In this document: piece after piece, positions 1 to 64,000 of the stretch
How positions within the stretch are numbered: position 1 is the first letter of the stretch
How the letters are laid out: every line of letters begins with the position of its first letter
Assembly: GCA_964016885.1 (NCBI GenBank)
Contig: OZ024741.1
Coordinates: forward strand, 190,712,001-190,776,000
Length of the DNA stretch: 64,000 nucleotides
DNA from: Eledone cirrhosa
Taxonomy: Eukaryota
Direction: 5' to 3'
Notes under the pieces: model-generated
What the model was told of the DNA's origin: nothing
Databases searched by the model: none
The model's input: the letters and a program-made list of their open reading frames with translations, nothing else
Made by a program: the position numbers and the translations under genes

Positions 1-40
1 CTTCATACGGATTGGACACTACAGTATATTTTGGTAGATT

Positions 41-114
<74 letters not shown>

Positions 115-204
115 GAAGGAGTTGTGGTAAGGAAACAGATGGATCATAACGCACCAAAGTACTCAATACTTGAGGTAGTAGAGTGGGTAATAGGAACCAG
201 TAAG

Positions 205-298
205 ACCCCGACGGCTGAGCTCAAGCCGTTTCGACGGCTAATTCTGGACTAAATGAAAATTTATCCTGGTATTTAAATAGCCGATCTTCTCAAGGGGT
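205..298 (-). ncRNA. Type I hammerhead ribozyme, U3-A8 variant (left-arm copy)
   Basis: Reverse complement of 2964-3057. Confidence 0.7.
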
Positions 299-1561
299 AA
301 TTCCATATATGGTCAATGTGATTGTCAAAAGTCAGTAGTAATTCTGTGATTGCAAATTAGTAGGAAAGATGGTGGCTAAACCTGCCAGTAGGAGAAAGAG
401 GGGAGGGGTGGAGTAGACCCAATCAAGCGTTGGTAGTGCCAGCTACAGCTGGGCATGAGGTCAAAGAAGATACTGGGGAGGGGGAGGGGGAGGAAGTCGG
501 AACGGTAGGTAGAACAATGAGGAGTAAAAATATATATGAAAGAAAAAATACTGAGGGTGAAGAAAAGCGAATAGGTGTAAAGGAAAAAGTAAAGCAAGTT
601 CTACGACCTAAGTCTCTAGCTATTGTTAGGCTAGATAAATAAATAAAGAAAGAAAGAAAGAAGTAAAGAAAGAAATAAAGAAATAACGAAATAAGTAAAT
701 GAACTAGGTGGGACGGAATAGGCAAGGACCCTTTTAAGAGGTATAAGTACGTAAATCATACGGTGACGGGTCAACAAATGGGGCCAAACTACTAAAGAGA
801 CTACCACGAAATAAATAATAAAGGTTTCTATCCCGGGCCCAATGCCAGCAACCACCCAGTGCAGCAAAGTAAACTAGTACGAGATAATAATTCTGAGTCC
901 CGAAAAAAATATATACTAATGCTAACTCTAAAAGATCTTAAACAAGCTACATGAAAGTTCGTACGAAGTAAAGGTAGGATACGGAAAAATAAATTCAGAA
1001 TCCACCCCGCCCAAAAGAAAAGCGAAGAAAGAAATACTGAAACGAGAAAATAAGGCGTAAGTGCCACTAAGAAATATAGAAGGCACGGAAAATAGTGGGA
1101 GCGGTCGGAAAAAGGGGGCAAGTATCCGGGGTCTAAACCAACTGCTATAAAAAGCGGAGTCCGCCAAATCTATCATAGACTAGGGGAGGGGTGGGGGTAC
1201 TAAGGCTACAAGGGGCCAAAGGGCAGCCTCGGGTGGGCGAGAAAAGACGCCGACAAAGAAGAAGAGCTGGGGTAGAAGGACTAAGTAGGGATGGGGGGAA
1301 GGAATAAAGGAAGCGATAAAAGAATAAAAAGAAGATCTTACGTCTCCCTTGGCAAGCAGGGGTTACCCATTGCAAAATCGGCAAGTGGGGTGTTATAGCC
1401 CTAGTCTACCCCCCCGGGTCATTATGGGGTTTGAGGGCGAGGTAAGTCCTACGCAAGCTATGTTTACATGCAGTAACCAGTTCATCTTTCTTGTTTAGGA
1501 GTTGGTCCGTCGAAAACAGCATTTGTAAAGTTTCCTCCGAGCATAAATTGCACGGACGGCG

Positions 1562-1893
1562 TCCTATATAGGACTTACCGCATGTGACTTCAAGACCCGG
1601 CTATACCAACATAGACATACCTTCCGAAACCCGGCCCGGCGTCACGCCACTACACTTTCGGGCCACATATGGGACCTCAAGGACAACAACATCACCTATG
1701 ATCTCACTTGGAGATTACTGTCTAGAGCCAATTCTTACACGGGAGGACGCCGTCCGTGCAATTTATGCTCGCAGGAAACTTTACAAATGCTGTTTTCGAC
1801 GGACCAACTCCTAAACAAGAAAGATGAACTGGTTACTGCATGTAAACATAGATTGCGTAGGACTTACCTCGCCCTCAAACCCCATAATGACCC
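1562..1893 (+). pseudogene. PLE GIY-YIG endonuclease C-terminal fragment (no start codon, absent from ORF track)
   Basis: Manual translation from 1562: SYIGLTACDFKTRLYQHRHTFRNPARRHATTLSGHIWDLKDNNITYDLTWRLLSRANSYTGGRRPCNLCSQETLQMLFSTDQLLNKKDELVTACKHRLR. Shows YIG, FKxR, IWxLK, CxLCxxE and LLNKxxEL..C.H motifs. Confidence 0.85.
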
Positions 1894-2963
1894 GGGGGGG
1901 GGGGTAGACTAGGGCCAAGGGAGACGTAAGATCTTCTTTTTATTCTTTTATCGCTTCCTTTATTTCCTTCCCCCCATCCCTACTTAGTCCTTCTACCCCA
2001 GCTCTTCTTCTTTGTCGGCGTCTTTTCTCGCCCACCCGAGGCTGCCCTTTGGCCCCTTGTAGCCTTAGTACCCCCACCCCTCCCCTAGTCTATGATAGAT
2101 TTGGCGGATTCCGCTTTTTATAGCAGTTGGTTTAGACCCCGGATACTTGCCCCCTTTTTCCGACCGCTCCCACTATTTTCCGTGCCTTCTATATTTCTTA
2201 GTGGCACTTACGCCTTATTTTCTCGTTTCAGTATTTCTTTCTTCGCTTTTCTTTTGGGCGGGGTGGATTCTGAATTTATTTTTCCGTATCCTACCTTTAC
2301 TTCGTACGAACTTTCATGTAGCTTGTTTAAGATCTTTTAGAGTTAGCATTAGTATATATTTTTTTCGGGACTCAGAATTATTATCTCGTACTAGTTTACT
2401 TTGCTGCACTGGGTGGTTGCTGGCATTGGGCCCGGGATAGAAACCTTTATTATTTATTTCGTGGTAGTCTCTTTAGTATTTTGGCCCCATTTGTTGACCC
2501 GTCACCGTATGATTTACGTACTTATACCTCTTAAAAGGGTCCTTGCCTATTCCGTCCCACCTAGTTCATTTACTTATTTCGTTATTTCTTTATTTCTTTC
2601 TTTACTTCTTTCTTTCTTTCTTTATTTATTTATCTAGCCTAACAATAGCTAGAGACTTAGGTCGTAGAACTTGCTTTACTTTTTCCTTTACACCTATTCG
2701 CTTTTCTTCACCCTCAGTATTTTTTCTTTCATATATATTTTTACCCCTCATTGTTCTACTTACCGTTCCGACTCCCCCCCCTCCTCAGTATCTTCTTTGA
2801 CCTCATGCCCAGCTGTAGCTGGCACTACCAACGCTTGATTGGGTCTACTCCACCCCCTCCCCTCTTTCTCCTACTGGCAGGTTTAGCCACCATCTTTCCT
2901 ACTAATTTGCAATCACAGAATTACTACTGACTTTTGACAATCACTTTGACCATATATGGAATT

Positions 2964-3057
2964 ACCCCTTGAGAAGATCGGCTATTTAAATACCAGGATA
3001 AATTTTCATTTAGTCCAGAATTAGCCGTCGAAACGGCTTGAGCTCAGCCGTCGGGGT
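2964..3057 (+). ncRNA. Type I hammerhead ribozyme, U3-A8 core variant
   Basis: ACCCC-TTGAGAA-GATCGGCTA...TAGCCGTC-GAAA-CGGCT(TGAGCTC)AGCCG-TC-GGGGT. Stems I, II and III all pair; GUC triplet. Confidence 0.75.
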
Positions 3058-3067
3058 CTTACTGGTT

Positions 3068-3103
<36 letters not shown>

Positions 3104-4356
3104 TAAAAGGAAAAGAAAATGCTGACAAATTTTTCCCAGTGAAAAATAGTTTAATTAGGAATAAGTATAAATTAGTAATAAGTATTGGTTAGTATTCAGT
3201 TTTAGTTTTAAGTTTTTACCGGTTGCGCATTTCTAATGCTTTTCAAAAATAATTTTGAGATAGAGCGGGCGTGATGTTTGCTCTAATCTGATCACTTTTG
3301 GAAATTCTTCCTGTTTTATGTGAAAAAAGTGGCTCCAGGGGTATTAAGATTTGGTTGGTTGTTGAATGCCACGTGAATGAGTACTATAAATTTCGCGCCA
3401 ATTCGTGTTGCAAAAATTCTTGTAGTCAAAACAATTTTGATTGGTCGGTAGAGGTCACGTGAATGTTAAAAATTGATTTTGTGCCAAATGTAAGATTGTC
3501 GAAGAGTGTCTTTTTCGCCTGATTTTCACTGAAAAATAAGTTTATTAAGACAAATATGTGTGTGTGTTGTGTAGTAAAGAGGTTCATTGTTGTGATAATG
3601 GTCAGTATGGATGTGTGTGTGAATTGCAGTCATGTTGAAAGGTCAACAGTTCAGGTGTCTATTAAGACAAATGTGTGTGTGTGTAGTAGCAGAGTGGTTC
3701 GTAGTAGAGGGAATAAATTCGGTCAGTAGGAATGTGTGTGTACATATGTGGGGGATATTTTAACATGTTGAAAGATATTTTTCAGCTCTTGTCTTATACG
3801 GAGAAGTGTGTGTGTGTGTGTGTGTGTGTGTGTCTGTTTGTATGTTAGTGTACGCGTGTGTATGTGTGTGTATATGTGTGTATGTGTGTGTGTGTATATG
3901 TGTGTATGTGTGTGTGTGGATGGACCAGTATTTTTGTGATATTGGTAAAAATGGTGTACATTATTCGATATTTTCAGTAATTTGCAAAAACGATTCTCTC
4001 AAAAGAACATCAAAAACATTAATAATAAAAGAGGTGAAATGATGTATAGTATTGTCATAACACCAAGGTATGTGTGGGTGTCCAGATTGTACGTACTGCA
4101 AGGGGAATCCATTAGGCCCTGCCGTATGGGAATACTTGTGTACAAATATGTATGTGCCCATCAGTGTGCAATGCATGTGTACGTATATGTATGTGTGTGT
4201 GTCGGCACCTTTATATCTATAAACATCAAAAGGTATGCAAATTTGTGTATATTTGTGTTGCACCATAGGACATGTGTGTTTACGTATGTCATTGTGTTTA
4301 TATGTGGATAGAAATGTATGTAGGATGTATACTGATGTAGGTATGTATGATGTAGG

Positions 4357-4510
<154 letters not shown>

Positions 4511-4521
4511 TAACAGATTAA

Positions 4522-4572
4522 AGTTTAAGCAAAGAATCGCTGCTTTCACCCTCAACGGGATCTTCTGAAACT
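4522..4572 (-). ncRNA. HHR-like motif (CAGAAGA core) in a PLE pLTR copy
   Basis: Reverse-complement copy of 6703-6753; further copies at 5421-5471 and 11381-11431. Confidence 0.55.
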
Positions 4573-4678
4573 GAAAAAATAAATCTGTGAAGGATTGAGA
4601 AATAGGGTCCAGAGGTTCAGTCCGGTCCTGGATGTTGAGTTCTGAAGAGATTTTAAACCCACCATCATTGATGTCATT

Positions 4679-4815
4679 AATTGTTTCTACTTTAGGCACA
4701 GGGCCAGCAATTACCCAGTGCATCACTGGTACTTTATTTTATCGACCCCGTAAGGATGAAAGGCAAAGTCAACCTCGGCGGGATTTGAACTCAGATCGTA
4801 AAGGGACGTAACTAT
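4679..4815 (-). mobile_element. tRNA-derived SINE family 1 (partial)
   Basis: Matches the other copies: GAGTTCAAATCC box B, CTTTGCCTTTCATCCTTACGGGGTCGATAAAATAAAGTACCAG core, AAT-rich tail. Confidence 0.8.
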
Positions 4816-4829
4816 GCTGGAATTAATGA

Positions 4830-5268
4830 CACTCCGATCGGTTTTACGATAATCCTTGGTTACAGCATTATGTAGCAGTTGATAGTAAGTACTGCGCTCC
4901 ACTTAATATAGATTACCAGCTTTGTAGGAGTGGACGTGCACGGCATTATAATCCTTAATAGAACGAATTCTGTTCTTCAGGTCCTGTTGGAAGGAATTGC
5001 TCCTGTTCCGAAATTTGATACTCCGTATGAGTTTCAAGACATCGCTTTCGAAGGGTAACAAAGCTGGGTTACTCGGAGGGTTATTATAAGTTTTAAACCT
5101 ATATTTATCCTGTTTATTGTCCGCGTTTTCCTGGTTATCGAAATAAAAGGCGCGCCAACGCAACCTTTTAAACGAATCCGTTTTTTTGTATAAGAAGTCT
5201 TAAATATGTCTTCCCGCCTGGTACGGGTATGTTCTTTATAGAAATATTCGGGTGTTGTTTCTGCATGA
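4830..5268 (-). pseudogene. PLE ORF N-terminus (frameshifted), directly downstream of a pLTR
   Basis: MQKQHPNISIKNIPVP...YLRLLIQK...RLRWRAFYF...YRFKTYNNPPSNPALLPFESDVLKLIRSIKFRNRSNSFQ...GNLY, typical of the pre-RT region of PLEs of this type (Hydra-like, from memory). Confidence 0.7.
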
Positions 5269-5713
5269 TGAATATAAGTCGATAGAGTGCTCAACCGAGG
5301 GAGCCAAATAGTAATAATAATAAATGTGAAGACTAAAATCCAAAGAGGGCTCGATAAAGATAAATATATATCAAATATATAAGAACCCTAGAGCAAATAT
5401 TTATTAAAATAACAGATTAAAGTTGAAGCAAAGAATAGCTGATTTCACCCTTAACGGGATCTTCTGAAACTAAAAAAATCAATCTGTGAACGCAGAAGTA
5501 AATATTTCGAAAAACGTTGCAACCGAAGAAAAATAGGAAGACGATGCTTTGGTTCGTGAAGACGTTCCCTGGCAATGAATGGAAAAAAGCGAACATAATA
5601 CGTCGTTATGTGGACCGCTGAGAACAAATAAACGCAAAGACAAAAGCACGTTTATGGTATAAACTAATATTCTATTTAGGAAAACGAATGATTCTCGGAT
5701 TCGGAGTTAGGAA

Positions 5714-5905
5714 TAATTATTTCTACTTTTGGCACAAGGCCGACAATTATTCCAGTGCATTACTGGTACTTTATTTTATCGACCTCGTAAGGATGAAAGG
5801 CAAAGTTAACCTCGGCGGGATTTGAACTCAGACCACAAGGGGCCGTAACTCTTTGCTGCAAAGCATGGCGTCCGACCCTCCACCGATACTGCCAATCCAC
5901 CGCCC
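5714..5905 (-). mobile_element. tRNA-derived SINE family 1 (near full length)
   Basis: Head GGCGGTGGATTGGCAGTATCGG, box B GAGTTCAAATCC, conserved core and tail. Confidence 0.85.
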
Positions 5906-6702
5906 TTTTACGTCTTGATGTGGTAGCTAAGTATATTTTATGTTTATATAATTACTTATTTGTATAGGTAAGTATACCTTACCCGTATGTTTTGTGGGGG
6001 TACGTATACTTTCTCGTACGTATATATGCTTGTATTTGTTATAGGTATATATATTATATTATATTGGTATGTGTATATATGGTTGTGTGTATATGTGTAT
6101 TTCGTTTTTGTGTGTGTATGCGTGTTTGCAGGTATGTATGGTGTGTATGGTGTGTACTTTGAATTTTGGTATATGTACGTTTGGTAAACATATGTGTATT
6201 AACCTGTAGGTATGTGCGTGCGTTATATACGTTTATATAATTATATGTAGACACACACATATATTTTTATGTGTATTTGTGTATACGTTCGTATGTGTGC
6301 GAGTGTTTATGTCTATGTGCATATTTTTTTGCATGCATGGCATGTGTTTTCGCGTATGCACGTGTATGTACGTATATAGATGTGCGTCTGTATATATTTA
6401 ATTATTATTACTTTAATAACCTCTGTCATTTTCGTTCTACTAATTTATTTACTTTATTCTTAACTCCGAATCCGAGAATCATTCGTTTTCCTAAATAGAA
6501 TATTAGTTTATACAATAAACGTGGTTTTATCTTTGCGTGTATTTGTTCTCATCACTCCACATAACGACGTACTATCCTTGCTTTCCCCCCCCCGTTCATT
6601 GTCAGGGAACGTCTCCACGAACCAAAGCATCGTCTTCCTATTTTCCTTCGGTTGCAACGTTTTTCGAAATATTTACTTCTGCGTTCACAGATTGATTTTT
6701 TT

Positions 6703-6753
6703 AGTTTCAGAAGATCCCGTTAAGGGTGAAAGCAGCGATTCTTTGCTTAAACT
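6703..6753 (+). ncRNA. HHR-like motif with CAGAAGA core and CUU triplet
   Basis: AGTTT-CAGAAGA-TCCC(GTTAA)GGGT-GAAA-GCA...TGC-TT-AAACT. Confidence 0.55.
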
Positions 6754-6868
6754 TTAATCTGTTATTTTAATAAATATTTGATCTAGGGTTCTTATATATT
6801 TGATATATATTTATCTTTATCGAGCCCACTTTGGATTTTAGTTTTCACATTTATTATTATTACTATAT

Positions 6869-7055
6869 ATTGGCAGTATCGGAAGAGGGTGGGACGCCAT
6901 GTTTTGACGCATAGAGTTACGGCCCTTGCCATTCTGAGTTCAAATCCTGCCGAGGTTAACTTTGCCGTTCACCCTTACGGGGTCGATAAAATAAAGTACC
7001 AGTAATGCACTGGGTATTTGCTAGCCTTGTGCCAAAAGTAGAAACAATTATTATT
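6869..7055 (+). mobile_element. tRNA-derived SINE family 1
   Basis: Same head, box B, core and (ATT)n tail as the other copies. Confidence 0.85.
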
Positions 7056-7070
7056 ACTATATATATATAT

Positions 7071-7400
7071 AGATTTTGAGTTTATGTTGGTTGTATACCA
7101 ACACCTCAGTATGCAGGCTGGAGCACTCGACGAAGTGCGCAGGTTGGTTTGGTTACTCCGGAGTAGTGTAAAATAAAGTTAAATAAAAGTCAAATGATTA
7201 AAATTTAGCTTCGTTTATTACTGCTATATATATTTCAGTGACAGCCACCTTTGGCTGTGACCTCTTCAGGCAGTTCGAATTAGATACTAATTCGAACTGC
7301 CTGAAGAGGTCACAGCCAAAGATGGCTGTCACTGAAATATATATAGCAGTAATAAACGAAGCTAAATTTTAATCATTTGACTTTTATTTAACTTTATTTT
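7071..7400. mobile_element. Short PLE pLTR fold-back (palindrome ~7170-7400, centre ~7285)
   Basis: Near-perfect inverted repeat with an HHR and AATAAA in each arm; (TA)n on both sides. Confidence 0.8.
7296..7350 (+). ncRNA. Type I hammerhead ribozyme (mirror copy 7220-7274 on -)
   Basis: ACTGC-CTGAAGA-GGTCACAGCC(AAAGAT)GGCTGTCACT-GAAA-TATATA-TA-GCAGT, followed by AATAAA. Confidence 0.8.
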
Positions 7401-7416
7401 ATATATATATATATAT

Positions 7417-8528
7417 AGATAAATCTACCAAAAGTTTACGGTAGTATCCAATCCGTATGAAGAACTCAATGTAATCCGGATATCATGAAAAGAGAAGATG
7501 CATTCAAAAACTACTTTCGGTGAAAAATAAACGGAAAACAGAGTCAAGATAAATTAATAAAATAATGAATAAACAAAGAAACAGTTCCTTATATTAAAAA
7601 CATTCATCATTTTACGATCGTTTCTAGGATATATATGTGTTAGAGTTGGTATGCATATTCTATAGATCTATGTACAATATTTATACAAACTATCAGAGGG
7701 AATATACATACCTACACATATATATGCGCTGTCTTCAGAAATAATGATAATTGTTTATTGAAAAAGACAAAGATTCAATACAATAGGTCTGTTTGGGAAC
7801 AGGTTTTGAATTGACCAATAGAGAGATAGTGAGGGTCAGGATAGTAATATAGTAGTAGAAGAACCTTGAATTATGGGTAGAGGAAGGTAGATTTCAGTTT
7901 TGGATGGAAAAGAATATTATGAATGAAGGATTATTTTAGGGAAGAAATAGGTCTTATGCTGACCTCAGAAATAATTTTATTTTTTCATTGAATAAAACCA
8001 ACAAAGATCTAATATATTCTGTCTGTTTGGTAAGAGGTTTAGAATTAACCAATAGAAAGTTAATAATTGGCCAAATGGTAAAATAGTAGTAATTGAAGCT
8101 TATTTTAGGGGTGAAAATAGGTCAGGTGGTCAGTAAAAGGTATACAAGCAGTTGCTGTTATAAAATAAATGCCAATACAAATATCTAAGGTGACTAAAGT
8201 TTTAAGATAAGAATGTTAGTGAAAAAAATACATCTATGAAAAGAATATAAATTAATTTAATTGATGGGTATATTTATATAGATATGATAAATAAGAGTTA
8301 GATGCAGTTGAAAAGTGCTGTTAAAGATGAGGGGAAATTAAAAGAATATAAAAATAATATATATATATATATATATATACTCATACATATATCTATATAC
8401 ATATATATACACATACACACATATATATATATATATATACACTTATATATATACATATATATACATATATATTCACATACACACACACACATACACACAT
8501 ATATATATATATACATATACATATATAT

Positions 8529-8599
<71 letters not shown>

Positions 8600-9225
8600 G
8601 ATATATACATGCATATATACATACATACACATACATTTACACACACATATACACTTATATATACATATAATTATTGGGGGGGGGGGGATTAAATTTATTA
8701 GTGAGAAATAGTAAATATATATAGTTTTCAAGGAACATAGAGTCATAACCTGAAGTTAAAGCATAATATATGTTTACTTAATGGTATCAGTTTTAGGAAA
8801 TGATATTTGTAAGAAGGAAAGCAAAATTATGTAGTTCATCAGTAGTAGAATATTAATTATAGGTTAACTAAATTAAAAATAGTTTATATATTAATTTCAA
8901 AAGTGTATATTAATTAATACTACTATATTACTATCCTGACCCTCACTATCTCTCTATTGGTCAATTCAAAACCTGTTCCCAAACAGACCTATTGTATTGA
9001 ATCTTTGTCTTTTTCAATAAACAATTATCATTATTTCTGAAGACAGCGCATATATATGTGTAGGTATATATATTCCCTCTGATAGTTTGTATAAATATTG
9101 TACATAGATCTATAGAATATGCATACCAACTCTAACACATATATATCCTAGAAACGATCGTAAAATGATGAATTTTTTTAATATAAGGAACTGTTTCTTT
9201 GTTTATTCATTATTTTATTAATTTA
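7417..9225. mobile_element. PLE pLTR/3' region with inverted partner (arms ~7548-7853 and ~8921-9225); tail copies at 1-46 and 15184-15368
   Basis: Reverse-complement arms each contain a long-stem-II HHR; the terminus TAGATAAATCTACCAAAA recurs next to (TA)n or (CA)n. Confidence 0.8.
9028..9171 (+). ncRNA. Type I HHR with ~107-nt stem II (mirror copy 7604-7747 on -)
   Basis: TCATTATTT-CTGAAGA-[9044-9150, ATATATATGTGT/ACACATATATAT pairing]-GAAA-CGATCG-TA-AAATGATGA. Confidence 0.75.
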
Positions 9226-9244
9226 TATATATATATATAAATAC

Positions 9245-9410
9245 ATGGTGGCTGCCAACTCGTTTTCGAGTACGGCCACTACTTTATATCCATGTAGGAG
9301 AACCCCTACCGATGCGCTGAACGAGTGTGACTTTTTAGTCCAGCCAGCGACTTGAAAACTCTGGTACAAACACTACACTTGTGACAATTATTGACACATA
9401 GTGCTGGGCC
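9245..9410 (-). mobile_element. LINE 3' end with C2H2-like finger
   Basis: ORF end CSVCTRVFKSLAGLKSHTRSAHR* followed by a short UTR, between microsatellites. Confidence 0.45.
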
Positions 9411-9449
9411 CATGCATACATACATACCATACATACATACATACATAAA

Positions 9450-9567
<118 letters not shown>

Positions 9568-10774
9568 AGGTGAGTTTTATTGTAGCACAATAAAGCAATG
9601 CAAATATCGGATAAGTAGCAGTCACAGTTTATAGGACTGGAGTATAAATAATATAAGATCAAAAGATGGTTAAAAGAGTTCCATGTATTTTATTATGGCA
9701 TTTCAAAAACAAATATCATCATGGGATGACATTTGCGTTCTCATCAGATAAAATAGGGAGACATGTTATGAAGCTTAAAAAACACTTGCGAGCAGTGAAG
9801 TGTTAAATCAACATATGAAAAATAAAGTAAGATGGATATATGAGATTGGGAAAAAAAAGAAGAGGGGGAGGGGAAAGAAAAGGTAAGGAAGAGGAAGAAA
9901 GAAAATAAAGGATGACAGGAGAGGAGTATAAGAAGGAAGGATGAGAGAGGAGGAGAAATGAGTGAGAGAGAAATAGAGATAGCCTTTAAAACTGAGAAAA
10001 CACTGTCTGACAGAGAGAAATAAAAAAAAAACCGTTGTAAGATAATAGATAATAGATAATTTTAAAAGATTTTGAAATTAAAAGTTAATGAGGTTTATGA
10101 ATGGTGATGTTTATGATTAAATAAAAAGGAATTAAGAATAGTATTTATTTAAGGTTTATATATTGAAGGGTTTAATAATATGTGCGAAAAAAGAATTTAT
10201 TAATACGTATTATTAAAATTAAAATATTGAGAATATAATGTGAATGAAGGAGAGATTAAATGAATTATGAACTTAGAGGAATTAGTTAGGGTTTAAGTTT
10301 GTTTTTATGTATTGTAATATGTAAAAGTAAATAAAAGGTTTAATACGAGCACGAAAGGAGAGAAGAAAGAAGAAAGAAGAAAGAAGAAAGAAGAAAGAAG
10401 AAAGAAGAAAATTTAAGAAAGAAAAAAAATATATAACGTCAAAAAATATATATGTTTACAAAATTTACTAATGGTAATATTAGTATATATTAAAAATATA
10501 GTTTGTATGGCCAAGAATATAAAGAAAAAAGGAAAAAGCTATAGTGAGTAATAATATGAATTAAGAAGTAATTGAGAAGTAAAAGTTACAGATTAAAGAT
10601 TAGAAATTAAAAAAGAAAAAAGGAAGAAAGGAAAAAGGATAAAAAAGAAGAAAGATAGGGGACCGCTAACGACATAGAATGAGTAAATTGTATAATATAA
10701 TATACTGAAATAAGGTATAAAGGTGGGTATATTTGCAAAATATATAACAGCGTTTGAGAAAAGAAGATTTTAAA

Positions 10775-11245
10775 CTAATTAGGTATTGAGATATTAGCTG
10801 TATACTTTATGGAAAGTTCTATGGGATTTATGCAAGCAGAGCGAAAATAATCCGTACGTCTATTTATTATAGAATTAAAATTAGAGATAATGGTAAATTT
10901 CTCGGCTAGGCAGAGATTACATGTTTTGGATAGGGAAGAATTCTGGTAAGGAAAGGCGTTGTAAACCTTCCTCCAAGATATGTTGTAGTTAATATTTTTG
11001 TCTTTTAAGGACCATATGAGTTCCGAGAGTGCCGTGTTAGTTCTTTTAAGTTGGTATTTAAAAGATGAATTGTGATTATAAAATCTTGCTTTAAAGGAAA
11101 TGGAAGTGGAACCAAAATAGGTAAAAGAATTAGTACCAGTTATAACCTTACATTCATACACTAAATTTTTATCAAGACATTGGTTATTAAGAGGACATTT
11201 AGTTCTAACAGGGAAAAACATGTGCGTCAAAACATGGCGTCCCAC
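10775..11245 (-). pseudogene. PLE GIY-YIG endonuclease domain (5'-truncated)
   Basis: KCPLNNQCLDKNLVYECKV...TYFGSTSISFKARFYNHNSSF...TALSELIWSLKD...CNLCLAEKFTII...INRR. Confidence 0.85.
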
Positions 11246-11967
11246 CCTCTTCCGATACTGCCAATATATAGTAATAATAATAAATGTGAAAACTAAAATC
11301 CAAAGAGGGCTTGATAAAGATAAATATATATCAAATATATAAGAACCCTAGATCAAATATTTATTAAAATAACAGATTAAAGTTTAAGCAAAGAATCGCT
11401 GCTTTCACCCTTAACAGGATCTTCTGAAACTTAAATCTCTAAGTTCATAATTCATTTAACTAATTCCTCTAAGTTCATAATTCATTTAATCTCTCCTTCA
11501 TTCACATTATATCCTTAATATTTTAATTTTAATAATACATATTAATAAATTCTTTTTTTCGCACATATTATTAAACCCTTCAATATATAAACCTTAAATA
11601 AATACTATTCTTAATTCCTTTTTATTTAATCATAAACCTCATTAACTTTTAATTTCAAAATCTTTTAAAATTATCTATTATCTATTATCTTACAACGGTT
11701 TTTTTAAATTTCTCTCTGTGAAACAGTGTTTTCTCAGTTTTAAAGGCTATCTCTCTCTCTCACTCATTTCTCCTCCTCTCTCATCCTTCCTTCTTATACT
11801 TTTCCCCTGTCATCCTTTATTTTCTTTCTTCCCCTTCCTTACCTTTTCCTGCCCCCACTCCTCTTTTTTTCCCCCAATCTCATATATCCATCTTACTTTA
11901 TTTTTCATATGTTGATTTAACACTTCACTGCTCGCAAGTGTTTTTTAAGCTTCATATCATGTCTCCC

Positions 11968-12038
11968 TATTTTATCTGATGAGAACGCAAATGTCATCCC
12001 ATGATGATATTTGTTTTTGAAATGAGCATAATAAAATA
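11968..12038 (+). ncRNA. Type I hammerhead ribozyme (mirror copy 9686-9755 on -)
   Basis: TATTTTAT-CTGATGA-GAACGCAAATGTCATC...GATGATATTTGTTTTT-GAAA-TGAGCA-TA-ATAAAATA. Confidence 0.8.
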
Positions 12039-12066
12039 CATGGAACTCTTTTAACCATCTTTTGAT

Positions 12067-12129
<63 letters not shown>

Positions 12130-12134
12130 GCAAA

Positions 12135-13740
12135 CACATGATAGCACCACACCCAACCACTAGCACAACCCAGAACGAAACCACACACACAACACAACCT
12201 AGATGCCAGCTCCACACAGAATACAAACAACCGACAACGTGGCAACAAACCCATAACCCCCAACTGCAACTGCAAAAAGCGGGTAGAATGCCCATTAAAC
12301 GCGGAATGCCTCGTTAAAAACATTATTTACCGGTGTGATGTCACAGCTGGCCGAAAAGAATACTCCTACTAGAGGCGACCTCGACTACGTTTAAGGTGCG
12401 TTGGTATAACCACAAAAGCTCCTTCAAACACAAGCCCAAACGATCCCAAACAAGACAGGCTGACTTGATCTGGGACCTCAAAGACCAGAACATGAATACC
12501 AGATCAAATGGTCAGTTAAAAGACACGTGGCCCAACTCCCCAACGACAGAAACCACTGCAGGTTATGCCTGGCCGATGCGGCTGAGATCATTAAATTGAA
12601 ATCGGCCATAAACTCAAGACCTGACAATTATAAACAGCAGACAAACCAGGTTGACCACCTTCTCTGCACAAACATTCGGCCGAGGGCCAGCCACTAACCC
12701 TGACTCAACATAGGGATAACCACCTTTGCCTTTCCACACCGTCCCTCATGTCAGTACGTCTGTCTTCTATAACATGTAACCCATTGTAAGATTAGATCTT
12801 GTAAATATCATGTCGCACCCATCACCCCCAACAAACACATCGCCATACGTCCCACCATCCCTCATTCACTACCCTGTTTTCCCCGTGTTCTCTATGTCAT
12901 TTTTTAACCCGTAATTCATCGTAAAATTCGATCCTGTAAATATCATGTCGCACCCACCACCACCACCATCACCAGGCACATCGCCATACTTCCATAACCA
13001 TCAACATCACCAACACATTTAATCCCTCCCTAAACAAAGCATGTGTATTTGTCTGTGTGTAAGTATATTTGTACAACGCCATCTCCACTGGCTCTCTATA
13101 TATACACATGTGTATGTATGCAACGTATTTGTCAGACTTAGTGTGTCTATATATGTATCTCCTTATGGAAATGAAACCTCGAACACAATCATCACAACAT
13201 CATAAACACCGCAACCTTTCATCTTTATCACAAACAACAACACCACACCCACACCACACCCAAAAATCAGCCACATCTATATGCCAAACTGTCTACCGAC
13301 AACCAGCACCCCCACACCCTCGCCCACTTCAACCTGCGACCGACACCACCAACTTATCACCACACCCACCCTCCACATACACTACAGGCAATAACATCCC
13401 TATGAATTAATCCACCAATCAAAACAAACTTCAATGATCACCATAGGAACTTTTGACTTTATCATACAGCATGTATTCATTTTGCCATTAACATTATAAG
13501 GGGTCTGACGAGCCGCGGATTACAGAGTCAGGTCAGATCGATACAGATCGAACCTTGAGCTGATCAGTGACGAAACGCGCGTCACCAACCAATAAACGTA
13601 ATGAAGGAGTAACCAATCATCCTTGTTATTTTATTTCACTATTATACACTCTGACTAGCTCTACACCTCGACACTGAAGTGAACCTAAACATCGAGTGCT
13701 TACTCGGGTGAACCTACAGTAACTCCAAGTTACACTCCCT

Positions 13741-13742
<2 letters not shown>
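12135..13742 (+). mobile_element. PLE 3' part: degenerate GIY-YIG (~12260-12690), 3' UTR, HHR-bearing pLTR; partial tail copy at 15643-15757 (-)
   Basis: CNCKKRVECPLNAECLVKNIIYRC...FKVRWYNHKSSFK...LIWDLKD with stops and frameshifts; (TA)n on both sides. Confidence 0.8.
13502..13586 (+). ncRNA. Type I HHR with ~60-nt stem II
   Basis: GGT-CTGACGA-[13512-13571]-GAAA-CGCGCG-TC-ACC, then AATAAA at 13591. Confidence 0.75.
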
Positions 13743-13791
<49 letters not shown>

Positions 13792-13924
13792 CAAAGGAAT
13801 ATTTAATTTGTTGGTAATTCAACAAATATATATATTTATAATAGATTCGAAGCACTCGACAAGTTTTCTGGAGTATAATATCAATTATATTAATAAATGG
13901 AAACTATATTTATAAAACCATATT

Positions 13925-13985
13925 TATTCTATTATATATATTTCAAGGGTACCAAAATTTTGGTACACGCTCATCAGATAAAATA
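13925..13985 (-). ncRNA. Type I hammerhead ribozyme in a solo pLTR fragment (~13789-14040)
   Basis: Minus strand: TATTTTAT-CTGATGA-GCGTGTACCAAAATTTTGGTACCCTT-GAAA-TATATA-TA-ATAGAATA. Confidence 0.75.
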
Positions 13986-14692
13986 CAAAGTTTGTTTTAT
14001 AAATATTGACATATCCAGGAATGGGACCTTAACGGTTCAATTTTTATATATATGTAGACACACACACACACACTTATATACATACACGTTCGTGCTTACT
14101 TCTCTACCCTTTGCACCGTCACGTTTGCCCCGTCGGCTATCACACAACGCTTGTACATTCATCCCTAGATTCGTATGACTCTCTCATGGTCAGAAACATA
14201 CTCTTATTGCTGATACAAACCAACTAAATACGCACACACACACCTCTACTTTTCCCTTCACAGCGCTGTATATATATATATGCACACACACACTCCCTTA
14301 TATTAACATACTTTTGCTCACAGCTTCGTACTTAGAAGTACACACACACTCTTTTACTTACACACACACATATCCTCTTAGCTTCATACGGACGTATAAT
14401 AACACACACACATACACACGCGCACACGTATAGCTCTAAACGCCAGCATCATCAGTTTTCCAAGACATGACAACATGAATGAACCTGTTATTTTTCTAAA
14501 TGTTTCTTCCTTTTCATGTAGTGTTTATAAGTGTTAAATGTTCAAATCAACAATGGAACGTGCCAATATATCACTTATTCCAACCCTCTATAACCTCAAA
14601 TGTATTCACTAACATATTGTACACACGCATATCTATACAATCCAATGGTACTTCCCCATTAACACACACACACACACACGCGCGCACGCACG

Positions 14693-14857
<165 letters not shown>

Positions 14858-14949
14858 GTTAAGTATTTCCATAGAAAAGGTAAAGGAAAGAAAAGTGTTC
14901 TATATATAGTACAGAGCTACTTAATTATGTAATAAACAACAATATAATT

Positions 14950-15022
14950 ATTCCATTACCCAAAGTTTCACGAAGTTAGACGATTCTAACAGAGCCGTCT
15001 GATATCGTTCATCAGAAGGAAT
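14950..15022 (-). ncRNA. Type I hammerhead ribozyme in a solo pLTR fragment
   Basis: Minus strand: ATTCCTT-CTGATGA-ACGA..AGACGG...TCGTCT..TCGT-GAAA-CTTTGGG-TA-ATGGAAT. Confidence 0.7.
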
Positions 15023-15369
15023 CTTTATATGGATATAAGATATGAAATTAAAATCTATTATAAATGAAAGTGAGACTGAAATAAAATAACGGGGAAAAAT
15101 ACATGTACACACAGAATCAGATATACATAGATGCGCACATACGTAAAATTAGGGATAAAGATATATATATATATATATATATGTAGATAAATCTACCAAA
15201 AGTTTACGGTAGTGTCCAATCCGTATGAAGAACTCAATGTAATCCGGATATCATGAAAAGAGAAGATGCATTCAAAAACTACTTTCGGTGAAAAATAAAC
15301 GGAAAACAGAGTCAAGATAAATTAATAAAATAATGAATAAACAAAGAAACAGTTCCTTATATTAAAAAA

Positions 15370-15445
<76 letters not shown>

Positions 15446-15591
15446 GATATCAGTCATTGTTTAAATATGATTAGATGTTTAGTTAATCATTTAAAAACCC
15501 GCAAAAATACATATAAATATATTTGTTGAGTGCTTTATATCAGTTATAAAAATATTTGCTTGTTGTATCCCAACAATTTAAATAGAACTTT

Positions 15592-15644
<53 letters not shown>

Positions 15645-15780
15645 AGGGGTGTAACTAGGAGTTATTGCAGGTTCACTCGGGAGAGCACTCGATGTTTAGG
15701 TCCACTTCTGTGATGAGGTGTAGAGCTATACAGAGTGTAATATATTGAAAGGATAACAATATATATATATATATATATAT

Positions 15781-15845
<65 letters not shown>

Positions 15846-15928
15846 GGAAAAATTTGAACAGGGACAAAACAGAGAGGCAGTACAACGAATGTTTATTAAT
15901 TTCACGCTCTGGAGAGTGGGGTGTTGGT

Positions 15929-15966
15929 GGGGGACGACGTTTCGGGCATAAGCCCTTCCTCGGGTG
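15929..15966 (-). ncRNA. Degenerate HHR-like motif
   Basis: Minus strand: CCGAGGA-A-GGGC(TTAT)GCCC-GAAA-CGTCG-TC; stem I does not pair. Confidence 0.45.
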
Positions 15967-16065
15967 AGAAGTGTGTGGGAACAGAGTTCAAAGGGTGTGT
16001 AGGGGAGTGGTGGAGAGACATATAGCGAAAGGAAACGGTGCGAATGAAAAAAATAAAAATAAAAC

Positions 16066-16118
<53 letters not shown>

Positions 16119-16124
16119 ATCTAT

Positions 16125-16292
16125 CTAAGGCGGGTAAAATTCCCGAGATCCATGGACGAGTTCTCTCCAGCGGTCTCTGTCCCTCATTATCGCTGCCATA
16201 TCCTGCATCTCCAACAGACCAGTGTCTGTCCTTAGGGCATCAACATATGTTAACCTTGGTCTTCCTCTTCTAGTGTGTCCATGTAGGGGCTC
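16125..16292 (-). mobile_element. RTE-like LINE 3' fragment
   Basis: WEPLHGHTRRGRPRLTYVDALRTDTG...MRDRDRWRELV. Confidence 0.7.
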
Positions 16293-17398
16293 CCAATATA
16301 TATATATATACACACACTTATATGAAGATGTACGTACAAACAAACATACAAACATACATACAAACATTCATAAACATAAATAAATCTATATACATATAGA
16401 CACGTGGACGCATGTGTCTGAAAACCGTCATAGGTATGTACACATACATAAAATACGGACGTATTTTATGTATGCGTACATCTTTTTTCCTGTTGGAATA
16501 AACATAATATATATTTGGACACTCAACCACCCTGAACTTTTTTCAATTATGAAATACCATTTACACTCACTACCCTGAACTCTTTTTCTTTATGAACACA
16601 TACATTTAACTACAACCATAACACAATAAACACCCACATATTTATTATAATTACATATACTTGGTCATACCTTTAACACACACACACATTGACTACTCTC
16701 CTTCTTTCCACTTTTCAATCTCAATAAGACGCTTTGAACACTTCTTCTTTCTAGTTAACACTTATATACTATATTATATTCTTTACACTATCTTACCAAT
16801 TCTTTATTACAACACCGGGAACTCCTCTATACAAATTATTTAACATATTCATAGATACATATGAATATCTTTAAGTACTTATATATTTTTCTATGGTTGA
16901 ACTTACAAGTGTGTATGTGTATATACATTTACCTTATATGTACGTAATTATTCATATCTTTTGTGTATACATATTTATTTCCTGTGTAAGTGTATATATA
17001 TGTGTGTGTGTGTATGTGTACGGGTATATGTATATACGTGTGTGTGTGTATGTGTGCACATGTGTATAAATGTGTATGCATATGCATGTGTATATATATA
17101 TATATATATGTGTGTATACATGTATATGTGCATGTATATATATGTATGTATGCATGTATAAGTGCATGTGCATACATATGTGTGCATGCGTGTGTATACA
17201 TATGTGTGCATGCTTTTATATGCAAGTTTGCATGCGTACTTGAATATATCTTCTATCCGTTTTTACCTACGTATTGCGTATAAGTGCGCCCTTAACTTAT
17301 GTTTTTTAAACATTCAATGTGTATTACGTATGCATGAATACGTAAGTATATGTGTGCGTCTGTGCCTATGTGTGTATGTGTGTATACGTACATGGATA

Positions 17399-17496
<98 letters not shown>

Positions 17497-17736
17497 CATA
17501 TATATATGTGTCTATATGTATGTATATATATATATATATATGTGCATGTGTGTGTATGTATGTATTTCCACACATGTCCAAATATATGCGTATTTAAATG
17601 TATATGTGGTAATATATACGTACTTATGTGTATATGTGCTAATATATACGTATCTATTTATCGATTTATGTATTTGTTTATTATTTTTTTGAGTGAGTCC
17701 CTCATTCTTGCTCTTGTGTTGGCATGTAAACAGAAC

Positions 17737-17778
17737 TGCAGACACTAATGTTTCTGGGTATTAGCCATCATCAGTACA
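17737..17778 (-). ncRNA. Compact type I HHR of a solo retrozyme-like element
   Basis: Minus strand: TGTA-CTGATGA-TGG(CTAATAC)CCA-GAAA-CATTAGTG-TC-TGCA; octamer 84 nt upstream. Confidence 0.7.
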
Positions 17779-17858
17779 CGTCACTGTTCACCTGCCAACT
17801 GTCAGAGCTGGTGAATATGTATGCTATTTTCTAAAATATACAGTGACTGATCAGCCTG

Positions 17859-17866
17859 ATTTGCAT
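17859..17866 (-). promoter_or_regulatory. Octamer motif ATGCAAAT upstream of the HHR
   Basis: Exact octamer followed by CAGGCTGATCAGTC, which resembles TAGGCTGCTCAGCC after the octamer at 21347. Confidence 0.5.
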
Positions 17867-17976
17867 ATTAGCAGACTGGCTGATCAGTCAGTTTCCTGTA
17901 TACGAGTGATCAATGGCCGGCTTTGCCATATTCAAATAAAATTAAAAAAACATATATATATATATATATATATATA

Positions 17977-20083
17977 AATTATACAATTATCAAAGTTATG
18001 TTCAAATCATTTTATTGCGGACAATCGTTTCTTCCAAACTTTCGTTTGGAATCATCGGAGCATTAGCAATGTTTGTACATATAATTAACCTCCTATTCAA
18101 CTGAACAATCATATAGATACATATATATTGATGTTGTGAACAACAGTTTCATATTTACAGGGTGGAATGGATGCGACATATATTATACGAGAATTGTACA
18201 ATAATTCAAATTAAAATAACACAGGTATACAAGCATATCAAGCAAAGGAGCTTGTGTATTAAAATTATGGTGGATGTAATGTGAACTGCTTCAAGATGAG
18301 ATACAACTCGCACCACCACTCATTCAAAAATCGCAATCTAGCCTACTCTACTTCTTTATCTAGCTACATACACTCTCTGAAAACTCGGAATAGACCATAT
18401 ACACTTCAATGGGAAGTAATAGATAGGGCTGCATCGTATAAACCACCGAATAAATTGTGTAACTTCTGTCTTCTAGAGACCCATAATATAATCTTTTCGA
18501 GACTTCCTAAATAGAAAATCAGAGGTGTTTTCCTCATGCCAGCACCACTACCGACACTCGTTCCATAACTTTAAACCTAGCTGCTAGTATAACAATGTCA
18601 GATTTGAATTCCTCACCACCATTAACACTTCACCTCTAGGACTTATCAGCCCCCACAGCATCACAATCTTTGATCAGCTCTTTCCTCTACACAACTCCTA
18701 TTTATCTCTAACCTTAAACTCTACAATAACTGTTAGAAATAAACATAAAGTTACCACCTTTTAATATAACTACTATAGCTTACTTATATACAGTAATGGA
18801 TATATAATATGTAGAGAAATTTAATGTAATATGTAATAATAAATTATATATACATTTATAATTAAATATATAAATTAATAGCATTATATATAAGGGATTA
18901 ACTTTTAACATAATATAATGTATATTAATAACACAAGAGATTTAACTAATTGGACCTGTAAACAGCTATACATTTTTCCATAACTTATATCTTATCCAGT
19001 AATGGATAGATAACAATGTAATGAGACCTTTAATGTATTATAGGAAAATAGACTATATTTAAAATTAAATATAAATAAATAACATTATAAGGAGGGATTC
19101 ACTTGTAACACAATATATTATATCTTAGAGCAAAGAATTTAAATAATTGATACTTTCCTATATAATTTAATTTAATTAGGTAGTTACCTCCCCTTACGCA
19201 TTAGCTCCCCTTAATTTTGGATCTCATACTCACTTCCGGAAATTAAACCGTTAGAAAAACTCGCTGTAAAAAAACTCTAATCCATGGATACAATATGACC
19301 AATTTACAATCCATTGCTATAACTAACTAAAAACATTCAATATAAACATTAACTAAAATATAATTTAACATATGTAATGGAAAAGATAACTCTCAACACA
19401 TACACATTTGAACACTACAGAAACTACCATCAAATTACATCCACCATAATTTTAATACACTAGCCTCTTTGCTTGATATGCTTGTATACCTGTGTTATTT
19501 TATGTGATACCTTTGCCATACAGTATTTATTTATGCCTAATACATTTGCTTGTTTCCTCATATATATGACTAACGCATGTGCACCCTCTACACGCTTGCA
19601 TATGTACTGCTAGTGTCCTCATTCTTCCCCAATGCCTCTTTAATTATTAGACTATTCCCTTGTATTATCTGTTGCATGTATTCCACTCTGTGCTTTTAAT
19701 TTTAATTTGAATTATTGTACAATTCTCGTATAATATATGTCGCATCCATTCCACCCTGTAAATACGAAACTGTTGTTCACAACATCAATATATATATATC
19801 TATATGATTGTTCAGTTGAATAGGAGGTTAATTATATGTACAAACATTGCTAATGCTCCGATGATTCCAAACGAAAGTTTGGAAGAAACGATTGTCATCA
19901 ATAAAATGATTTGAACATAACTTTGATAATTGTATAATTTATATTCCTGCTCTGTAAAACACCTGATGTTCTTACATTGAGCTATTTCTCTTACTGGTAA
20001 TAAGGTAGTAATAAATTACTGACCTTCCCTGTTTATAGTTGTTTATAGTATATACATAACTATAAATAGTATCATTATTATTA
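17977..20083 (+). mobile_element. PLE 3' part with GIY-YIG remnant (~18270-18580) and inverted pLTR at its 5' end (17977-18213 vs 19704-19941)
   Basis: FKMRYNSHHHSFKNRNLAYSTSLSSYIHSLK...WEVIDRAASY...CNFCLLE; inverted arms carry the HHR. Confidence 0.8.
19854..19900 (+). ncRNA. HHR with CCGATGA core (mirror copy 18016-18062 on -)
   Basis: TGCT-CCGATGA-TTCCAAAC(GAAA)GTTTGGAA-GAAA-CGATTG-TC, then AATAAA; stem I imperfect in both copies. Confidence 0.6.
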
Positions 20084-20181
20084 TTATATATATATATATA
20101 TATATACACACACGCACACATGCATACACGCTAAACATATACGAATGTATGGGTATGTATACACACACACAAAGGCACACG

Positions 20182-20266
<85 letters not shown>

Positions 20267-20425
20267 TGTATGTGTGTGTGTATGTGTTTGTATATGTTTT
20301 TCATACGTGTATATATGTATATACGTATGTGTGTGTGTATATATATATATATATATAGCTATATATATATAATTCAAGAGATAAGAGTAACATGGTTGTC
20401 TTTACAATAAGGGCTTTATTCACAG

Positions 20426-20534
20426 TGCTGACAATTGTTTTTTTGATCTGGTATGTCTAGAGTTCGCTAATCGCTAGATGTTGCGTCAATCGAACTCCAA
20501 TACTTTGTTTATAACCAGTTAATTCATCAGAGCA
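20426..20534 (-). ncRNA. HHR with long stem II, G12 apparently mutated; flanked by a 22-bp inverted repeat (20371-20392 / 20541-20562)
   Basis: Minus strand: TGCT-CTGATGA-..CTGGT...GAGTTCG...CGAACTC...ACCAG..-(A)AAA-CAATTG-TC-AGCA, then AATAAA. Confidence 0.55.
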
Positions 20535-20724
20535 AGCGAATGTTACTCTTATCTCTTGAATTATTATTACTCCAAGTATAACCTACATAGAAATCACCGT
20601 GAACTCGCTGCATCACTATGGAAGCGGCTTGTTTAGTCAAACTAAGCCATACGTTAATACCATCCACAACACAGAGTACTCTAACTGGACTACCTCTAAG
20701 TGGATTGCCTATAACGATAACTTG

Positions 20725-20786
<62 letters not shown>

Positions 20787-20893
20787 GTTTGTATTTGTAA
20801 AGCCAAAACAATGCAGGTATGGATATAGAATATAAATGCAAATGCAAAAGATATTGTTGACAATTAGTCTTTTACCTTAAATTTATTTAAATA

Positions 20894-20998
20894 TCCTTAA
20901 TTTTCGAGATAATATCTCTTCTTCGGAGGGAAGTAAAGTTGTTAAACCAGCGTTCTAAATAGCTTGGCAAGCTATTTAGAAAGCTGGTTTAACAACTT
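20894..20998 (-). repeat. pLTR fragment with HHR-like motif (20894-20930) ending in a 63-bp fold-back palindrome (20936-20998)
   Basis: Minus strand CCT-CCGAAGA-A-GAGAT(ATT)ATCTC-GAAA-AT-TA-AGG; palindrome AAGTTGTTAAACCAGC...GCTGGTTTAACAACTT. Confidence 0.55.
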
Positions 20999-21346
20999 AC
21001 ATCGTTCCTGTGTCAGTGTTGAACAAAAAGGTGACGTGGTTGCCTTAACACCGTATGGCATAAATTCAGGCTGTTCAGTTTGTTTACAAACGAACAAAGC
21101 GACGTTAGCGCCGCTAAACTGATACGTGCATATATGTATGTGTACCTGTATGCATATGTATATATATATGTATATATATATATATATGTGCATGCTACTG
21201 TACGTCTGTATACATATATGTATGTACGTATACATGCATACTTACATTTAAGTAAGTGCCATACTAAGAGTGAGAAATGAAATTTCGTTTTCATTTTGTT
21301 TCAATTTATCGTTTTCGGTATGCCTGACCGATTTAACTCACTCAAT

Positions 21347-21394
21347 ATGCAAATTAGGCTGCTCAGCCGTTAATTTTCATAAGGAAAGTATATA
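21347..21394 (+). promoter_or_regulatory. Putative internal snRNA-type promoter: octamer ATGCAAAT (21347-21354) plus conserved block TAATTTTCATAAGGAAAGTATATA (21371-21394)
   Basis: Both blocks and their spacing are conserved in the otherwise divergent 469-bp family. Confidence 0.5.
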
Positions 21395-21427
21395 CTTTCG
21401 AACGTTCAACTATCTGGCAGATGGGTA

Positions 21428-21472
21428 AACGGTGCTGATGATAGCTAACAAGCTTGAAACTAGTACATCGTT
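21428..21472 (+). ncRNA. Minimal type I hammerhead ribozyme; predicted cleavage after 21465
   Basis: AACGGTG-CTGATGA-TAGC(TAACAA)GCTT-GAAA-CTAG-TA-CATCGTT. Confidence 0.85.
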
Positions 21473-21826
21473 CCTGTGTCAGTGTTGAACAAAAAGGTGA
21501 CGTGGTTGCCTTAACACCGTATGGCATAAATTCAGGCTGTTCAGTTTGTTTACAAACGAACAAAGCGACGTTAGCGCCGCTAAACTGATACGTGCATATA
21601 TGTATGTGTACCTGTATGCATATGTATATATATATGTATATATATATATATATGTGCATGCTACTGTACGTCTGTATACATATATGTATGTACGTATACA
21701 TGCATACTTACATTTAAGTAAGTGCCATACTAAGAGTGAGAAATGAAATTTCGTTTTCATTTTGTTTCAATTTATATATATATGTATGTATGTTTATATA
21801 TATATATATATATATGTATGTATATT

Positions 21827-21913
<87 letters not shown>

Positions 21914-21934
21914 ATATGTATGTATATATATATT

Positions 21935-21965
<31 letters not shown>

Positions 21966-22533
21966 ATTTATATGTATGTATATATATATATATATATAAT
22001 TATATTTTCCAATTATATATATATATATATATATATAATAAACGAATGGAGCTGTGTGGTTACTGTAAACAAAGTTTAAAATGTAGTAGTATGGATGAAA
22101 CAAGAGAAGAAAAAAAAGGAAGAAAAGAGATCCTTCATCAGCTGTAAAATCACTATGAAGATGTTTCGGTGCTTAATACAGGACATCTATAAGCAATCAG
22201 TGGTGCACCCAAGGCCTTTTCTCAATCAAAAGGCCAGGAGGGAAATAAAAGAAAAAGGAAGGAAAAAAAAGAAAAAAAGAAGGAAAAAAAAGAAAAAAAG
22301 GGCGAAAGGTAATGAGGAGAGAGGAAGAAAGAGAAAAAACAAGTAAACAGACCAGATAGTGGGGGGGACACAGGACAATGGAACATGCAAGTGAGCAACC
22401 AAGGAAAAAATGGAATAGAATAAGTACTGAATAGACGTAAGTCGGGTGGGATGTGATAACAGGAACCGAGTGTTACTGTGTCAACTCAATCGAAGTGGAG
22501 AGAGACGGAGAAGGGAAAGGGAGATAATATATA

Positions 22534-23205
22534 TCATCATCATCATCATCATCATCATCGTTTAACGTCCGTGTTCCACGCTTGCATGGGTTTGGACGGA
22601 GGGTTTTCCCACTTGAGGCAAGAGTGGTTATCTTGCTCGCATAGGACTATCTGGCGGGTTTTCTACAGCTGGATGCCCTTCCTAACACCAACCACATTTA
22701 CAGTGTGGGGCTGGGAGGTTTTTACCGTGTTGCCTACACGGCCACATTACAGCGTGAACTGTGTGTTTTTTTGACGTGACACCTACACGATCTCATTTGT
22801 TTCGGCCTGGATGTTGTGGCACCAACATAACTTTACATTGAAAGGGGCGGTGTGGATGGGGTGGGGTGGTGGGACGGGGGTGTATTTTGTTAGAGATGCC
22901 TACTGACTGTAGTAGGTTTTACTTTGTATTTAGGTAAGGCGGGTCTTCTCTATTACTGAGTACCGCCAAAGGTCTCGGTCCAGTGACATTGTCTTGGAGA
23001 GGTGTAAGTGTGTGAGGTCGGAATTTATCAGCTCGTCCCAGGTTTTTCTGGGTCTGCCTATTCCGTGGCTACCGTCTATCTTTATTGCCCTGCACTTTGT
23101 TATACAGCTATCGTCCTTCATGCGCATCACGTGACCATACCAACGTAGCCTTCTCTCGAGTAAACAACATCTGATCCCTCTTATTTCTAATTTTTTCCTT
23201 AGTTC
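22534..23205 (-). mobile_element. RTE-like LINE 3' end with (ATG)n tail
   Basis: ELRKKLEIRGIRCCLLERRLRWYGHVMRM...GRPRKTWDE...DRDLWR; UTR shares CAGCTGGATGCCCTTCCTAACACC with SINE family 2. Confidence 0.8.
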
Positions 23206-23207
23206 GT

Positions 23208-23257
<50 letters not shown>

Positions 23258-23279
23258 CATACATATATATATATATATA

Positions 23280-23730
23280 TTTGTTTTGCAAGATTTTTGA
23301 TATGAAATCGTGTGTCGAAACAAATATTGCCAGAAATAATAACAGAACACACTCACTGTTTGGTTTGGGATGGTTTTTCGTCACACATCTGCGACCTCAT
23401 CAGTGGTACTATTATGTTTCTTCCCATTGTATTGTAATGCCTACGCCATTTTTATTTTATTTATTTATTTATTTATTCTTGTCTCTGTCTCTGTTTGCAC
23501 ATGCGTTTGTTTGTGTGTTTAATGTTTGGTGTGCGTATTCGAACACACACATCAAACATTAAACACACATACAAACGCATGCACACCATTTTGGTGCTGT
23601 AGGGAAGGACAGAAATTTGGTGTGTATGGATCCCTTCTCTGTGATTCTTAGTGTAAAGCTGAGGACATGTAAATAAACTAAGAGGTGACACACCAACATC
23701 TTTGTTGTCTTCAATTCTTTTCAAAATCTA
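23280..23730 (-). mobile_element. PLE pLTR fragment with HHR core and stem II (23376-23407)
   Basis: Minus strand CTGATGA-G-GTCGCA(GATG)TGTGAC-GAAA; tail resembles 61870-61920; stem I unpaired. Confidence 0.55.
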
Positions 23731-23885
23731 CTGTCCATTTTGTATTGTTGTAACCTTTGAATAACATATTACTTTATATACTAACATAATTCTTCAAACA
23801 AACTACAACATGCTCCTATATATATGAAAATAGATATAATATATGTATGTGTATATGTATATATATAATCTCAAACTTTTAACAG

Positions 23886-24051
23886 AATGCTGGCTCTAAA
23901 ATGAAAGATTCTTGGTTCTTGGAATGTGTCACCATTACAAATACTTCAACCCAAAAATCTTGGTATTTCTTTTGTAACCAATGGCTGTCTTTATTTCACA
24001 CTGATGGTCAAATACACAGGGAGCTGTTTCCACAGATTCTCACTAAAACTG
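23886..24051 (+). CDS. LOXHD1: Internal exon of a tandem PLAT/LH2-domain protein (LOXHD1-like): C-terminal half of one PLAT domain
   Basis: TTTTAACAG acceptor and G|GTAAAT donor (phase 1); NAGSKMKDSWFLECVTITNTSTQKSWYFFCNQWLSLFHTDGQIHRELFP matches the PLAT W.L..V...F.C..WL....DG...REL pattern. Orthology not established. Confidence 0.8.
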
Positions 24052-27000
24052 GTAAATATCCTATATTTTATTCAATTCTATTAATGTGGGGTCATTATAA
24101 TCAACTACATTTTTCTTCACCCTCTTCATTCCTTCATTGTGTGGCCTTGTACTTATGTTAGCACTCACTAATATATTTCAATTAAGAGTGAGTATCAAAG
24201 CTAGATTAAACATCAAGCAAAATAAGCACATGCTTAGGGCATCAAGGGAAAATGGAAACCATTTTATTTAAATTTAATGTATTCATTCATCCTCATCATC
24301 GTTTACCTCCCACGCTAGCATGGGTTTATTTCATATATATATATATATATATTTTGCAGACTTTATAAAGTGGGGTACAATAACCTTTAAAGTGTTGACA
24401 GCTGCAAAAAGACTTAACCAACCCCTGGTGGGTATGTGATAGGATCAGTAGGGAATCAGCAGATAAAATGTCTTGTGGTTTTAAGCTATGGCCTCTTATA
24501 TTCTGAGTTCAGATTCCACTCAAGTCAACATCATCTTTTAATCTTCGGTGGCCAACAAAATAGTGGGATATCACTTACTTTTCATACTTAGGCAGGGCTG
24601 GATTAAGACTTTTAGAAGCCTTAAGCACTGAATAAATTATGGTACTCCCACATACTGTATATGGAACAAACTCCAATAAACTGTACTAGAAAAATTCTCT
24701 ATAGAGCTATCTTTAATTATCTCTGAATCAAAATTCACAGCCTTCTCACTCCTATTGGAGGAACCCCTCCTTGGTTGACCTCCATTGCTTCTTATCTCTG
24801 ACCATACTATGCTACATGGGGCTGAGGTATTGGGTCAGTCTTTATACACATGCTTATTTTGATTGATTAATCCTTAATTTATGGCTTTACTTCAATGGTC
24901 AACCAATTGGGTCATTTAATGGATTGTCCCCTTTTGTCCTTCAGCCTTCAGTGGTTAATATGTGATATATTGGAAGTGGGCAGTCATTTAATCCCTTATA
25001 CACTTTTTCATGTAGACATGGTTTAAAAGGTCATCATCAAAGTTACTGCCTTCTTAGATTGGTACTACATCTTGCTCGTTTATTCTATTTTTATATCGTT
25101 TCTTCAACTGCATGTCCTTCCTATTGCCAACCACTTTACAGAGTGTACTGGGTAAATTTTATCATGGCACCAGCACTAGAGAGGTTGTCTTGTTCTCAGT
25201 AAGACTAAAGAGTCCTCTCTACACTAAATTTTCTCTGTTCATTCATTTAGTAGCATTAAAGTTGTTTTGTTCCTGGTAAAACTAAACAGTCCGCTCTTCC
25301 TTGTGTCGTATTTAATCATTCACTATTTGTAGTGTGGTTAGCAGAACAGTGGTATACTGTATATTTTGTAAAGGTAAATTTCAACACTGTATAGTAAATA
25401 TTGTTTTTAAATAGTCTAGGAAATTTTGATATAGTTAGAAATAATATTGAAGCTTATTTGTATATACCCTGGATATATATGCATGTAAATATATATATAA
25501 TTGCGGTGCTTTCATGATATAATACACCTCTGTAAGGTGGTAGTGTTGGGGCCATGAAAAATGCTCATGGTCCATGCAGTAAAGTGGTTGGAATTAAGAA
25601 GGGCATCCAGCTAGAGATCCAAGCAAAAATAGAGCATATAATCATGATTTGGGCTGGCCTCAGAATGTGACAATCTGACTAACCCATGCAAGCATAGATA
25701 ATAAACATTAAATGGTGATGATGATGATATATATACATCCAGGATAAACCTGAATTGAAATATATCTGATTTAAAATACTGAAAGATTTAACAAATGAAA
25801 TTGTAGAAAATAGTTCAAACCATAGATTGGTAAATTTATAAAATTGAGGGTGAAAACTGTTTGAAATTTTAGATTTTAACTTACATTTCTGAGCAACTGC
25901 CATCCTAAATTCCTATCAGCTGCCATACTAGTTTCTTATCAGAAAAAAGGAAATAGGGCTGATTTTTCTTTGTTTTGATGAATAAAATTGATTAAATAAT
26001 GAGATTAGATAAAAACTTAATTTACTCTTGAAAGTTCTTTTACTGATGTCGTTAAAGATGAATAAAATATGCAATATAATTTAACAAGGAATTTTTATTT
26101 TCTAACAAATCTCTGTTTTTTTTCTTACCTTAGGGAGTTGTTTAAACATAATTGACATAACTTTATTTATTAAAAGTTAATTAGAAATAATAAATATATT
26201 AGGTAAATAATTGGTTCACTGTTTATTTATTGTTATTAGTTCCAACCAAATAGGTGGTGATTTGGCAGAATTGTTAGAGCACAGGACAAAATGCTCTGCA
26301 GCATTTAGTTACAGTTCTTTATATTCTGAGTTCAATTCCTTCTAAGGTCAAATTTGCCTTTCATCTTTTCAGGGTTCATACAACTAGGGTCGATTTAATC
26401 TACCTCCACTTCCCCCAATACTGTTGGTATTCTGTTTAAATTAGAAACCATTATTAATTCCAACCAGTCCAACACTCCATACCCTTTCCATTCTTTAGTG
26501 ACTTTAGTTGTTACTGTTGTTGTTGTTAAGTAATGTTCTAAATATCAGTTTACTAATGAAAGAATTAGTTATTTTATTAAATTCTCCAAATATTTGATTA
26601 TTTTCAAAGCCAATTGAAACATAGAGGCATAAGAAATACAGTAATGAAAGGGTAAAAATTTAACAGCAGAAAATATTTAAAAATGGGTTGGTTTTCTTAA
26701 TTCAAATGTTTGTAGTATCCTTACTAATGGACATATTGTTGTGAAAATTCACAGTAAACTAAAGTAAAGACAAATTTTTAATGTAATGCAATTATAGTTT
26801 TGTCTTTACTTTTTAAGAACGTCTTGCTAATGCAGTTTCATGTAGTACAGGACGTTACAAGTTAAATGGAACCATTTACCCCTTATTTTTAAAAATACAT
26901 CCCAATCCCAATTATTCTAATTTTGGAGATATTTGATATGATTTAAGATTGTTGAAATTGAAACAATTAAATAGTGGAAGAGCCATTTTCACTATTTAAT

Positions 27001-27158
27001 CTCTTTAATACCAACCCACGTGAAACTGATCCTGGTTCTATGATGGAAGTCTGTTTGTTCTCATATTCTTTTATTCTTTTACTTATTTCAGTCATTAGAC
27101 TATGAACATAAACAAACAGTAAACCTAAACACAGACATAGATACATACACGCACATGT

Positions 27159-27242
<84 letters not shown>

Positions 27243-28129
27243 CATCATCATCATCAAATTTTAACATTTAGTTTTGCAGACTGGCATGGTTTGGATGAGA
27301 TGCCATAGATCAAATCAGCACGTAACTGTAATTACTGACCTCTGAAATGAGCTTGGGGCTACATCTCACTTACAAAGAGCTTTCACACAGTTTCTGTTCA
27401 CCAAATTCCATTACAAGGTATTGGTCAACCTGAAACTACAGTAGAAGACACTTACCCAAAGTGTCAGGCAATGGGACTGAACCCCAAATCATGTGGTTGT
27501 AAAGCAAACTCCTTAACCACACAACCATGGTTGCACCTATTTCATGTTTATATCTTCTAAACACCAATTTAATAACAATTTAGCCTTCCAAATTTTTCAT
27601 TGTCTTAAAAATTGATAGAAAATTATAAGCTGCTTATTTCATTACAAATATGGTAATGAAAGGGTTAACAACTCACAAAAACTGTTATATTCAGTGAAAT
27701 TGTGTCTGTAGCCATCCTACAAAGAATGTTATAGACATTTTGATACTACAAAAGAAATGAATGGAAAGGAATTATAACATTTTTGTATGTTTTTAACCCT
27801 TTTATTATCATATTTCTAATGAAAAGACATTGAGTGTGATTTTCAAATCATTTTGAAAATAATCAAGAATTTGGAGGGATTTAGGAATACGACTAACTTT
27901 CCTCTAATCAATTTCATGTTTGGAATATAGTTTAACAAAGGTTCTTTTATAAAATTATGATGGGAGATTTTAAAATAAATATAAACATTTTACAATAAAC
28001 AGTTTTGTATTGTAGATTGATGGCTGGTGTCAGTCAGTTTGGTATCAAAAGGAGTAAATACTTAAACTGACTTTACCACAATGTAATTGCTAATTATTCT
28101 AAATTTTTCTTTATTATATGTATCTGCAG

Positions 28130-28371
28130 AGTATGAAGTTATCATAGTAACAGGAATGTACAATGAAGCAGGGACAAGTGCCAATGTCTTTCTGACAATA
28201 TTTGGCAAGAAGGGGACTCACAGGAAGATCCAACTTAAAAGACATGAAAACAGTTTCTTGGAGGCTTCCAGCTGTACTTTCCACCTGAAAGCCAGCAATA
28301 TTGATCCATTGGGGAAAATACGTATTGAACATGATAATAGCGGAGATTCTCCTGACTGGTTTTTGGAAAGA
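28130..28371 (+). CDS. LOXHD1: Next exon of the PLAT/LH2-repeat protein: N-terminal part of the following PLAT domain
   Basis: CTGCAG acceptor, phase compatible with the previous exon (G+AG = Glu), AGA|GTAAGA donor; EYEVIIVTGMYNEAGTSANVFLTIFGKKG...LGKIRIEHDNSGDSPDWFLER. Confidence 0.85.
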
Positions 28372-29094
28372 GTAAGATATATCTATTACAGTCCTCCTTC
28401 TATATCTTTAGGAGCATACACCCCCCCCCCCCCAAAAAAAAAACCCTAACAAAAAAACAAAACGAAACAAAAACACCAACACTGTCACTGACACCACCAT
28501 CAACAGCACTGCTAAAATCACTTCTGATGCTACCAAGGACAACATCACAAGCAACACCACCATTAACATCCCCAACACTACCACCAAAACCACAAACAAC
28601 ATGCCCACCAACATTACCATATCACCAGCATCACCACCACCACCACCAAAACTATCAACAACACTAACATGAACACTATCCCCAACATCACTATCAATAT
28701 CCCCCCCAATGTATGTCTTATTTATCGGGTTTAATATTTCCTGCTATGAAACACACTAGAGTATAAAATACTTTTCTATCATATAAAATATGATAAAACT
28801 AATCATAAACTCTAGCGTTATCATTAAGAGTTTCAGTAGAACAGAAGTAAAGTTAGAGTTAAGGTAAAAGTTTCAAGGATAGTAATATAGTGTTACAACT
28901 AATAAACCTGATTAGCAGAATCAGTGGCAGTTCAGTTTTCACTTACTCTTAGGTCTTCAATAATCCTCCACCCCTGCTTATAAAATTTCCAGATTTTTCA
29001 CCCCCCACCCCACCCTTGCTTATTAAATTTTGCTAATCTATCTCTGGCGAAATTTTATTTTAAGTGATTCATATTGATACAACAGCTGGAGAAT

Positions 29095-29497
29095 CTAATA
29101 ATTGTTTCTACTTTTGGCACAAGACCAGCAATTACCCCAGTGTATTACTGGTACTTTATTTTATCGACCCCATAAGGATGAAAAGCAAAGTGTTAACCTC
29201 AGCGGGATTTGAACTCAGAATGGCAAGGGCCGTAACTCTATGCATCAAAGCATGGCGTCCGACCCTCTACCGATACTGCCAATCCACCTAATCTAATAAT
29301 TGTTTCTACTTTTGGCACAAGGCCAGCAATTATATCAGTGTATTACTGGTACTTTATTTTATCGACCCCATAAGGATGAAAAGCAAAGTGTTAACCTCGG
29401 CGGGATTTGAACACAGAATGGCAAGGGCCGTAACTCTATGCGCCAAAGCATGGCGTCCGACCCTCTACCGATACTGCCAATCCACCTAATCTAATAA
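29095..29497 (-). mobile_element. Two head-to-tail copies of SINE family 1 (~198-bp period)
   Basis: Near-identical units sharing a private variant (GCAAAGTGTTAACC) and the ATCTAATAAT junction. Confidence 0.85.
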
Positions 29498-30342
29498 TGA
29501 TTTTATTTTACATTAAAAATACATTATATATGACAAAAAAAGAATATTCCAAGAAATCCCATATATACAAACGTACACTATACAATTACTGATTACCCTC
29601 CTCCGCCCATTTATTCTCCCTCCCCCATTTATAAGAATTCAAGCGAATGTCCAACTTCTCTGCTTATTCCAACACTCCTATTATTTGGTACTCGAGAGTA
29701 ATTTATTGAAATTATAACTCTAAAATACTCAAGTTGTACTTTTGACCACCATGCTGAAGCTCCTATTTAGTAGTAGTTAGTAGCCCAGAAGTCAGTAGTC
29801 ACAACATGTCACATTTAATAACAGTTAGCAGTTGCCAGATACCAATCCCATTACTTAATACTCCTTTCTTTATTATAGTTAAGATGAATCAGCCCCAATC
29901 AACATTTAATAACAGCTAGTCTTATTTAAAAGGTGGGAAATATGTATTTATGTGCTTTCTCTATACCATGTGCGTTTTTTTTAGTCATCTGGTAGATTTT
30001 TAGAAATGAAGACCGTATTGATAGAGCATCTGCCAATGAGCAATATGTAACGTTCACTTGAAATAGTGAAACATACTCTATTTTGAGCATGTCCCGATGT
30101 TATAGATATAAATGGATGGTTAGTACACTTTAATATATTCTTTTAATTGATTTGTATTCACCATTCCTTCCACAGTTAATATGTTCGTCACTGGTGGTTT
30201 TAAATCGTCTAAATTGAATACATATATCTCTATGTGTACTTCTTTCTATATGCTGATTTATAAAGAGCCCGGAATCTGTTCCTTGAGCTCATTAAATTAT
30301 AGGGGATGATTGAGCGTCTTTAACTCGACTTTTTATTTAATT

Positions 30343-30392
<50 letters not shown>

Positions 30393-30396
<4 letters not shown>

Positions 30397-30712
30397 TGTT
30401 TCCTTGAGCAAGACACTTTATTTCACATTGCTCCAGTTTACTCAGCTGTAGAAATGAGATGATAGGGACTTGGGTCCCTATCATTCCACTACAAAGTGGT
30501 CGTGGAGGTGCCATGGCAGAAAAGCACCCAGCCCACACTGTAAAGTGGTCGTGGAGGTGCCACGGCAAAAAAGCACCCAGCACTCACTGTAAATGAGGTT
30601 GGTGTTAGGAAGGGCATCCAGCTGTAGAAATCAAGCCAGAATTAGTTCCCGTCCCACCCTTGCAAGCAGGGAAAAGCGGACGTAAAATGAAATGATGATG
30701 ATGAATGATGAT
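30393..30712 (+). mobile_element. SINE family 2 (CORE-like domain, RTE-like tail), head missing
   Basis: TCCTTGAGCAAGACACTT...CAGTTTACTCAGCTGTAGAAATG resembles the CORE domain; (ATG)n tail. Confidence 0.75.
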
Positions 30713-30889
30713 ATAGGAACGAGTAGGACCCCGACGGCTGAGCTCAAGCCGTTTCGACGGCTAATTCTGGACAGCTTGAGCTCAGCCGTCGGGGTCCTAC
30801 TCGTTCCTATTACCCACTCTACTACCCTAAGTATTGAGTACTTTGGTGCGTTATGGTCCATCTGGTTCCTTACCACATTTCCTTCGTTA
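30713..30889. mobile_element. Mini fold-back of the same PLE pLTR family as 112-3072
   Basis: Inverted repeat 30713-30750 / 30774-30810 containing only the 3' part of the HHR; tail is the reverse complement of 112-190. Confidence 0.8.
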
Positions 30890-30930
30890 TATATATGTAT
30901 ATATATATATATACACACACATACGGTTCT

Positions 30931-30963
<33 letters not shown>

Positions 30964-31270
30964 GTTTTCTTATATCAAAACTTTGGTGGGCTATGAAACA
31001 TTGCGGAAAAGTTTTTTAATATTTCCTTTAACACTATTCTCTGCTAATGCCTACTTCATATTTGGTGACAACTTCAAAATTGTTTCAAATCAAAATCTAA
31101 TTTTACTATCTTTTTGTAATTTATCATCAAAAATAACAAAATACAACACAAAAATATTACTTATTTTTAAAATAGTCTGTAATAGTGCCTATATAATAAC
31201 AATTATATAATAGTGTCTATATATTTGTGATTATATGTTACTATATAATACTGTATATATAATAGTAGTG

Positions 31271-31490
31271 AAGGCGTATGGCTGAGTGGTTAGAGAATTG
31301 GATTCGCAATCGTAAGGTTGTGAGTTCGATTCCTGGACCAGGTGATGCGTTATGTCCTTGAGCAAGACACTTTATTTCACGTTGCTCCTTCTACCTGGAG
31401 TTGCGACCGATAGATAGTATTAGCAATTGGAAAGACGAATGGAAACATTGTTCCCTCGGTCCGATTTGACGAAAGTCGATCGTTCCTCTA
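31271..31490 (+). mobile_element. tRNA-head CORE-like SINE subfamily (second copy 63010-63226)
   Basis: Box A TGGCTGAGTGG, box B GAGTTCGATTCC, then GTCCTTGAGCAAGACACTT. Confidence 0.8.
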
Positions 31491-31565
31491 TATATAATAG
31501 TCTATATAATGAGGTTTAGTTAATAGTGTTTATATAATAGTGGCTATATAATACTGCCTATATAA

Positions 31566-32118
31566 TAATTGTTTCTACTTTTGGCACAAGGCCAGCAATT
31601 ACCCAGTGCATTACTGGTACTTTATTTTATCGACCCCGTAAGGATGAAAGGCAAAGTTAACTTCAACAGAAGTAACTCTATGCGTCAAAGCATGGCGTCT
31701 GACTCTCTACCGATACTGCCAATCCGTATATAACAGTGATTAAGGTCCATATAATAGTGCCTATTGGATATATAATAATTATTTCTACTATAGGCACAAG
31801 GCCAGTGATTTGGAGGAGGGGAAAGTCGATTATATCGACCCCAGTGCATTATTAGTGCTTTATTTTATCAATAGCCGGTGCTTATCCCAGGTTCATGGCG
31901 TGAAGCGACTAAGAGTACAAGACACCTCCCTGGAGAGGATGCCAGTCCATTGCAGGGTTAAACTGTCAGCTATTGCTAGTACTCGTTTTCAGCTGAGTAT
32001 ACTGGAGCAATGTGAAATGAAGTGTTTTGCTCAAAATCCCAACACGCAACCCAGGAATCGAACCCATGACATTATGATTGTAAGTCCAACACCCTTACCA
32101 CTAGGCCATGTGCCTCCA
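31566..32118 (-). mobile_element. SINE cluster (family 1 at ~31566-31725 and ~31775-31870; family-2-like at ~31876-32118)
   Basis: Matches to the family cores and tRNA-like heads. Confidence 0.7.
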
Positions 32119-32127
32119 CCAGAGTCA

Positions 32128-32274
32128 TCTATATCTATATATAATATAAAAGAGAGATGTTTCTTGGTTGGTTGGCTGGTTGGTTTAATCACATGAAAAT
32201 TACACACACACACACATACATAGACATACACACATCTAAAGAGAGAGAAACACAAAGGGAGAGGCAAAGAGAGA

Positions 32275-32360
<86 letters not shown>

Positions 32361-33884
32361 CTGTTATACAGAGAGAGGTACAATTAAAGTGTTAGATATT
32401 CAAATAGAGAGAGAGAGAGAATTGCAATGAATGCTAGTTGTTGGTTTACACAAACAAACACACACACACTCATATATAAAGACAGACAGAGACAAAGAGG
32501 GAGATCTGTGCGTTCTTGATTGTTTCGCGGCCAGCGTCTCTAATTGCCTCAGTGAAGGTTTGTGTGTGTGTGGCGTCCTACAATAAATAAAAGTATCAGT
32601 AGGTTTATTGTTTTACAGCAGTCCTTGAAAGTTAGGTGATACTAACTATAACACAAACCTATTTTACAGAACACAGAAAAAATTGATACTATTTGAAATT
32701 AATCTATGGTATATATTAATTTAGCTTTTTGAGGTTCTTGTCATATTATAATTGACCTAATTCAGATGACAGAGTGTCAACCTATTCTCTAAGGCTGCAA
32801 TTTGCATTTATTTCTATTTTTTATATTGCTTTGTATTGTTTTTTTTTCACAATATTTTCCAAGAAAATTAATTTCATCATGTCACAAAAACACCGCACAT
32901 CTATCGGTGTAGTTACAATGTCCGCCAAATGGTTGAAATCTTCAAGCAAAAGAGAATCTCAGAGACGGGAAACTGAAAGATTAAGACAACAAGAAAGACG
33001 ATCACAACTTTCTGAAAGTCAACACAACTTGAGACGGGAAACAGAAAGATTAAGACAAGAAAGACGATCACAACTTTCTGAAAGTGTACAGAACCTGAGA
33101 TGGGAAACAGAAAGATTCAGGCAAGAAGAAAGACAATCGCAACAAACAGAGGCTGAATATGAAAACCACCGAGAGGCAATGAGAGTTTCAATGCAAACAC
33201 TGGGCACAAATTACTCTTCAAGGTAAAATAAACTGGCTAAGAGTTGCGTTTTCATATCATCCATAGAGAAATTATAGAAATGTTCCTAAAGTCACAATTG
33301 GTAGCAAGGATATTATATGAAGTTGTTGTGGAGTGAGAAACGGGAAAGGAGAAACATCCTTTTGAGAAACCTGGACCCACCATATCTATGCAATGGCATG
33401 TGCTTAACAGTGAGGCGGATGATGAAACATCTCCTAGAGGTCACTATTCTTGGAAGCAAACATCAAGGTGAAAATACATTTATTCCCAAGAGTCCTCTTA
33501 TTCCTTCCTCTACCGAGCTACCATTCAAAATTCTCAAGACTTCAGTTACCTGTTAGAGCCAGTTTTGCTATGACCATAAATAAAGCTCAGAGTTAGAGTC
33601 GTAAAGTTGTAGGATTGAATCTTAGAGAATCAGTTTTTACCCATGGACAGTTATATGTTGGTTGTTCACAAGTGGAAACATCTAGAAATCTTTACATACT
33701 ATGCATGAATGGTAAAACAAAGAATCTGGAGCATCTGGAAGATTTTTTACTTTTTTTGTCACACACACACCACAGTCTCTCCTCATACTGTAAACCAGAC
33801 AACGCATCCAATACAGTCATTTTCTCTTCTACCTGTCTTCTCTTATCAACTGTTCACCCGGGCAAAGCTAGGTAACTCATCTAG
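32128..33884 (+). mobile_element. Internally deleted Helitron
   Basis: A|TC start, CTAG|T end with an imperfect GC hairpin upstream. Charged repeat N-terminus (RRETERLRQ, 32879-33226) and Pif1 helicase C-terminus LLRNLDPPYLCNG...FAMTINKAQ...VFTHGQLYVGCS (~33355-33720) with stops. Confidence 0.8.
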
Positions 33885-33894
33885 TATGATGTAA

Positions 33895-34790
33895 GAACTA
33901 GCCATATAACAGTAGCAGTTATATAACAATAGCTGTTATATAACAATCAGACTCAGACTCAGAAGCTCCCGCGTCTTGCGACGCATGAGGCAATCATAGT
34001 GTTCCACTGCGTTCGGTCAGAAGCCAGTTGCACAGCGTCCCGCCATTGTCTGTTTGTCGCTCGCAGGTCCCTCTCAACTGTCTGGCGCCAGTTCATTTTG
34101 GGTCGCCCTCTCCGTCTGCTTCCCTGTGGGTTCCATTTAAGTACTTGGTTTGCCAGTCTCTCCGGGGGAAGTCTTAAAGTGTGCCCAAACCAGTTCAGGC
34201 GTCGCTTGCAGATGGCAGAAGAGACTAGCTGCTGGTTGGTGCGGTTCCTGACAATAGCAGTTATATAACAATAGCAGTTATATAATAGCAACAGTTATAT
34301 AACATAGCAGTCATATAACAGTTGCAGTCATATAAGAATAGCAGCTATATAACAGTAGCAGTTGTATAACAGTATCAGCTATACAACAGTAGCAGTTATA
34401 TAACAGTGAGTCACTCCAGGTAGAGCCACTACTTTTCCGAATTGAGAGATCACACTTCTGATACTATGGACATGTGGCTAGAATGTCTCAGGAAAGAATC
34501 GCTGGACAGATTTTACAGGCAAAACCAACTGACAAGAGACCCAGGGGTAGATCCCAAGCAAGATGGTTGGATAACATCCATGAGCTTCACTGGTCACACT
34601 TTGGGATCCAGCCGGGTCAGCTGGAGATGGTTGTTCCTGACAGGACCCGCTGGAGGGAGTGTTTGAGGACTCTACCCTCATGACCCTCTCAGGAATAAGT
34701 GGGTGAAGAAGAAGAAGAAGAAGAAGAAGCTATATAACAGTAGTAGTTATATAACAGAACTAGCTATATAACGATAGCAGCGATATAACA
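33895..34790. repeat. ~18-bp minisatellite (AGCAGTTATATAACAGT-like) interrupted by two RTE-like LINE 3' fragments (~33959-34250 on -, ~34410-34730 on +)
   Basis: Visible unit repeats; RRLNWFGHTLRL...GSRRRGRPKMNW and ARMSQERIAGQIL...RPRGRSQARW. Confidence 0.7.
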
Positions 34791-34807
34791 GTCATAGAAA
34801 AACCAAG

Positions 34808-36095
34808 AAAATGATGACACTACAAAGGGCTCTACACACCAAAAATGACATGGACAGGTTGTATCTACCATGAGAGAGAGGACAAAGAGGTCTCATTAGC
34901 TGTGAAATGTATGTGAAGTCGGAAGAAAATAATCTGTCATGGTATGTAAAGAATTCAAAGGAGAGATTGATGGCAGGAGTAAGAAAGATAAAGGTCCTAA
35001 ACAGTGATGAAACAAAGGAAAAGGGAGAATTTAAACAAGACAGACAGAATTACACATTGAATTGATGGAAGAAAAAAAAAATCTATGGTCAATTCATACG
35101 TGAAGTGCCCGAGACAGTTGACAAAGATAGGAACTGGGAATAAACTAGGAAAAGTGACTTAAAAGTTAGACTGAGGCACTTATTTTTGTAGCCCAGGAAC
35201 AGGCACTGAGAATGATTTATATCAAGTTCAATATTGATAAGTCAGTGAATTCCCCACCTTGTAGGCTGTGTGGTGAGAAAGGTGAGACAATAAACACCAT
35301 TATTAGTGAGGTTAACTTTGCCTTTCATCCTTACGGGGTCGATAAAATAAAGTACCAGTAATGTATTGGGTATTTGCTGGCCTTGTGCCTAAAGTAGAAA
35401 CAATTATTAGTGAATGTAAGATGGTTGCTCAGAAAGAGTACAAGAGAAGGCAAGATAACATTGTCAAATTGGTTCATTGGAAGCTCTGTCATAAGTATGA
35501 CATGAGCAGAAGTGACAAATGGTATGAACACCAACTGGAAAGGGTGGCTGAAAGTGAACAGTATAAGATCTTGTGGGACATGACCATCCAGCATGACCAT
35601 TTTATCGTGGCTAGAAAGCCTGACATTGTTGTCGCAGAAAAGAATAACAAGGCATGTATTGTGAATATTGCTTCACTGTGAGACCACAGGGTGAATGAGA
35701 AGGGAAGTGAGAAAGTTGAGAAATACCAGGAGTTGAAGAGAGAAATCAGGAAACTATGGAGAATCCGACACATTGAAGTGGTACCGATTGTGGTTGATGC
35801 ACTTGGAGTAGTTAGTAGAAGGTTGGATGCATGGGTTGTGAAGTTAGGAATTTCCATCAGAACAGGAGATTGTTGCAGAAAACAGCTTTGCCGGGGGGTT
35901 GGAAAGTTGAAGGAGAAAGAATGACCCAAAGGACCTTTGACCATTGGCTATGGCTCACTTTTTTTGGTATAGTGTCGGTATAACATCTGCCAGAACAAAA
36001 CCGTTACAAATAATAATAATAATAATAATAATAACAATAATAATAACAATAATAATAACAATGACGATAACGATGATGATAACAACAACAATAAT
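34808..36095 (+). mobile_element. R4/Dong-like (restriction-like endonuclease) LINE 3' part with a SINE inserted at ~35308-35408
   Basis: CRLCGEKGETI..IISEC zinc knuckle split by the SINE; KPDIVV...EKVEKYQEL; (AAT)n tail. Confidence 0.8.
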
Positions 36096-36642
36096 AGAAA
36101 TGGCTGCAATGTAAGTAAACACCACACTTAAAAATGTTAAGTGCTCGTTTAGTCAGCAAACAAAATATATTTAAGTTTATTTCTACACTCTTAATGATTA
36201 TGATGAATCATTGTCTGTACTAATAAACACAGACATACTGTATATACACGCACATGTACACACACACATATATATATATATATATACAGACATACAAACA
36301 TACACACACATATACATATAGATATAAATATTCATATATATGTATGTGTTTTATGTGCGCACACACACATATATATACCCACACATATATGCACATATAC
36401 ATACATACATACATACATACATACATACAAGCACACATGCACAAAAACAAATGTTCACATAAACAAACACATACACATATAATGGCTTTACAACATACTG
36501 GGTGTAGCTCCTGTTATTTTTGGTAAATTGATCTGTTAAAGAAGTAAAAACCTTTATTTTTTTTAAATGTGCTTTTTTAAACATCCTCCTCCACCTCCTC
36601 CTTTATCTCTCACCCATTTCCTCCTCCACCTTATCCCCATCC

Positions 36643-36755
36643 CCACCATCATCATCATCATCATCATCACCATCATCACCACCACCACCACCACCATCAT
36701 CATCACCACCACCACCACCACCACCACCACCACCACCACCACCACCACCACCACC

Positions 36756-36810
<55 letters not shown>
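36643..36810. repeat. Compound (CAT)n/(CAC)n microsatellite
   Basis: Direct inspection. Confidence 0.95.
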
Positions 36811-36811
<1 letters not shown>

Positions 36812-39489
36812 TTTTGAGATCTAATTCTCTCTGTTTCCACCTATTAAAGAGGTTAACAAAATGACCAATAGGTGGAGTTGCCTGAAGTTGTGAATATCTT
36901 AAAGGTGATCTACTACCTACAGAAAGGTCAGCCACAGTATACAGGTATCATGTTGTATCTTGTGTAAGGCTAATTACTACACATACAAATTATGTCTTGT
37001 GTAAGACCAATTACCCTAGTTACTTCACTCAACAGATACAGCATCCATGAAATGTTAAGGGAGTTAATGTAAAGTGTTGTTTTTGTTGTTGTTGATAGTG
37101 GTGGTGGTGAGTAAGCTAGTGTTGAACGGTTAGGGTTAGGGTTCTGTAACTCCTGGAGGAGTCATACAAGTGTTATACTAATATACAATGTTTCTTAGGC
37201 ATTTTAAACCCGGCAGAGCCCACCACCTCTCCAGGTTTGAACACAGTTGATTTCTTCCAGAGAAGGTGAGAGAATGATAGAGATGAAGTGAGAAAGAGAT
37301 ATAGAGGAGGATCGACTCCAATATATGACTGGTACCTCTTTTATTAACCTCAAGTTTATGAAAGAAAAACTGACCTCATTGGGATTTAAAATCAGAGCGC
37401 AGTGAGCTGAATATGAATACAGCAAAGCAATTTATCAAATGTTCTAATGACCCTGCCATTTTGCTACTTTTTTAATATAGTTATTGAGGGTTAACATTAT
37501 GTTAAATGATTGATATTGTTTTGAGGGACTAATATAGTTTTGTTAACATAGTTGTGTTCTGTAATGGGTGCTGACTTTATGAACAGTCATTTAGGCTAAA
37601 AGGTCCACCTGTTACACATATAGCAGTAAAGATAATTTAACTTGTTTGATACCAACCCAGCCAAAACCAGTTCTGGTTCTATGGAATAAAACGACCCATT
37701 CTGAAATGTTTTTATTTCAATTTAAATCTTCCAACATAATTTTATATAAGAACCATATGTTAAGTATCTTAGTAGTGAAACTATTAACAATCTTAGTAAA
37801 TCTCTCAAAATTCTACATTTATTAATTGAAATAGAGGGTGTTTCATTAGAATTAGGGTCACAAAAGAGTGAAACAAAAGCTGAGATGGCAGACTATTGGA
37901 GACAGAATAAAAAGCAAGGAAAGGAAAAGAAACTCCACCATAAAAACAAAAACACAATCCAAAAGAAGGTCCCCTCCCTCCCCAAGAACATGGCATGCTT
38001 CAACATTTTGCTTTATTTGTTATGAAGAACTCTATGCAAGCTAAATATTTTTTTTTATTGGCTGTCCTGACCCTAAAATTGTTGTTGGTTTCTTTTGAAT
38101 GAGCAATTATGTGGACTGTATGTATCTATGATAGAGTTAGGGTTCTGTAGTGATATAGTCTTGGGCATTTTGAACCTGGCAGAGTCCACACCTTCTCAGG
38201 GCCTGAACACAGCCTATTTCTTTCAGAGAAGAAGTGAGAAAGTGATATAGAAGAAGAATCAACTCCTGATAAAAATGGGAAAATGGGAATGGTCCTGTTT
38301 TTATCTACCCAGCAAAGCTGACCTTGGTGGGATTTGAACTCAGAATGCAAAGGTTTAGAACGACTACCACAAAACATTCTATCCAATGTTCTAATGACTC
38401 TGCCAACTCATTACCTCATTTAATGTTAACTACAAGATGAGAACAAAGCTGATGGAGGAAGAGGATCAGAACTACGGGCAGTTCTGATTTGACCCAGGTA
38501 GAAGTTGTTCAATCATGGGTGGAGCACCCAATATATGTTTCAGGGATTTTTTTTTGTTTTGTCAGCCATCACATCCCCTCTCACAGACTACCTTGTTTAG
38601 ACACTTTCACATTACTTGCTTTCTCTCTCTCCCCCTCCCCCTCTCTCTCTACCACCAGCAAATATGTAGCTACCATTACTCCATCAAGAACTATCTTTTT
38701 TCTATTATCCCCTCTATTACAGCCTCCTCCACCATACCCTCATGTCCCTCACCCTCCCATCTTAGTTCTTCCTTTGCCATTGATCTCTCTTCAATTTATC
38801 TTCTTGGTGACATTTCTTTGAATGAATAGAGACAACATAGGATAGCAAGTACTTTAGTCTTGCACGTTCTAAGGCAAACTCACGAGTGCTGGTACCACAA
38901 TAAAATGCACCCAGGACTCTGTAAAAGAGTTGGTGCTAAGAACATTATCCAACCAGAGAAACCATGCCAAAAATGAAATCTATGAGCACGATGTGGTTTT
39001 CTGAGTCATATAGTTTCAGATTAGGACAATCTGTCCAACCCATGCCAGCATGGAAAGCAAATGTAAAACGATGATGATGATGACATACTCAATTTTGTGT
39101 TTTTAAATTATAACTAATTTTTGATAGGTTCATTATATAACATCCTTACCCTCCTCTCATTTTTTTCTATAACTTTGTCATGTCTGTCTCTCATGCTTTT
39201 GTAACCCCTATGTTTTAACATTTTATGGTATGTATAAATGGGCATGTATAAATGGTATGTATAAATGGCACCTAATAAAGAAATGACTATTATCATTATT
39301 CTTATCATTGTTATTGCTTTTGTTGTTTTCATGAGAGCATTGGAGAGAATGCCTTGCAGTATATTGTTATGGTTGTTTTACATTCTGAATTCAAATTGTG
39401 CCGAGGTAAACTTTGTTTTTCATCTTTCCAGAGTGCATCCTCGTCAGCAAGGTTATTCAAAACACAACAGAACCCTCTGTGTTCAGAGA

Positions 39490-39835
39490 ACATGAGGCCG
39501 CCTGTGAGACGTGGGACCGGCTGGGACTTAGCCCAGTAGACGTCCCTCCTCCTTCTCTCCCCTGTTGACGTCAAGCCCCCCCCCCCCAACGCACTTGGGA
39601 TGCCATCCAGTGCAGCCTGGCCTCAGACAGACTCACGCGCCAGCTCGACCACCACCGCCTTGCTTGTTTTCGTGCGGCCTCCAAACCCCACAGTGGTGCC
39701 TGGCTATATGCCCTGCCCTCCTTCTCCACTGGCACGCAGCTAGACAACCATAGCCTGTGCATCAGCGTTTCCCTGAGGCTCGGCCTCCGGATCTGCCAGC
39801 CACACCAATAACACTGCGGCTCCACCGTGGACTCT
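39490..39835 (+). mobile_element. CRE-like LINE fragment (post-RT region)
   Basis: Manual frame from 39596: WDAIQCSLASDRLTRQLDHHRLACFRAASKPHSGAWLYALPSFSTGTQLDNHSLCISVSLRLGLRICQPHQ*HCGSTVD (SGAWL..P, LRLG, H.C.CG motifs). Confidence 0.65.
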
Positions 39836-39854
39836 TTCAGCTTCCACGCAACCA

Positions 39855-41313
39855 TGAAAGGCAAGTCCATGCCGTCTGACAGCGTCATGGGACGCTGGAT
39901 GGAAGGACCGGTTAAATTGCTTGGGGTCCGGTTCGGTCTGGATCTCCAGATGGTGAAAAACTGAAGCGAGGTGACGAGCAAGGTGGCTTCTCTCACCCAG
40001 AAATGGACTGAGAGGAAGCTGTCTCTGAAAGGGTGGGCGGAGGTGGCGAATGCGTACATCGCATCCGTCATCTGCTACCGCCTGACCGTCATACCTTGCC
40101 CCGTCCAACTCTGACCAAAATGGAGTGCCTTCTCTTCCGCTTTTTGTGGAAGGGACGTGCTTGCATGGTCAAACGATCCATCTGCTGTCAGCACCTGTTG
40201 CGTGGAGGACTGGGCATGCGCTGAGGCTGCGACATCTCTGGTGCTTCCTTGAGGGTGAACAGGTGTGGTCGCCATTTGCCAGAGGTGCTTTGCCCCAGCT
40301 CATCTCCTTGATGGAGCTGCAGTCCCGGATCACAAAAAGACAGAGGGATAGCGCTTGGAAGCTGGAATGTCACCACCCTCTACCAGCTGGGCACTGATAT
40401 CGGTGGAACATCCACCTTGGCGTTCTATAGAGGGCTAGTGGAGGGGAAGAGCGATGATGTTCTCGGGGAGACCCTGGGCGTCGAAGACGATCAGCTGTTT
40501 GCTCTCTTCAAGAGAACTTTTAGCCCAGGGCCTATAGACAATTTCCAGAAATCCCTGGCTTGGCAGTGCTACCGGGGAGCGTTGCTGGTTCAAGATAAGC
40601 TCTACAGGCACGGAGGTGCTGTCAGCTGAGCCTGTCTGAGATGTGTGCAGGACGACGAAACTGTCCTGCATGCACTCGTTCAGTGCCCGAGCATTGCTGA
40701 CTTGTGGAGCTATGTCGAACAGTTGCTGTCGCGTGTAGGACAGATCCGGTTATCGACTGAGTCCATTGTGCCGATAGCCCCACCGTCCTCCTTTAAGGAA
40801 GACGAAGGGCAAGCAGTCTTCATCTGCTTGGTGGCCATGACGAAAGAGATTGTGTGGTGGACAAGGTTGAAAGGGTTGAAGATGGACACTTTCTCTCCGG
40901 CCAATCCTTGATTAACTTTTTCAAGTTTCACTTGAAGAGGAAAATCAGGGTGGAAAGGCAAGTACTGTCTTCTAGCAAGTTTGTTGAAAGGTGGGTGAAA
41001 GTGGCGAATCTGGGCCCACTCTGAGTATGTGCCTGTAGACTGAGGAGTGGAAAGCTGAGAGAGGACGCTTGCCCTGGTCGTCAGGGTGGCCGTGGTCTTT
41101 TGTGTGGTTTTCACCACAAGTGACCCTTGGAAGCTTCCCCCTTATTGGGGAATTTTTTGTTGTTTGAATTTTAATTTATTTTACACGTTTCTGTCTTTTA
41201 TAACCTTTTTACACGGCCAAAACCCACTTTGTATCGTCCTGTGCCGTCTGTAATGTTTTTCTTCATGTTAGCCCTTGAGGCCAATAAAGAAACCATTATT
41301 ATTATTATTATTA
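39855..41313 (+). mobile_element. Tx1/L1-clade LINE 3' fragment
   Basis: KLLGVRFG, W..RKLSLKG, LFRFLWKG, GGLG and C..C...ETVLHALVQC motifs; AATAAA plus (ATT)n tail. Confidence 0.8.
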
Positions 41314-42762
41314 TTTCGATAGGGTTGACCATCGTTATCTGGCGGTGGTCCTGAGGGTGGCCGGCTTTGGGTCCATCTTCAGAGGCTGGATCGCTGCCAT
41401 GCACAGCGACATTTGATCTGTGGTGAGAGTGAATGGTCACCTTTCGGAACTGTTCAACATCAGGCGCTTGGTCCGCCAAGTATGTCCCCTCTCATCCCTG
41501 CTGTATGTATTGACTCTCGAGCCATTACTGCACAAAATAGTTGCACATAGAGGAGCATTCCACGCGAACTAGGATGCAGGAGAACTGTGTCAGCATATGC
41601 CGACGATGTCACTGTAGTGGTGTCGAATACCAAACACATCGAGGCGATTGGCACTACACTAAGAGAATAGGAGGCGGTGACAGGAGCAATGATCAACCAG
41701 GAAAAGTCGATGGGCCTGCAGCTCGGCACCTGGAGAGGCAGGTCCATGCCATCCAACAGTGTCATCGGACGCTGGATGGATGGACCGGTTAAATTGCTAG
41801 GGGTCTGGTTTGGTCCAGACCTCTAGACGGACAAAAACTGGGACGAGGTGACGAGCAGAGTGGCCTCTCTCACCCAGAAATGGGCCAAGTGGAAGCTATC
41901 CCTGAAAGGTTGAACGGAGGTAGCGAATGCATCTGTTATCTACTACCGCCTGACCATCGTGCTTTGTCCTAAGCCTCGCTTGACTGTGCTGGAGCATTTG
42001 CTCTTTCACCTTTTGTGGAAGGGATGCACTCCAATGGTCAGGCAGTCCATTTACTGTCAACACCCACTACATGAAGGGCTGGGCATGCTGTGGCTGATGA
42101 TGCACAAACATGTACTCAGGCTACAGCATCTAGTGCCATCAGCCGGGCCTGTCCTAGATGCGCGCAGGGTGACAAAACCGTCCTGCAAACACTCGGCCAG
42201 TAGCCAAGCATTGTTGACTTGTGGGTTTATGTTGAACACCTGCTGTCGCATGTAGGATAGATTCAGATATCAGCTGAGTCCATCGTGAAGATTGCCCCGC
42301 TGTCTTCCTTCAGCCAGGAAGGGCAGGCAGTTTTTATCTGTCTGGTGGCTCATTAATTTTTTCAGGTTTCACCAGAAAAGGAAGATCAGGGTGGAAAGGG
42401 AAGTGTTGCCTTCCAGCCAGTTTGTTGAAAGGTGGGTGATAGAGGCAAGAATGGCTCATATGAATGGGCCTGCCCTGAACGTATGCCTGTAGTATCATAG
42501 GAGGAAAACTGGAAGAAGGTGCTTGCACTAGAGGTCAGGAAGACCGTGGCTTTTTGTGGGCTTTCTCCACAAGTGACAAAGGAATTTTTCCTTAGTTTTC
42601 ATATTTTTGTTAAATCCCTTGTTTTTATATATGTATATATATAATTTTGTTTTTTTTTACACGCAGAAATGCCCATTTGTTTCGCCCTGTGCTGTCCTTA
42701 ATGTTATACTTTATGTCAACCCTTGTGGTTAATAAAGAAAGCATTATTTTTATTATTATTAT
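41314..42762 (+). mobile_element. Second Tx1/L1-clade LINE fragment, internally deleted
   Basis: FDRVDHRYL, SAYADDVT (RT catalytic motif), INQEKS; same 3' UTR and (ATT)n tail. Confidence 0.8.
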
Positions 42763-42764
42763 TC

Positions 42765-42950
42765 AGTATCAGTAGAGCATCAGACACCATGCTTTGCAGC
42801 ATAGAGTTATGGCATTTTACATTCTGAGTTCAAATCCCGCCAAGGTTAACTTTGCCTTTCATCCTTACAGGGTCGATAAAATAAAGCAACAGTAATGCAC
42901 TGGGGTAACTGCTGGCCTTGTGCCAAAAGTAGAAACATTATTATTATTAT
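42765..42950 (+). mobile_element. SINE family 1
   Basis: Box B, core and (ATT)n tail. Confidence 0.8.
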
Positions 42951-45503
42951 TCTTGGAGTCTGAGTCATTGATGTTATTTAACTGGAAAGTTTGTTGAAAT
43001 GTACATCAAGCCGCTACCTGCAGCCTCAGATATTCAGGATGTATCGGAGGGTTCTTGCTATTCCCAGCAAGCATGCCTTTTGAAGTGTTCCAATAAAGGG
43101 GCTGGACTAATCTTCTTTAACCATCCTTGAAAACTCTTTGAGATAGTACCTAATGCTCCTTTGACAATCGAGACAACCTTGATCTCATGACAGTCCCAAA
43201 TCCTTTTTAACTCCCACTTTAAATCCTACATCTACAATCAGGCACAATCTTTTATCCTTATCAAAAACCACCAAGTCAGATGTATTGTGTTCTAATTTCT
43301 TGTCTGTCTGTATCCTGAAATCCCATAGCTACCTCACTTAATCGCTTTCTATCACCGACTCTGGCTTATACTCATACCACGCCTCAGAATGTGATAAATT
43401 ATTTAGTTTGCATAAATGCCAGTGAATCACCTTTCCTATTATATCGTGCCTCCAGCCTTTATAGTGAGTTTGGGCTTGGGTTTTACACTCAGATACAATG
43501 TGAGCCACAGTCTCCTCTCTCTCTCCACAGATCCTACACAGTGAGCTAGCCTCCTCCTTGTGAATATGGTGTTTCACCTACTTCGTTCTGAGAGCTTCCT
43601 CTTGAGAAGCCATTAGCATTCCTTCTGTAGCTTTTTTAAGGTCTCCTCTTTTTAACCAGTTCCATGTCTGTGGATCTCTAAATTCCGTTTTCTTAAAGAA
43701 GGTACTATGAAGGGATTTTTCATGAAGGTTGCTCTTCCCCCTTGTTGTTATTTCCTCCTTGGACATCCTTGGTCCATTGTCTTCTCCTTCAGTACAATTT
43801 TGAGCATTGGCTCCCTACTGTCAGTCACATATTTGTGCAGGTTGTTTTTCTCCATCTGAACACAGTCCTCTATGCTGATAAGACCTCTTCCACCTTCAGA
43901 TCTTTTTAAGTAAATTCTATCAACATCACTCCTCTTGTGGAACATGTTGTAGATAGTCATTAGCTTCCTAATCTTCCTATCCATTTCTTTTTGTTCAGCA
44001 ACATTTCATTTCAGAATTCCCGCACTGTACCTAATAATGGACACAGCTCAGGAATTTACTGCACTTATGACATTCCTACTATTTAGACGTGATTTTAATA
44101 CGCTCCTTACTCTCCTAATGTACTCAGATCTTATCAATTCCTTCATTTTTTTGTTCTTGATGTCATCTGCCTCCAGAACACCTAAATATTTGTATCCTTC
44201 TTCAGTGTCAATTTCTTTTATCATCTCACCTGTTGGTACCTGGATTCCGTTGCTTCTGCTCAATTTACCCCTCTTCATCACTTCATCACAAGGACTCCAC
44301 ACTTATTAAAAACCAAACTCCATACATATATCATTGCTGAAAATACGGACAGTGTCAACTCCTTCTCACTCTTCTCAAAGAGTTCAAGATTGTCTATGAA
44401 GAGGAGGTGGTTGATGGTAAGCTCTCCCTTTCCCAACTTGTATCCTGCTCTCACTTTTCGCAATATGACAGACAGGGGTATCAGGGCAAGGACAAACAGC
44501 AGAAGGGACAAACTATCTCCCTGGAAGATACCTCTCTTGATCTTCATGCCTCCCAAGGATTCTCCACCTGATGTTAATTCTGTTTCCCAGGACTTGATAC
44601 TTTTGCTCAACAACTGTCTGATGTTATCTGCCACCTTGAAGATCTCTAGGCTTTTGGTTATCCAAGAATGAGGTACCATGTCAAATGCCTTTTTGTAATC
44701 TATCCATCCCATGGCAAGACCAGTGTGCCTCCTCTTGCAATTCCTCATTACCATTTTATCAATAAGTAACTGGTCTTTTGTATCACGGGACTTCTTTCGG
44801 CATCCTTTCTGTTCGTCCGGTAACAAGTTGTTTGTGTGGAGGTGATGGTAGATTTCCTCAGACACAATGCTTGTTAAGAGCTTCCACATTACGGACAGAC
44901 ATGTGATAGGTCTATAGTTGGTAACATCATTACCCTTGATTCGGTCTTTCATTACCAGAACTGTGGTACCTTTTGTCAACCACTCTGGTACCTCACCTGA
45001 CATCAAGCAGTCATTGAACATGGCCGTCAGCTTCGGGTGGAGGGATGTTCAATTTTTAATCCAATACCCCTGCACACCATCTGGGACTGGTGATTTCCAG
45101 TTGGTTAGTTTTTTGGCCTGCCATTTAAGAGTTTCAACTGTGATACTCAAATCAGTTTGTTGGTGTGCTTGTTCACTAATCTCCTTTTGAACTGTCTCAA
45201 TCCACACTGCCTGACTATTATGTTCAACATTCTGCTCCCATATTCCTCTCCAGAATGGCTTAGTCGGTTCCGCTTCAGGGATCACATCGTTGCCTCTTTT
45301 TTTCCCTTCAAGCTGTTCAAACAACATCTTCTGGTTGTTGTCAAACATGCGGTTCTGTCTGTACTGACTAACTCTGTTCTCATACCGCCTAATCTTTGCA
45401 CTTTTTGCTATAATGCGTTGCTTCAGTTCCTCTATGATAATATTTAGCTTTTTCCCCCTAGTTTTGTATTTTATTTTCAATCTATCTTTAGTGTCTATGT
45501 TTT
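42951..45503 (-). mobile_element. R4/Dong-like LINE (degenerate RT, CCHC, RLE)
   Basis: NYRPITCL, EQKGC, WIDYKKAFDMVPH, GIFQGDSLS, HLLFIDN, YKYLG, CRICGEREETVAHIVSEC across broken ORFs. Confidence 0.9.
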
Positions 45504-45504
45504 T

Positions 45505-47096
45505 ATTCTGAGTTCAAATCCTACCGAGGTTAACTTTGCCTTTCATCCTTACGGGGTCGATAAAATAAAGTACCAGTAATACACTGGGTAATTGCTGGCT
45601 TTGTGCCAAAAAGTAGAAACAATTATTATTATTATTATTATACTTTGGATCTCAGTCATTGATGTTATTTAACTGGAAAGTTTGTTGAAATGAATATCAA
45701 GCCACTACCTGCAGCCTCAGATATTCAGGACGTATCGGAGGGTTCTTGCTGTTCCCAGCAAGCATGCTTTTGAAGTGTTTCAAAAAGCGGGGCTGGACTA
45801 ATCTTCTTTAACCATCCTTAGAAACTCTTTGAGATAGTACCTAGTGCACCTATGACATTCGTGATGACTCTGAATTCATGGCAGTTCCAAATCCTTTTTA
45901 CCTCCCAATTCAAGTCCTGGTATTGGTTAATTTTCTTCCTCTCCTTCTCTTGCACTCTCGTGTCAAATGGGCAGGCTACATCTACAATCAAGCACAATCT
46001 TTTTTCCTTGTTCAAAACCACCAGGTCAGGCCTATTGTGTTCTAATTTCCTTTCCATTCGTATCCTAAAATCCCATAGCACCCTCACCTTGTTTCTATTA
46101 CCAACTCTGGCTTATGCTCATACTACTTCTCAGAATGTGGTAAATTGTTTACTTTGCATAAATGCCAGTGGATCACCCTGCCCATCACATCATGTCTCCA
46201 GCCTTTATAGTGAGTCTGGGCTAGGTGTTTACACTCGGATACAATGTGGGCCACAGTCTCCTCTCTCTCTCCACAGATCCTACATAGTGGGCTAGCCTCC
46301 TCCTTGTGAATATGGTTTTTCACCCACTTCGTTCTGAGGGCCTGCTCTTGCGCAGCCATTAGCATTCCTTCTGTAGCCTTTTTAAGGTCTCCTCTTTTTA
46401 ACCAGTTCCATGCCTGTGGATCTCTAAATTCCGTTTTCTTAAAGAAGGTACTATGAAGGGATATTTCATGAAGGTTGTTCTTCCTTCTTGTTGTTATTTC
46501 CTCCTTGGACATCCCTTGGTCAATTGTCTTCTCCTTCAGTACAATTTTGAGCATTGGCTCCCTACTGTCAGTCACGTATTTGTGCAGGTTGTTTTCTCCA
46601 TCTGAACACAGTCCTCTATGCTGATAAGACCTCTTCCAACTTCAGATCTCTTTAAGTAGAGTCTATCGACATCACTCCTCTTGTGGAACATGTTGTAGAT
46701 AGTCAATAGCTTCCTAGTCTTCCTATCCATTTCTTTTTGTTCAGCAACATTCCATTTCAGAATTCCCGCACTGTACCTAATAATAGACACAGCTCAGGAA
46801 TTTACTGCACTTATGATATTCCTACTATTTAGATGTGATTTTAATATGCTCCTTACTCTCCTAATGTACTCAGATCTTATCAATTCCTTCATTTTTTTGT
46901 TCTTGATGTCATCTGCCTCCAGAACACCTAAATATTTGTATCCTTCTTCAGTGTCAATTTCCTTTATCATCTCACCTGTTGGTACCTGGATTCCTCTTTG
47001 CTACAATGTGTTGCTTCAGTTCCTCTATGATAATATTTAGCTTTTTCCTCCTAGTTTTATACTTTATTTCCAATCTATTTTTAGTGTCTATGTTTT
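45505..47096 (-). mobile_element. SINE family 1 (45505-45640, +) plus a second R4/Dong-like copy lacking the RT core
   Basis: RPDLVVLNK...IVDVACPFD...KINQYQDL endonuclease motif; same 5' end as the first copy. Confidence 0.85.
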
Positions 47097-47189
47097 GTAA
47101 TGACCCATAATAATAATAATTATTATTATTATTATTATTATTACTATTATTATTATTAATATAACAAGGGCAATGGATTGGCATTCAAT

Positions 47190-47525
47190 TATAACACTTC
47201 ACATTCTGTGTTCAAATCCTGCATGGTCAGCTTTACCTTTCATCCTATCCTTCTGGGTTCGATAATATAAAGTACCAGTAATATAATTTATTCTTCGCTA
47301 CACCAAATTGCTGGCCTTGTCCCTAAATTAGAAATCATGGTGAATTGGCAGTATCGGTAGAGGGTTGGACGCCATGCTTTCTAGCATAGTTACGTCCCTT
47401 TACAGTCTGAGTTCAAATCCTGCCGAGGTTAACTTTGCCTTTCATCCTTACGGGGTTGATAAAATAAAGTACCAGTAATGTACTGGGTAATTGCTGGCCT
47501 TGTGCCTAAAGTAGAAACAATTATT
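47190..47525 (+). mobile_element. Two SINE family 1 copies (diverged 47190-47335; intact 47339-47525)
   Basis: Head, box B and core matches. Confidence 0.8.
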
Positions 47526-49690
47526 AATAATATAACAATTGTAAAGGGCACTGAAACAATATTGGACTAAATGTAAGAAACCTCCTTTTATTATTTGTTT
47601 ATTATTACAATATTTGGTGTTGAGTACAGAAGGGGGAATATGAGTAGGGACTGAGGCTAAATGTCACATGATACATGGTATTTACTTACCTCGTTTTTCA
47701 TTCAAATTTAAACAAAATTGTACTAGTAATATTTTATTCTACACTGCCATTTTTAATCTGTTGTTGGATGAAGTCTTCACAAGTGCATTGATTTTAGGCC
47801 TTCTTGCCCATACTGCATTGAATGGAATGTTTTCAAGGTTGGGTGATTAGCCCTGGTGATCAGCACCAGAACACAGAGATCAAGAATAAATTCTACAAAG
47901 TATTCTATACCCACACTCTAATGACTCTACCAATACACAGACTACCAGTGATATATTGTGGTCCAATTTAATCCCCTAAACCCCCAAGCCAAGAAATGTG
48001 TGGCAATATGTTTTTGATGTAGCAGACCAATACTAAATCTGTATTTTAAAACAGCTATAGTATTATGCTGTAATGGGATAAATGTATTGCCAACAAGCTT
48101 TTAGTGAATGGTTCATAGAACAATATCTGATTAAAGAGTCAGAAAAAAAATTGTAAGTTTATCCATCTTCATGTGATGATTTACAAATGGAATACAGTCT
48201 AAAATTCACAAAATTATTACTCGAAGAAATAATTTCTGTAAATGGCAAATGAAGTTCATTGTATGTAAGTTAGGTTGTTTTAAATGTCATAAAATTTCTT
48301 TCTGTTGCATATATTGTGTCAGCTAACCAGAAATACCAGTTACCAGCAGGAGACAAAACATTAGATTCCATTAATGTTAATTAGAGAACCAACAGGCATT
48401 CCTTTCAGCCTGCAGATACCACATCTCTGATGAAGGTCAACTGAAGATCTCTATAGACTCTATTCTAGTAATTAGATGGACTACAATAGTAACAGCAACA
48501 TCTATCATTTAATTTAGATGTCGATGGTTAGCAGCTTTACCTAATTAGTGTAAATAACACTGAAATATTAGTGCTTCTTCCTGGAGTTCTTCTAAATCTT
48601 CCTGTTTGGTTGTTGTACTGAGTTAACACCCACTTCAGCCTTCCTTGAATTCCTTAGATTTGCAGAAGACAAAGCTAGAAATTAATAGGGAGAGGGTAGT
48701 ATAATGGGTTTAAAAGAATCATAAGCAGTCGATTCTTTAGGAAACCCTAAATTTTTTGTATCAACTTTTTAAATATCTTCTTTTGTTTATTGTGCGTTTT
48801 CTTTTTACTTACTTATTTAGCATGTCATTTGTACACACAGTTTTAAATATCTTCTTTGCTACCATATTTATCAACTGAAAAACATTGCCTATGATTTTAA
48901 AATAATTTTGAAAATAAGCAAACATTAGGAAGGATTTAGTAATATTGATTTCTTTATTAGCCACAAGGGCGCAACAAGGATTTAGTAATATTACTAGTTC
49001 CTCATTATTATGCTGCTGTTTGGAATATAACTTAACAAACGTTCTTATATAAAAATATAGGAGGCTTTTAGATAAACAAACACTTAAAAATGAACAGCTT
49101 TGTATTGTAGAACCAGGATCAATTTCAAGCTATTTGGTATCAAAAGGTTTGACATATTGTATTTATTCTATTGAATCTGTTAGGGATGACACTCAATGTC
49201 TATTCTTGTGTGATTTAAACTTAAAACTGGGGTGGGTTAATATAACCTCCATAAGGATTTGATTTGGTGCCTCTTTCCACTGTTATATCAACTTTTCCCC
49301 CCTTAAAAGAATAATTTCTGACATTCTAAGGGAGGATAGAGTAGTTGATAAGTCAACCCTAGTATATAACTGTTACTTCTTTTATATTAATCCCTTGGAG
49401 ATGAAAAACAAAGTTGACCTTGATGGGATTTGAACTCACAGTAGATAATGCCATAAATAAATGTCACATGACATTACTGCTTCATTCACTTCTATCATCT
49501 TTGTGTCATCTTGAAATAATGAATTCTAACATTTGAGGAAGGGTGTAGTCGATAATATTGACCCCGTCATATGAATGGTACTTATTTTATCAACACTCTA
49601 GTAGATGAAAAAGCAAAGTATAAATTGCTAGAGATTGAATTCAGGATGTAAAGAGAGGTAATTAGATACAATAAAGCATATTGGTTGGTA

Positions 49691-51299
49691 CAGTACAAAT
49701 TTAGGAAAATTAGGAAAAATGCGGTTTTAGGTATTTTTAATAAAGTTAGGGTAATGAAAATTTAACTACTCATAGAACCTATAATGAGGCATTTAATGAT
49801 ACAATCATATTTAAAAAAAAATAACAAGGAAATAACTCATGAAGAAAAATCAATATTTTTAAAACGCAAAAGTTTACAAAACATTTTATATTTATCGCTT
49901 TTTTTCAAGAAAATTCTTAAATTTTCAGATTTAAAATTCTGTAGAATGTTCTAGATTAGGTTTAAGGTAACTTCTAAGGACTATTAAAAACATTACGTCA
50001 TTATTTGTCTGACAACCATCCTGTAAACATTGACAACCGTCCTGTAAACATTGACAATATGGGGAAAAATAAACTGATTGATCAAGATCTCTGTAAACGC
50101 ATTGTAGACCTTCATACAAATTGTGTTGGTTATAGAAAGATATCTTGGCAGTTAAATGTGCCATTGAGTTCAGTTGGTACTATAATTTGTCACTGGAAAT
50201 CTCATCATTTCATCTGTCCTCTAATTAGTTCTGGTCGTCCTAGAAAGATAACGAAATGTGCAGCTCGGTTATTGACGAGAAAGGTTGGCAACGAACCCCG
50301 GTGTACTCTTAAAAATCTTCAGGATGACCTAGAAGGAAGTGGAGTAAAAGTGAGCACAGATACAATTAGTCGTTCACTTCATCGATATAATATCTTCTCG
50401 AGGTCTCTAAGGAAAACACCACTTCTTACGAGGAAACACATTCTTCGTCGATTAAACTTTGTAAATGAGCATCTCATCAAACCTGCGTCATTTTGGGAAG
50501 ATGTACTTTGGTCGGACGAAACAAAAATTAAACTTTTTGGTCGAAATGCTGTGGCAAAAGTCTGGAGAAAGAAAGGTACTGAATATTCACCGAAGAATAC
50601 TATTCCAACTGTAAAATTTGGAGGTGGATCAATCATGGTCTGGGGTTGCTTTAGTGCCACAGGTGTAGGAAATATTGAAATAATAGAAGGAAGAATGGGT
50701 GGCGTTTATTATAGAGGTATTTTGCAAAGGAATTTACATCAAAGTGCACATTCTCTCAGCTTAAAGCCAGGCTGGTTTTTTCAACAAGATAACGATCCAA
50801 AGCATACTGCAAAGCTAACACAATCTTGATTAAGTATGAATGGAATAAATGTTCTAAAATGGCCAAGTCAGTTTCCAGATCTTAACCTGATCGAAAATTT
50901 GTGGAGAGAACTGAAACTCAGAATTCAAAAAAAGGAAATCCCAAAATATCCCTGAACTAAAGAAAATTTGTTGTGAAGAATGGATAAATATTAGCCAAGA
51001 AACATGCAAGAAGTTTGTAGGAGGCTACTCTGTACACCTACAGGCTGTAATTAGCAGCAAAGGTTACGCTACGAAATATTAAGAGATGATTTAATAAATG
51101 TGTTGTAAACTTTTGCGTTATAAAAATATTGATTTTTCTTCATGAGTTATTTCCTTGTTATTTAAAAAAATATATGATTGTATCATTAGATGCCTCATTA
51201 TATGTTCTATCAGTAGTTAAATTTTCATTACCCTAACTTTATTAAAAATACCTAAAACCGCATTTTTTTTAATGTGTTGTAAACTTTTGTGGGGCACTG
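49691..51299 (+). mobile_element. Tc1-family DNA transposon with long IR/DR-type terminal repeats and TA target duplication
   Basis: TA|CAGT...ACTG|TA ends; ~165-bp inverted repeat (~49716-49881 vs ~51103-51267); direct repeat AATGTGTTGTAAACTTTTG twice in the right TIR; left tip degenerate. Confidence 0.9.
50059..51082 (+). pseudogene. Tc1 transposase with premature TGA (50827-50829) and a frameshift near 50935
   Basis: [54 protein letters not shown]. Confidence 0.9.
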
Positions 51300-51451
51300 T
51301 ATGTGCAGATGAGTGCAGGCATAGCTGTATGGTTAAGAAGTTTCTTTTATAGCCATATCATTTCAGGTTTGATTCCATTGTGCAACACGATTGCCAAATA
51401 TCTTCTATCATAGCCTTGAATCTGGGTAGCAGAAACTGTAAGGAAGCCCAT

Positions 51452-51501
<50 letters not shown>

Positions 51502-51792
51502 TCAAAACAAATAACGAAACGAAATTAAATTTCGTTTCGCTTCTAACTCACTTTTGTATGACTGACGCTTAAACAATTAAGTTAAAGTGTACATCTACAT
51601 ATGTATACGGAAGTATTAGTATGCATATAAATACACACATGTATACATATGTACATGTACTCAGCTTTTCACTAGACACTTTACAGTGAGTGTCAGCTAG
51701 TCTGTATGTAACCACACAGGCGGACCGGGTTTTAGAGTCATACGAGTTTTCAAGGAAACACATTTCCTCTATTCTCCAGAGGGCCAGACAGG

Positions 51793-51837
51793 AATATTGG
51801 ACTAGTTTCGATGTTATTACATCTCATCAGCAATATT
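51793..51837 (-). ncRNA. Minimal type I hammerhead ribozyme, copy 1
   Basis: Minus strand: AATATTG-CTGATGA-GATG(TAATAA)CATC-GAAA-CTAG-TC-CAATATT; canonical core, 7-bp stem I, GUC triplet. Confidence 0.9.
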
Positions 51838-51883
51838 TACCCATCTTCCGGCTTCTCTGGAGAATTGTAAAAGCACATATCGT

Positions 51884-51943
51884 TATATGCTTTTTCTATG
51901 AAAATTAGTAGTGGGTAGACTAACTTGCATAGAACGTGAGTCA
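51884..51943 (-). promoter_or_regulatory. Putative promoter module: TGACTCA, ATGCAAGT (51923-51930), TAATTTTCATAGAAAAAGCATATA (51884-51907); repeated at +469
   Basis: Homologous in order and spacing to 21335-21394. Confidence 0.5.
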
Positions 51944-52261
51944 TTGTACGCACCGGTTCAGCGGAAACGATAAAAACAAATAACGAAACGAAATTAAATT
52001 TCGTTTCGCTTCTAACTCACTTTTGTATGACTGACGCTTAAACAATTAAGTTAAAGTGTACATCTACATATGTATACGGAAGTATTAGTATGCATATAAA
52101 TACACACATGTATACATATGTACATGTACTCAGCTTTTCACTAGACACTTTACAGTGAGTGTCAGCTAGTCTGTATGTAACCACACAGGCGGACCGGGTT
52201 TTAGAGTCATACGAGTTTTCAAGGAAACACATTTCCTCTATTCTCCAGAGGGCCAGACAGG

Positions 52262-52306
52262 AATATTGGACTAGTTTCGATGTTATTACATCTCATCAGC
52301 AATATT
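52262..52306 (-). ncRNA. Minimal type I hammerhead ribozyme, copy 2
   Basis: Identical to 51793-51837. Confidence 0.9.
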
Positions 52307-52659
52307 TACCCATCTTCCGGCTTCTCTGGAGAATTGTAAAAGCACATATCGTTATATGCTTTTTCTATGAAAATTAGTAGTGGGTAGACTAACTTGCATA
52401 GAACGTGAGTCATTGTACGCACCGGTTCAGCGGAAACGATAAAAACAAATAACGAAACGAAATTAAATTTCGTTTCGCTTCTAACTCACTTTTGTATGAC
52501 TGACGCTTAAACAATTAAGTTAAAGTGTACATCTACATATGTATACGGAAGTATTAGTATGCATATAAATACACACATGTATACATATGTACATGTACTC
52601 AGCTTTTCACTAGACACTTTACAGTGAGTGTCAGCTAGTCTGTATGTAACCATATATAT

Positions 52660-52987
52660 CATCATTTTATGTCTGCTTTTCCCTGCTTGCAAGGGTGGGA
52701 CGGGAACTGATTTGGCTTGATTTCTACAGCTGGATACCCTTCCTAACACCAACCTCATTTACAGTGAGTGCTGGGTGCTTTTTTGCTGTGGCACCTCCAC
52801 GACCACTTTGCAGTGGAATGATATGGACCCCAGTCCCTATCATCTCATTTCTACAGCTGAGTAAACTGGAGCAATGTGAAATAAAGTGTCTTGCACAAGG
52901 AAACAACACATCACCCGGTCTGAGAATTGAACTCACAACCTTTCGATTGCAAGGCTAATGCTCTAACCACTAAACCATGTGCTTCCA
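52660..52987 (-). mobile_element. SINE family 2 (tRNA head, CORE-like domain, RTE-like tail); near-identical copies at 61541-61853 and 63257-63599
   Basis: Head TGG(C/T)TTAGTGGTTAGAGCA...G(A)GTTCAATTC, CORE-like block, (ATG)n tail; the copies give the same spurious ORF. Confidence 0.85.
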
Positions 52988-53269
52988 TATATATATATTG
53001 TTATACTTTGGGAGGGTCATGTTGCCAATAAAAACACACGCACCTGTTGGTTTTCACTTCAATTTATTATAATTTTCCAGCTGGTTGGTTCAACAACCAG
53101 ATGGTTGTTCATATATTTTCAAAGCTCTTTCATCACAGATTCTGTGATCTTCGAAGTAGTCGCTGCCTGATTCCTTCCCTTCACTGACTCTGAGTGAAGA
53201 TTACTATTGTAATGGCGATCTCATACCAAGACAGGCAGGCACTAACTTGTTCCAAAGAGGTTAATTTTC

Positions 53270-53400
53270 CTCACTGATGAAGCTGCCCTTGGCCAGAATT
53301 ACATAAGGCTTAATAGCATTACCTAATTTTCTGTGAATGCCAGCTCCATATAGACTATCACCAACAGATAGAGTAGTGGAAATTAATTAATTAGTCTGGG
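53270..53400 (+). ncRNA. HHR-like motif with ~98-nt stem II in a pLTR fragment
   Basis: CTCA-CTGATGA-AGCTGCCCT...AGAGTAGTG-GAAA-TTAATTAATTAG-TC-TGGG. Confidence 0.55.
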
Positions 53401-53852
53401 AAGAAGAAATCTAATTCTCTATCCTCACAAAACCGTCCTTCTCACTATTTAACGAATTAGTGTGCAGTTTGTTTTCATTTGGGTTGGTATCTTAAAGATA
53501 CTAGCTTAATTAAAACATTGAGTAAGTGGGAAGGTGATTGAAGATTTTTTGGTCATATCCGATGATTTCGTTTCAATATTATATATATGTATATGTCTTG
53601 TAACTGGATTTCGAAGGGCCAACCTCGTCATATTCTGTGTCATGCTGAATCTCCCTAAGCATGTCTGTGGAATACTCAGCCACTTGCACATTATAATACT
53701 CAGCCAATTTCACGAGCAGGCTGTTCCGTTGATCGTATCAACTGGAACACTTGTCATCGTAACCGATGGAGTGCCAGTTAAAGTTAAAGTTGGTGTATCT
53801 CACACAAAATGCATACCTAAAACCAATACTGCTTTGAACTGCAGCTATAAAA

Positions 53853-54180
53853 CGTAGACGAGTTGAGAAAGAAACTGGGTATAAGAGGGATAAGTTGTGG
53901 TGTGCAGGAGAGAAGGCTGAGATGGTATGGACATGTGATGTGCATGGAGGATGACCGCTGGGTAAAGATGTGCCAAGAAATCCTAGTAGAAGGAAGACGC
54001 AGTAGAGGAAGACCATGAAAAACATGGGTGGAGGTGGTGAGAGCATACCTCAGATCGCTGAAACTCACCGAGGAGATGACGAAGGACCGTGACAAGTGGA
54101 GAGATGTTGTGCTGAATAGGACCCGTCCAACCCTTGCAAGCAGGGAAAAGCGGATGTAAAATGATGATCATGATGATGAT
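53853..54180 (+). mobile_element. RTE-like LINE 3' end, candidate partner of SINE family 2
   Basis: DELRKKLGIRGISCGVQERRLRWYGHV...GRP; 3' end CCCTTGCAAGCAGGGAAAAGCGGA..(ATG)n shared with the SINE. Confidence 0.8.
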
Positions 54181-54258
54181 ATATATATAAGAAAATGCGG
54201 GTTTTTTTTATTAAAAAAACAAAGAAAAAAAAAACGAGATGACCTACTTGGGTGAAAG

Positions 54259-54513
54259 TATAAGGAAAAGAAATTGAAAATGCAACTGGAGCCTTTTAAG
54301 AATATTTATTTATTTACTTTACCGGTTTCACAGTTTTTATGTTTTTCAAAGGTAAAATTGAGATGGAGGGTTTGTGTTTCTACACAACCAACAGAAACAC
54401 AAACCCTCCATCTCAATTTTACCTTTGAAAAACATAAGAACTGTGAAACCAGTAAAGTAAATAAATAAATATTCTTAAACGACTCCAGCTGCATTTTCAA
54501 TTTCTTTTGCTTA
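54259..54513. repeat. ~255-bp near-perfect palindrome (pLTR fold-back with the HHR 3' half only)
   Basis: Arms of ~120 bp around ~54385 (mirror ORFs in the track); GAAA-CC(G/A)G-TA followed by AATAAA. Confidence 0.85.
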
Positions 54514-55732
54514 TATATATATATATATGTATATGTATATGTGTGTGTGTGTAAGTATTTGCATTAAACATGCATGTGCATGTGAATAGCTGTCTATCCA
54601 CACATATAGCTTCATATGGATAATAGTTAAAACAAGTGGTGACATTTGTTTGTCTTACAGCTATGTTGTTGTTTAATGAAGATGAGCAGTATATGCCAAC
54701 ACATTAATTTTAACTTTAAAAAAATAAAGTATAAGTTGCTATCAGGAAGGGTACCCAGTCATAGAATACTGCATTGAAAAATTTCTTCCAACACATGTTG
54801 GCATGAAAAAGCAGACATAAAAACAATCATTAAGTATAGTTTGTACACTGTTGATTTCCCTTCGTACCTAGAGCCAGTAGGGTTCATTACAACCTTCCCA
54901 TTCCAAAATAGCAATATTCTCATCTGAGGAGCAACATGTAATGACATTTTTGTTTTTATCAGCAACTGGTGCATTCAGTGACAGACTCAGGTTTTGTTGC
55001 TGACAAGCTGATGATTGCCACTTTCTGATAGAAACTGTAATGGTGAAGACTTGGCATTGTTGGTCCTTGTGTCACCTCTCTACTCCCTGCTATTGGAGCA
55101 GAGTTTGCCACCCATAGGAGTAAGTTGGAGTGGCTATTTCAATGTATTTCCTTCACTATGCTCTGGGGTAATGCTTTCTCCATTCTGTTTACTGGTACTA
55201 TGTGGTAGCTTAGCCCTGGGCTCCCGTACATCAGAGAACATTCTTCCACACTGCTTGGGCTTATATCATTGAGGTAGCAATGGTATAGGTTGCCTATATC
55301 TATGACATTCGTCAACACATAAACACAGGCTTAATAAGGACAATTAGATAATACAAACTATAGAGAAATTTAAATAAAGTATTTATCATTTTTTAAGTTA
55401 AAATAAACCAAAATTTAAAACAATGAATAAGTTCCTTATTCACTGCAAAAAGTGATCACAATACTTGTATGAAACCCAACACTGACGCTAAAGTAGAATT
55501 ACTTTTAAGCAACTCCTCTCAACCCAATTCTTATAAATTTCTCTGTTTTGACCACCCACCACTTAAATTTCTATTCAAGCAGTGTTTACTAGGATCTACA
55601 GTGGTTGTTGTTGTGAGATCAAATTTGATAAACTGACATTACTGAAGTGGAAGCATATGAGATAACTATTTCATTGTCACACATCTAATTTTAGCTTCCT
55701 TATTTTCTCTTTGATTACCCAAATTGTACTTT

Positions 55733-55765
<33 letters not shown>

Positions 55766-56449
55766 ATATATGTATGTATGACAAAGGGTGGAAGAACTCA
55801 TAAGAGTCAACAACCATCCGAAAGTGTGTAAATATATATATACACATGTACCGCGCGGTTAAACCACTGGGAGTGAAGGACCCCTAACCTTTGTCAGGGC
55901 ATTCTTCTAGGAGAAGGCAACTCAGGAAACTGGGATAACTCCGATATAAAACCTACGGCTCAGTAGTTACCGATGATGTTGATCTTTTCTTCTTTTCAGG
56001 TTATAGCTACTGTCGCTCAGAGAGTGGGATTGGCTCAGTGCACATTCTTTCTTCACTTTAAAAAATATCTTTACGCACAGGCATTGCACAATAGAATAAT
56101 TAATAATTATTAATAAGGGTATGTCGTGCAATGGCCATACTTGATAATGAGGGGGCAGCCATCATGTATGTATGTATGTATGTATATATATATATATATA
56201 TAAATATATATATGTATATATGTATATATGTATGTATGTATGTTCTTCTGGTTATATAATTTCACTAATAGAGAGAGTCGGTTTCTAACATAGATACAAA
56301 ACTCTCTCATTGGAATTTACATAACATCAACTAGGTAGATATGTATGCATGCATGTGTGTGCAGGTATGAATGTTATTGTATGTGTGGATGTATATGTTT
56401 TGAGTTATATGGGTGCATTGTATCTGTATATGTGTACATGGAGTTATTA

Positions 56450-56800
56450 GATTCAGAATTTTTGGAATGTTTTACATATTTTTCCTGTTCCATTAATGGA
56501 TTGTACTTGTAATTTTCTAACTAGTTGTGTTCTTTCTGTTCCTGTGAAGCCCAGTTTCTCAAGATTTGTATTGAGACAGTTACTGACATATCCCAAAGCC
56601 TCAATAATCACAGGTATCAATCTGGAGGTGTAGTCAGGGTGGGGTATCTGCAGATTTCTCATCAGTTCTGCATAAATATTCTCCTTTTCGCTAATCTTTA
56701 ATATTATATTGGCACCTGCTGGGCAGCTAACTTCCACTACTGTACATGTCTTCTTTTACTTGTCCCATATCATTATATCTGGTCTGTTATGCCTACATTT
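56450..56800 (-). mobile_element. RLE-type LINE 3' fragment
   Basis: RPDI....VVEVSCPA...EKENIYAEL...PVIIEALG. Confidence 0.65.
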
Positions 56801-57106
56801 TATTGGGGGTTTTTACTGGAACATTCCACCAGTACTCTTTCATATGTATGTATACATGCTTGCTTTCTATAACCTCCTCATTTTTCATCTCTCTTTTTCC
56901 CTCTCTCTCCCACTCTCTATTCGATTTGTGGTTATATCTTAAACCCCCAACTTTTTTCTATACAAATAGTATGCAGCTGTTTAAGGCTACCTTCCGCGCT
57001 GAGAATACTCAAATTTTACGAATATTCATTTACATTCATCGCTTCAAACCTTTCCAATTAATGTTTTATATATATATTTCGGGATTGTTTTTTTTATAAT
57101 TATTAT

Positions 57107-58915
57107 AAGGTGCTAGCAAAGGGGTTGGCACTTGTCGTCGGTGGTCTGGTGGGAGAGGCGCAGACATGCGCCATTCCAGACACATCCATCCATGACAACC
57201 TCCACCTCATGCGATACGTCGTAGAGAGGGTAGCTGGCATGGGTGGGTCTTTGATCAATTTAGATCAGTCGAAAGCTTTCAATAGGGTCGACCATCATTA
57301 TCTGGCAGCAGTCCTGAGGGCGACTGGCTTTGGGCCTGTCTTCAGAGGTTGGATTGCTGCCATGCACAGCAACATCTGCTCTGTGATGGGAGTGAATGGT
57401 CATCCTTTGAAACCGTTCAACATCATGCGCTCAGTCCGCCAAGGATGTCCCCTCTCGTCCCTCTTGTACGTATTGACTCTCAAGCCATTACTGCACAAAC
57501 TTGAGACATTGAGGGGGGTCCCATGCGAACTGGGATGTGGAAGAACCGTGTCAGCATATGCCAACGACGTCGCCGTAGTGGTGTCGAATGCCAAACACAT
57601 TGAGGCAATCAGCAGTACACTAAGAGAATAGGAGGCGGTGACAGGAGCAATGATCAACCAGGAAAAGTCGGTGGGCCTGTAACTCGGCACCTGGAGAGGC
57701 AGGTCCATGCTGCCCAACAGCGTCGTCAGGCGCTGGACGGACGGACTGGTTAAATTGCTAGGGGTCTGGTTTGGTCCAGGACCTCCAGATGGACAAAAAC
57801 TGGGACGAGGTGATGAGCAGGATGGCCTCTCTCACCCATAAATGGGCTGAGAGGAAGCTATCCCTGAAAAGTTGAGTGGAGGTGGCGAATGGGTACATCG
57901 CGTCCGTCATATACTACTGCCTGACCATCATGCCTTATACTAAGCCTCGCCTGATTACAGTGCAGTGTTTGCTCTTTCGCTTTTTGTGGAAGGAACGTGC
58001 ACCGATGGTCAGGCGGTCCATCTGCTGTCAACACCCTCTACGTGGAGGGCTGAGCATGCTGTGGCTGATGATGCGCAGATATGCGCTCAGGCTATGGCAT
58101 CTCCACCTCTTCCTCGACGGTGATCAGGTGTGGTCGACGTTTGCTAGACGCATCTTTCCCCAGCTCATCTTCTTGATGGAGCTGCAGTCCTGGGTCAAGC
58201 GAAGACCGAGAGGGAGCACTTGGAGACTGGAATGTCTTCCGGATCTTATAGCCCTCGACCAGCTGAGCAATGCGATCGGTGGAAACTCCATCTTGGCATT
58301 CTATAGAGGGTTTGTGGAGGGAAAGAGCGACGACGTCCTTGGGGAGACTCTTGGCATCGAGGAAAATCAACTAGCCAATCTCTTCAGGAGAACTTTTGGG
58401 CCAGGGCCCATGGACAACTTACAGAAATCCCTGGCCTGGCAATGCTACCAAGGAGCCTTGACAGTTTAGGATAAATTCTACAGGCATGGAAGCGCCGTTA
58501 GCTGGGCCTGTCCGAGATGCATGCAGGGAGATGAAACCGGCCTGCATGCACTCGTCCAGTGTCCGAGCATTGCTGACTTGCGGGTTTATGTCAAACACCT
58601 GCTGTCGTGTGTAGGACGGATCCGGCTATCAGCTGAGTCCACCGTGAGGATTGCCCCGCCGCTTCCTTTAGCCGAGAAGAGCAGGCAATTTTTATTTGCC
58701 TGATGATCATGGTAAAAGAGATTGTATGGTGGACACGTCTGAAAGGGTTGAAGACAGGTACTTTCCTCTTCGGCAATTTCCTCATTAACTTTTTCAGGTT
58801 TCACCTGAAAAGGAAAATCAGGGTGGAGAGGGAAGTGTTGCCTTCCAGCCAGTTTGTTGAAAGGTGGGTGAGAGAGGCAAGAATGGCCCGTGTGAATGAG
58901 CCTACCCTGAGCTTT
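57107..58915 (+). mobile_element. Tx1/L1-clade LINE RT to C-terminus (degenerate)
   Basis: QTCAIP..SIHDN, LDQSKAFNRVDH, SVRQGCPLS, AYAND, LLFRFLWK, C..C...ET..HALVQC. Confidence 0.85.
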
Positions 58916-58929
58916 GGGATAAGTAATCA

Positions 58930-59900
58930 TTAGACTCCTTAGGTATCATTCCTAGAGCGCCTACAACCACTGGTATTGTTTTAGTTCTCAACTTCTACAA
59001 TTTTCCAATTTCTATCTCCAGGTCCTTATACTTGCTCAATTTTTCAAATGTTTTTATAGATACATTCTTGTCTATTGGAGCGGACATATCAATTAGCAGG
59101 CATACCCCCTTTTTAAAGTCCTTCAGTATTATATCAGGTCTATTTGCATCTATTTTTCGGTCTGTTTGGATGCTAAAGTTCCACAAGATTGAGATGTGAT
59201 CTTTTTCAAGTACGGGAGGTGGTTGATGCTCCCACCAATTCTTTTGATGGGGCAGGTCAAAATGCTTACACATTATCCAATGTATGTATTGTGCAGCTCT
59301 GTCGTGCCTGTTTAGGTATTCGGTTGGAGCTACAGGACTGCACATTGAAATTATATGATCAATGATCTCTGGTTGTTTTTTACATACACGGCATAATGGG
59401 TTGCAACCATTTTTTATTATGTTGGCTTGATAATTTTTTGTTGGCAGACACTGATCTTGTGCTGATATAATCAGTCCTTCAGTCTCCAATTTCAGTCCAG
59501 AGGTTGCCAACCACTGATGGATTAAAGTTTTGTCAACATCAGGATTGTTAGCTTTTTCTGGGTATTTTCCATACAGAGGCTTTTCTTGCCATTTCTTAGC
59601 CAGTTTCTGTAGCAGTTCTTTCTTTGCAGTTACTTTTACTTACTTTGCTTTTTCTGTGTATTTGTAGTTTACTATATCTTTTTTGTAATGGAGTATGATC
59701 TTTTGATGCTTTCATGTTTCAAAACGAGTTTGATCATCCAATCATGTGCCTGCCTTAGATATGTAGATAATCCAATTGTTACAGTTTTTAAAGCAATATC
59801 TAACTGGATTAATCCACGTCCTCCTTCTTTCCTAGGGAGATATATTCTATTTGTATCTGCCTTAGGGTGATGCATTCCGTGCATGGTTAAGAATTTTTCT
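58930..59900 (-). mobile_element. R4/Dong-like LINE fragment (different family)
   Basis: RIYLPRKEGGRGL, ETEGLIISAQDQ, CRVCKKQPEIIDHIISMC, NRPDII...IDM...EKLSKYKDL. Confidence 0.85.
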
Positions 59901-59907
59901 AATTATT

Positions 59908-59939
<32 letters not shown>

Positions 59940-59945
59940 TATATA

Positions 59946-60831
59946 CAGGGTGCGGACGATATTTGTTCGCAAGATTACTGTCTAGGAAAAAATAACACAG
60001 TAGTTTCATTTTTTAAGATTTATTTATCAAACCTGGGTTAGTTTGTCTTCATGACGTGTTCTTTCGATCTCACTTGATAAACCTGCCATTGGCTTTGATG
60101 ACGGCCTCAAGGCGGCCTCAGAACCGGCTACAGGCCTTCGTCACTGTCCCTGACTTAGGCCCCTAAAGGCACTTGTGATCCTGGCCTTCAGATCATCTTT
60201 TGTATTGCAGCTAGATCTGTTGGTGTCTCGTTCCACTGTGCCCCACACAAAGAAGTTGAGGGGGTTGCAGTCAGGCGAGCTGGGAGGCCAGATGTCAGGT
60301 GAAGTGTGGTCGACGAAGTTCTCTGACAGCCAGGCTTGGGTCTTTTGGCTGGTATGGCAGGGTGATGAGTCTTGCTGCCACACGTACGGCCTACCTGCAG
60401 CTACCTGGTCTATCCAGGGCTTTACTACCTCGCTCAGAATGCGGATGCAGCCATCGGTGTTCAGCTTGAGGCCCTCAGGGAAGGAGTGAGGTGGCATGAC
60501 GTCACCTTGACTGCTGACGACACCTAAGACCAATGTTGTCGCTGGAAACTTTGTCTGCATGACTCTGGGCACGTCTTTGGCTGAGACAGCGAGCCACCTG
60601 TTGTTCTGGGAGTTGATCTTCTGGTCTTATTTGTCCTCCCGGTTCAGATTCCAAGAAGAACTCCGTGTCTCTTCCACAAATTTGGAGGTTCAAAATTATT
60701 CGTAATCAATTATTCTGAAAATAAATAATGGAAATATAGTCAGTTTTTATGAAGACAAGAGTGACAACGGAAGTAAAAAAAATTTGCATAAAATTAGCAG
60801 TTGAAAATTGCGAACAGATATTGTCCACACC

Positions 60832-60834
<3 letters not shown>
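59946..60834 (-). mobile_element. Internally deleted Tc1/mariner element, maT/DD37D-like, 27-bp TIRs, in (TA)n
   Basis: CAGGGTGCGGACGATATTTGTTCGCAA / TTGCGAACAGATATTGTCCACACCCTG; ORF 60141-60572 with WQQDSSPCH and WPPSSPDCNPLNFFVW. Confidence 0.85.
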
Positions 60835-60901
<67 letters not shown>

Positions 60902-61051
60902 ATACTTTGGGAGGGTCATGTTGCCAATAAGAAACACACGCACCAGTTGCTTTCACTTCAATTTATTATATATTTATAAATTTATAAGTTTATAAATCTA
61001 TAAATTTCTGGTTGGTTGGTTGGTTCCACAACCAGATAGTTGCTTATATAT

Positions 61052-61096
61052 AGTCATAGTTCTTTCGTCACACACTCTGTGACCTCTTCAGTGACT
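61052..61096 (-). ncRNA. Type I HHR in a pLTR (~60897-61190); decayed copies at 62024-62066 and ~53115-53155
   Basis: Minus strand: AGTCA-CTGAAGA-G-GTCACA(GAGTG)TGTGAC-GAAA-GAAC-TA-TGACT. Confidence 0.7.
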
Positions 61097-61861
61097 GGGG
61101 ATTCCTTTCTTTGTTTCTGTGCCTCTCCTTTGTTCTGTCCTATGCCATTTTGTTTCTGTGTGTGTGTTGTGTGCTCAGTCTGCGATAAGTTAACAGAGCC
61201 ATAGACTCTTGTTATTCCCTGTAAATTATGTGCTCAAAGGAAATGGAATCCTGAGCTCTTTAAAATACAATATGTTGAAAGGGTAACACACTAGAGAGAG
61301 AGATCTCTGGCGAAACAGATCTCTTTGGATTTGTATGCGTGTGTTATATAGTTATAGAGGTGCGTATATACATTTTAATTTATATTTTTAATTATTGTGT
61401 GTCTACCCTGCCTTCCATAGGTTATAGACTCCATACACTGGTGGTTTTACCTGTTTTATTGATGGCACACTATCTCTCTCTCTCTCTAGTGTGTTACCTT
61501 TTCAACATATTGTATATATATATATATATATATTTTCATTTCATTTTTTACGCCCGCTTTTCCCTGCTTGCAAGGGTGGGATGGGAACTGATTCTGGCTT
61601 GATTTCTACAGCTGGATGCCCTTCCTAACACCAACCTCATTTACAGTGAGTGCTGGGTGCTTTTTTGCCGTGGCACCTCCATGACCACTTTGCAGTGGAA
61701 TGATATGGACCCCAGTCCCTATCATCTCATTTCTACAGCTGAGTAAACTGGAGCAATGTGAAATAAAGTGTCTTGCTCAAGGAAACAACACATCACCCGG
61801 TCTGAGAATTGAACTCACAACCTTTCGATTGCAAGCCCAATGCTCTAACCACTAATAATTC

Positions 61862-62990
61862 ATTTCTGAATTTGTTTTGCAAGATTTCTTATCTGAAAAT
61901 GTGCGTTGAAACAGATATTGTTATACTTTGGGAGGGTCATGCTGCCAATAAAAACACACTTCAATTTATTATAAATTTCCAGTTGGTTGGTTGGTTCGAT
62001 AACTGGAAGGATGTTTATATATTGTCAAAGCTCTTTTGTCACACATTCTGTGACCTCCTCAGTGACTAGGTTTTATTTTGTGTCTCTCTCCTTTGTTCTG
62101 TCCTACACCATCTTGTTTTTATGTGTTGTGTGCTTAGTTTGCGCATGTGTTAAATCCGTGTATGTATGTGTTTTTATTTATTTATTTATGTGTTTACTTA
62201 CTTGTCACTAGTTGGTTGTTTGTTCTATCTGTGTGTGTCTGGTTTGTTTTGTTAGCTTGGTTTTTGTGTATGTCTTCATTTTGTCTTTAATTACTAGTTG
62301 TGATGTTGCTATTCCACTTATGTTTTCTGTTTAATTTTGGTTGGAGTTTGTTTATATTTGTTGCCTCAGTGATTTGTCTGAGCATTGCATCTTTTCTGGG
62401 TGTGGATATAATGTTTATCTCTATGTTTTCTAATATGCCGCTATGTTCTATTTTGGCATGTTGGTGGAGTACTGATGAGTTTTTCTCAACCTGGAGTTCT
62501 CGCCAGTGTTCACTTATCCTTTCTCCTATGCTACAGGCTGTTTTACCTATGTATGTTGTGTTCTTATTCCTACACTGTCCCTCAGTACATCTTATGTTAT
62601 ATATTACATTCCTAGTTTTGTAGTTAGTTTGTGGGCTCAGCTTGCAGACTATGTATTTCCTATCAGCACAGGGGGATCTTTGAAATGGGTATGTTTTGCT
62701 AATTAGAGTTTTTATGGGAATACCGGGTCTTTCAACTATCTTAATATTTAATTTGAGCTTCTCTAGGGCCCTTCTAAATCTATAAGCTAGTTCGCCACTA
62801 GGGGTTGTATTGACGAACATTACACTCTGGTATTTATTGCTATCATATCATGAGTTTATTTGCCTTATTCCTAATCCTTTCTATTTTATTCCAAAATTTG
62901 CTCCTATACATAGGGTAAGTAATAAATTGAAGTAAAAACCAACTGGTGCATGTGTTTTTATTGGCAGCATAACCCTCCCAAAGTATAACA
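61862..62990 (-). mobile_element. PLE of a second subtype: GIY-YIG ORF end, pLTR, and short inverted pLTR tail at ~62920-62990
   Basis: 62920-62990 is a reverse-complement match to ~61918-61975; HHR at 62024-62066. Confidence 0.8.
62287..62820 (-). pseudogene. PLE linker plus GIY-YIG endonuclease (5'-truncated)
   Basis: FVNTTP...IKIVERPG...NVIYNIRC...C...YIGKT..SIGERISEH...HQH...H...RQITEA..I....PKLNRK. Confidence 0.85.
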
Positions 62991-64000
62991 TTATATATAT
63001 ATATTTGTAAAGGCATGTGGCTGAGTGGTTACAGAATTGGATTCACAATTGTGAGGTTGTGAGTTCCATTCCTGGACCATGTGATGCGTTATGTCCTTGA
63101 GCAAGACTCTTAATTTCATGTTACTCCTTCTACCTGGAGTTTTGACTGATAGATAGTGTTAGCAATTGGAAAAACCAATGGAAACATTGTTTCCTTGGTC
63201 CAATTTGACGAAAGTCAATCGACTGTTGATATATATATAAATATATATATATATATCATCATCATCATCATCATCATTCCATTTTACGTCCGCTTTTTCC
63301 CTGCTTGCAAGGGTGGGACGGGAACTGGCTTGATTTTTACAGCTGGATGCCCTTCCTAACACCAACCTCATTTACAGTGAGTGCTGGGTGCTTTTTTGCC
63401 GTGGCACCTCCACGACCACTTTGCAGTGGAATGATATGGACCCCAGTCCCTATCATCTCATTTCTACAGCTGAGTAAACTGGAGCAATGTGAAATAAAGT
63501 GTCTTGCTCAAGGAAACAACACATCACCCGGTCTGAGAATTGAATTCACAACCTTTCGATTGCAAGGCCAATGCTCTAACCACTAAGCCATGTGCCTCCA
63601 ATATATATATATACATATTTGCATCATCATTTAACATTGGCCATCACTGTTAGCAAGGTTTACATGTATATAAATATACATACACACACATGTATGTATG
63701 CCTATATATGTATGTACAAATGGAAGTTTAGTAAAATAGAAGTTTTTCTGTCGCCAAGCTAACAATATACAATTAGGAATGTGCAGCTAAGCACTCAATA
63801 AGGTTGGGTCACCTTAGAGTAATAACATACATTAGATAGCTTGACAAGATAGCTTGACAAATTGAAAACTGCGGCAGGCGAAAAACCAAAGCAACCAGGT
63901 TACATATATATGTATGTAGGTTATATGTATGTATATGTATGTATATGTATATGTATCTATTTAAATGTTTTGTTGTTGGAAATACTTGTAATTTAATCTC

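Follow-up and report, generated by a model that had tools for sequence, protein, structure and literature searches.

In newt satellite 2, a tandem satellite of ~330 bp in a vertebrate, an octamer reportedly adjoins the PSE and transcription is said to start ~47 nt before the hammerhead cut, and the schistosome Sm-alpha repeats reportedly carry a tRNA-type promoter with A and B boxes. According to the available parts of the literature, the newt repeat combines a hammerhead with an internal snRNA-type promoter and is transcribed by Pol II (PMC2220036, PMC6765202), and the Sm-alpha hammerhead repeat is a SINE-like Pol III repeat in which the promoter precedes the hammerhead and the upstream unit transcribes the next (PMC6765202). 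The metazoan non-LTR retrozymes are, in the accessible portions of two reports, non-coding units of a few hundred bases with low GC content and one type I hammerhead per unit, dispersed as monomers and dimers in genomes where Penelope-like elements coexist with them (PMC7229834; 10.64898/2026.07.22.740005). Within these portions, their transcription and copying are proposed rather than shown and cephalopods are not used; the main text of PMC7229834, as available, has no internal promoter (“octamer” does not occur, and “promoter” occurs twice, both times for T7 constructs), nor is an internal promoter described in the available part of 10.64898/2026.07.22.740005. The accessible part of PMC6962438 gives no more than a count of hammerheads in a squid. 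Penelope-like elements with pLTR hammerheads are described, in the available parts of the sources, with 5′ truncation, inverted 5′ partners, partial tandems, a preference for (TA)n and a short palindromic stem III (PMC4209133; 10.1101/2021.04.23.441226). A literature search covering mainly open-access and more recent papers listed no description of the superfamily reported below or of an octamer/PSE promoter in invertebrate retrozymes.

The window, which is the whole stretch of 64,000 nt of DNA that was analysed, holds a decayed and truncated copy of a repeat of this kind, here called family C, on the minus strand at 17689-17950. Family C is almost certainly a non-LTR retrozyme: it is a non-coding repeat of ~440 bp, and the features by which such retrozymes are recognised (a non-coding unit of ~150-500 bp, one type I hammerhead and tandem copies) are all found at the level of sequence. 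The element is real and abundant and is a variant of the known retrozyme kind. The parts of the window copy, the neighbouring element and the sister copies in the window are:

17689..17950, minus strand: family C copy, 262 of ~440 bp, assigned by alignment to a natural family C dimer (L010)
17878..17890, minus strand: left arm of a 13-bp inverted repeat, the end of the preceding 33-bp promoter subrepeat (self-match at 66 = 2 x 33)
17856..17867, minus strand: octamer extended by NAG, a match to what host U6/U6atac genes have at -76..-78
17844..17856, minus strand: right arm of the inverted repeat; inside it ATCAGT (17851-17846), which is PSE-core-like and matches host U1/U2/U5 genes at -55..-58
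17818..17823, minus strand: TATA-like box 27 nt past the core, mutated in the window copy (CATACA here, CATATA in family C)
17792..17797, minus strand: TGGCAG, with the predicted start A 17793 at TATA+30 as estimated from host spacing; also the 5′ strand of the outer helix of stem I
17718..17799, minus strand: type I hammerhead motif, with core CTGATGA 17774-17768, stem II 17767-17755, GAAA 17754-17751 and stem III 17751-17742
between 17741 and 17740, minus strand: predicted hammerhead cut, with stems I and II weakened in the window copy
17952..17976, no strand: (TA)n tract at the 5′ junction of the window copy, the usual target type of family C
17972..19944, plus strand: decayed Penelope-like element, inverted arms of 246 bp, C-terminal part of GIY-YIG at 18281-18514 (plus strand)
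20998..21773, plus strand: copy of sister family B, 466-bp unit, 5′ junction within 2 nt of the predicted cut site
51504..52652, minus strand: sister family A, 469-bp unit, 2.4 copies

The original prediction had placed a solo member of an octamer-plus-hammerhead superfamily at 17737..17891. The element is there, but it is longer than was noted. The octamer ATGCAAAT (17866-17859, minus strand), followed by CAGGCTGATCAGTC, and the TGGCAG word had been read correctly, and CTGATGA starts 84 nt from the end of the octamer, just as was said, and 92 nt from its start; the corresponding spacings in the arrays are 88/100 nt from the octamer start, equal to 80/92 nt from its end. While the core and the spacing of the hammerhead stood, its description as compact did not, as stem I is long (17718-17799 in the window copy, z -3.39). 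Alignment to the natural dimer covers 17950-17689 and leaves out two of the three 33-bp subrepeats, and the 3′ end lies 52 nt past the predicted cut, compared with the usual ~143 or ~175 in family C. At least 39 other genome copies resemble the window copy at 90-95% identity in a DNA search in which the best 40 of 1,757 first-look candidates were scored. No family reading frame was seen at the window copy, and Rfam gave no hammerhead match there, only chance microRNA-hairpin matches on the inverted repeat. With its TATA-like box changed, 5 of 7 pairs in stem I (7 of 7 in family C) and no downstream unit, the window copy is probably inactive; taken singly, it is ordinary debris of a retrozyme system.

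The system itself is large. Octamer-NAG-N70..95-CTGANGA matches four times in the window, where 100 shuffles gave 0.00, and the genome-wide search for the octamer at this distance from a hammerhead, which had been suggested as a check, gave 30,310 matches against 23 for the reversed-pattern control. At least seven related families were recognised (A, B and C, plus D, E, F and G), so that the superfamily is abundant and diversified, as had been supposed; one motif search among the families D to G gave 1,718 matches (control 0). Family C aligns to family B in the promoter block only and does not align to family A at E<0.1. The 19-nt ribozyme motif of family C has 2,742 exact matches in the genome (control 0), and the spacing of same-strand neighbours gives a unit of 432-444 bp; pieces of the family have a median divergence of 5.2% from the column majority. 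A search for tandem versions found 59 dimers with both motifs intact, and among these matches, which are never adjacent, there is no array of more than two units; the dimer pattern requires two intact motifs and overlaps may go unreported. The label “solo” therefore suits family C.

The octamer had been described as lying between the arms of a 13-bp inverted repeat, and in the window copy this repeat is indeed perfect (arms 17890-17878 and 17856-17844). Across family C it varies, with 13/13 pairs in 6 of 81 copies and 12/13 in 25 of 81. Each 33-bp subrepeat consists of an octamer-like word and then a palindromic CTGATCAG word, and where two subrepeats adjoin, their palindromic ends face each other and form the inverted repeat. 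It came about as a side effect of the triplication of this promoter module and has no separate meaning. A role of its own, whether as a functional hairpin or as the end of a transposon, was considered and rejected, given that origin and its rare perfection. Among 60 copies with the upstream anchor, three subrepeats are present in 47, two in 7 and one in 6. At three loci (L022, L019, L029) the same octamer-plus-core subrepeat has also grown into a minisatellite, with about a dozen copies at most.

CUGANGA, GAAA and NUH occur in this order with stems I-III, stem I being open, as in a type I hammerhead, and stem III is near-palindromic in family C. We regard the motif as real chiefly because stems I, II and III stay paired while their letters differ between seven families (nine copies). 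Position 10.1-11.1, usually a paired G-C, is U-A in the window copy, an A-A mismatch in most family C copies and U-U in family B; U-U at this position is reported as tolerated in the available part of PMC3088659. Such mismatches recur in families B, C, D2 and F (U-U, A-A, G-G, A-G) and may lower cleavage so that uncut templates survive. The monomeric hammerhead fold lies 6.2-6.9 kcal/mol above the lowest fold, and at this cost the predicted cleavage may need a dimer; dimer dependence is reported for other animal hammerheads (PMC4209133, as far as available). In families A-D the helix enclosing the ribozyme reaches beyond the predicted start by 15-22 nt on the upstream side, and TGGCAG is therefore no independent sign of that start but, as a strand of the outer helix of the ribozyme, at least partly structural.

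The insertion geometry was mapped from the first 100 listed matches of a short motif downstream of the cut, which gave 97 pieces after three duplicates had been merged. Counted from the cut, the 3′ ends fall at +138..153 in 46 pieces and at +166..184 in 24, run into the next unit in 9 and lie elsewhere in 18, 13 of which stop at an inserted SINE-like repeat. This repeat splits the family C unit at an AT-rich palindrome, about +105 to +126 past the cut, in 13 of the 97 pieces, possibly marking an insertion hot spot. Next to the 3′ end lies (TA)n in 38 of 46 pieces ending at +138..153 and in 21 of 24 ending at +166..184. The 5′ ends are scattered and an inverted family piece occupies the 5′ junction in 47 of 97; back-to-back pairs within 1 kb number nine, facing pairs none, among the first 100 listed matches of the 19-nt ribozyme motif (counted by eye). 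Fixed 3′ ends, variable 5′ ends, inverted 5′ partners and a (TA)n target are Penelope marks in the available part of 10.1101/2021.04.23.441226, and GIY-YIG elements are plentiful in this genome (10,596 candidates, 150 of them scored). Mobilisation of family C by Penelope-type enzymes is highly probable. At one locus (L077) an inverted piece of family C and a U6atac retro-copy form a direct fusion, which looks like the result of co-insertion by template switching.

The form of the template is less certain. The predicted cut is spanned by 68 of the 97 pieces, 16 of 97 are longer than one unit, and 15 of 32 dimers run beyond the predicted start; the 32 comprise 30 of the 59 dimers taken by list order (three duplicates skipped) and two earlier ones, and four of the values overshoot because palindromic subrepeats align into the inverted partner. 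A third ribozyme is absent in 10 of 10 dimer loci. As copies exceed one unit in a family in which no array of more than two was seen, a circular monomer is the simplest reading, and on balance we lean towards a circular RNA template. Linear templates would explain the same lengths, with 5′ ends representing cut sites and copies of more than one unit made from uncut multimers or by template jumps without any circle. We consider this doubtful. In its favour, 5′ ends within 10 nt of the cut are enriched 2.9-fold (24 events, p 4e-5) and those at the upstream cut 5.5-fold (4 events, p 0.007), the family B copy in the window starts at the cut, and the ribozyme is weak as a monomer by its predicted fold. 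The excess of 5′ ends at the cut is, however, broad (+14..-10) and may reflect stalling of reverse transcriptase in stem I. No source array of more than two units was seen for family C, although such arrays could have decayed or collapsed in assembly, and the 15 dimers just mentioned run beyond the second cut as well as the predicted start. An RNA-editing scar was looked for in 200 family C pieces, in which A>G shows no excess over T>C (1.06, p 0.57).

For the promoter block, the snRNA genes of the same genome (U1, U2, U5, U6 and U6atac) served as the comparison set. ATG[CG][AT]AAT[TG]AG at -76..-78 goes together with TATA at -30 in the U6 tandem cluster, in the two U6 genes with the highest scores and in the top U6atac gene, and this U6-type element is present in the retrozyme cassette. 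Left out of the promoter matrices were 14 of 27 U6 loci and 11 of 12 U6atac loci, probable retro-copies with neither element, and the 11 near-identical U6 loci of the cluster were entered once. The Pol II promoter matrix was built from 5 of 15 U1, 4 of 14 U2 and 5 of 12 U5 fetched loci, chosen as distinct types. YCART lies at -55..-58 in all 14 promoters used, followed by a TATA-like word at a distance of 25-28 nt; held-out classes rank first in 13 of 14, with held-out host genes scoring 5.0-19.4 bits. On this matrix the family C core reaches 12.0 bits and the core of the window copy 11.4 bits, with rank 1 of 908. The corresponding ranks of the sisters are F 1, G 1, E 8, E2 13, B 24, D 26, B2 92, D2 93 and A 186, the core being weaker in A, B, D and E. 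In family C the distance from YCART to the TATA-like word, 27 nt, is within the range of host Pol II snRNA genes, and 20 of 25 nt of its core region are identical to one U2 promoter (L062; shuffle p 0.0016 with the core held fixed).

Across five retrozyme families, eight copies show YCAS at octamer+16, and 24-27 nt beyond it comes a TATA-like word. From octamer to TATA they measure 40-43 nt (8 of 8 copies), against 46-48 nt in host U6 genes, so the U6 spacing is not kept. The best score for the octamer-NAG element is 2.3-7.1 bits in the 14 host Pol II promoters compared with 12.5-17.3 in the retrozymes; the octamer matrix rests on four genes, and the rank 1 of the retrozymes in 11 of 11 cases is partly circular. 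Read as sequence, the block combines an octamer element of U6 type with a core and spacing of U1/U2/U5 type; the retrozyme combination of octamer, core and TATA was seen in none of the host genes examined. Host Pol II snRNA genes have AATTAAA near -90 and a distal element near -260; neither, judged by eye, was seen in the cassette. A word resembling that behind host U1/U2/U5 genes, similar to a 3′ box, occurs near +130 of family C, but inside the copied part. As an observation on the host, its snRNA genes share a small vocabulary of a U6-type octamer element at -77, a Pol II core at -57 and a TATA-like word at -30 in both classes; they also share a distal word near -260, and U1/U2/U5 genes are followed after 10-20 nt by a word common to them.

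We think that this block probably works as an internal promoter. From host spacing, 17793 is the predicted start of transcription, at a distance of 53 nt before the predicted cut. The choice of polymerase in insects turns on small PSE differences (available part of PMC1761439), and by this logic the U1/U2/U5-type core indicates Pol II. T4 runs are absent after the predicted start in 7 of 7 segments against 11 A4 runs, a partly circular count, and this absence indicates Pol III. Taken alone, Pol III would transcribe the repeat from a U6-type promoter and end at the first T-run, leaky termination would yield longer templates and the oligo-U end would prime reverse transcription. Among the host genes examined the octamer-NAG element is confined to Pol III genes (four genes), the shuffle probabilities for the missing T4 multiply to 0.006 for C, D, F and G, where segment ends are set by insertion ends, and 24 of 97 3′ ends lie inside the T-run at +166..184. 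These points are countered by the core sequence and the core-to-TATA spacing, which are of Pol II type, and by the T4 runs of the promoter block itself, which are copied in 46 of 97 pieces, so templates read through T4. Moreover, the commonest 3′ end (+138..153, 46 of 97) has no T-run, T4-5 occurs at +274 in 7 of 9 family A copies, the segment ends for A, B and E were picked with knowledge of the T-run and the related families are not independent. We judge a purely Pol III-driven cycle unlikely.

Rather less probable, in our view, is that the block does not work as a promoter, being either the remnant of a captured snRNA promoter or a signal at the RNA level, and that the repeats are transcribed solely by read-through from flanking DNA. 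It would fit this view that 5′ ends form no peak at the predicted start (ratio 1.25, p 0.38 in 97 pieces; 1.29-1.45, p 0.24-0.40 in dimers), that helices cover this position, and that family C and its sisters are of common ancestry, by which a shared spacing can be inherited. Yet the boxes stay in phase (octamer+16, TATA 24-27 nt on) though spacers and bodies have diverged beyond alignment, and exactly the octamer-plus-core module is triplicated in family C (47 of the 60 anchored copies). The host elements, finally, sit upstream of the transcribed sequence and hence act as DNA.

We return to a working promoter and propose, as the likelier course of events, a retrozyme with a snRNA-type promoter block, ribozyme processing, a circularised template and Penelope-type insertion at (TA)n. 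The block would likely drive transcription of the repeat, with SNAPc, a POU/octamer factor and TBP starting RNA synthesis ~53 nt before the cut; Pol II would be slightly the better candidate for this step, with Pol III close behind. The ribozyme would cut read-through RNA to unit lengths, which likely circularise. Read-through of a dimer would yield a cut-to-cut monomer carrying the promoter as RNA, so that every full copy could regain its promoter. A Penelope-type reverse transcriptase/endonuclease likely copies the units into (TA)n sites; nicks in the (TA)n DNA, in one strand or in both, might provide the primers for reverse transcription at the AU/U-rich sites +143 or +166..184, and synthesis might run more than once round the unit.

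That the window copy is instead the leftover pLTR of an ordinary coding Penelope-like element is very improbable: the insertion marks are of Penelope type, a GIY-YIG fragment lies 330 bp away and Xenopus retrozymes are related to pLTRs (available part of 10.64898/2026.07.22.740005), but the cassette was never the terminal ribozyme behind a reading frame in the 30 + 20 GIY-YIG loci examined, which are only samples, family C copies run into the next unit and not into coding sequence, matches to 22 Penelope proteins occur at 3 of 170 family C loci (a lower bound, as the set missed the neighbour's clade), and the neighbour's terminus is found at 9 of 200 family C loci (five insertions, the window one included) against 6 of 198 other loci. 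Being about as common elsewhere, this terminus indicates a separate insertion that shares the (TA)n target. The neighbouring Penelope-like element contains no CTGANGA on either strand between 17972 and 19944; its GIY-YIG fragment scores 0.91-0.94 in the atlas, is not named by Pfam and was missed by the tblastn set of 22 proteins. Fragments related to it lie at ~1589-1798 and 10886-11095 of the window. Five GIY-YIG loci with long frames have a common ribozyme of another kind without the octamer. No autonomous partner Penelope with shared terminal sequence appeared among the 50 GIY-YIG loci, a small sample of the 10,596 candidates.

Compared with the metazoan retrozymes in the accessible parts of the reports, which family C resembles in unit, ribozyme, GC content, dispersal and company, it is almost free of arrays and has a triplicated promoter module. 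It shares with Penelope-like elements the insertion traits named at the outset, yet it has no reading frame, and the sampled coding elements end in other ribozymes without the promoter block. In contrast to the newt satellite, family C is dispersed and its host is an invertebrate; its boxes match those of the host itself, mix U6-type with U1/U2/U5-type elements, come with a TATA-like box in addition and are found in no fewer than seven families. From Sm-alpha, as Pol III SINE-like repeat in the available part of PMC6765202, it differs by its upstream snRNA-type boxes. We tentatively suggest, as a reading with less than an even chance, that the whole superfamily uses a hybrid promoter assembled from host parts and carried through an RNA circle, which would give self-transcribing copies inserted by Penelope enzymes, and that family C tripled the module and reached thousands of sites with no need of satellite arrays. 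If the hybrid-promoter reading is true, capture of snRNA promoters would, together with newt satellite 2, be a recurring rule for the expression of animal retrozymes. Family C offers sharp tests through named boxes matched to host snRNA genes, a predicted start and cut, and its insertion geometry. As a by-product, the promoter elements of host U6 and U1/U2/U5 genes are defined, which is useful for small-RNA expression in this animal.

Further traces of related elements occur in the window. A palindromic stretch at 20930-21000 lies immediately ahead of the family B copy, whose cut site is at this junction, and resembles the sequence behind a Penelope frame at one locus (L177). Hammerhead cores without octamer, of the CTGA[AT]GAGGTC type, lie at 7247-7323, 23403 and 61091; they are found as well in four GIY-YIG loci (L146, L169, L182, L183) and are probable Penelope-associated ribozymes. 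Long, near-perfect inverted repeat pairs of 219-818 nt at 487-2781, 7549-9226, 5308-6866 and 190-3072 look like back-to-back Penelope-type insertions.

Follow-up and report, generated by a model that had tools for sequence, protein, structure and literature searches.

In the R2 and RTE retroelements a self-cleaving ribozyme determines the 5′ end. Elements of this type are treated in a passage of the review PMC7761336, which together with PMC7229834 describes the non-LTR retrozymes of coral, mussel and axolotl. These are short non-coding tandem units of about 170-400 nt with one type I hammerhead and a weak palindromic helix III; they occur in thousands of copies, as two families per genome, and their cleavage and circles have been demonstrated. 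Penelope-like elements (PLEs) are named in the available text of both sources only as likely partners or as a 'strong candidate', and a preprint (bioRxiv 10.64898/2026.07.22.740005) proposes that vertebrate retrozymes, with units of 51-972 bp, are non-autonomous PLE derivatives. PMC6962438, in the part available, only counts hammerhead matches.

For EN+ PLEs, the protein of the anole element starts reverse transcription (RT) at two internal RNA sites downstream of the hammerhead, defining a genomic 'tail', cuts or prefers AT-rich DNA and extends both strands; in vitro, ribozyme cleavage is not required and no reads ending at the cut site are reported in the accessible text (PMC11167929). PLE copies are often inverted and 5′-truncated, with a 30-40-bp tail that is frequently present at one end only, and Naiad and Hydra elements target (TA)n (PMC8557442). 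The enzyme that moves animal retrozymes has so far been argued by candidacy, co-occurrence and homology. Here we describe a retrozyme locus of Eledone cirrhosa, and the family to which it belongs, with a PLE-specific two-site insertion footprint.

The 466-nt unit and its hammerhead

The window, a 64,000-nt stretch of contig OZ024741.1, carries a complete retrozyme unit of 466 nt at 21000-21465 (+), followed by a partial second copy at 21466-21775 (+) with no mismatch to the first in 310 nt. The coordinates and the 100% identity given in a preliminary description of this DNA, made from the sequence alone, were exact. Numbered from the predicted cut, with u1 at 21000 or 21466, the partial copy spans u1-310 and then meets (TA)n, and the array comprises only 1.67 units and one intact ribozyme. 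The left (TA)n tract (20726-20783) and the right one (21776-22037) are both likely targets, and a target-site duplication is undefinable within them. The unit has a local GC content of 0.28 and a TA-rich microsatellite/hairpin within it, and is non-coding, the sole overlapping frame of at least 120 aa being the microsatellite frame. As a circular monomer it is predicted to fold at −152 kcal/mol with 67% of the sequence paired, largely in the TA-rich hairpin, a figure that stands without a shuffle control.

Counts of exact sequence patterns across the 3.0-Gb genome gave 14,124 matches of a 27-mer from u6-32, which, extrapolating from the first 100 matches, corresponds to about 8,800 loci. A 26-mer of a sister 469-bp family gave 816 matches, and a core pattern shared by both gave 23,447. 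Of 55 multi-site arms, 15 include a unit that matches the window copy exactly over u250-466 and u1-125, and this copy falls in the youngest subfamily. Having the sequence features of non-LTR retrozymes (a short, low-GC, non-coding tandem unit, a type I hammerhead and many dispersed copies), the 466 repeat is a real, young and very abundant retrozyme family of a kind already known. It resembles the coral, mussel and axolotl retrozymes in its weak palindromic helix III, its thousands of copies and the presence of two families in the genome, and differs from them in its longer unit (466-469 nt) with a TA-rich hairpin.

The sister family is represented in the window by a single-armed array at 51504-52652 (−) of 2.4 units with two hammerheads, which stops 3 nt before its family's long end (see below) and is flanked on either side by an 11-nt duplication. 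The 466 and 469 units align at 300 of 495 columns. Elsewhere, 469-type arrays of about 30 and at least 40 units (C1:5738326-5752444 and C1:127664704-127685482) keep a head-to-head inversion.

The type I hammerhead of the 466 unit lies at 21423-21475 (+). Stem I is formed by 21429-21434/21466-21471 plus an outer 3 bp, the core by CTGATGA (21435-21441) and GAAA (21456-21459), stem II by 21442-21446/21451-21455 with a U.U at its base, as in axolotl HHR_Amex2 (PMC7229834, PMC7761336), and helix III by a palindromic CTAG. The GUA of this model ends at 21465, in agreement with the cut after GTA that had been predicted earlier. The differences between the stems of the two families reported in the same description are real, although in register stem II is U.U plus 4 bp here against 5 bp in the 469 family, rather than AGC/GCT. 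A third lineage has CGCG in place of CTAG with the palindrome kept; this palindrome is needed for dimeric folding, according to the accessible part of PMC4209133. The CGCG lineage was seen at L012:2851-2925 and L081:4075-4149. A CTCG variant of helix III is scattered among 469-type units in L120-L134, and further hammerhead families occur in L033, L040, L069 and L092.

Comparison of 18 natural variants, chosen from motifs in the fetched loci, supported the earlier proposals of a fixed core and of selection on the fold. No core nucleotide varies, and at position 17 A, C or T is found. Pairing holds in 95.8% of cells, with both sides changed at 11 of 16 pairs; this pairing level was reached by none of 500 shuffles, and slid controls gave 35-53%. 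Because the variants represent some three related lineages, the covariation counts overstate the number of independent events. Judged from these alignments, the hammerhead fold is supported as being under selection. Folding the motif as a single strand gave no significant stability (z −1.05 and −1.55), and the active core was absent from its MFE structure. Rfam matched only 469-family copies (to HH9, at E 4.6e-4 and under the gathering score), and the 466-family hammerhead was absent from the Rfam listing at E≤1.

Of the cleavage and circles demonstrated for the coral, mussel and axolotl retrozymes, cleavage is predicted here from the motif and circles are proposed. Since only 1 of 9 dimers tested in the vertebrate preprint cleaved, according to its available text, self-cleavage of the 466 unit is not to be assumed. 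Two consecutive units with a complete hammerhead, termed 'active' in the 2026 preprint, are present at many other loci of the family and not at the window locus; this criterion applies to single copies, not to a family.

5′ ends and the predicted cleavage site

The preliminary description read the insert as the cDNA of a ribozyme-processed RNA, suggestive of cleavage in vivo. On this reading the template would be a linear, ribozyme-cut RNA, with the reverse transcriptase running off at the 5′-OH and, at this locus, then jumping to a PLE RNA, such that the 5′ end of the window copy would record the cleavage. The model behind this reading is that of R2 and RTE. Selection on the fold is in its favor, as is the position of the window 5′ end within 2 nt of the predicted site. 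The statement that the first copy starts at the cut holds to that precision; homology actually stops at the TA at 20998-20999 (+), equivalent to u465-466 and 2 nt 5′ of the scissile bond. This TA lies within an imperfect AACT..TAC microhomology common to the retrozyme and to the upstream element, PLE family X, and is also explicable by it. A20999 agrees with the retrozyme base on the 5′ side of the scissile bond but mismatches X in strict register, contrary to a template that ends at the cut.

A peak of 5′ breakpoints at the site had been put forward as the observation that would support cleavage, and the family as a whole has no such peak. All of the first 30 matches of the 27-mer had at least the last ribozyme bases upstream, and 29 had the whole motif. 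Patterns for 5′ ends at the site gave 38 matches, and 4 of 30 fetched proved to be indels, so that about 34 of some 14,000 passes have a real end there. Passes ending within 3 nt of the cleavage site amount to about 0.6%, approximately the background rate. The flanking 3-nt bins gave 29 matches (about 10 of them indels by eye) and 14, controls that miss some (TA)n flanks, the 14-match bin being blind to such flanks altogether. The (TA)n-joined 5′ ends, counted by eye among 100 of 103 matches, numbered 9 at the site as against 11 two nt downstream (u2-3) and 5 three nt upstream (u462-463), with 4 more at about u460 and 2 at u5. Ends without a TA join were slightly more frequent at the site (about 23, compared with about 19 and about 14 in the flanking bins; p ~0.14), in the direction expected for cut RNA.

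Wider windows gave a similar picture. A 30-nt window over the site yielded 313 matches per at least 14,124 anchors and a 28-nt control window 845 per 16,923, meaning fewer 5′ ends per anchor over the site, with about one quarter indels by eye in each. After a rough sensitivity correction, ends per nt were about 0.2% at the site as against 0.18-0.34% in the wider windows. Among resolved ends at the site, 14 of 24 were first-pass ends, where cleaved monomers would give nearly all and 76 of 100 are expected without any stop. A separate histogram placed 2 of 73 ends at the site, in a search blind to (TA)n flanks in phase with the site and therefore not used alone. Together, the 5′ end counts and the first-pass share indicate that about 99% of passes read through the ribozyme junction, as the window copy itself does at one intact junction.

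In contrast to R2 and RTE, the 5′ ends of the 466 family are not set by its ribozyme, and their junctions, having no peak at the cleavage site, place it outside the class of ribozyme-defined 5′ ends. Copying from cut linear RNA is largely refuted for the family as a whole and has in our judgement a slim chance of being correct, although the counts leave room for a small excess of ends at the site, up to about 1.5-fold. The start of the window copy at the predicted cut is likely due to chance, and a single 5′ end at a ribozyme site is no evidence of cleavage in vivo. That the insert is a cDNA, as also proposed, is likely.

Fixed 3′ ends and a probable copying mechanism

The 3′ ends of the 466 family cluster at u245-251 (the short end, about u248) and at about u310 (the long end), each followed by (TA)n. 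We examined 56 arrays drawn from the first 92 matches of the 27-mer and not selected for their 5′ ends; 52 had at least one short or long 3′ end at (TA)n, and 37 had head-to-head arms (38 pairs). When these were combined with 113 break-selected loci, 61 of the 62 head-to-head pairs with both ends classed joined one short to one long end (p 1e-17), with a single long + long exception (L227) and no short + short pair; 48 further pairs had an unclassed end, and most of the sample lies on the first contigs. In the 469 family the ends fall at u225-231 and u299, positions that align with the two sites of the 466 family. In the window, the partial copy reads through the short site (21710-21716, +), a putative second RT start, and stops at the long 3′ end of the family. 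The intervening 'tail' of about 60 nt (21717-21775, +) has a predicted hairpin near 21740-21762, with a counterpart of different sequence in the 469 family.

Neighbouring families have the same two-end pattern, with tails of 41 nt in the coding PLE X, about 80 in Z, 86 in W and 102 in V. The retrozyme tails (about 60 nt in the 466 and about 70 nt in the 469 family) exceed the 30-40 nt given in the available descriptions of published PLEs. Two fixed 3′ ends with a tail at one end, an inverted 5′-truncated copy and a (TA)n target form the PLE signature, and all are present in the 466 family. The accessible accounts of EN+ PLEs (Poseidon PAc, PMC11167929; Naiad and Hydra, PMC8557442; pLTR hammerheads, PMC4209133) describe the same two internal RT starts downstream of a hammerhead, the one-ended tail, the inverted truncated copy and (TA)n or AT-rich targets. 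The retrozymes differ from these elements in having no ORF, a canonical rather than a minimal hammerhead, and multi-round tandem arms.

Since its copies, like those of PLEs, terminate next to (TA)n at one or the other of two fixed positions, PLE enzymes likely move the 466 repeat, and the insertion footprint is, at the level of genomic sequence, direct support for mobilisation of a retrozyme by PLE enzymes. An RT + GIY-YIG ORF is absent from the repeat, among the elements examined we found no autonomous one using the repeat as its pLTR, and the 3′ region of X has no homology to either the 466 or the 469 unit. Whereas the preprint, in the text available, draws on co-occurrence and pLTR homology in Xenopus, the evidence here comes from the footprint of insertion, the elements examined having yielded no homologous pLTR. 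The available text of PMC7229834 and PMC7761336 contains no map of insertion ends comparable to the two 3′ sites, inverted arms and (TA)n flanks described here, and a literature search, thin on subscription papers and supplements, returned no paper mapping retrozyme insertion ends. The present family is young, has thousands of loci and follows a near-strict rule of one site per strand. This pairing rule constrains how PLEs handle the two target strands, and the exact RT start sites can be tested in the existing in vitro PLE assay.

We consider it likely that this high-copy tandem hammerhead repeat, with its two fixed ends beside (TA)n, is copied by the RT and endonuclease of a PLE, probably from circular RNA. 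The ribozyme would cut transcripts to monomers, which would then be ligated. A PLE protein would nick both strands of (TA)n and prime cDNA at internal positions of the RNA, u310 for one strand and about u248 for the other, two-strand priming from two sites being suggested by the short + long pairing rule. Each cDNA would run a random length round the template, and the two arms would be joined by microhomology.

Spread as an ordinary satellite, through DNA-level recombination and microsatellite instability with the ribozyme as a relic, would fit the long arrays and the TA-rich microsatellite inside the unit. The fixed 3′ ends, the rule of one short and one long end, the dispersed short arrays and the core that is invariant across lineages all oppose it. 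The end pattern refutes recombination as the origin of the dispersed copies, an explanation to which we give almost no credence, while recombination may have lengthened some arrays.

Less certain is the form of the template. Read-through of the junction is compatible with a circle but also with uncleaved linear multimers or with later unequal crossover, and a circular template is put forward as probable. The same enzyme might instead copy uncleaved read-through transcripts of existing arrays, the ribozyme then acting in RNA turnover or another step rather than in transposition. Unprocessed RNA is indeed the dominant substrate of the anole PLE in vitro (PMC11167929, in its available part). Existing arrays as templates fit poorly with the composition of the units, which are identical in young arrays and, in older ones, carry scattered unit-private changes on a single subfamily background. 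Among the arms listed, units of one arm share a common subfamily and array-specific variants, which in L202 are carried by both arms, and no switch of subfamily at the cleavage site, as in mosaic arrays, was seen. Shared 5′ transductions were not noticed by eye among the flanks listed, 469-family arrays reach about 30 and at least 40 units, and related retrozymes accumulate as circles, as the text of PMC7229834 available to us reports. On balance, copying of uncleaved transcripts seems rather unlikely to us, and the circle remains the preferred template.

The upstream PLE arm and chimeric loci

The sequence upstream of the array (20784-20998) is not unique flank. It belongs to a PLE, family X, whose 3′ end lies here in inverted orientation with a 31-nt fold-back. 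The X portion (20784-20967, −) adjoins the left (TA)n tract with its short, tail-less end, has 99.5% identity to other copies and gave 114 matches at ≤1 mismatch. Other copies encode an RT with GIY-YIG at the C terminus (Pfam RVT_1, E 1.8e-11; GIY-YIG, E 1.2e-5). Family X has two ends 41 nt apart, of which the window carries the short one. A putative minimal-hammerhead-like motif at 20894-20931 (−), judged by eye against the accessible part of PMC4209133, has the core CCGAAGA at the window and CTGAAGA in two other copies, and helix III is absent. The fold-back at 20968-20998 (+) is the inversion junction, and the same centre is found at locus L115. A reading of the palindrome at 20936-20998 as the TIR of a DNA transposon with a TA duplication was rejected, as it is the PLE fold-back. 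The order at the locus is the short X arm, the 31-nt fold-back and the retrozyme up to its long end; with the upstream DNA being the inverted 3′ end of a young PLE, the locus is a chimera of PLE and retrozyme, flanked by a (TA)n tract on each side. The PLE arm-repeat joint was not seen in contigs of four runs of unrecorded kind, which is no proof of absence.

Foreign-arm chimeras numbered 10 among about 210 loci, with partners from families X, Z, V, W and U. Coding capacity was recognised by Pfam for X only; a frame of Z resembles a fragment of a PLE-type endonuclease, and of V, W and U just the ends are known. Outside this count, having no assignable family end or an intervening element, are the foreign 5′ flanks of L015, L029, L056, L061, L074, L219, L237, L239, L255, L263, L269, L290, L291, L293 and L295. 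L166, a candidate fusion of a retrozyme to a PLE ORF, was rejected because of a microsatellite in between.

The join at the window could also have arisen from two elements that were inserted separately into the same (TA)n tract and later fused by deletion, in which case it would not reveal the partner enzyme. Different families often lie tail-to-tail in one tract (L030, L036, L062, L099, L177), the join falls within microhomology, and three of the 10 chimeras (L231, L261, L279) violate the short + long rule. Both parts are, however, very young, the X arm at 99.5% and the units at 100% identity, and short + long pairing is found in 6 of 7 strictly resolved chimeras (the window, L025, L043, L051, L054 and L203; p 0.06) and, if looser calls are admitted, in 7 of 10 (p 0.17). 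For this join alone, we put fusion by deletion at somewhat short of an even chance.

Under copying by a PLE enzyme, the right arm at the window would have stopped, likely by chance, where the TA(C) microhomology overlaps the cut site, and would have been joined there to the PLE arm. Tentatively, a PLE protein dimer might prime the two nicked (TA)n strands, each from its own fixed site on a circular retrozyme RNA, and be able to bind its own mRNA at one of these sites while the other takes the retrozyme, a possibility that we rate as doubtful. If it is true, the window chimera, a PLE short arm with a retrozyme long arm, would be a snapshot of trans-mobilisation in one event, and several unrelated PLE families could each move the same circle.

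Further elements lie elsewhere in the window. The PLE-like element Z (113-3070) has 1.36-kb inverted arms, with its long end on the left, its short end on the right and a tail of about 80 nt. Its endonuclease-like frame is at 1547-1912, and Z has also left a fold-back remnant at 30714-30809. A family V fold-back (7224-7400) includes a hairpin at 7247-7323, a hammerhead-like core, short and long ends and a tail of about 100 nt. An endonuclease fragment occurs at 10775-11347 (−); its relative in L074 has a CxCx5C linker, as described for Hydra-clade PLEs, and there the endonuclease coding region continues in sense into a retrozyme arm with no (TA)n between. A degenerate hammerhead-like core near 17774, within 17735-17880 (−) and with a short match to u345-367 upstream, is probably an old relative. 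A GIY-YIG fragment was found at 62287-62847.

The remainder of the window contains several LINE-like RT fragments at 44278-46641 and 57062-59639, and frames at 49978-50829 (+) and 60141-60626 (−) that we take, from their motifs, to be Tc1/mariner-like transposases. A frame at 28087-28449 (+) resembles a PLAT/LH2 domain exon, possibly of a host gene with these elements in its introns. Finally, a near-perfect hairpin at 54346-54428, within a longer inverted repeat, is likely another fold-back insertion.

Follow-up and report, generated by a model that had tools for sequence, protein, structure and literature searches.

The hammerhead repeats that occur as two arrays in the 64-kb window (the whole stretch of Eledone DNA analysed) appear, from their sequence, to be a very common self-cutting element of this genome with host U6-type upstream signals within each unit. 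We regard it as fairly probable that a 12-mer and a TATA-like box in these repeats constitute a built-in U6-type RNA polymerase III (Pol III) promoter, carried by retrozymes that move in the manner of Penelope elements. Of the four motifs to which the sequence-only reading of this DNA had drawn attention, only these two look like promoter parts. The features concerned are listed in Table 1.

Table 1. Coordinates of the hammerhead arrays in the window and of the elements within their units
Feature	Position	Strand	Remarks
Array A	21000..21775	+	1.67 units of a 466-nt hammerhead repeat; starts at the cleavage site
Array A, 3' side			ends at the fixed long 3' end of the family, unit position 310; then (TA)n
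Array B	51501..52652	-	about 2.45 units of a homologous 469-nt repeat
Array B, 3' side			stops at the fixed 3' end, unit position 299, before (TA)n
GAGTGAG, 5' helix arm	21268..21274	+	pairs with CTCACTC
T-rich tract, three T4 runs	21288..21315	+	immediately upstream of the module; may act as a leaky Pol III terminator
ACTCAC(TC), 3' arm of long-range RNA helix	21336..21343	+	A-U to G-C change in 2/14 rows
12-mer TATGCAAATTAG	21346..21357	+	same sequence as the -78 element in a host U6 gene; putative proximal promoter element
12-mer TATGCAAGTTAG, array B	52389..52400	-	second copy at 51920-51931; other B copies have the A form
TAATTTTCATA	21371..21381	+	inverted, imperfect copy of the 12-mer, with which it pairs in a hairpin; variable
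TATA-like box	21389..21394	+	lies 43 nt past the 12-mer start; part of a small RNA hairpin
AGATGGGTAAACGGTG	21419..21434	+	forms the 5' strand of the extended stem I; contains the predicted start
Type I hammerhead, 2-bp palindromic stem III	21435..21472	+	predicted cut after A21465; stems I and II covary
Third hammerhead family (K)	17740..17867	-	12-mer with one mismatch, 93 nt before the core at 17774; TATA poor

The arrays and their retrozyme family

In array A, which has a single ribozyme and a single module, the motifs follow one another on the forward strand in the order ACTCAC (21336), ATGCAAAT (21347), TAATTTTCATA (21371), AAAGTATATA (21385-21394), AGATGGGTAAA (21419) and the ribozyme core CTGATGA (21435). 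The order is the same in array B on the reverse strand, with the 12-mer at 52400 and 51931 and the cores at 52299 and 51830. All the motifs named in the sequence-only reading were thus found, in order, in both arrays, and its spacing of 15-16 nt holds if counted from the end of the octamer. The monomers are not, as it had put it, "mostly unalignable by eye": those of A and B can be aligned end to end, with 265 of 490 columns identical, so the shared motifs alone could reflect descent and are not by themselves evidence of function. They are not shared by chance, since within the window the words TAATTTTCATA and AGATGGGTAAA are confined to the two arrays, and since the pattern 12-mer..TATA..CTGAHGA has 19,258 matches in the genome against none for the reversed pattern.

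A pattern describing the A/B ribozyme matched the 3.0-Gb genome 9,791 times and its reversed control did not match at all; for a generic hammerhead pattern the corresponding numbers were 105,932 and 8,235, some matches being counted twice. An Rfam scan of the window at the gathering threshold returned no matches. The copies are tandems, often with an inverted 5' arm; their 5' ends scatter, and their 3' ends lie at two fixed positions with (TA)n behind them. Among 28 rows of family A, 14 end at unit positions 305-310, ten at 247-255 and one at 236, three ends at 466 being artefacts; among 19 rows of family B, nine end at 299 and seven at 225-230, and three are artefacts. (TA)n follows the fixed ends in most rows of both families. 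The long 3' end falls within the T-tract in A, A', B and B', that is, the insertions end, in their last unit, in the same T-rich tract that lies upstream of the module. The survey of 5' starts sampled only copies that keep the ribozyme, and overlapping loci may have been counted twice in it; four family B starts at position 1 are likely to be spurious and due to variant ribozymes.

The layout found is therefore both that of elements mobilised by Penelope (incomplete tandems with inverted 5' arms, a tail restricted to one end, a microsatellite target) and that of non-LTR retrozymes (non-coding units in tandem, each bearing one type I hammerhead and lacking an open reading frame). Judged by sequence and layout, the A and B repeats are non-LTR retrozymes as these are defined in PMC7229834 and bioRxiv 10.64898/2026.07.22.740005. 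Array A, with its one ribozyme, would fail the two-ribozyme rule of Li et al. (bioRxiv 10.64898/2026.07.22.740005), which array B and many relatives pass. Unit lengths differ within one array (456-502 nt in L075-L079 and 454-468 nt in L138), and such differences fit microsatellite slippage or mixed templates, not one identical circle. Reverse-transcriptase-like fragments near some copies, considered as a partner element, have no fixed layout and no Pfam match.

Several other elements were observed in the window. A 62-nt near-perfect palindrome (20938-20999), seen neither elsewhere in the window nor in the fetched loci, abuts the 5' end of array A; the coincidence of that end with the ribozyme cut site is a single case, which chance could give. 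A decayed hammerhead near 19858 (19850-19900, +) resembles family H by eye, and another match resembling a hammerhead core lies at 55008 (+). A Tc1/mariner transposase fragment and two reverse-transcriptase fragments are located at 49978-50826 (+), 44281-45048 (-) and 57062-57628 (+), and the frames 10778-11347 and 62290-62847 are endonuclease-like by eye, with no Pfam match.

Host small-RNA promoters and the module in the repeats

The host set comprised U1, U2, U5, U6, U6atac and RNase MRP genes from the genome, with one promoter per distinct lineage chosen by eye: 12 for U1/U2/U5 and five for U6/U6atac/MRP. Three U6 flanks (L037, L044, L045) and seven of the eight U6atac matches were left out of the model as apparent retrocopies or interrupted copies; the U6 retrocopy-like matches and these seven lack the proximal element. 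The U1, U2, U5 and U6 genes occur in large tandem arrays (host promoter map L001-L070, L111, L139, L270-L285). The genes for U6 (three lineages), U6atac and MRP, which are Pol III genes, share TATG(C/G)(A/T)AAT(T/G)AG at -77 to -79, a TATA box at -30 and T-run ends, while those for U1, U2 and U5 share AATTAAAT near -90, CAGT at -54 to -57 and a TATA-like box near -30; a TATA box is therefore not diagnostic of the polymerase in this animal. A profile of the host 12-mer scored 13.5-17.7 bits in a leave-one-out comparison in all five U6/U6atac/MRP promoters and at best 1.4-10.0 bits, anywhere and on either strand, in all 12 U1/U2/U5 promoters, which supports the match to the Pol III class.

In 12 of the 18 promoters, drawn from both classes, another word, TTAC(C/T)TCCCTTG, is found between -257 and -288; it is absent from the U5 promoters. 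The sequence-only reading had taken the octamer for the distal element of snRNA promoters. Since the octamer-like word lies at -77 to -79 and is confined to U6, U6atac and MRP (and U13), and since a different word lies near -260, the octamer-like word is proximal here and the distal element is another one. Searching for further host genes with the distal word and the 12-mer combined yielded 47 matches and added, among the 20 loci scanned with Rfam, only the U13 snoRNA gene (L257:1328-1436, -), which has the distal word, the 12-mer at -76 and a T4 run shortly past its end. From these elements U13 may be transcribed by Pol III in this animal. As a by-product, the U6-type and U1-type promoter elements of the animal have been defined, which is useful for guide-RNA expression.

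In the repeat units, TATGCAAAT(T/G)AG matches the -77 to -79 element of all five host U6/U6atac/MRP promoters and the -76 element of U13. The distance from the 12-mer to the TATA box is 42-44 nt in families A, B and C, 46-48 nt in D and 41 nt in E, compared with 47-49 nt in the five host promoters; A, B and C are thus about 5 nt short, which weakens the reading as a Pol III promoter, as does the finding that U13 has the 12-mer with the same spacing of 43 nt. In a model combining 12-mer and TATA box the units of the window scored 26.6 (A) and 21.4 bits (B), values reached by none of 100 shuffles each, against 24.3-28.5 bits in host promoters. The model was passed by ten of 22 family representatives, and the U1/U2/U5 model by none of the 22. 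For A' the combined model was applied to a 5'-truncated copy (12.5 bits, 7/100 shuffles); the full A' unit scored 18.6 bits on the 12-mer (0/300 shuffles). A U1/U2/U5-type reading of A and B was rejected, as the respective scores are 4.6 bits (9/100 shuffles) and -5.4 bits against 11.4-28.7 bits in the host genes.

The representatives differ in origin: A and B were taken from the window, and A'' and B' were retrieved with the ribozyme alone, whereas those of C, D, E and K were found with 12-mer patterns, so that their match is partly circular. Family C recurs in the ribozyme-only sample and K recurs in the window at 17867. Within the ribozyme-only sample the 12-mer lies within 150 nt in 10 of 48 rows, the rest being truncated copies, chance matches or other families. 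Across 13 representatives and 78 columns the 12-mer is almost the sole strongly conserved stretch, and mismatch rates in the 12-mer and its surroundings were 0.000 vs 0.059, 0.024 vs 0.105 and 0.018 vs 0.153, differences that come from small samples and are partly inflated by ungapped comparison. Contigs from a deep public run support the promoter reading as well: TAATTTTCATA reads TAATATGCATA in about 54% of the depth (variants at 21375 and 21377) and common variants occur at 21422 and 21428 in AGATGG, but there are none at 21346-21357 (12-mer) or 21389-21394 (TATA box).

The earlier proposal that each monomer carries its own promoter is therefore retained in part. A host snRNA-class signature does lie upstream of the ribozyme, with a 12-mer that persists through divergent families in which the adjoining sequence varies; the parts assigned to a PSE and a distal octamer are not retained. 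Some observations weaken the reading as a Pol III promoter. The host distal word near -260 is absent from A and B, and none of 29 family A 5' starts falls between positions 405 and 466, so no clustering at the predicted start was seen in this sample. T4 runs are absent from the 295-334 nt body of A, A' and B and one (T5) is present in that of B', but a body free of T4 is not significant (P 0.19-0.30 per family). Family G has arrays without the 12-mer, and the TATA box of K is poor.

Family G is a tandem hammerhead repeat of 310/311 nt with long young arrays that lack the 12-mer (L228, L192-L199; G000:C1:5.39 Mb, 1.24 Mb), evidence that the 12-mer is not essential to all families. It carries the exact host distal word right after the ribozyme, at -257 from the predicted start of the next unit (20.3 bits, 0/300 shuffles), which provides separate support for the borrowing of host snRNA promoter parts; the word doubles as one strand of stem I and so is also under constraint from RNA pairing. 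Weaker copies of the distal word are found in family C at about -260 and -278 (5 and 8 of 300 shuffles), the first distance being summed from two loci. A U1-type site in G and a relative scores best at the expected place, but its score is matched by 23 and 20 of 100 shuffles, so the U1-type layout of family G is only a hint. It is also worth noting family M (L244, L245), decayed and hammerhead-like, with a word resembling the distal one and the 12-mer in one unit, which was found by a pattern requiring both.

According to the mechanism proposed here, the module would recruit the host U6-type machinery, and Pol III would start about 30 nt past the TATA box, near 21419-21424 (21419 by TATA+30 and 21424 by 12-mer+78, both inside AGATGGG), just before stem I. 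Most RNAs would stop at the T-tract ahead of the next promoter, where insertions also end. A minority would read through, and their ribozyme-to-ribozyme monomers, circles or uncut multimers would contain the promoter. A Penelope-type reverse transcriptase would copy such promoter-bearing RNAs into (TA)n sites, and the upstream promoter would thereby be carried through retroposition, whereas a plain U6 retrocopy loses it. Human termination rates of 75, 95 and 99% at T4, T5 and T6, as given in PMC6023835, lead one to expect read-through below about 1%, which counts against this mechanism. More broadly, and only tentatively, we suggest that a radiation of circular-RNA retroelements has internalised host snRNA promoter parts. 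An external U6-type Pol III promoter would survive retroposition, leaky termination would set both the insertion end and the supply of promoter circles, and sister families would use subsets of the parts (12-mer and TATA box in A-E, distal word and TATA box in G), all of them folded as RNA hairpins.

RNA helix arms and competing explanations

The remaining motifs, ACTCAC, TAATTTTCATA and AGATGGG, are explained as arms of predicted RNA helices. ACTCAC pairs with an upstream GTGAG, and both sides change together in A'' (2/14 rows). With this compensatory change, and with TGACTCA present only in family B, the suggestion of an AP-1 site was abandoned. AGATGGGTAAA is the 5' strand of the extended stem I. 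The TAATTTTCATA block had been read as a PSE; compared with the 18 host promoters it has 2-5 mismatches of 11 in every one, at scattered positions with no positional match, and it is variable and the pairing partner of the 12-mer, all of which speaks against that assignment. The shuffle control of the helix test can be passed by related sequences without structure, so the contrast between helices is informative and the totals are not. Among 14 A/B rows none of the 11 pairs of the helix between the 12-mer and TAATTTTCATA shows two-sided changes, the changes lying on the 3' arm except for one A-to-G, as against 3/6 pairs in stem I and 3/5 in stem II, a contrast that supports the promoter reading. 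The pairing partner of the 12-mer is downstream in A, B and C and upstream in D, while the 12-mer itself is nearly fixed across the 13 representatives.

Three other explanations have to be weighed against a Pol III promoter. It is rather unlikely that the 12-mer and the TATA box form a real built-in promoter which recruits Pol II, either as a POU-factor site plus TATA or in dual use, the T-runs being passed and multimeric RNA made in the way reported for newt satellite 2. Recruitment of Pol II would be in line with a spacing shorter than that of the U6 genes and equal to that of U13, and with the read-through of three to four T-runs that promoter-containing arrays need; human type-3 promoters are described as recruiting Pol II as well (PMC6023835), and the TATA-like box of the host U1, U2 and U5 genes means that the TATA box does not tell the polymerase. 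Yet the units misfit the host U1/U2/U5 model (9/100 shuffles at best among the 22 representatives), the 12-mer marks the Pol III gene class, and in A, A', B and B' the long 3' end lies in the T-tract.

Explanations that dispense with a promoter are, even taken together, quite improbable. One of them, for which we see little likelihood, is that the module is kept for RNA reasons, as a hairpin stabilising the circle or bound by a protein or the reverse transcriptase, with transcription by read-through from outside promoters, as a review proposes for retrozymes (PMC7761336). The module region does surpass shuffles in folding (z -3.3 for A, -8.5 for B), pairing of the 12-mer amounts to about 80-90% in families A, A', B, B' and C, and a role in RNA does account for ACTCAC, TAATTTTCATA and AGATGGG; it is at odds with a 12-mer arm that lacks covariation and switches its partner between families, and with the fixed position of the same word upstream of host genes, in sequence that is not part of their transcripts. 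That the repeats have these words in common merely as neutral relics, inherited from an element which at some point acquired an upstream region of U6 type, is very improbable: the end-to-end alignment of A and B and the success of family G without the 12-mer would fit, but neither the almost exclusive conservation of the 12-mer across the 13 representatives nor its lower mismatch among copies, with the reservations on sampling and ungapped comparison given above, is what neutral descent predicts. The U6-type Pol III promoter remains the preferred explanation.

Relation to known retrozymes and hammerhead repeats

The question addressed is how animal retrozymes come to be transcribed so strongly, given that a 2020 review describes them as seemingly promoterless (PMC7761336). 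For one genome a precise and testable answer can be offered, with named elements, a predicted start, a predicted end and a contrast within the same genome (families F and G). A full-text literature search, whose coverage leaves out most subscription papers and supplements, found no paper whose title or abstract describes a retrozyme with a U6-type promoter.

With the metazoan non-LTR retrozymes as described by Cervera and de la Pena 2020 (PMC7229834), in PMC7761336 and in bioRxiv 10.64898/2026.07.22.740005, the Eledone repeats share a tandem arrangement of non-coding units that each hold one type I hammerhead, a low GC content, strong predicted folding, copy numbers in the thousands and a link to Penelope-like elements. 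The difference lies in the promoter, as the units in Eledone each have a host U6-type module while the retrozymes of the review seem to harbour none (PMC7761336). With Penelope-like elements' pseudo-LTRs (PMC4209133; bioRxiv 10.1101/2021.04.23.441226) they share partial tandems, inverted arms at the 5' side, microsatellite targets, a hammerhead with a short palindromic stem III and a tail on one end only, the latter being a described Penelope-like layout (bioRxiv 10.1101/2021.04.23.441226); they differ in having no open reading frame in the A and B units and a tail of about 60-70 nt, as opposed to 30-40 nt. Family F of the same genome (L140-L169), in which the hammerhead lies towards the 3' end of an extended T-rich stretch and which has inverted arms and both long and short ends, is probably the pseudo-LTR of an autonomous Penelope-like element. 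Unlike the A and B repeats, this pseudo-LTR-like family, to which the best 30 Rfam hammerhead matches belong, has the 12-mer in none of the 30.

Internal promoters have already been reported in hammerhead repeats of the newt and the schistosome, and the U6-type version proposed here would, if true, be the third promoter type for such repeats. The promoter of the schistosome repeat is of the tRNA type with internal boxes, unlike the Eledone module, which resembles an upstream type-3 promoter. Both would nevertheless place a Pol III promoter, a candidate one in Eledone, inside the repeat, and in both it lands at the 3' end of the cut monomer, so that tandem copies are needed (for the schistosome hammerhead SINE/satellite, Ferbeyre et al. 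1998, as described in PMC6765202 and PMC2220036). Newt satellite 2 is likewise a hammerhead tandem repeat with an internal snRNA-type promoter, and is reported to be transcribed by Pol II (Coats et al. 1994 and Cremisi et al. 1992, as cited in PMC2220036 and PMC6765202). The parallel with this satellite, drawn in the sequence-only reading, holds in its logic but not in the polymerase class, as the Eledone module matches the Pol III gene class of U6, U6atac and MRP and its octamer-like word is proximal.

Follow-up and report, generated by a model that had tools for sequence, protein, structure and literature searches.

A hammerhead array of exact 469-bp units

The window, a stretch of 64,000 nucleotides of the Eledone cirrhosa genome (contig OZ024741.1, positions 190,712,001 to 190,776,000 of the forward strand), carries at 51504..52652 on the minus strand a retrozyme insertion that consists of one arm of 2.45 identical 469-bp units, the RNA sense corresponding to the minus strand. 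TRF reports this array with a period of 469, 2.4 copies and 100% matches, and the 469-bp periodicity is exact over 1,149 bp, without a mismatch. The monomer has a G+C content of 37% and contains no ORF, the longest stop-to-stop frame of the circularised monomer being 84 aa. Both the ~2.45 identical head-to-tail units and the lack of a credible ORF had been claimed in the initial annotation of the window, and both claims hold. Read as insertion ends, position 51504 is the 3' end of the array and corresponds to a fixed site (site A, see below), and position 52652 is its variable 5' end, at monomer phase 211. The target is a (TA)n microsatellite (51457..51499), at the end of which lies the left copy of a 12-bp target site duplication (TSD; 51492..51503, plus strand, ATATATATCATC); the right copy is located at 52652..52663 and shares its first base with the element. 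A perfect 12-bp inverted repeat, able to form a hairpin, is found close to the 3' end (51515..51539).

Each full unit encodes a type I hammerhead on the minus strand (AATATTG-CTGATGA-GATGT/ACATC-GAAA-CTAG-TC-CAATATT), located at 51793..51837 and, 469 nt away, at 52262..52306, with predicted cuts at 51800|51799 and 52269|52268, exactly where they had been placed before. Stem I has 7 bp. Stem II comprises 5 bp (GAUGU/ACAUC), one more than the GATG/CATC first read, and the palindrome recognised in stem III as CTAG extends over six nucleotides (A-CUAG-U). Computed energies (homoduplex -4.8 kcal/mol, closure within a monomer at a cost of ~5.9 kcal/mol) make this palindromic stem unfavourable in a monomer and paired in a dimer, the same arrangement as that given for canonical animal type I motifs in the accessible part of Cervera and de la Pena 2014 (PMC4209133). 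The description as a canonical minimal hammerhead is apt as regards a canonical, newt-like type I motif; it does not extend to the 'min-HHR' class as presented in the same part of that paper. The proposed Rfam comparison gave a mixed outcome: Hammerhead_HH9 aligned to both motifs with 31.8 bits (E 1e-5), below its cut-off of 52, and no Rfam family matched at gathering score anywhere in the window. Matches to Rfam miRNA families, also below cut-off, were rejected as AT-repeat noise.

The two cuts delimit a predicted 469-nt monomer (51800..52268, minus strand) with a branched fold of -159 kcal/mol (z -10.8), which none of 100 shuffled sequences equalled; subfamily consensuses folded as circles gave z values of -9 to -13 (20 shuffles each). 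Exact copies of the ribozyme number 3,041 in a whole-genome pattern count, versus 0 for a control pattern, and together with the fold this shows that the hammerhead array is not a chance occurrence. In 12 aligned sequences, 97% of the hammerhead stem cells are paired, the cleavage triplet is GUC or GUU in 11, and a compensatory A-U to U-A double change in stem II is present in four, which probably represents one event. Covariation over the whole monomer is weak (3 double changes, 14 compatible, 9 broken and 6 gapped pairs versus three subfamily consensuses), and substitutions avoid paired sites (27 of 59 paired, versus 40.8 expected).

A dispersed family with two fixed ends

Comparison of the monomer with its own genome gave at least 299 matches from the 37 scored of 607 candidates, the full-length ones being 98-100% identical. 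These matches, the 3,041 exact ribozymes and the family ends counted next dispose of the condition under which the first reading would have failed, namely a monomer unique to this locus through local duplication or artefact. The tail of the element occurs next to TA in 1,071 reverse and 2,085 forward matches of a whole-genome pattern count; as the forward matches are mostly counted twice, the number of family ends in (TA)n is estimated at about 2,100. The 139 distinct full units group into 11 clusters. The window's subfamily differs by 0.6% from its own consensus, and three other subfamilies, about 90% identical to it, by 1.3-1.5% from theirs. Related sequence was found in sequencing runs of three other organisms, one of which contains a sister subfamily (~94%) with the same TA-joined end. 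In each of two runs, which may be of DNA or RNA, a contig of ~497-499 nt wraps the monomer; these contigs were rejected as evidence of expression, since tandem DNA gives the same. A run that is presumably of RNA gave no contig. An array of at least 45 units of the young subfamily, at 127,664,841 to at least 127,688,160 on contig C1 of genome G000, is a candidate source locus. Four pairs of loci (L046/L047, L164/L165, L144/L145 and L096/L097) represent the same insertion twice, as a segmental duplicate or haplotig; the insertion shared by L046 and L047 has 1.6 units in one and 4.6 in the other.

In the genome search set, each of the 35 other loci has an end at site A (monomer phase 466-1) or at site B (phase 66-73), and the 20 loci with two complete inverted arms all combine an A with a B end. 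Since this set favours long copies, a second sample was anchored on site A, comprising 71 loci from the first 92 Mb of contig C1; two already analysed loci were left out, and one duplicate and five that ran off the fetched DNA or into a gap were dropped, leaving 65 resolved. Fifty of these are A+B (39 with a long B arm, 11 with a B arm of few bases), in four the second arm has another end point, 11 have a single arm and none is A+A; by its design the sample cannot show B+B. Of two short B arms that were re-read, one ends near phase 76. Sites A and B lie about 70 nt apart and the second arms are inverted. In the window, the interval between site A (phase 467-1) and site B (phase 66-73, at 51569-51576) corresponds to a Penelope-type 'tail' at 51504..51576 on the minus strand, which is repeated in units 2 and 3 (51973-52045 and 52442-52514). 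No part of the unit is better conserved across four subfamilies than the tail, where 3 of 88 sites are variable versus 56 of 329 elsewhere (p 5e-4); the 12-bp hairpin described above lies within it. TSDs of 12-14 bp were found in the window and at L043, L052, L096 and L143; they are clear at 5 of the 14 loci with readable flanks, the others showing TA runs or no TSD. The TSD, the Penelope-type end anatomy and the A>G record described below had escaped the initial annotation.

Sixty-one of 102 arms reach a length of one unit or more, their inner ends spread over all phases, and arm lengths show a roughly geometric drop over the first units (102, 61, 32, 9) with a heavy tail beyond. These 102 arms cross the ribozyme cut site 153 times, and only five of them end within 3 nt of it, versus 1.5 expected (p 0.02, in an interval chosen after seeing the data). 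Because arms often cross the cut and few end there, cut linear monomers contribute little, if anything, as templates; what is copied is a circle or an uncut multimer. Reverse transcriptase (RT) run-off at the cut was likewise rejected as the main route: apart from the weak excess of arm ends, it has eight genome-wide matches in the young subfamily, nearly all inside continuing arrays, and one clear junction, which is explained by stem I microhomology. Mixed bases at the cleavage nucleotide (hammerhead position 17) occur at 5 of 74 loci (nominal p 0.007), ranking 12th of 469 columns. At L180, L037, L181 and L203, units differ at this nucleotide, possibly through ligation-scar errors, and the pattern is not significant after correction.

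Judged by its sequence, the element is a young member of the animal non-LTR retrozymes, in line with the recently inserted, non-autonomous retroelement first proposed. Its units are short, tandem, non-coding and low in G+C, without LTR or ORF (469 bp, 37%, 84 aa); two consecutive units carry a complete type I hammerhead, albeit one below the Rfam gathering score; and the family is dispersed and multi-copy with TSDs longer than 4 bp. Similar traits are listed for animal retrozymes (coral, mussel, axolotl and newt satellite 2) in the accessible text of Cervera and de la Pena 2020 (PMC7229834): non-coding tandem units below 45% GC, one type I hammerhead with a palindromic helix III per unit, TSDs above 4 bp, and dispersed dimers to multimers. 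The monomer is slightly longer than the 150-450 bp quoted there, and circles and cleavage were shown for those elements and are predicted for the present one. The same text treats the copying of circles into tandem cDNA and a Penelope-like element (PLE) partner as hypotheses, mentions editing as a possibility, and in the part available does not describe the A/B end rule or the A>G record found here. Plant LTR retrozymes are also non-autonomous, ribozyme-processed and circular as RNA, the circle being a prediction in the present case, but differ in their type III ribozyme, LTRs, 4-bp TSD and Gypsy partner, according to the accessible parts of PMC7229834 and Li, Clavereau and Pollet 2026 (bioRxiv 10.64898/2026.07.22.740005). 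The type I motif, tandem units and 12-bp TSD in the window set the element apart from that group.

A strand-specific A>G record

Variants were scored in RNA sense, that of the ribozyme strand, at 117 loci, after 13 duplicate or re-fetched identifiers had been dropped; a 'private' variant mostly means one private among these loci. Variants confined to one locus comprise 100 A>G versus 54 T>C (p 1e-4), or 72 versus 53 (p 0.07) without one locus, and G>A and C>T are balanced (79:71). Divided by their distribution over the units, private variants found in a single unit show no such bias (A>G:T>C 32:38 among 404), those in all covering units do (25:5 among 49, with 10 A>G from L174), and so do those shared by part of the units (31:4 among 82, mostly from M138). 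The bias of the array-wide over the single-unit class is significant (p 8e-4), also without L174 (15:5, p 0.02). At M138, a unit with 28 clustered A>G alternates with a lightly edited unit in both arms. This pattern is found at no other locus genome-wide, and neither is that of L174. The L208 pattern has 70 matches at seven loci and is inherited, so that its edits could not be kept as private; L208 itself has two arms, together 19 units, which over 8.9 kb show one further difference. Altogether, four patterns were checked genome-wide, of which two are confined to one locus and two occur at seven loci each, which means that part of the array-wide class is inherited.

The window itself carries one such change, an A>G relative to the subfamily consensus at a recurrent editing-type site in a hairpin stem, present in unit 1 (51924, minus strand) and unit 2 (52393, minus strand). 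Genome-wide it has 12 exact matches versus 759 for the unedited form, distributed over seven loci and four haplotype backgrounds, on all of which most copies are without it. It is present in 13 of 13 covering units, including 2/2, 3/3 and 4/4 at the multi-unit loci; such runs are not expected if units were edited independently at 1.6%. The neighbouring site shows array-wide A>G in four subfamilies. ADAR is the established enzyme of A-to-I editing, and its neighbour preference is only mildly reflected here (5' G at 2 of 28 edits versus 27 of 146 A). Because DNA mutation and RT errors arise per unit and are strand-balanced in this family, the array-wide A>G changes are read as A-to-I editing of one monomer that was copied repeatedly. 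Being strand-specific, these marks indirectly point to an RNA stage and to the transcribed strand.

In arms of 1-2 units later duplication cannot act. This cleanest class (60 arms) contains no shared A>G, and its single-unit variants comprise 4 A>G versus 10 T>C, so that it gives no positive support. Arms of 2-4 units share 24 variants other than A>G (11 by all units, 13 by some) versus 162 in single units. Arrays also change after insertion, as the unit numbers of L046 and L047, the 82 partly shared variants and L059, where four of five units carry the variant of the locus, demonstrate.

Template, partner enzyme and neighbouring repeats

PLE integration is poorly understood. As far as accessible, Craig et al. 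2021 (PMC8557442) name as hallmarks of PLE copies their partial tandem arrangement, an arm in inverted orientation and a tail that need not be present; in vitro work places the tail between two internal RT start sites and shows cleavage and extension of both DNA strands, with a dimer predicted (Frangieh et al. 2024, PMC11167929). The retrozyme insertions display two fixed 3' ends that delimit a tail, an inverted 5'-truncated arm, partial tandems, and targeting of (TA)n microsatellites with variable TSDs, and sites A and B fit the PLE structure and the two RT start sites of its tail. Similar to EN+ PLEs, in particular of the Hydra clade, partial tandems and inverted 5'-truncated arms are combined with an optional tail between two start sites, (TA)n targeting and a hammerhead upstream of the start sites, as far as PMC8557442 is accessible and according to PMC11167929; the retrozyme differs in having no ORF, the RT plus GIY-YIG frame of an autonomous PLE being absent from the monomer, and a tail of about 70 nt instead of 30-40. 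The two start sites are divided between the two ends of the genomic products, whereas the in vitro assay revealed no difference between the strands (PMC11167929). A link to PLEs and co-occurrence with them are also reported by Li et al. 2026, whose evidence, in the accessible text, draws on 35 genomes (31 vertebrates, three insects and one coral, no mollusc) and consists of pLTR similarity besides this co-occurrence, and who discuss local tandem amplification as well as trans-mobilisation. The link drawn here is based on insertion anatomy; in eight flanking stretches with PLE pieces, the monomer had no pLTR homologue and only simple repeats in common.

PLEs in the retrozyme flanks carry the Hydra-clade motifs RWK or RWI, DKT and CxCX5C, as given in the accessible part of PMC8557442. 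Their Atlas neighbours have HTH_animal in 28-84% of members, none of six PLE frames matched in Pfam, and among named homologues of a PLE protein of this genome, one from Argonauta hians ranks best (37% identity). Two PLE families near retrozyme loci have pairs of fixed ends of their own, 87 bp (family X) and 160 bp (family Y) apart. Family Y, whose two ends delimit a tail, is as young as the retrozyme (96-99% identity), and family X, at L039, is old, its best other copies reaching 86-93%. The family Y copy at L067:366-3690 (G000:C4, about 124.20 Mb; 2,672 search candidates, Hydra clade) has an interrupted ORF and a ribozyme-like core that is atypical, lacking one base of CUGANGA. A variant-ribozyme pattern used to search for an autonomous parent gave 12 matches, all of them copies of the retrozyme family. 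As TA-targeting Hydra and Naiad families are both listed from Octopus in the supplement of Craig et al. 2021 (PMC8557442, as far as accessible), the partner PLE could belong to either clade. Two candidate two-template insertions were rejected, that at L039 since family X is old there, and that at L051 as an inverted duplication of neighbouring DNA: at L051:775-4081 the adjacent PLE is duplicated in inverted orientation (1.1 kb, 99.4%) with the retrozyme arm at the centre, which suggests a template switch to neighbouring DNA during insertion. At L035:2655-2750 the inner end of the A arm directly abuts another hammerhead-like repeat, at its 3' end and in inverted orientation, a possible two-template event that was not counted as evidence.

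The best reading of these data, and a likely one, is that ADAR-edited circles were copied repeatedly by a PLE reverse transcriptase. Genomic arrays would be transcribed from the ribozyme strand, and pairs of hammerheads would cut the multimer into ~469-nt monomers that are closed, or held by stem I, as circles, by analogy with known retrozymes. Host ADAR may then edit some A in stems. A putative PLE-like RT/GIY-YIG protein would bind the conserved 70-nt tail, cut (TA)n with a 12-14-nt stagger, and use the two DNA ends as primers for cDNA, one at site A and the other usually at site B. Both RTs would make several turns on one and the same monomer, passing over the ribozyme cut, and joining of their cDNAs would produce the inverted arms. 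The products would be no different if the circle were nicked, held by stem I, and the RT passed the nick by exact template jumps. The copy in the window, with its one arm, would have arisen from 2.45 turns that started at site A, the template bearing one A>G; its 2.45 units could also be 1.45 units and one later duplication. In a more comprehensive reading, towards which we lean with less assurance, the family would preserve in the genome, like fossils, the traces of rolling-circle reverse transcription acting on ADAR-edited ribozyme circles: edits would serve as molecule barcodes, all units of both arms would derive from one monomer (M138 possibly from one dimeric circle), a PLE-like protein would prime both ends of the target at two fixed sites on a single RNA, and edited copies would found new sub-lineages, host editing thereby driving the evolution of the element.

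The same PLE enzyme might instead use a linear, uncut multimer of a long source array, with shared variants inherited or duplicated soon after insertion and the ribozyme a passenger. Uncut RNA is indeed the dominant substrate of the anole PLE in vitro, where ribozyme cleavage is dispensable (PMC11167929); arrays of at least 45 units exist as possible templates, edited haplotypes are inherited across loci, copy numbers change after insertion with partial sharing, and arms of 1-2 units share no A>G. We nevertheless regard this route as rather unlikely, as it predicts fresh A>G in single units, where the ratio of 32:38 reveals no excess, and needs the window's A>G to have become array-wide separately on four haplotypes. 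Duplication would moreover have spread ordinary mutations too, and with 24 shared versus 162 single variants other than A>G in the 2-4-unit arms it would have to follow insertion almost at once. A satellite model, as in the accessible text of Li et al. 2026, in which a PLE inserts a single pLTR-derived unit and arrays grow by unequal crossover, accounts for the unequal unit numbers of L046 and L047, the mosaic long arrays L031, L210 and M138, and the heavy tail of arm lengths. It is hard to reconcile with 61 of 102 arms of at least one unit, inner ends over all phases and a roughly geometric drop, or with the 19 nearly identical units of L208; it explains long arrays, not the origin of the multimers, and as a full account it is very improbable.

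Mobilisation by a LINE, in the manner of a SINE, or as DNA (Helitron, extrachromosomal DNA circles) is about equally improbable. LINE-type RT fragments are common in the flanks and LINE twin priming also gives inversions; yet the element lacks a poly(A) or repeat tail, its two fixed internal ends pair as A+B, and the strand-specific A>G requires an RNA stage. That the 100% identity of the window's units stems from local duplication or an assembly artefact can practically be dismissed, given the target duplication, about 2,100 independent ends in several subfamilies, and related sequence in the runs of three other organisms.

Two steps of the retrozyme life cycle, the circle as transposition template and the supply of the enzyme by PLEs, are still hypotheses in the literature (PMC7229834 and Li et al. 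2026, as far as accessible). With about 2,100 young insertions, fixed A/B ends and heritable barcodes, both questions become testable from one genome, and the barcode test is applicable to retrozymes in any animal with ADAR. The family also defines a cis element of ~70 nt that may suffice to make a non-coding RNA a PLE substrate. The kind of element is already known; the value of this family lies in the A/B end rule and the editing barcodes, which open the proposed mechanism of circle and PLE to a direct test. In the open-access literature we found no cephalopod retrozyme, no paper relating retrozymes to ADAR and no genomic barcode evidence for the copying of circles; the giant squid genome paper, in its accessible part, only counts 235 Hammerhead_1 matches.

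Other repeat-like features were noticed in the window and at further loci. A 283-aa open frame at 49978-50826 (plus strand), 680 bp to its left, presumably resembles a Tc1/mariner transposase. Overlapping hammerhead-like cores on opposite strands at 7269 (minus) and 7301 (plus) belong to another repeat family, which is also present in the flanks of L031 and L035. A further hammerhead-like family, whose palindromic region at stem III is longer, forms inverted pairs in TA tracts at L068:8530, L069:5896-7644 and L067:5804. A GIY-YIG-like fragment at 10778-11347 (minus strand), accompanied by hammerhead-like motifs at 9747 (minus) and 11976 (plus), resembles family Z of L068.
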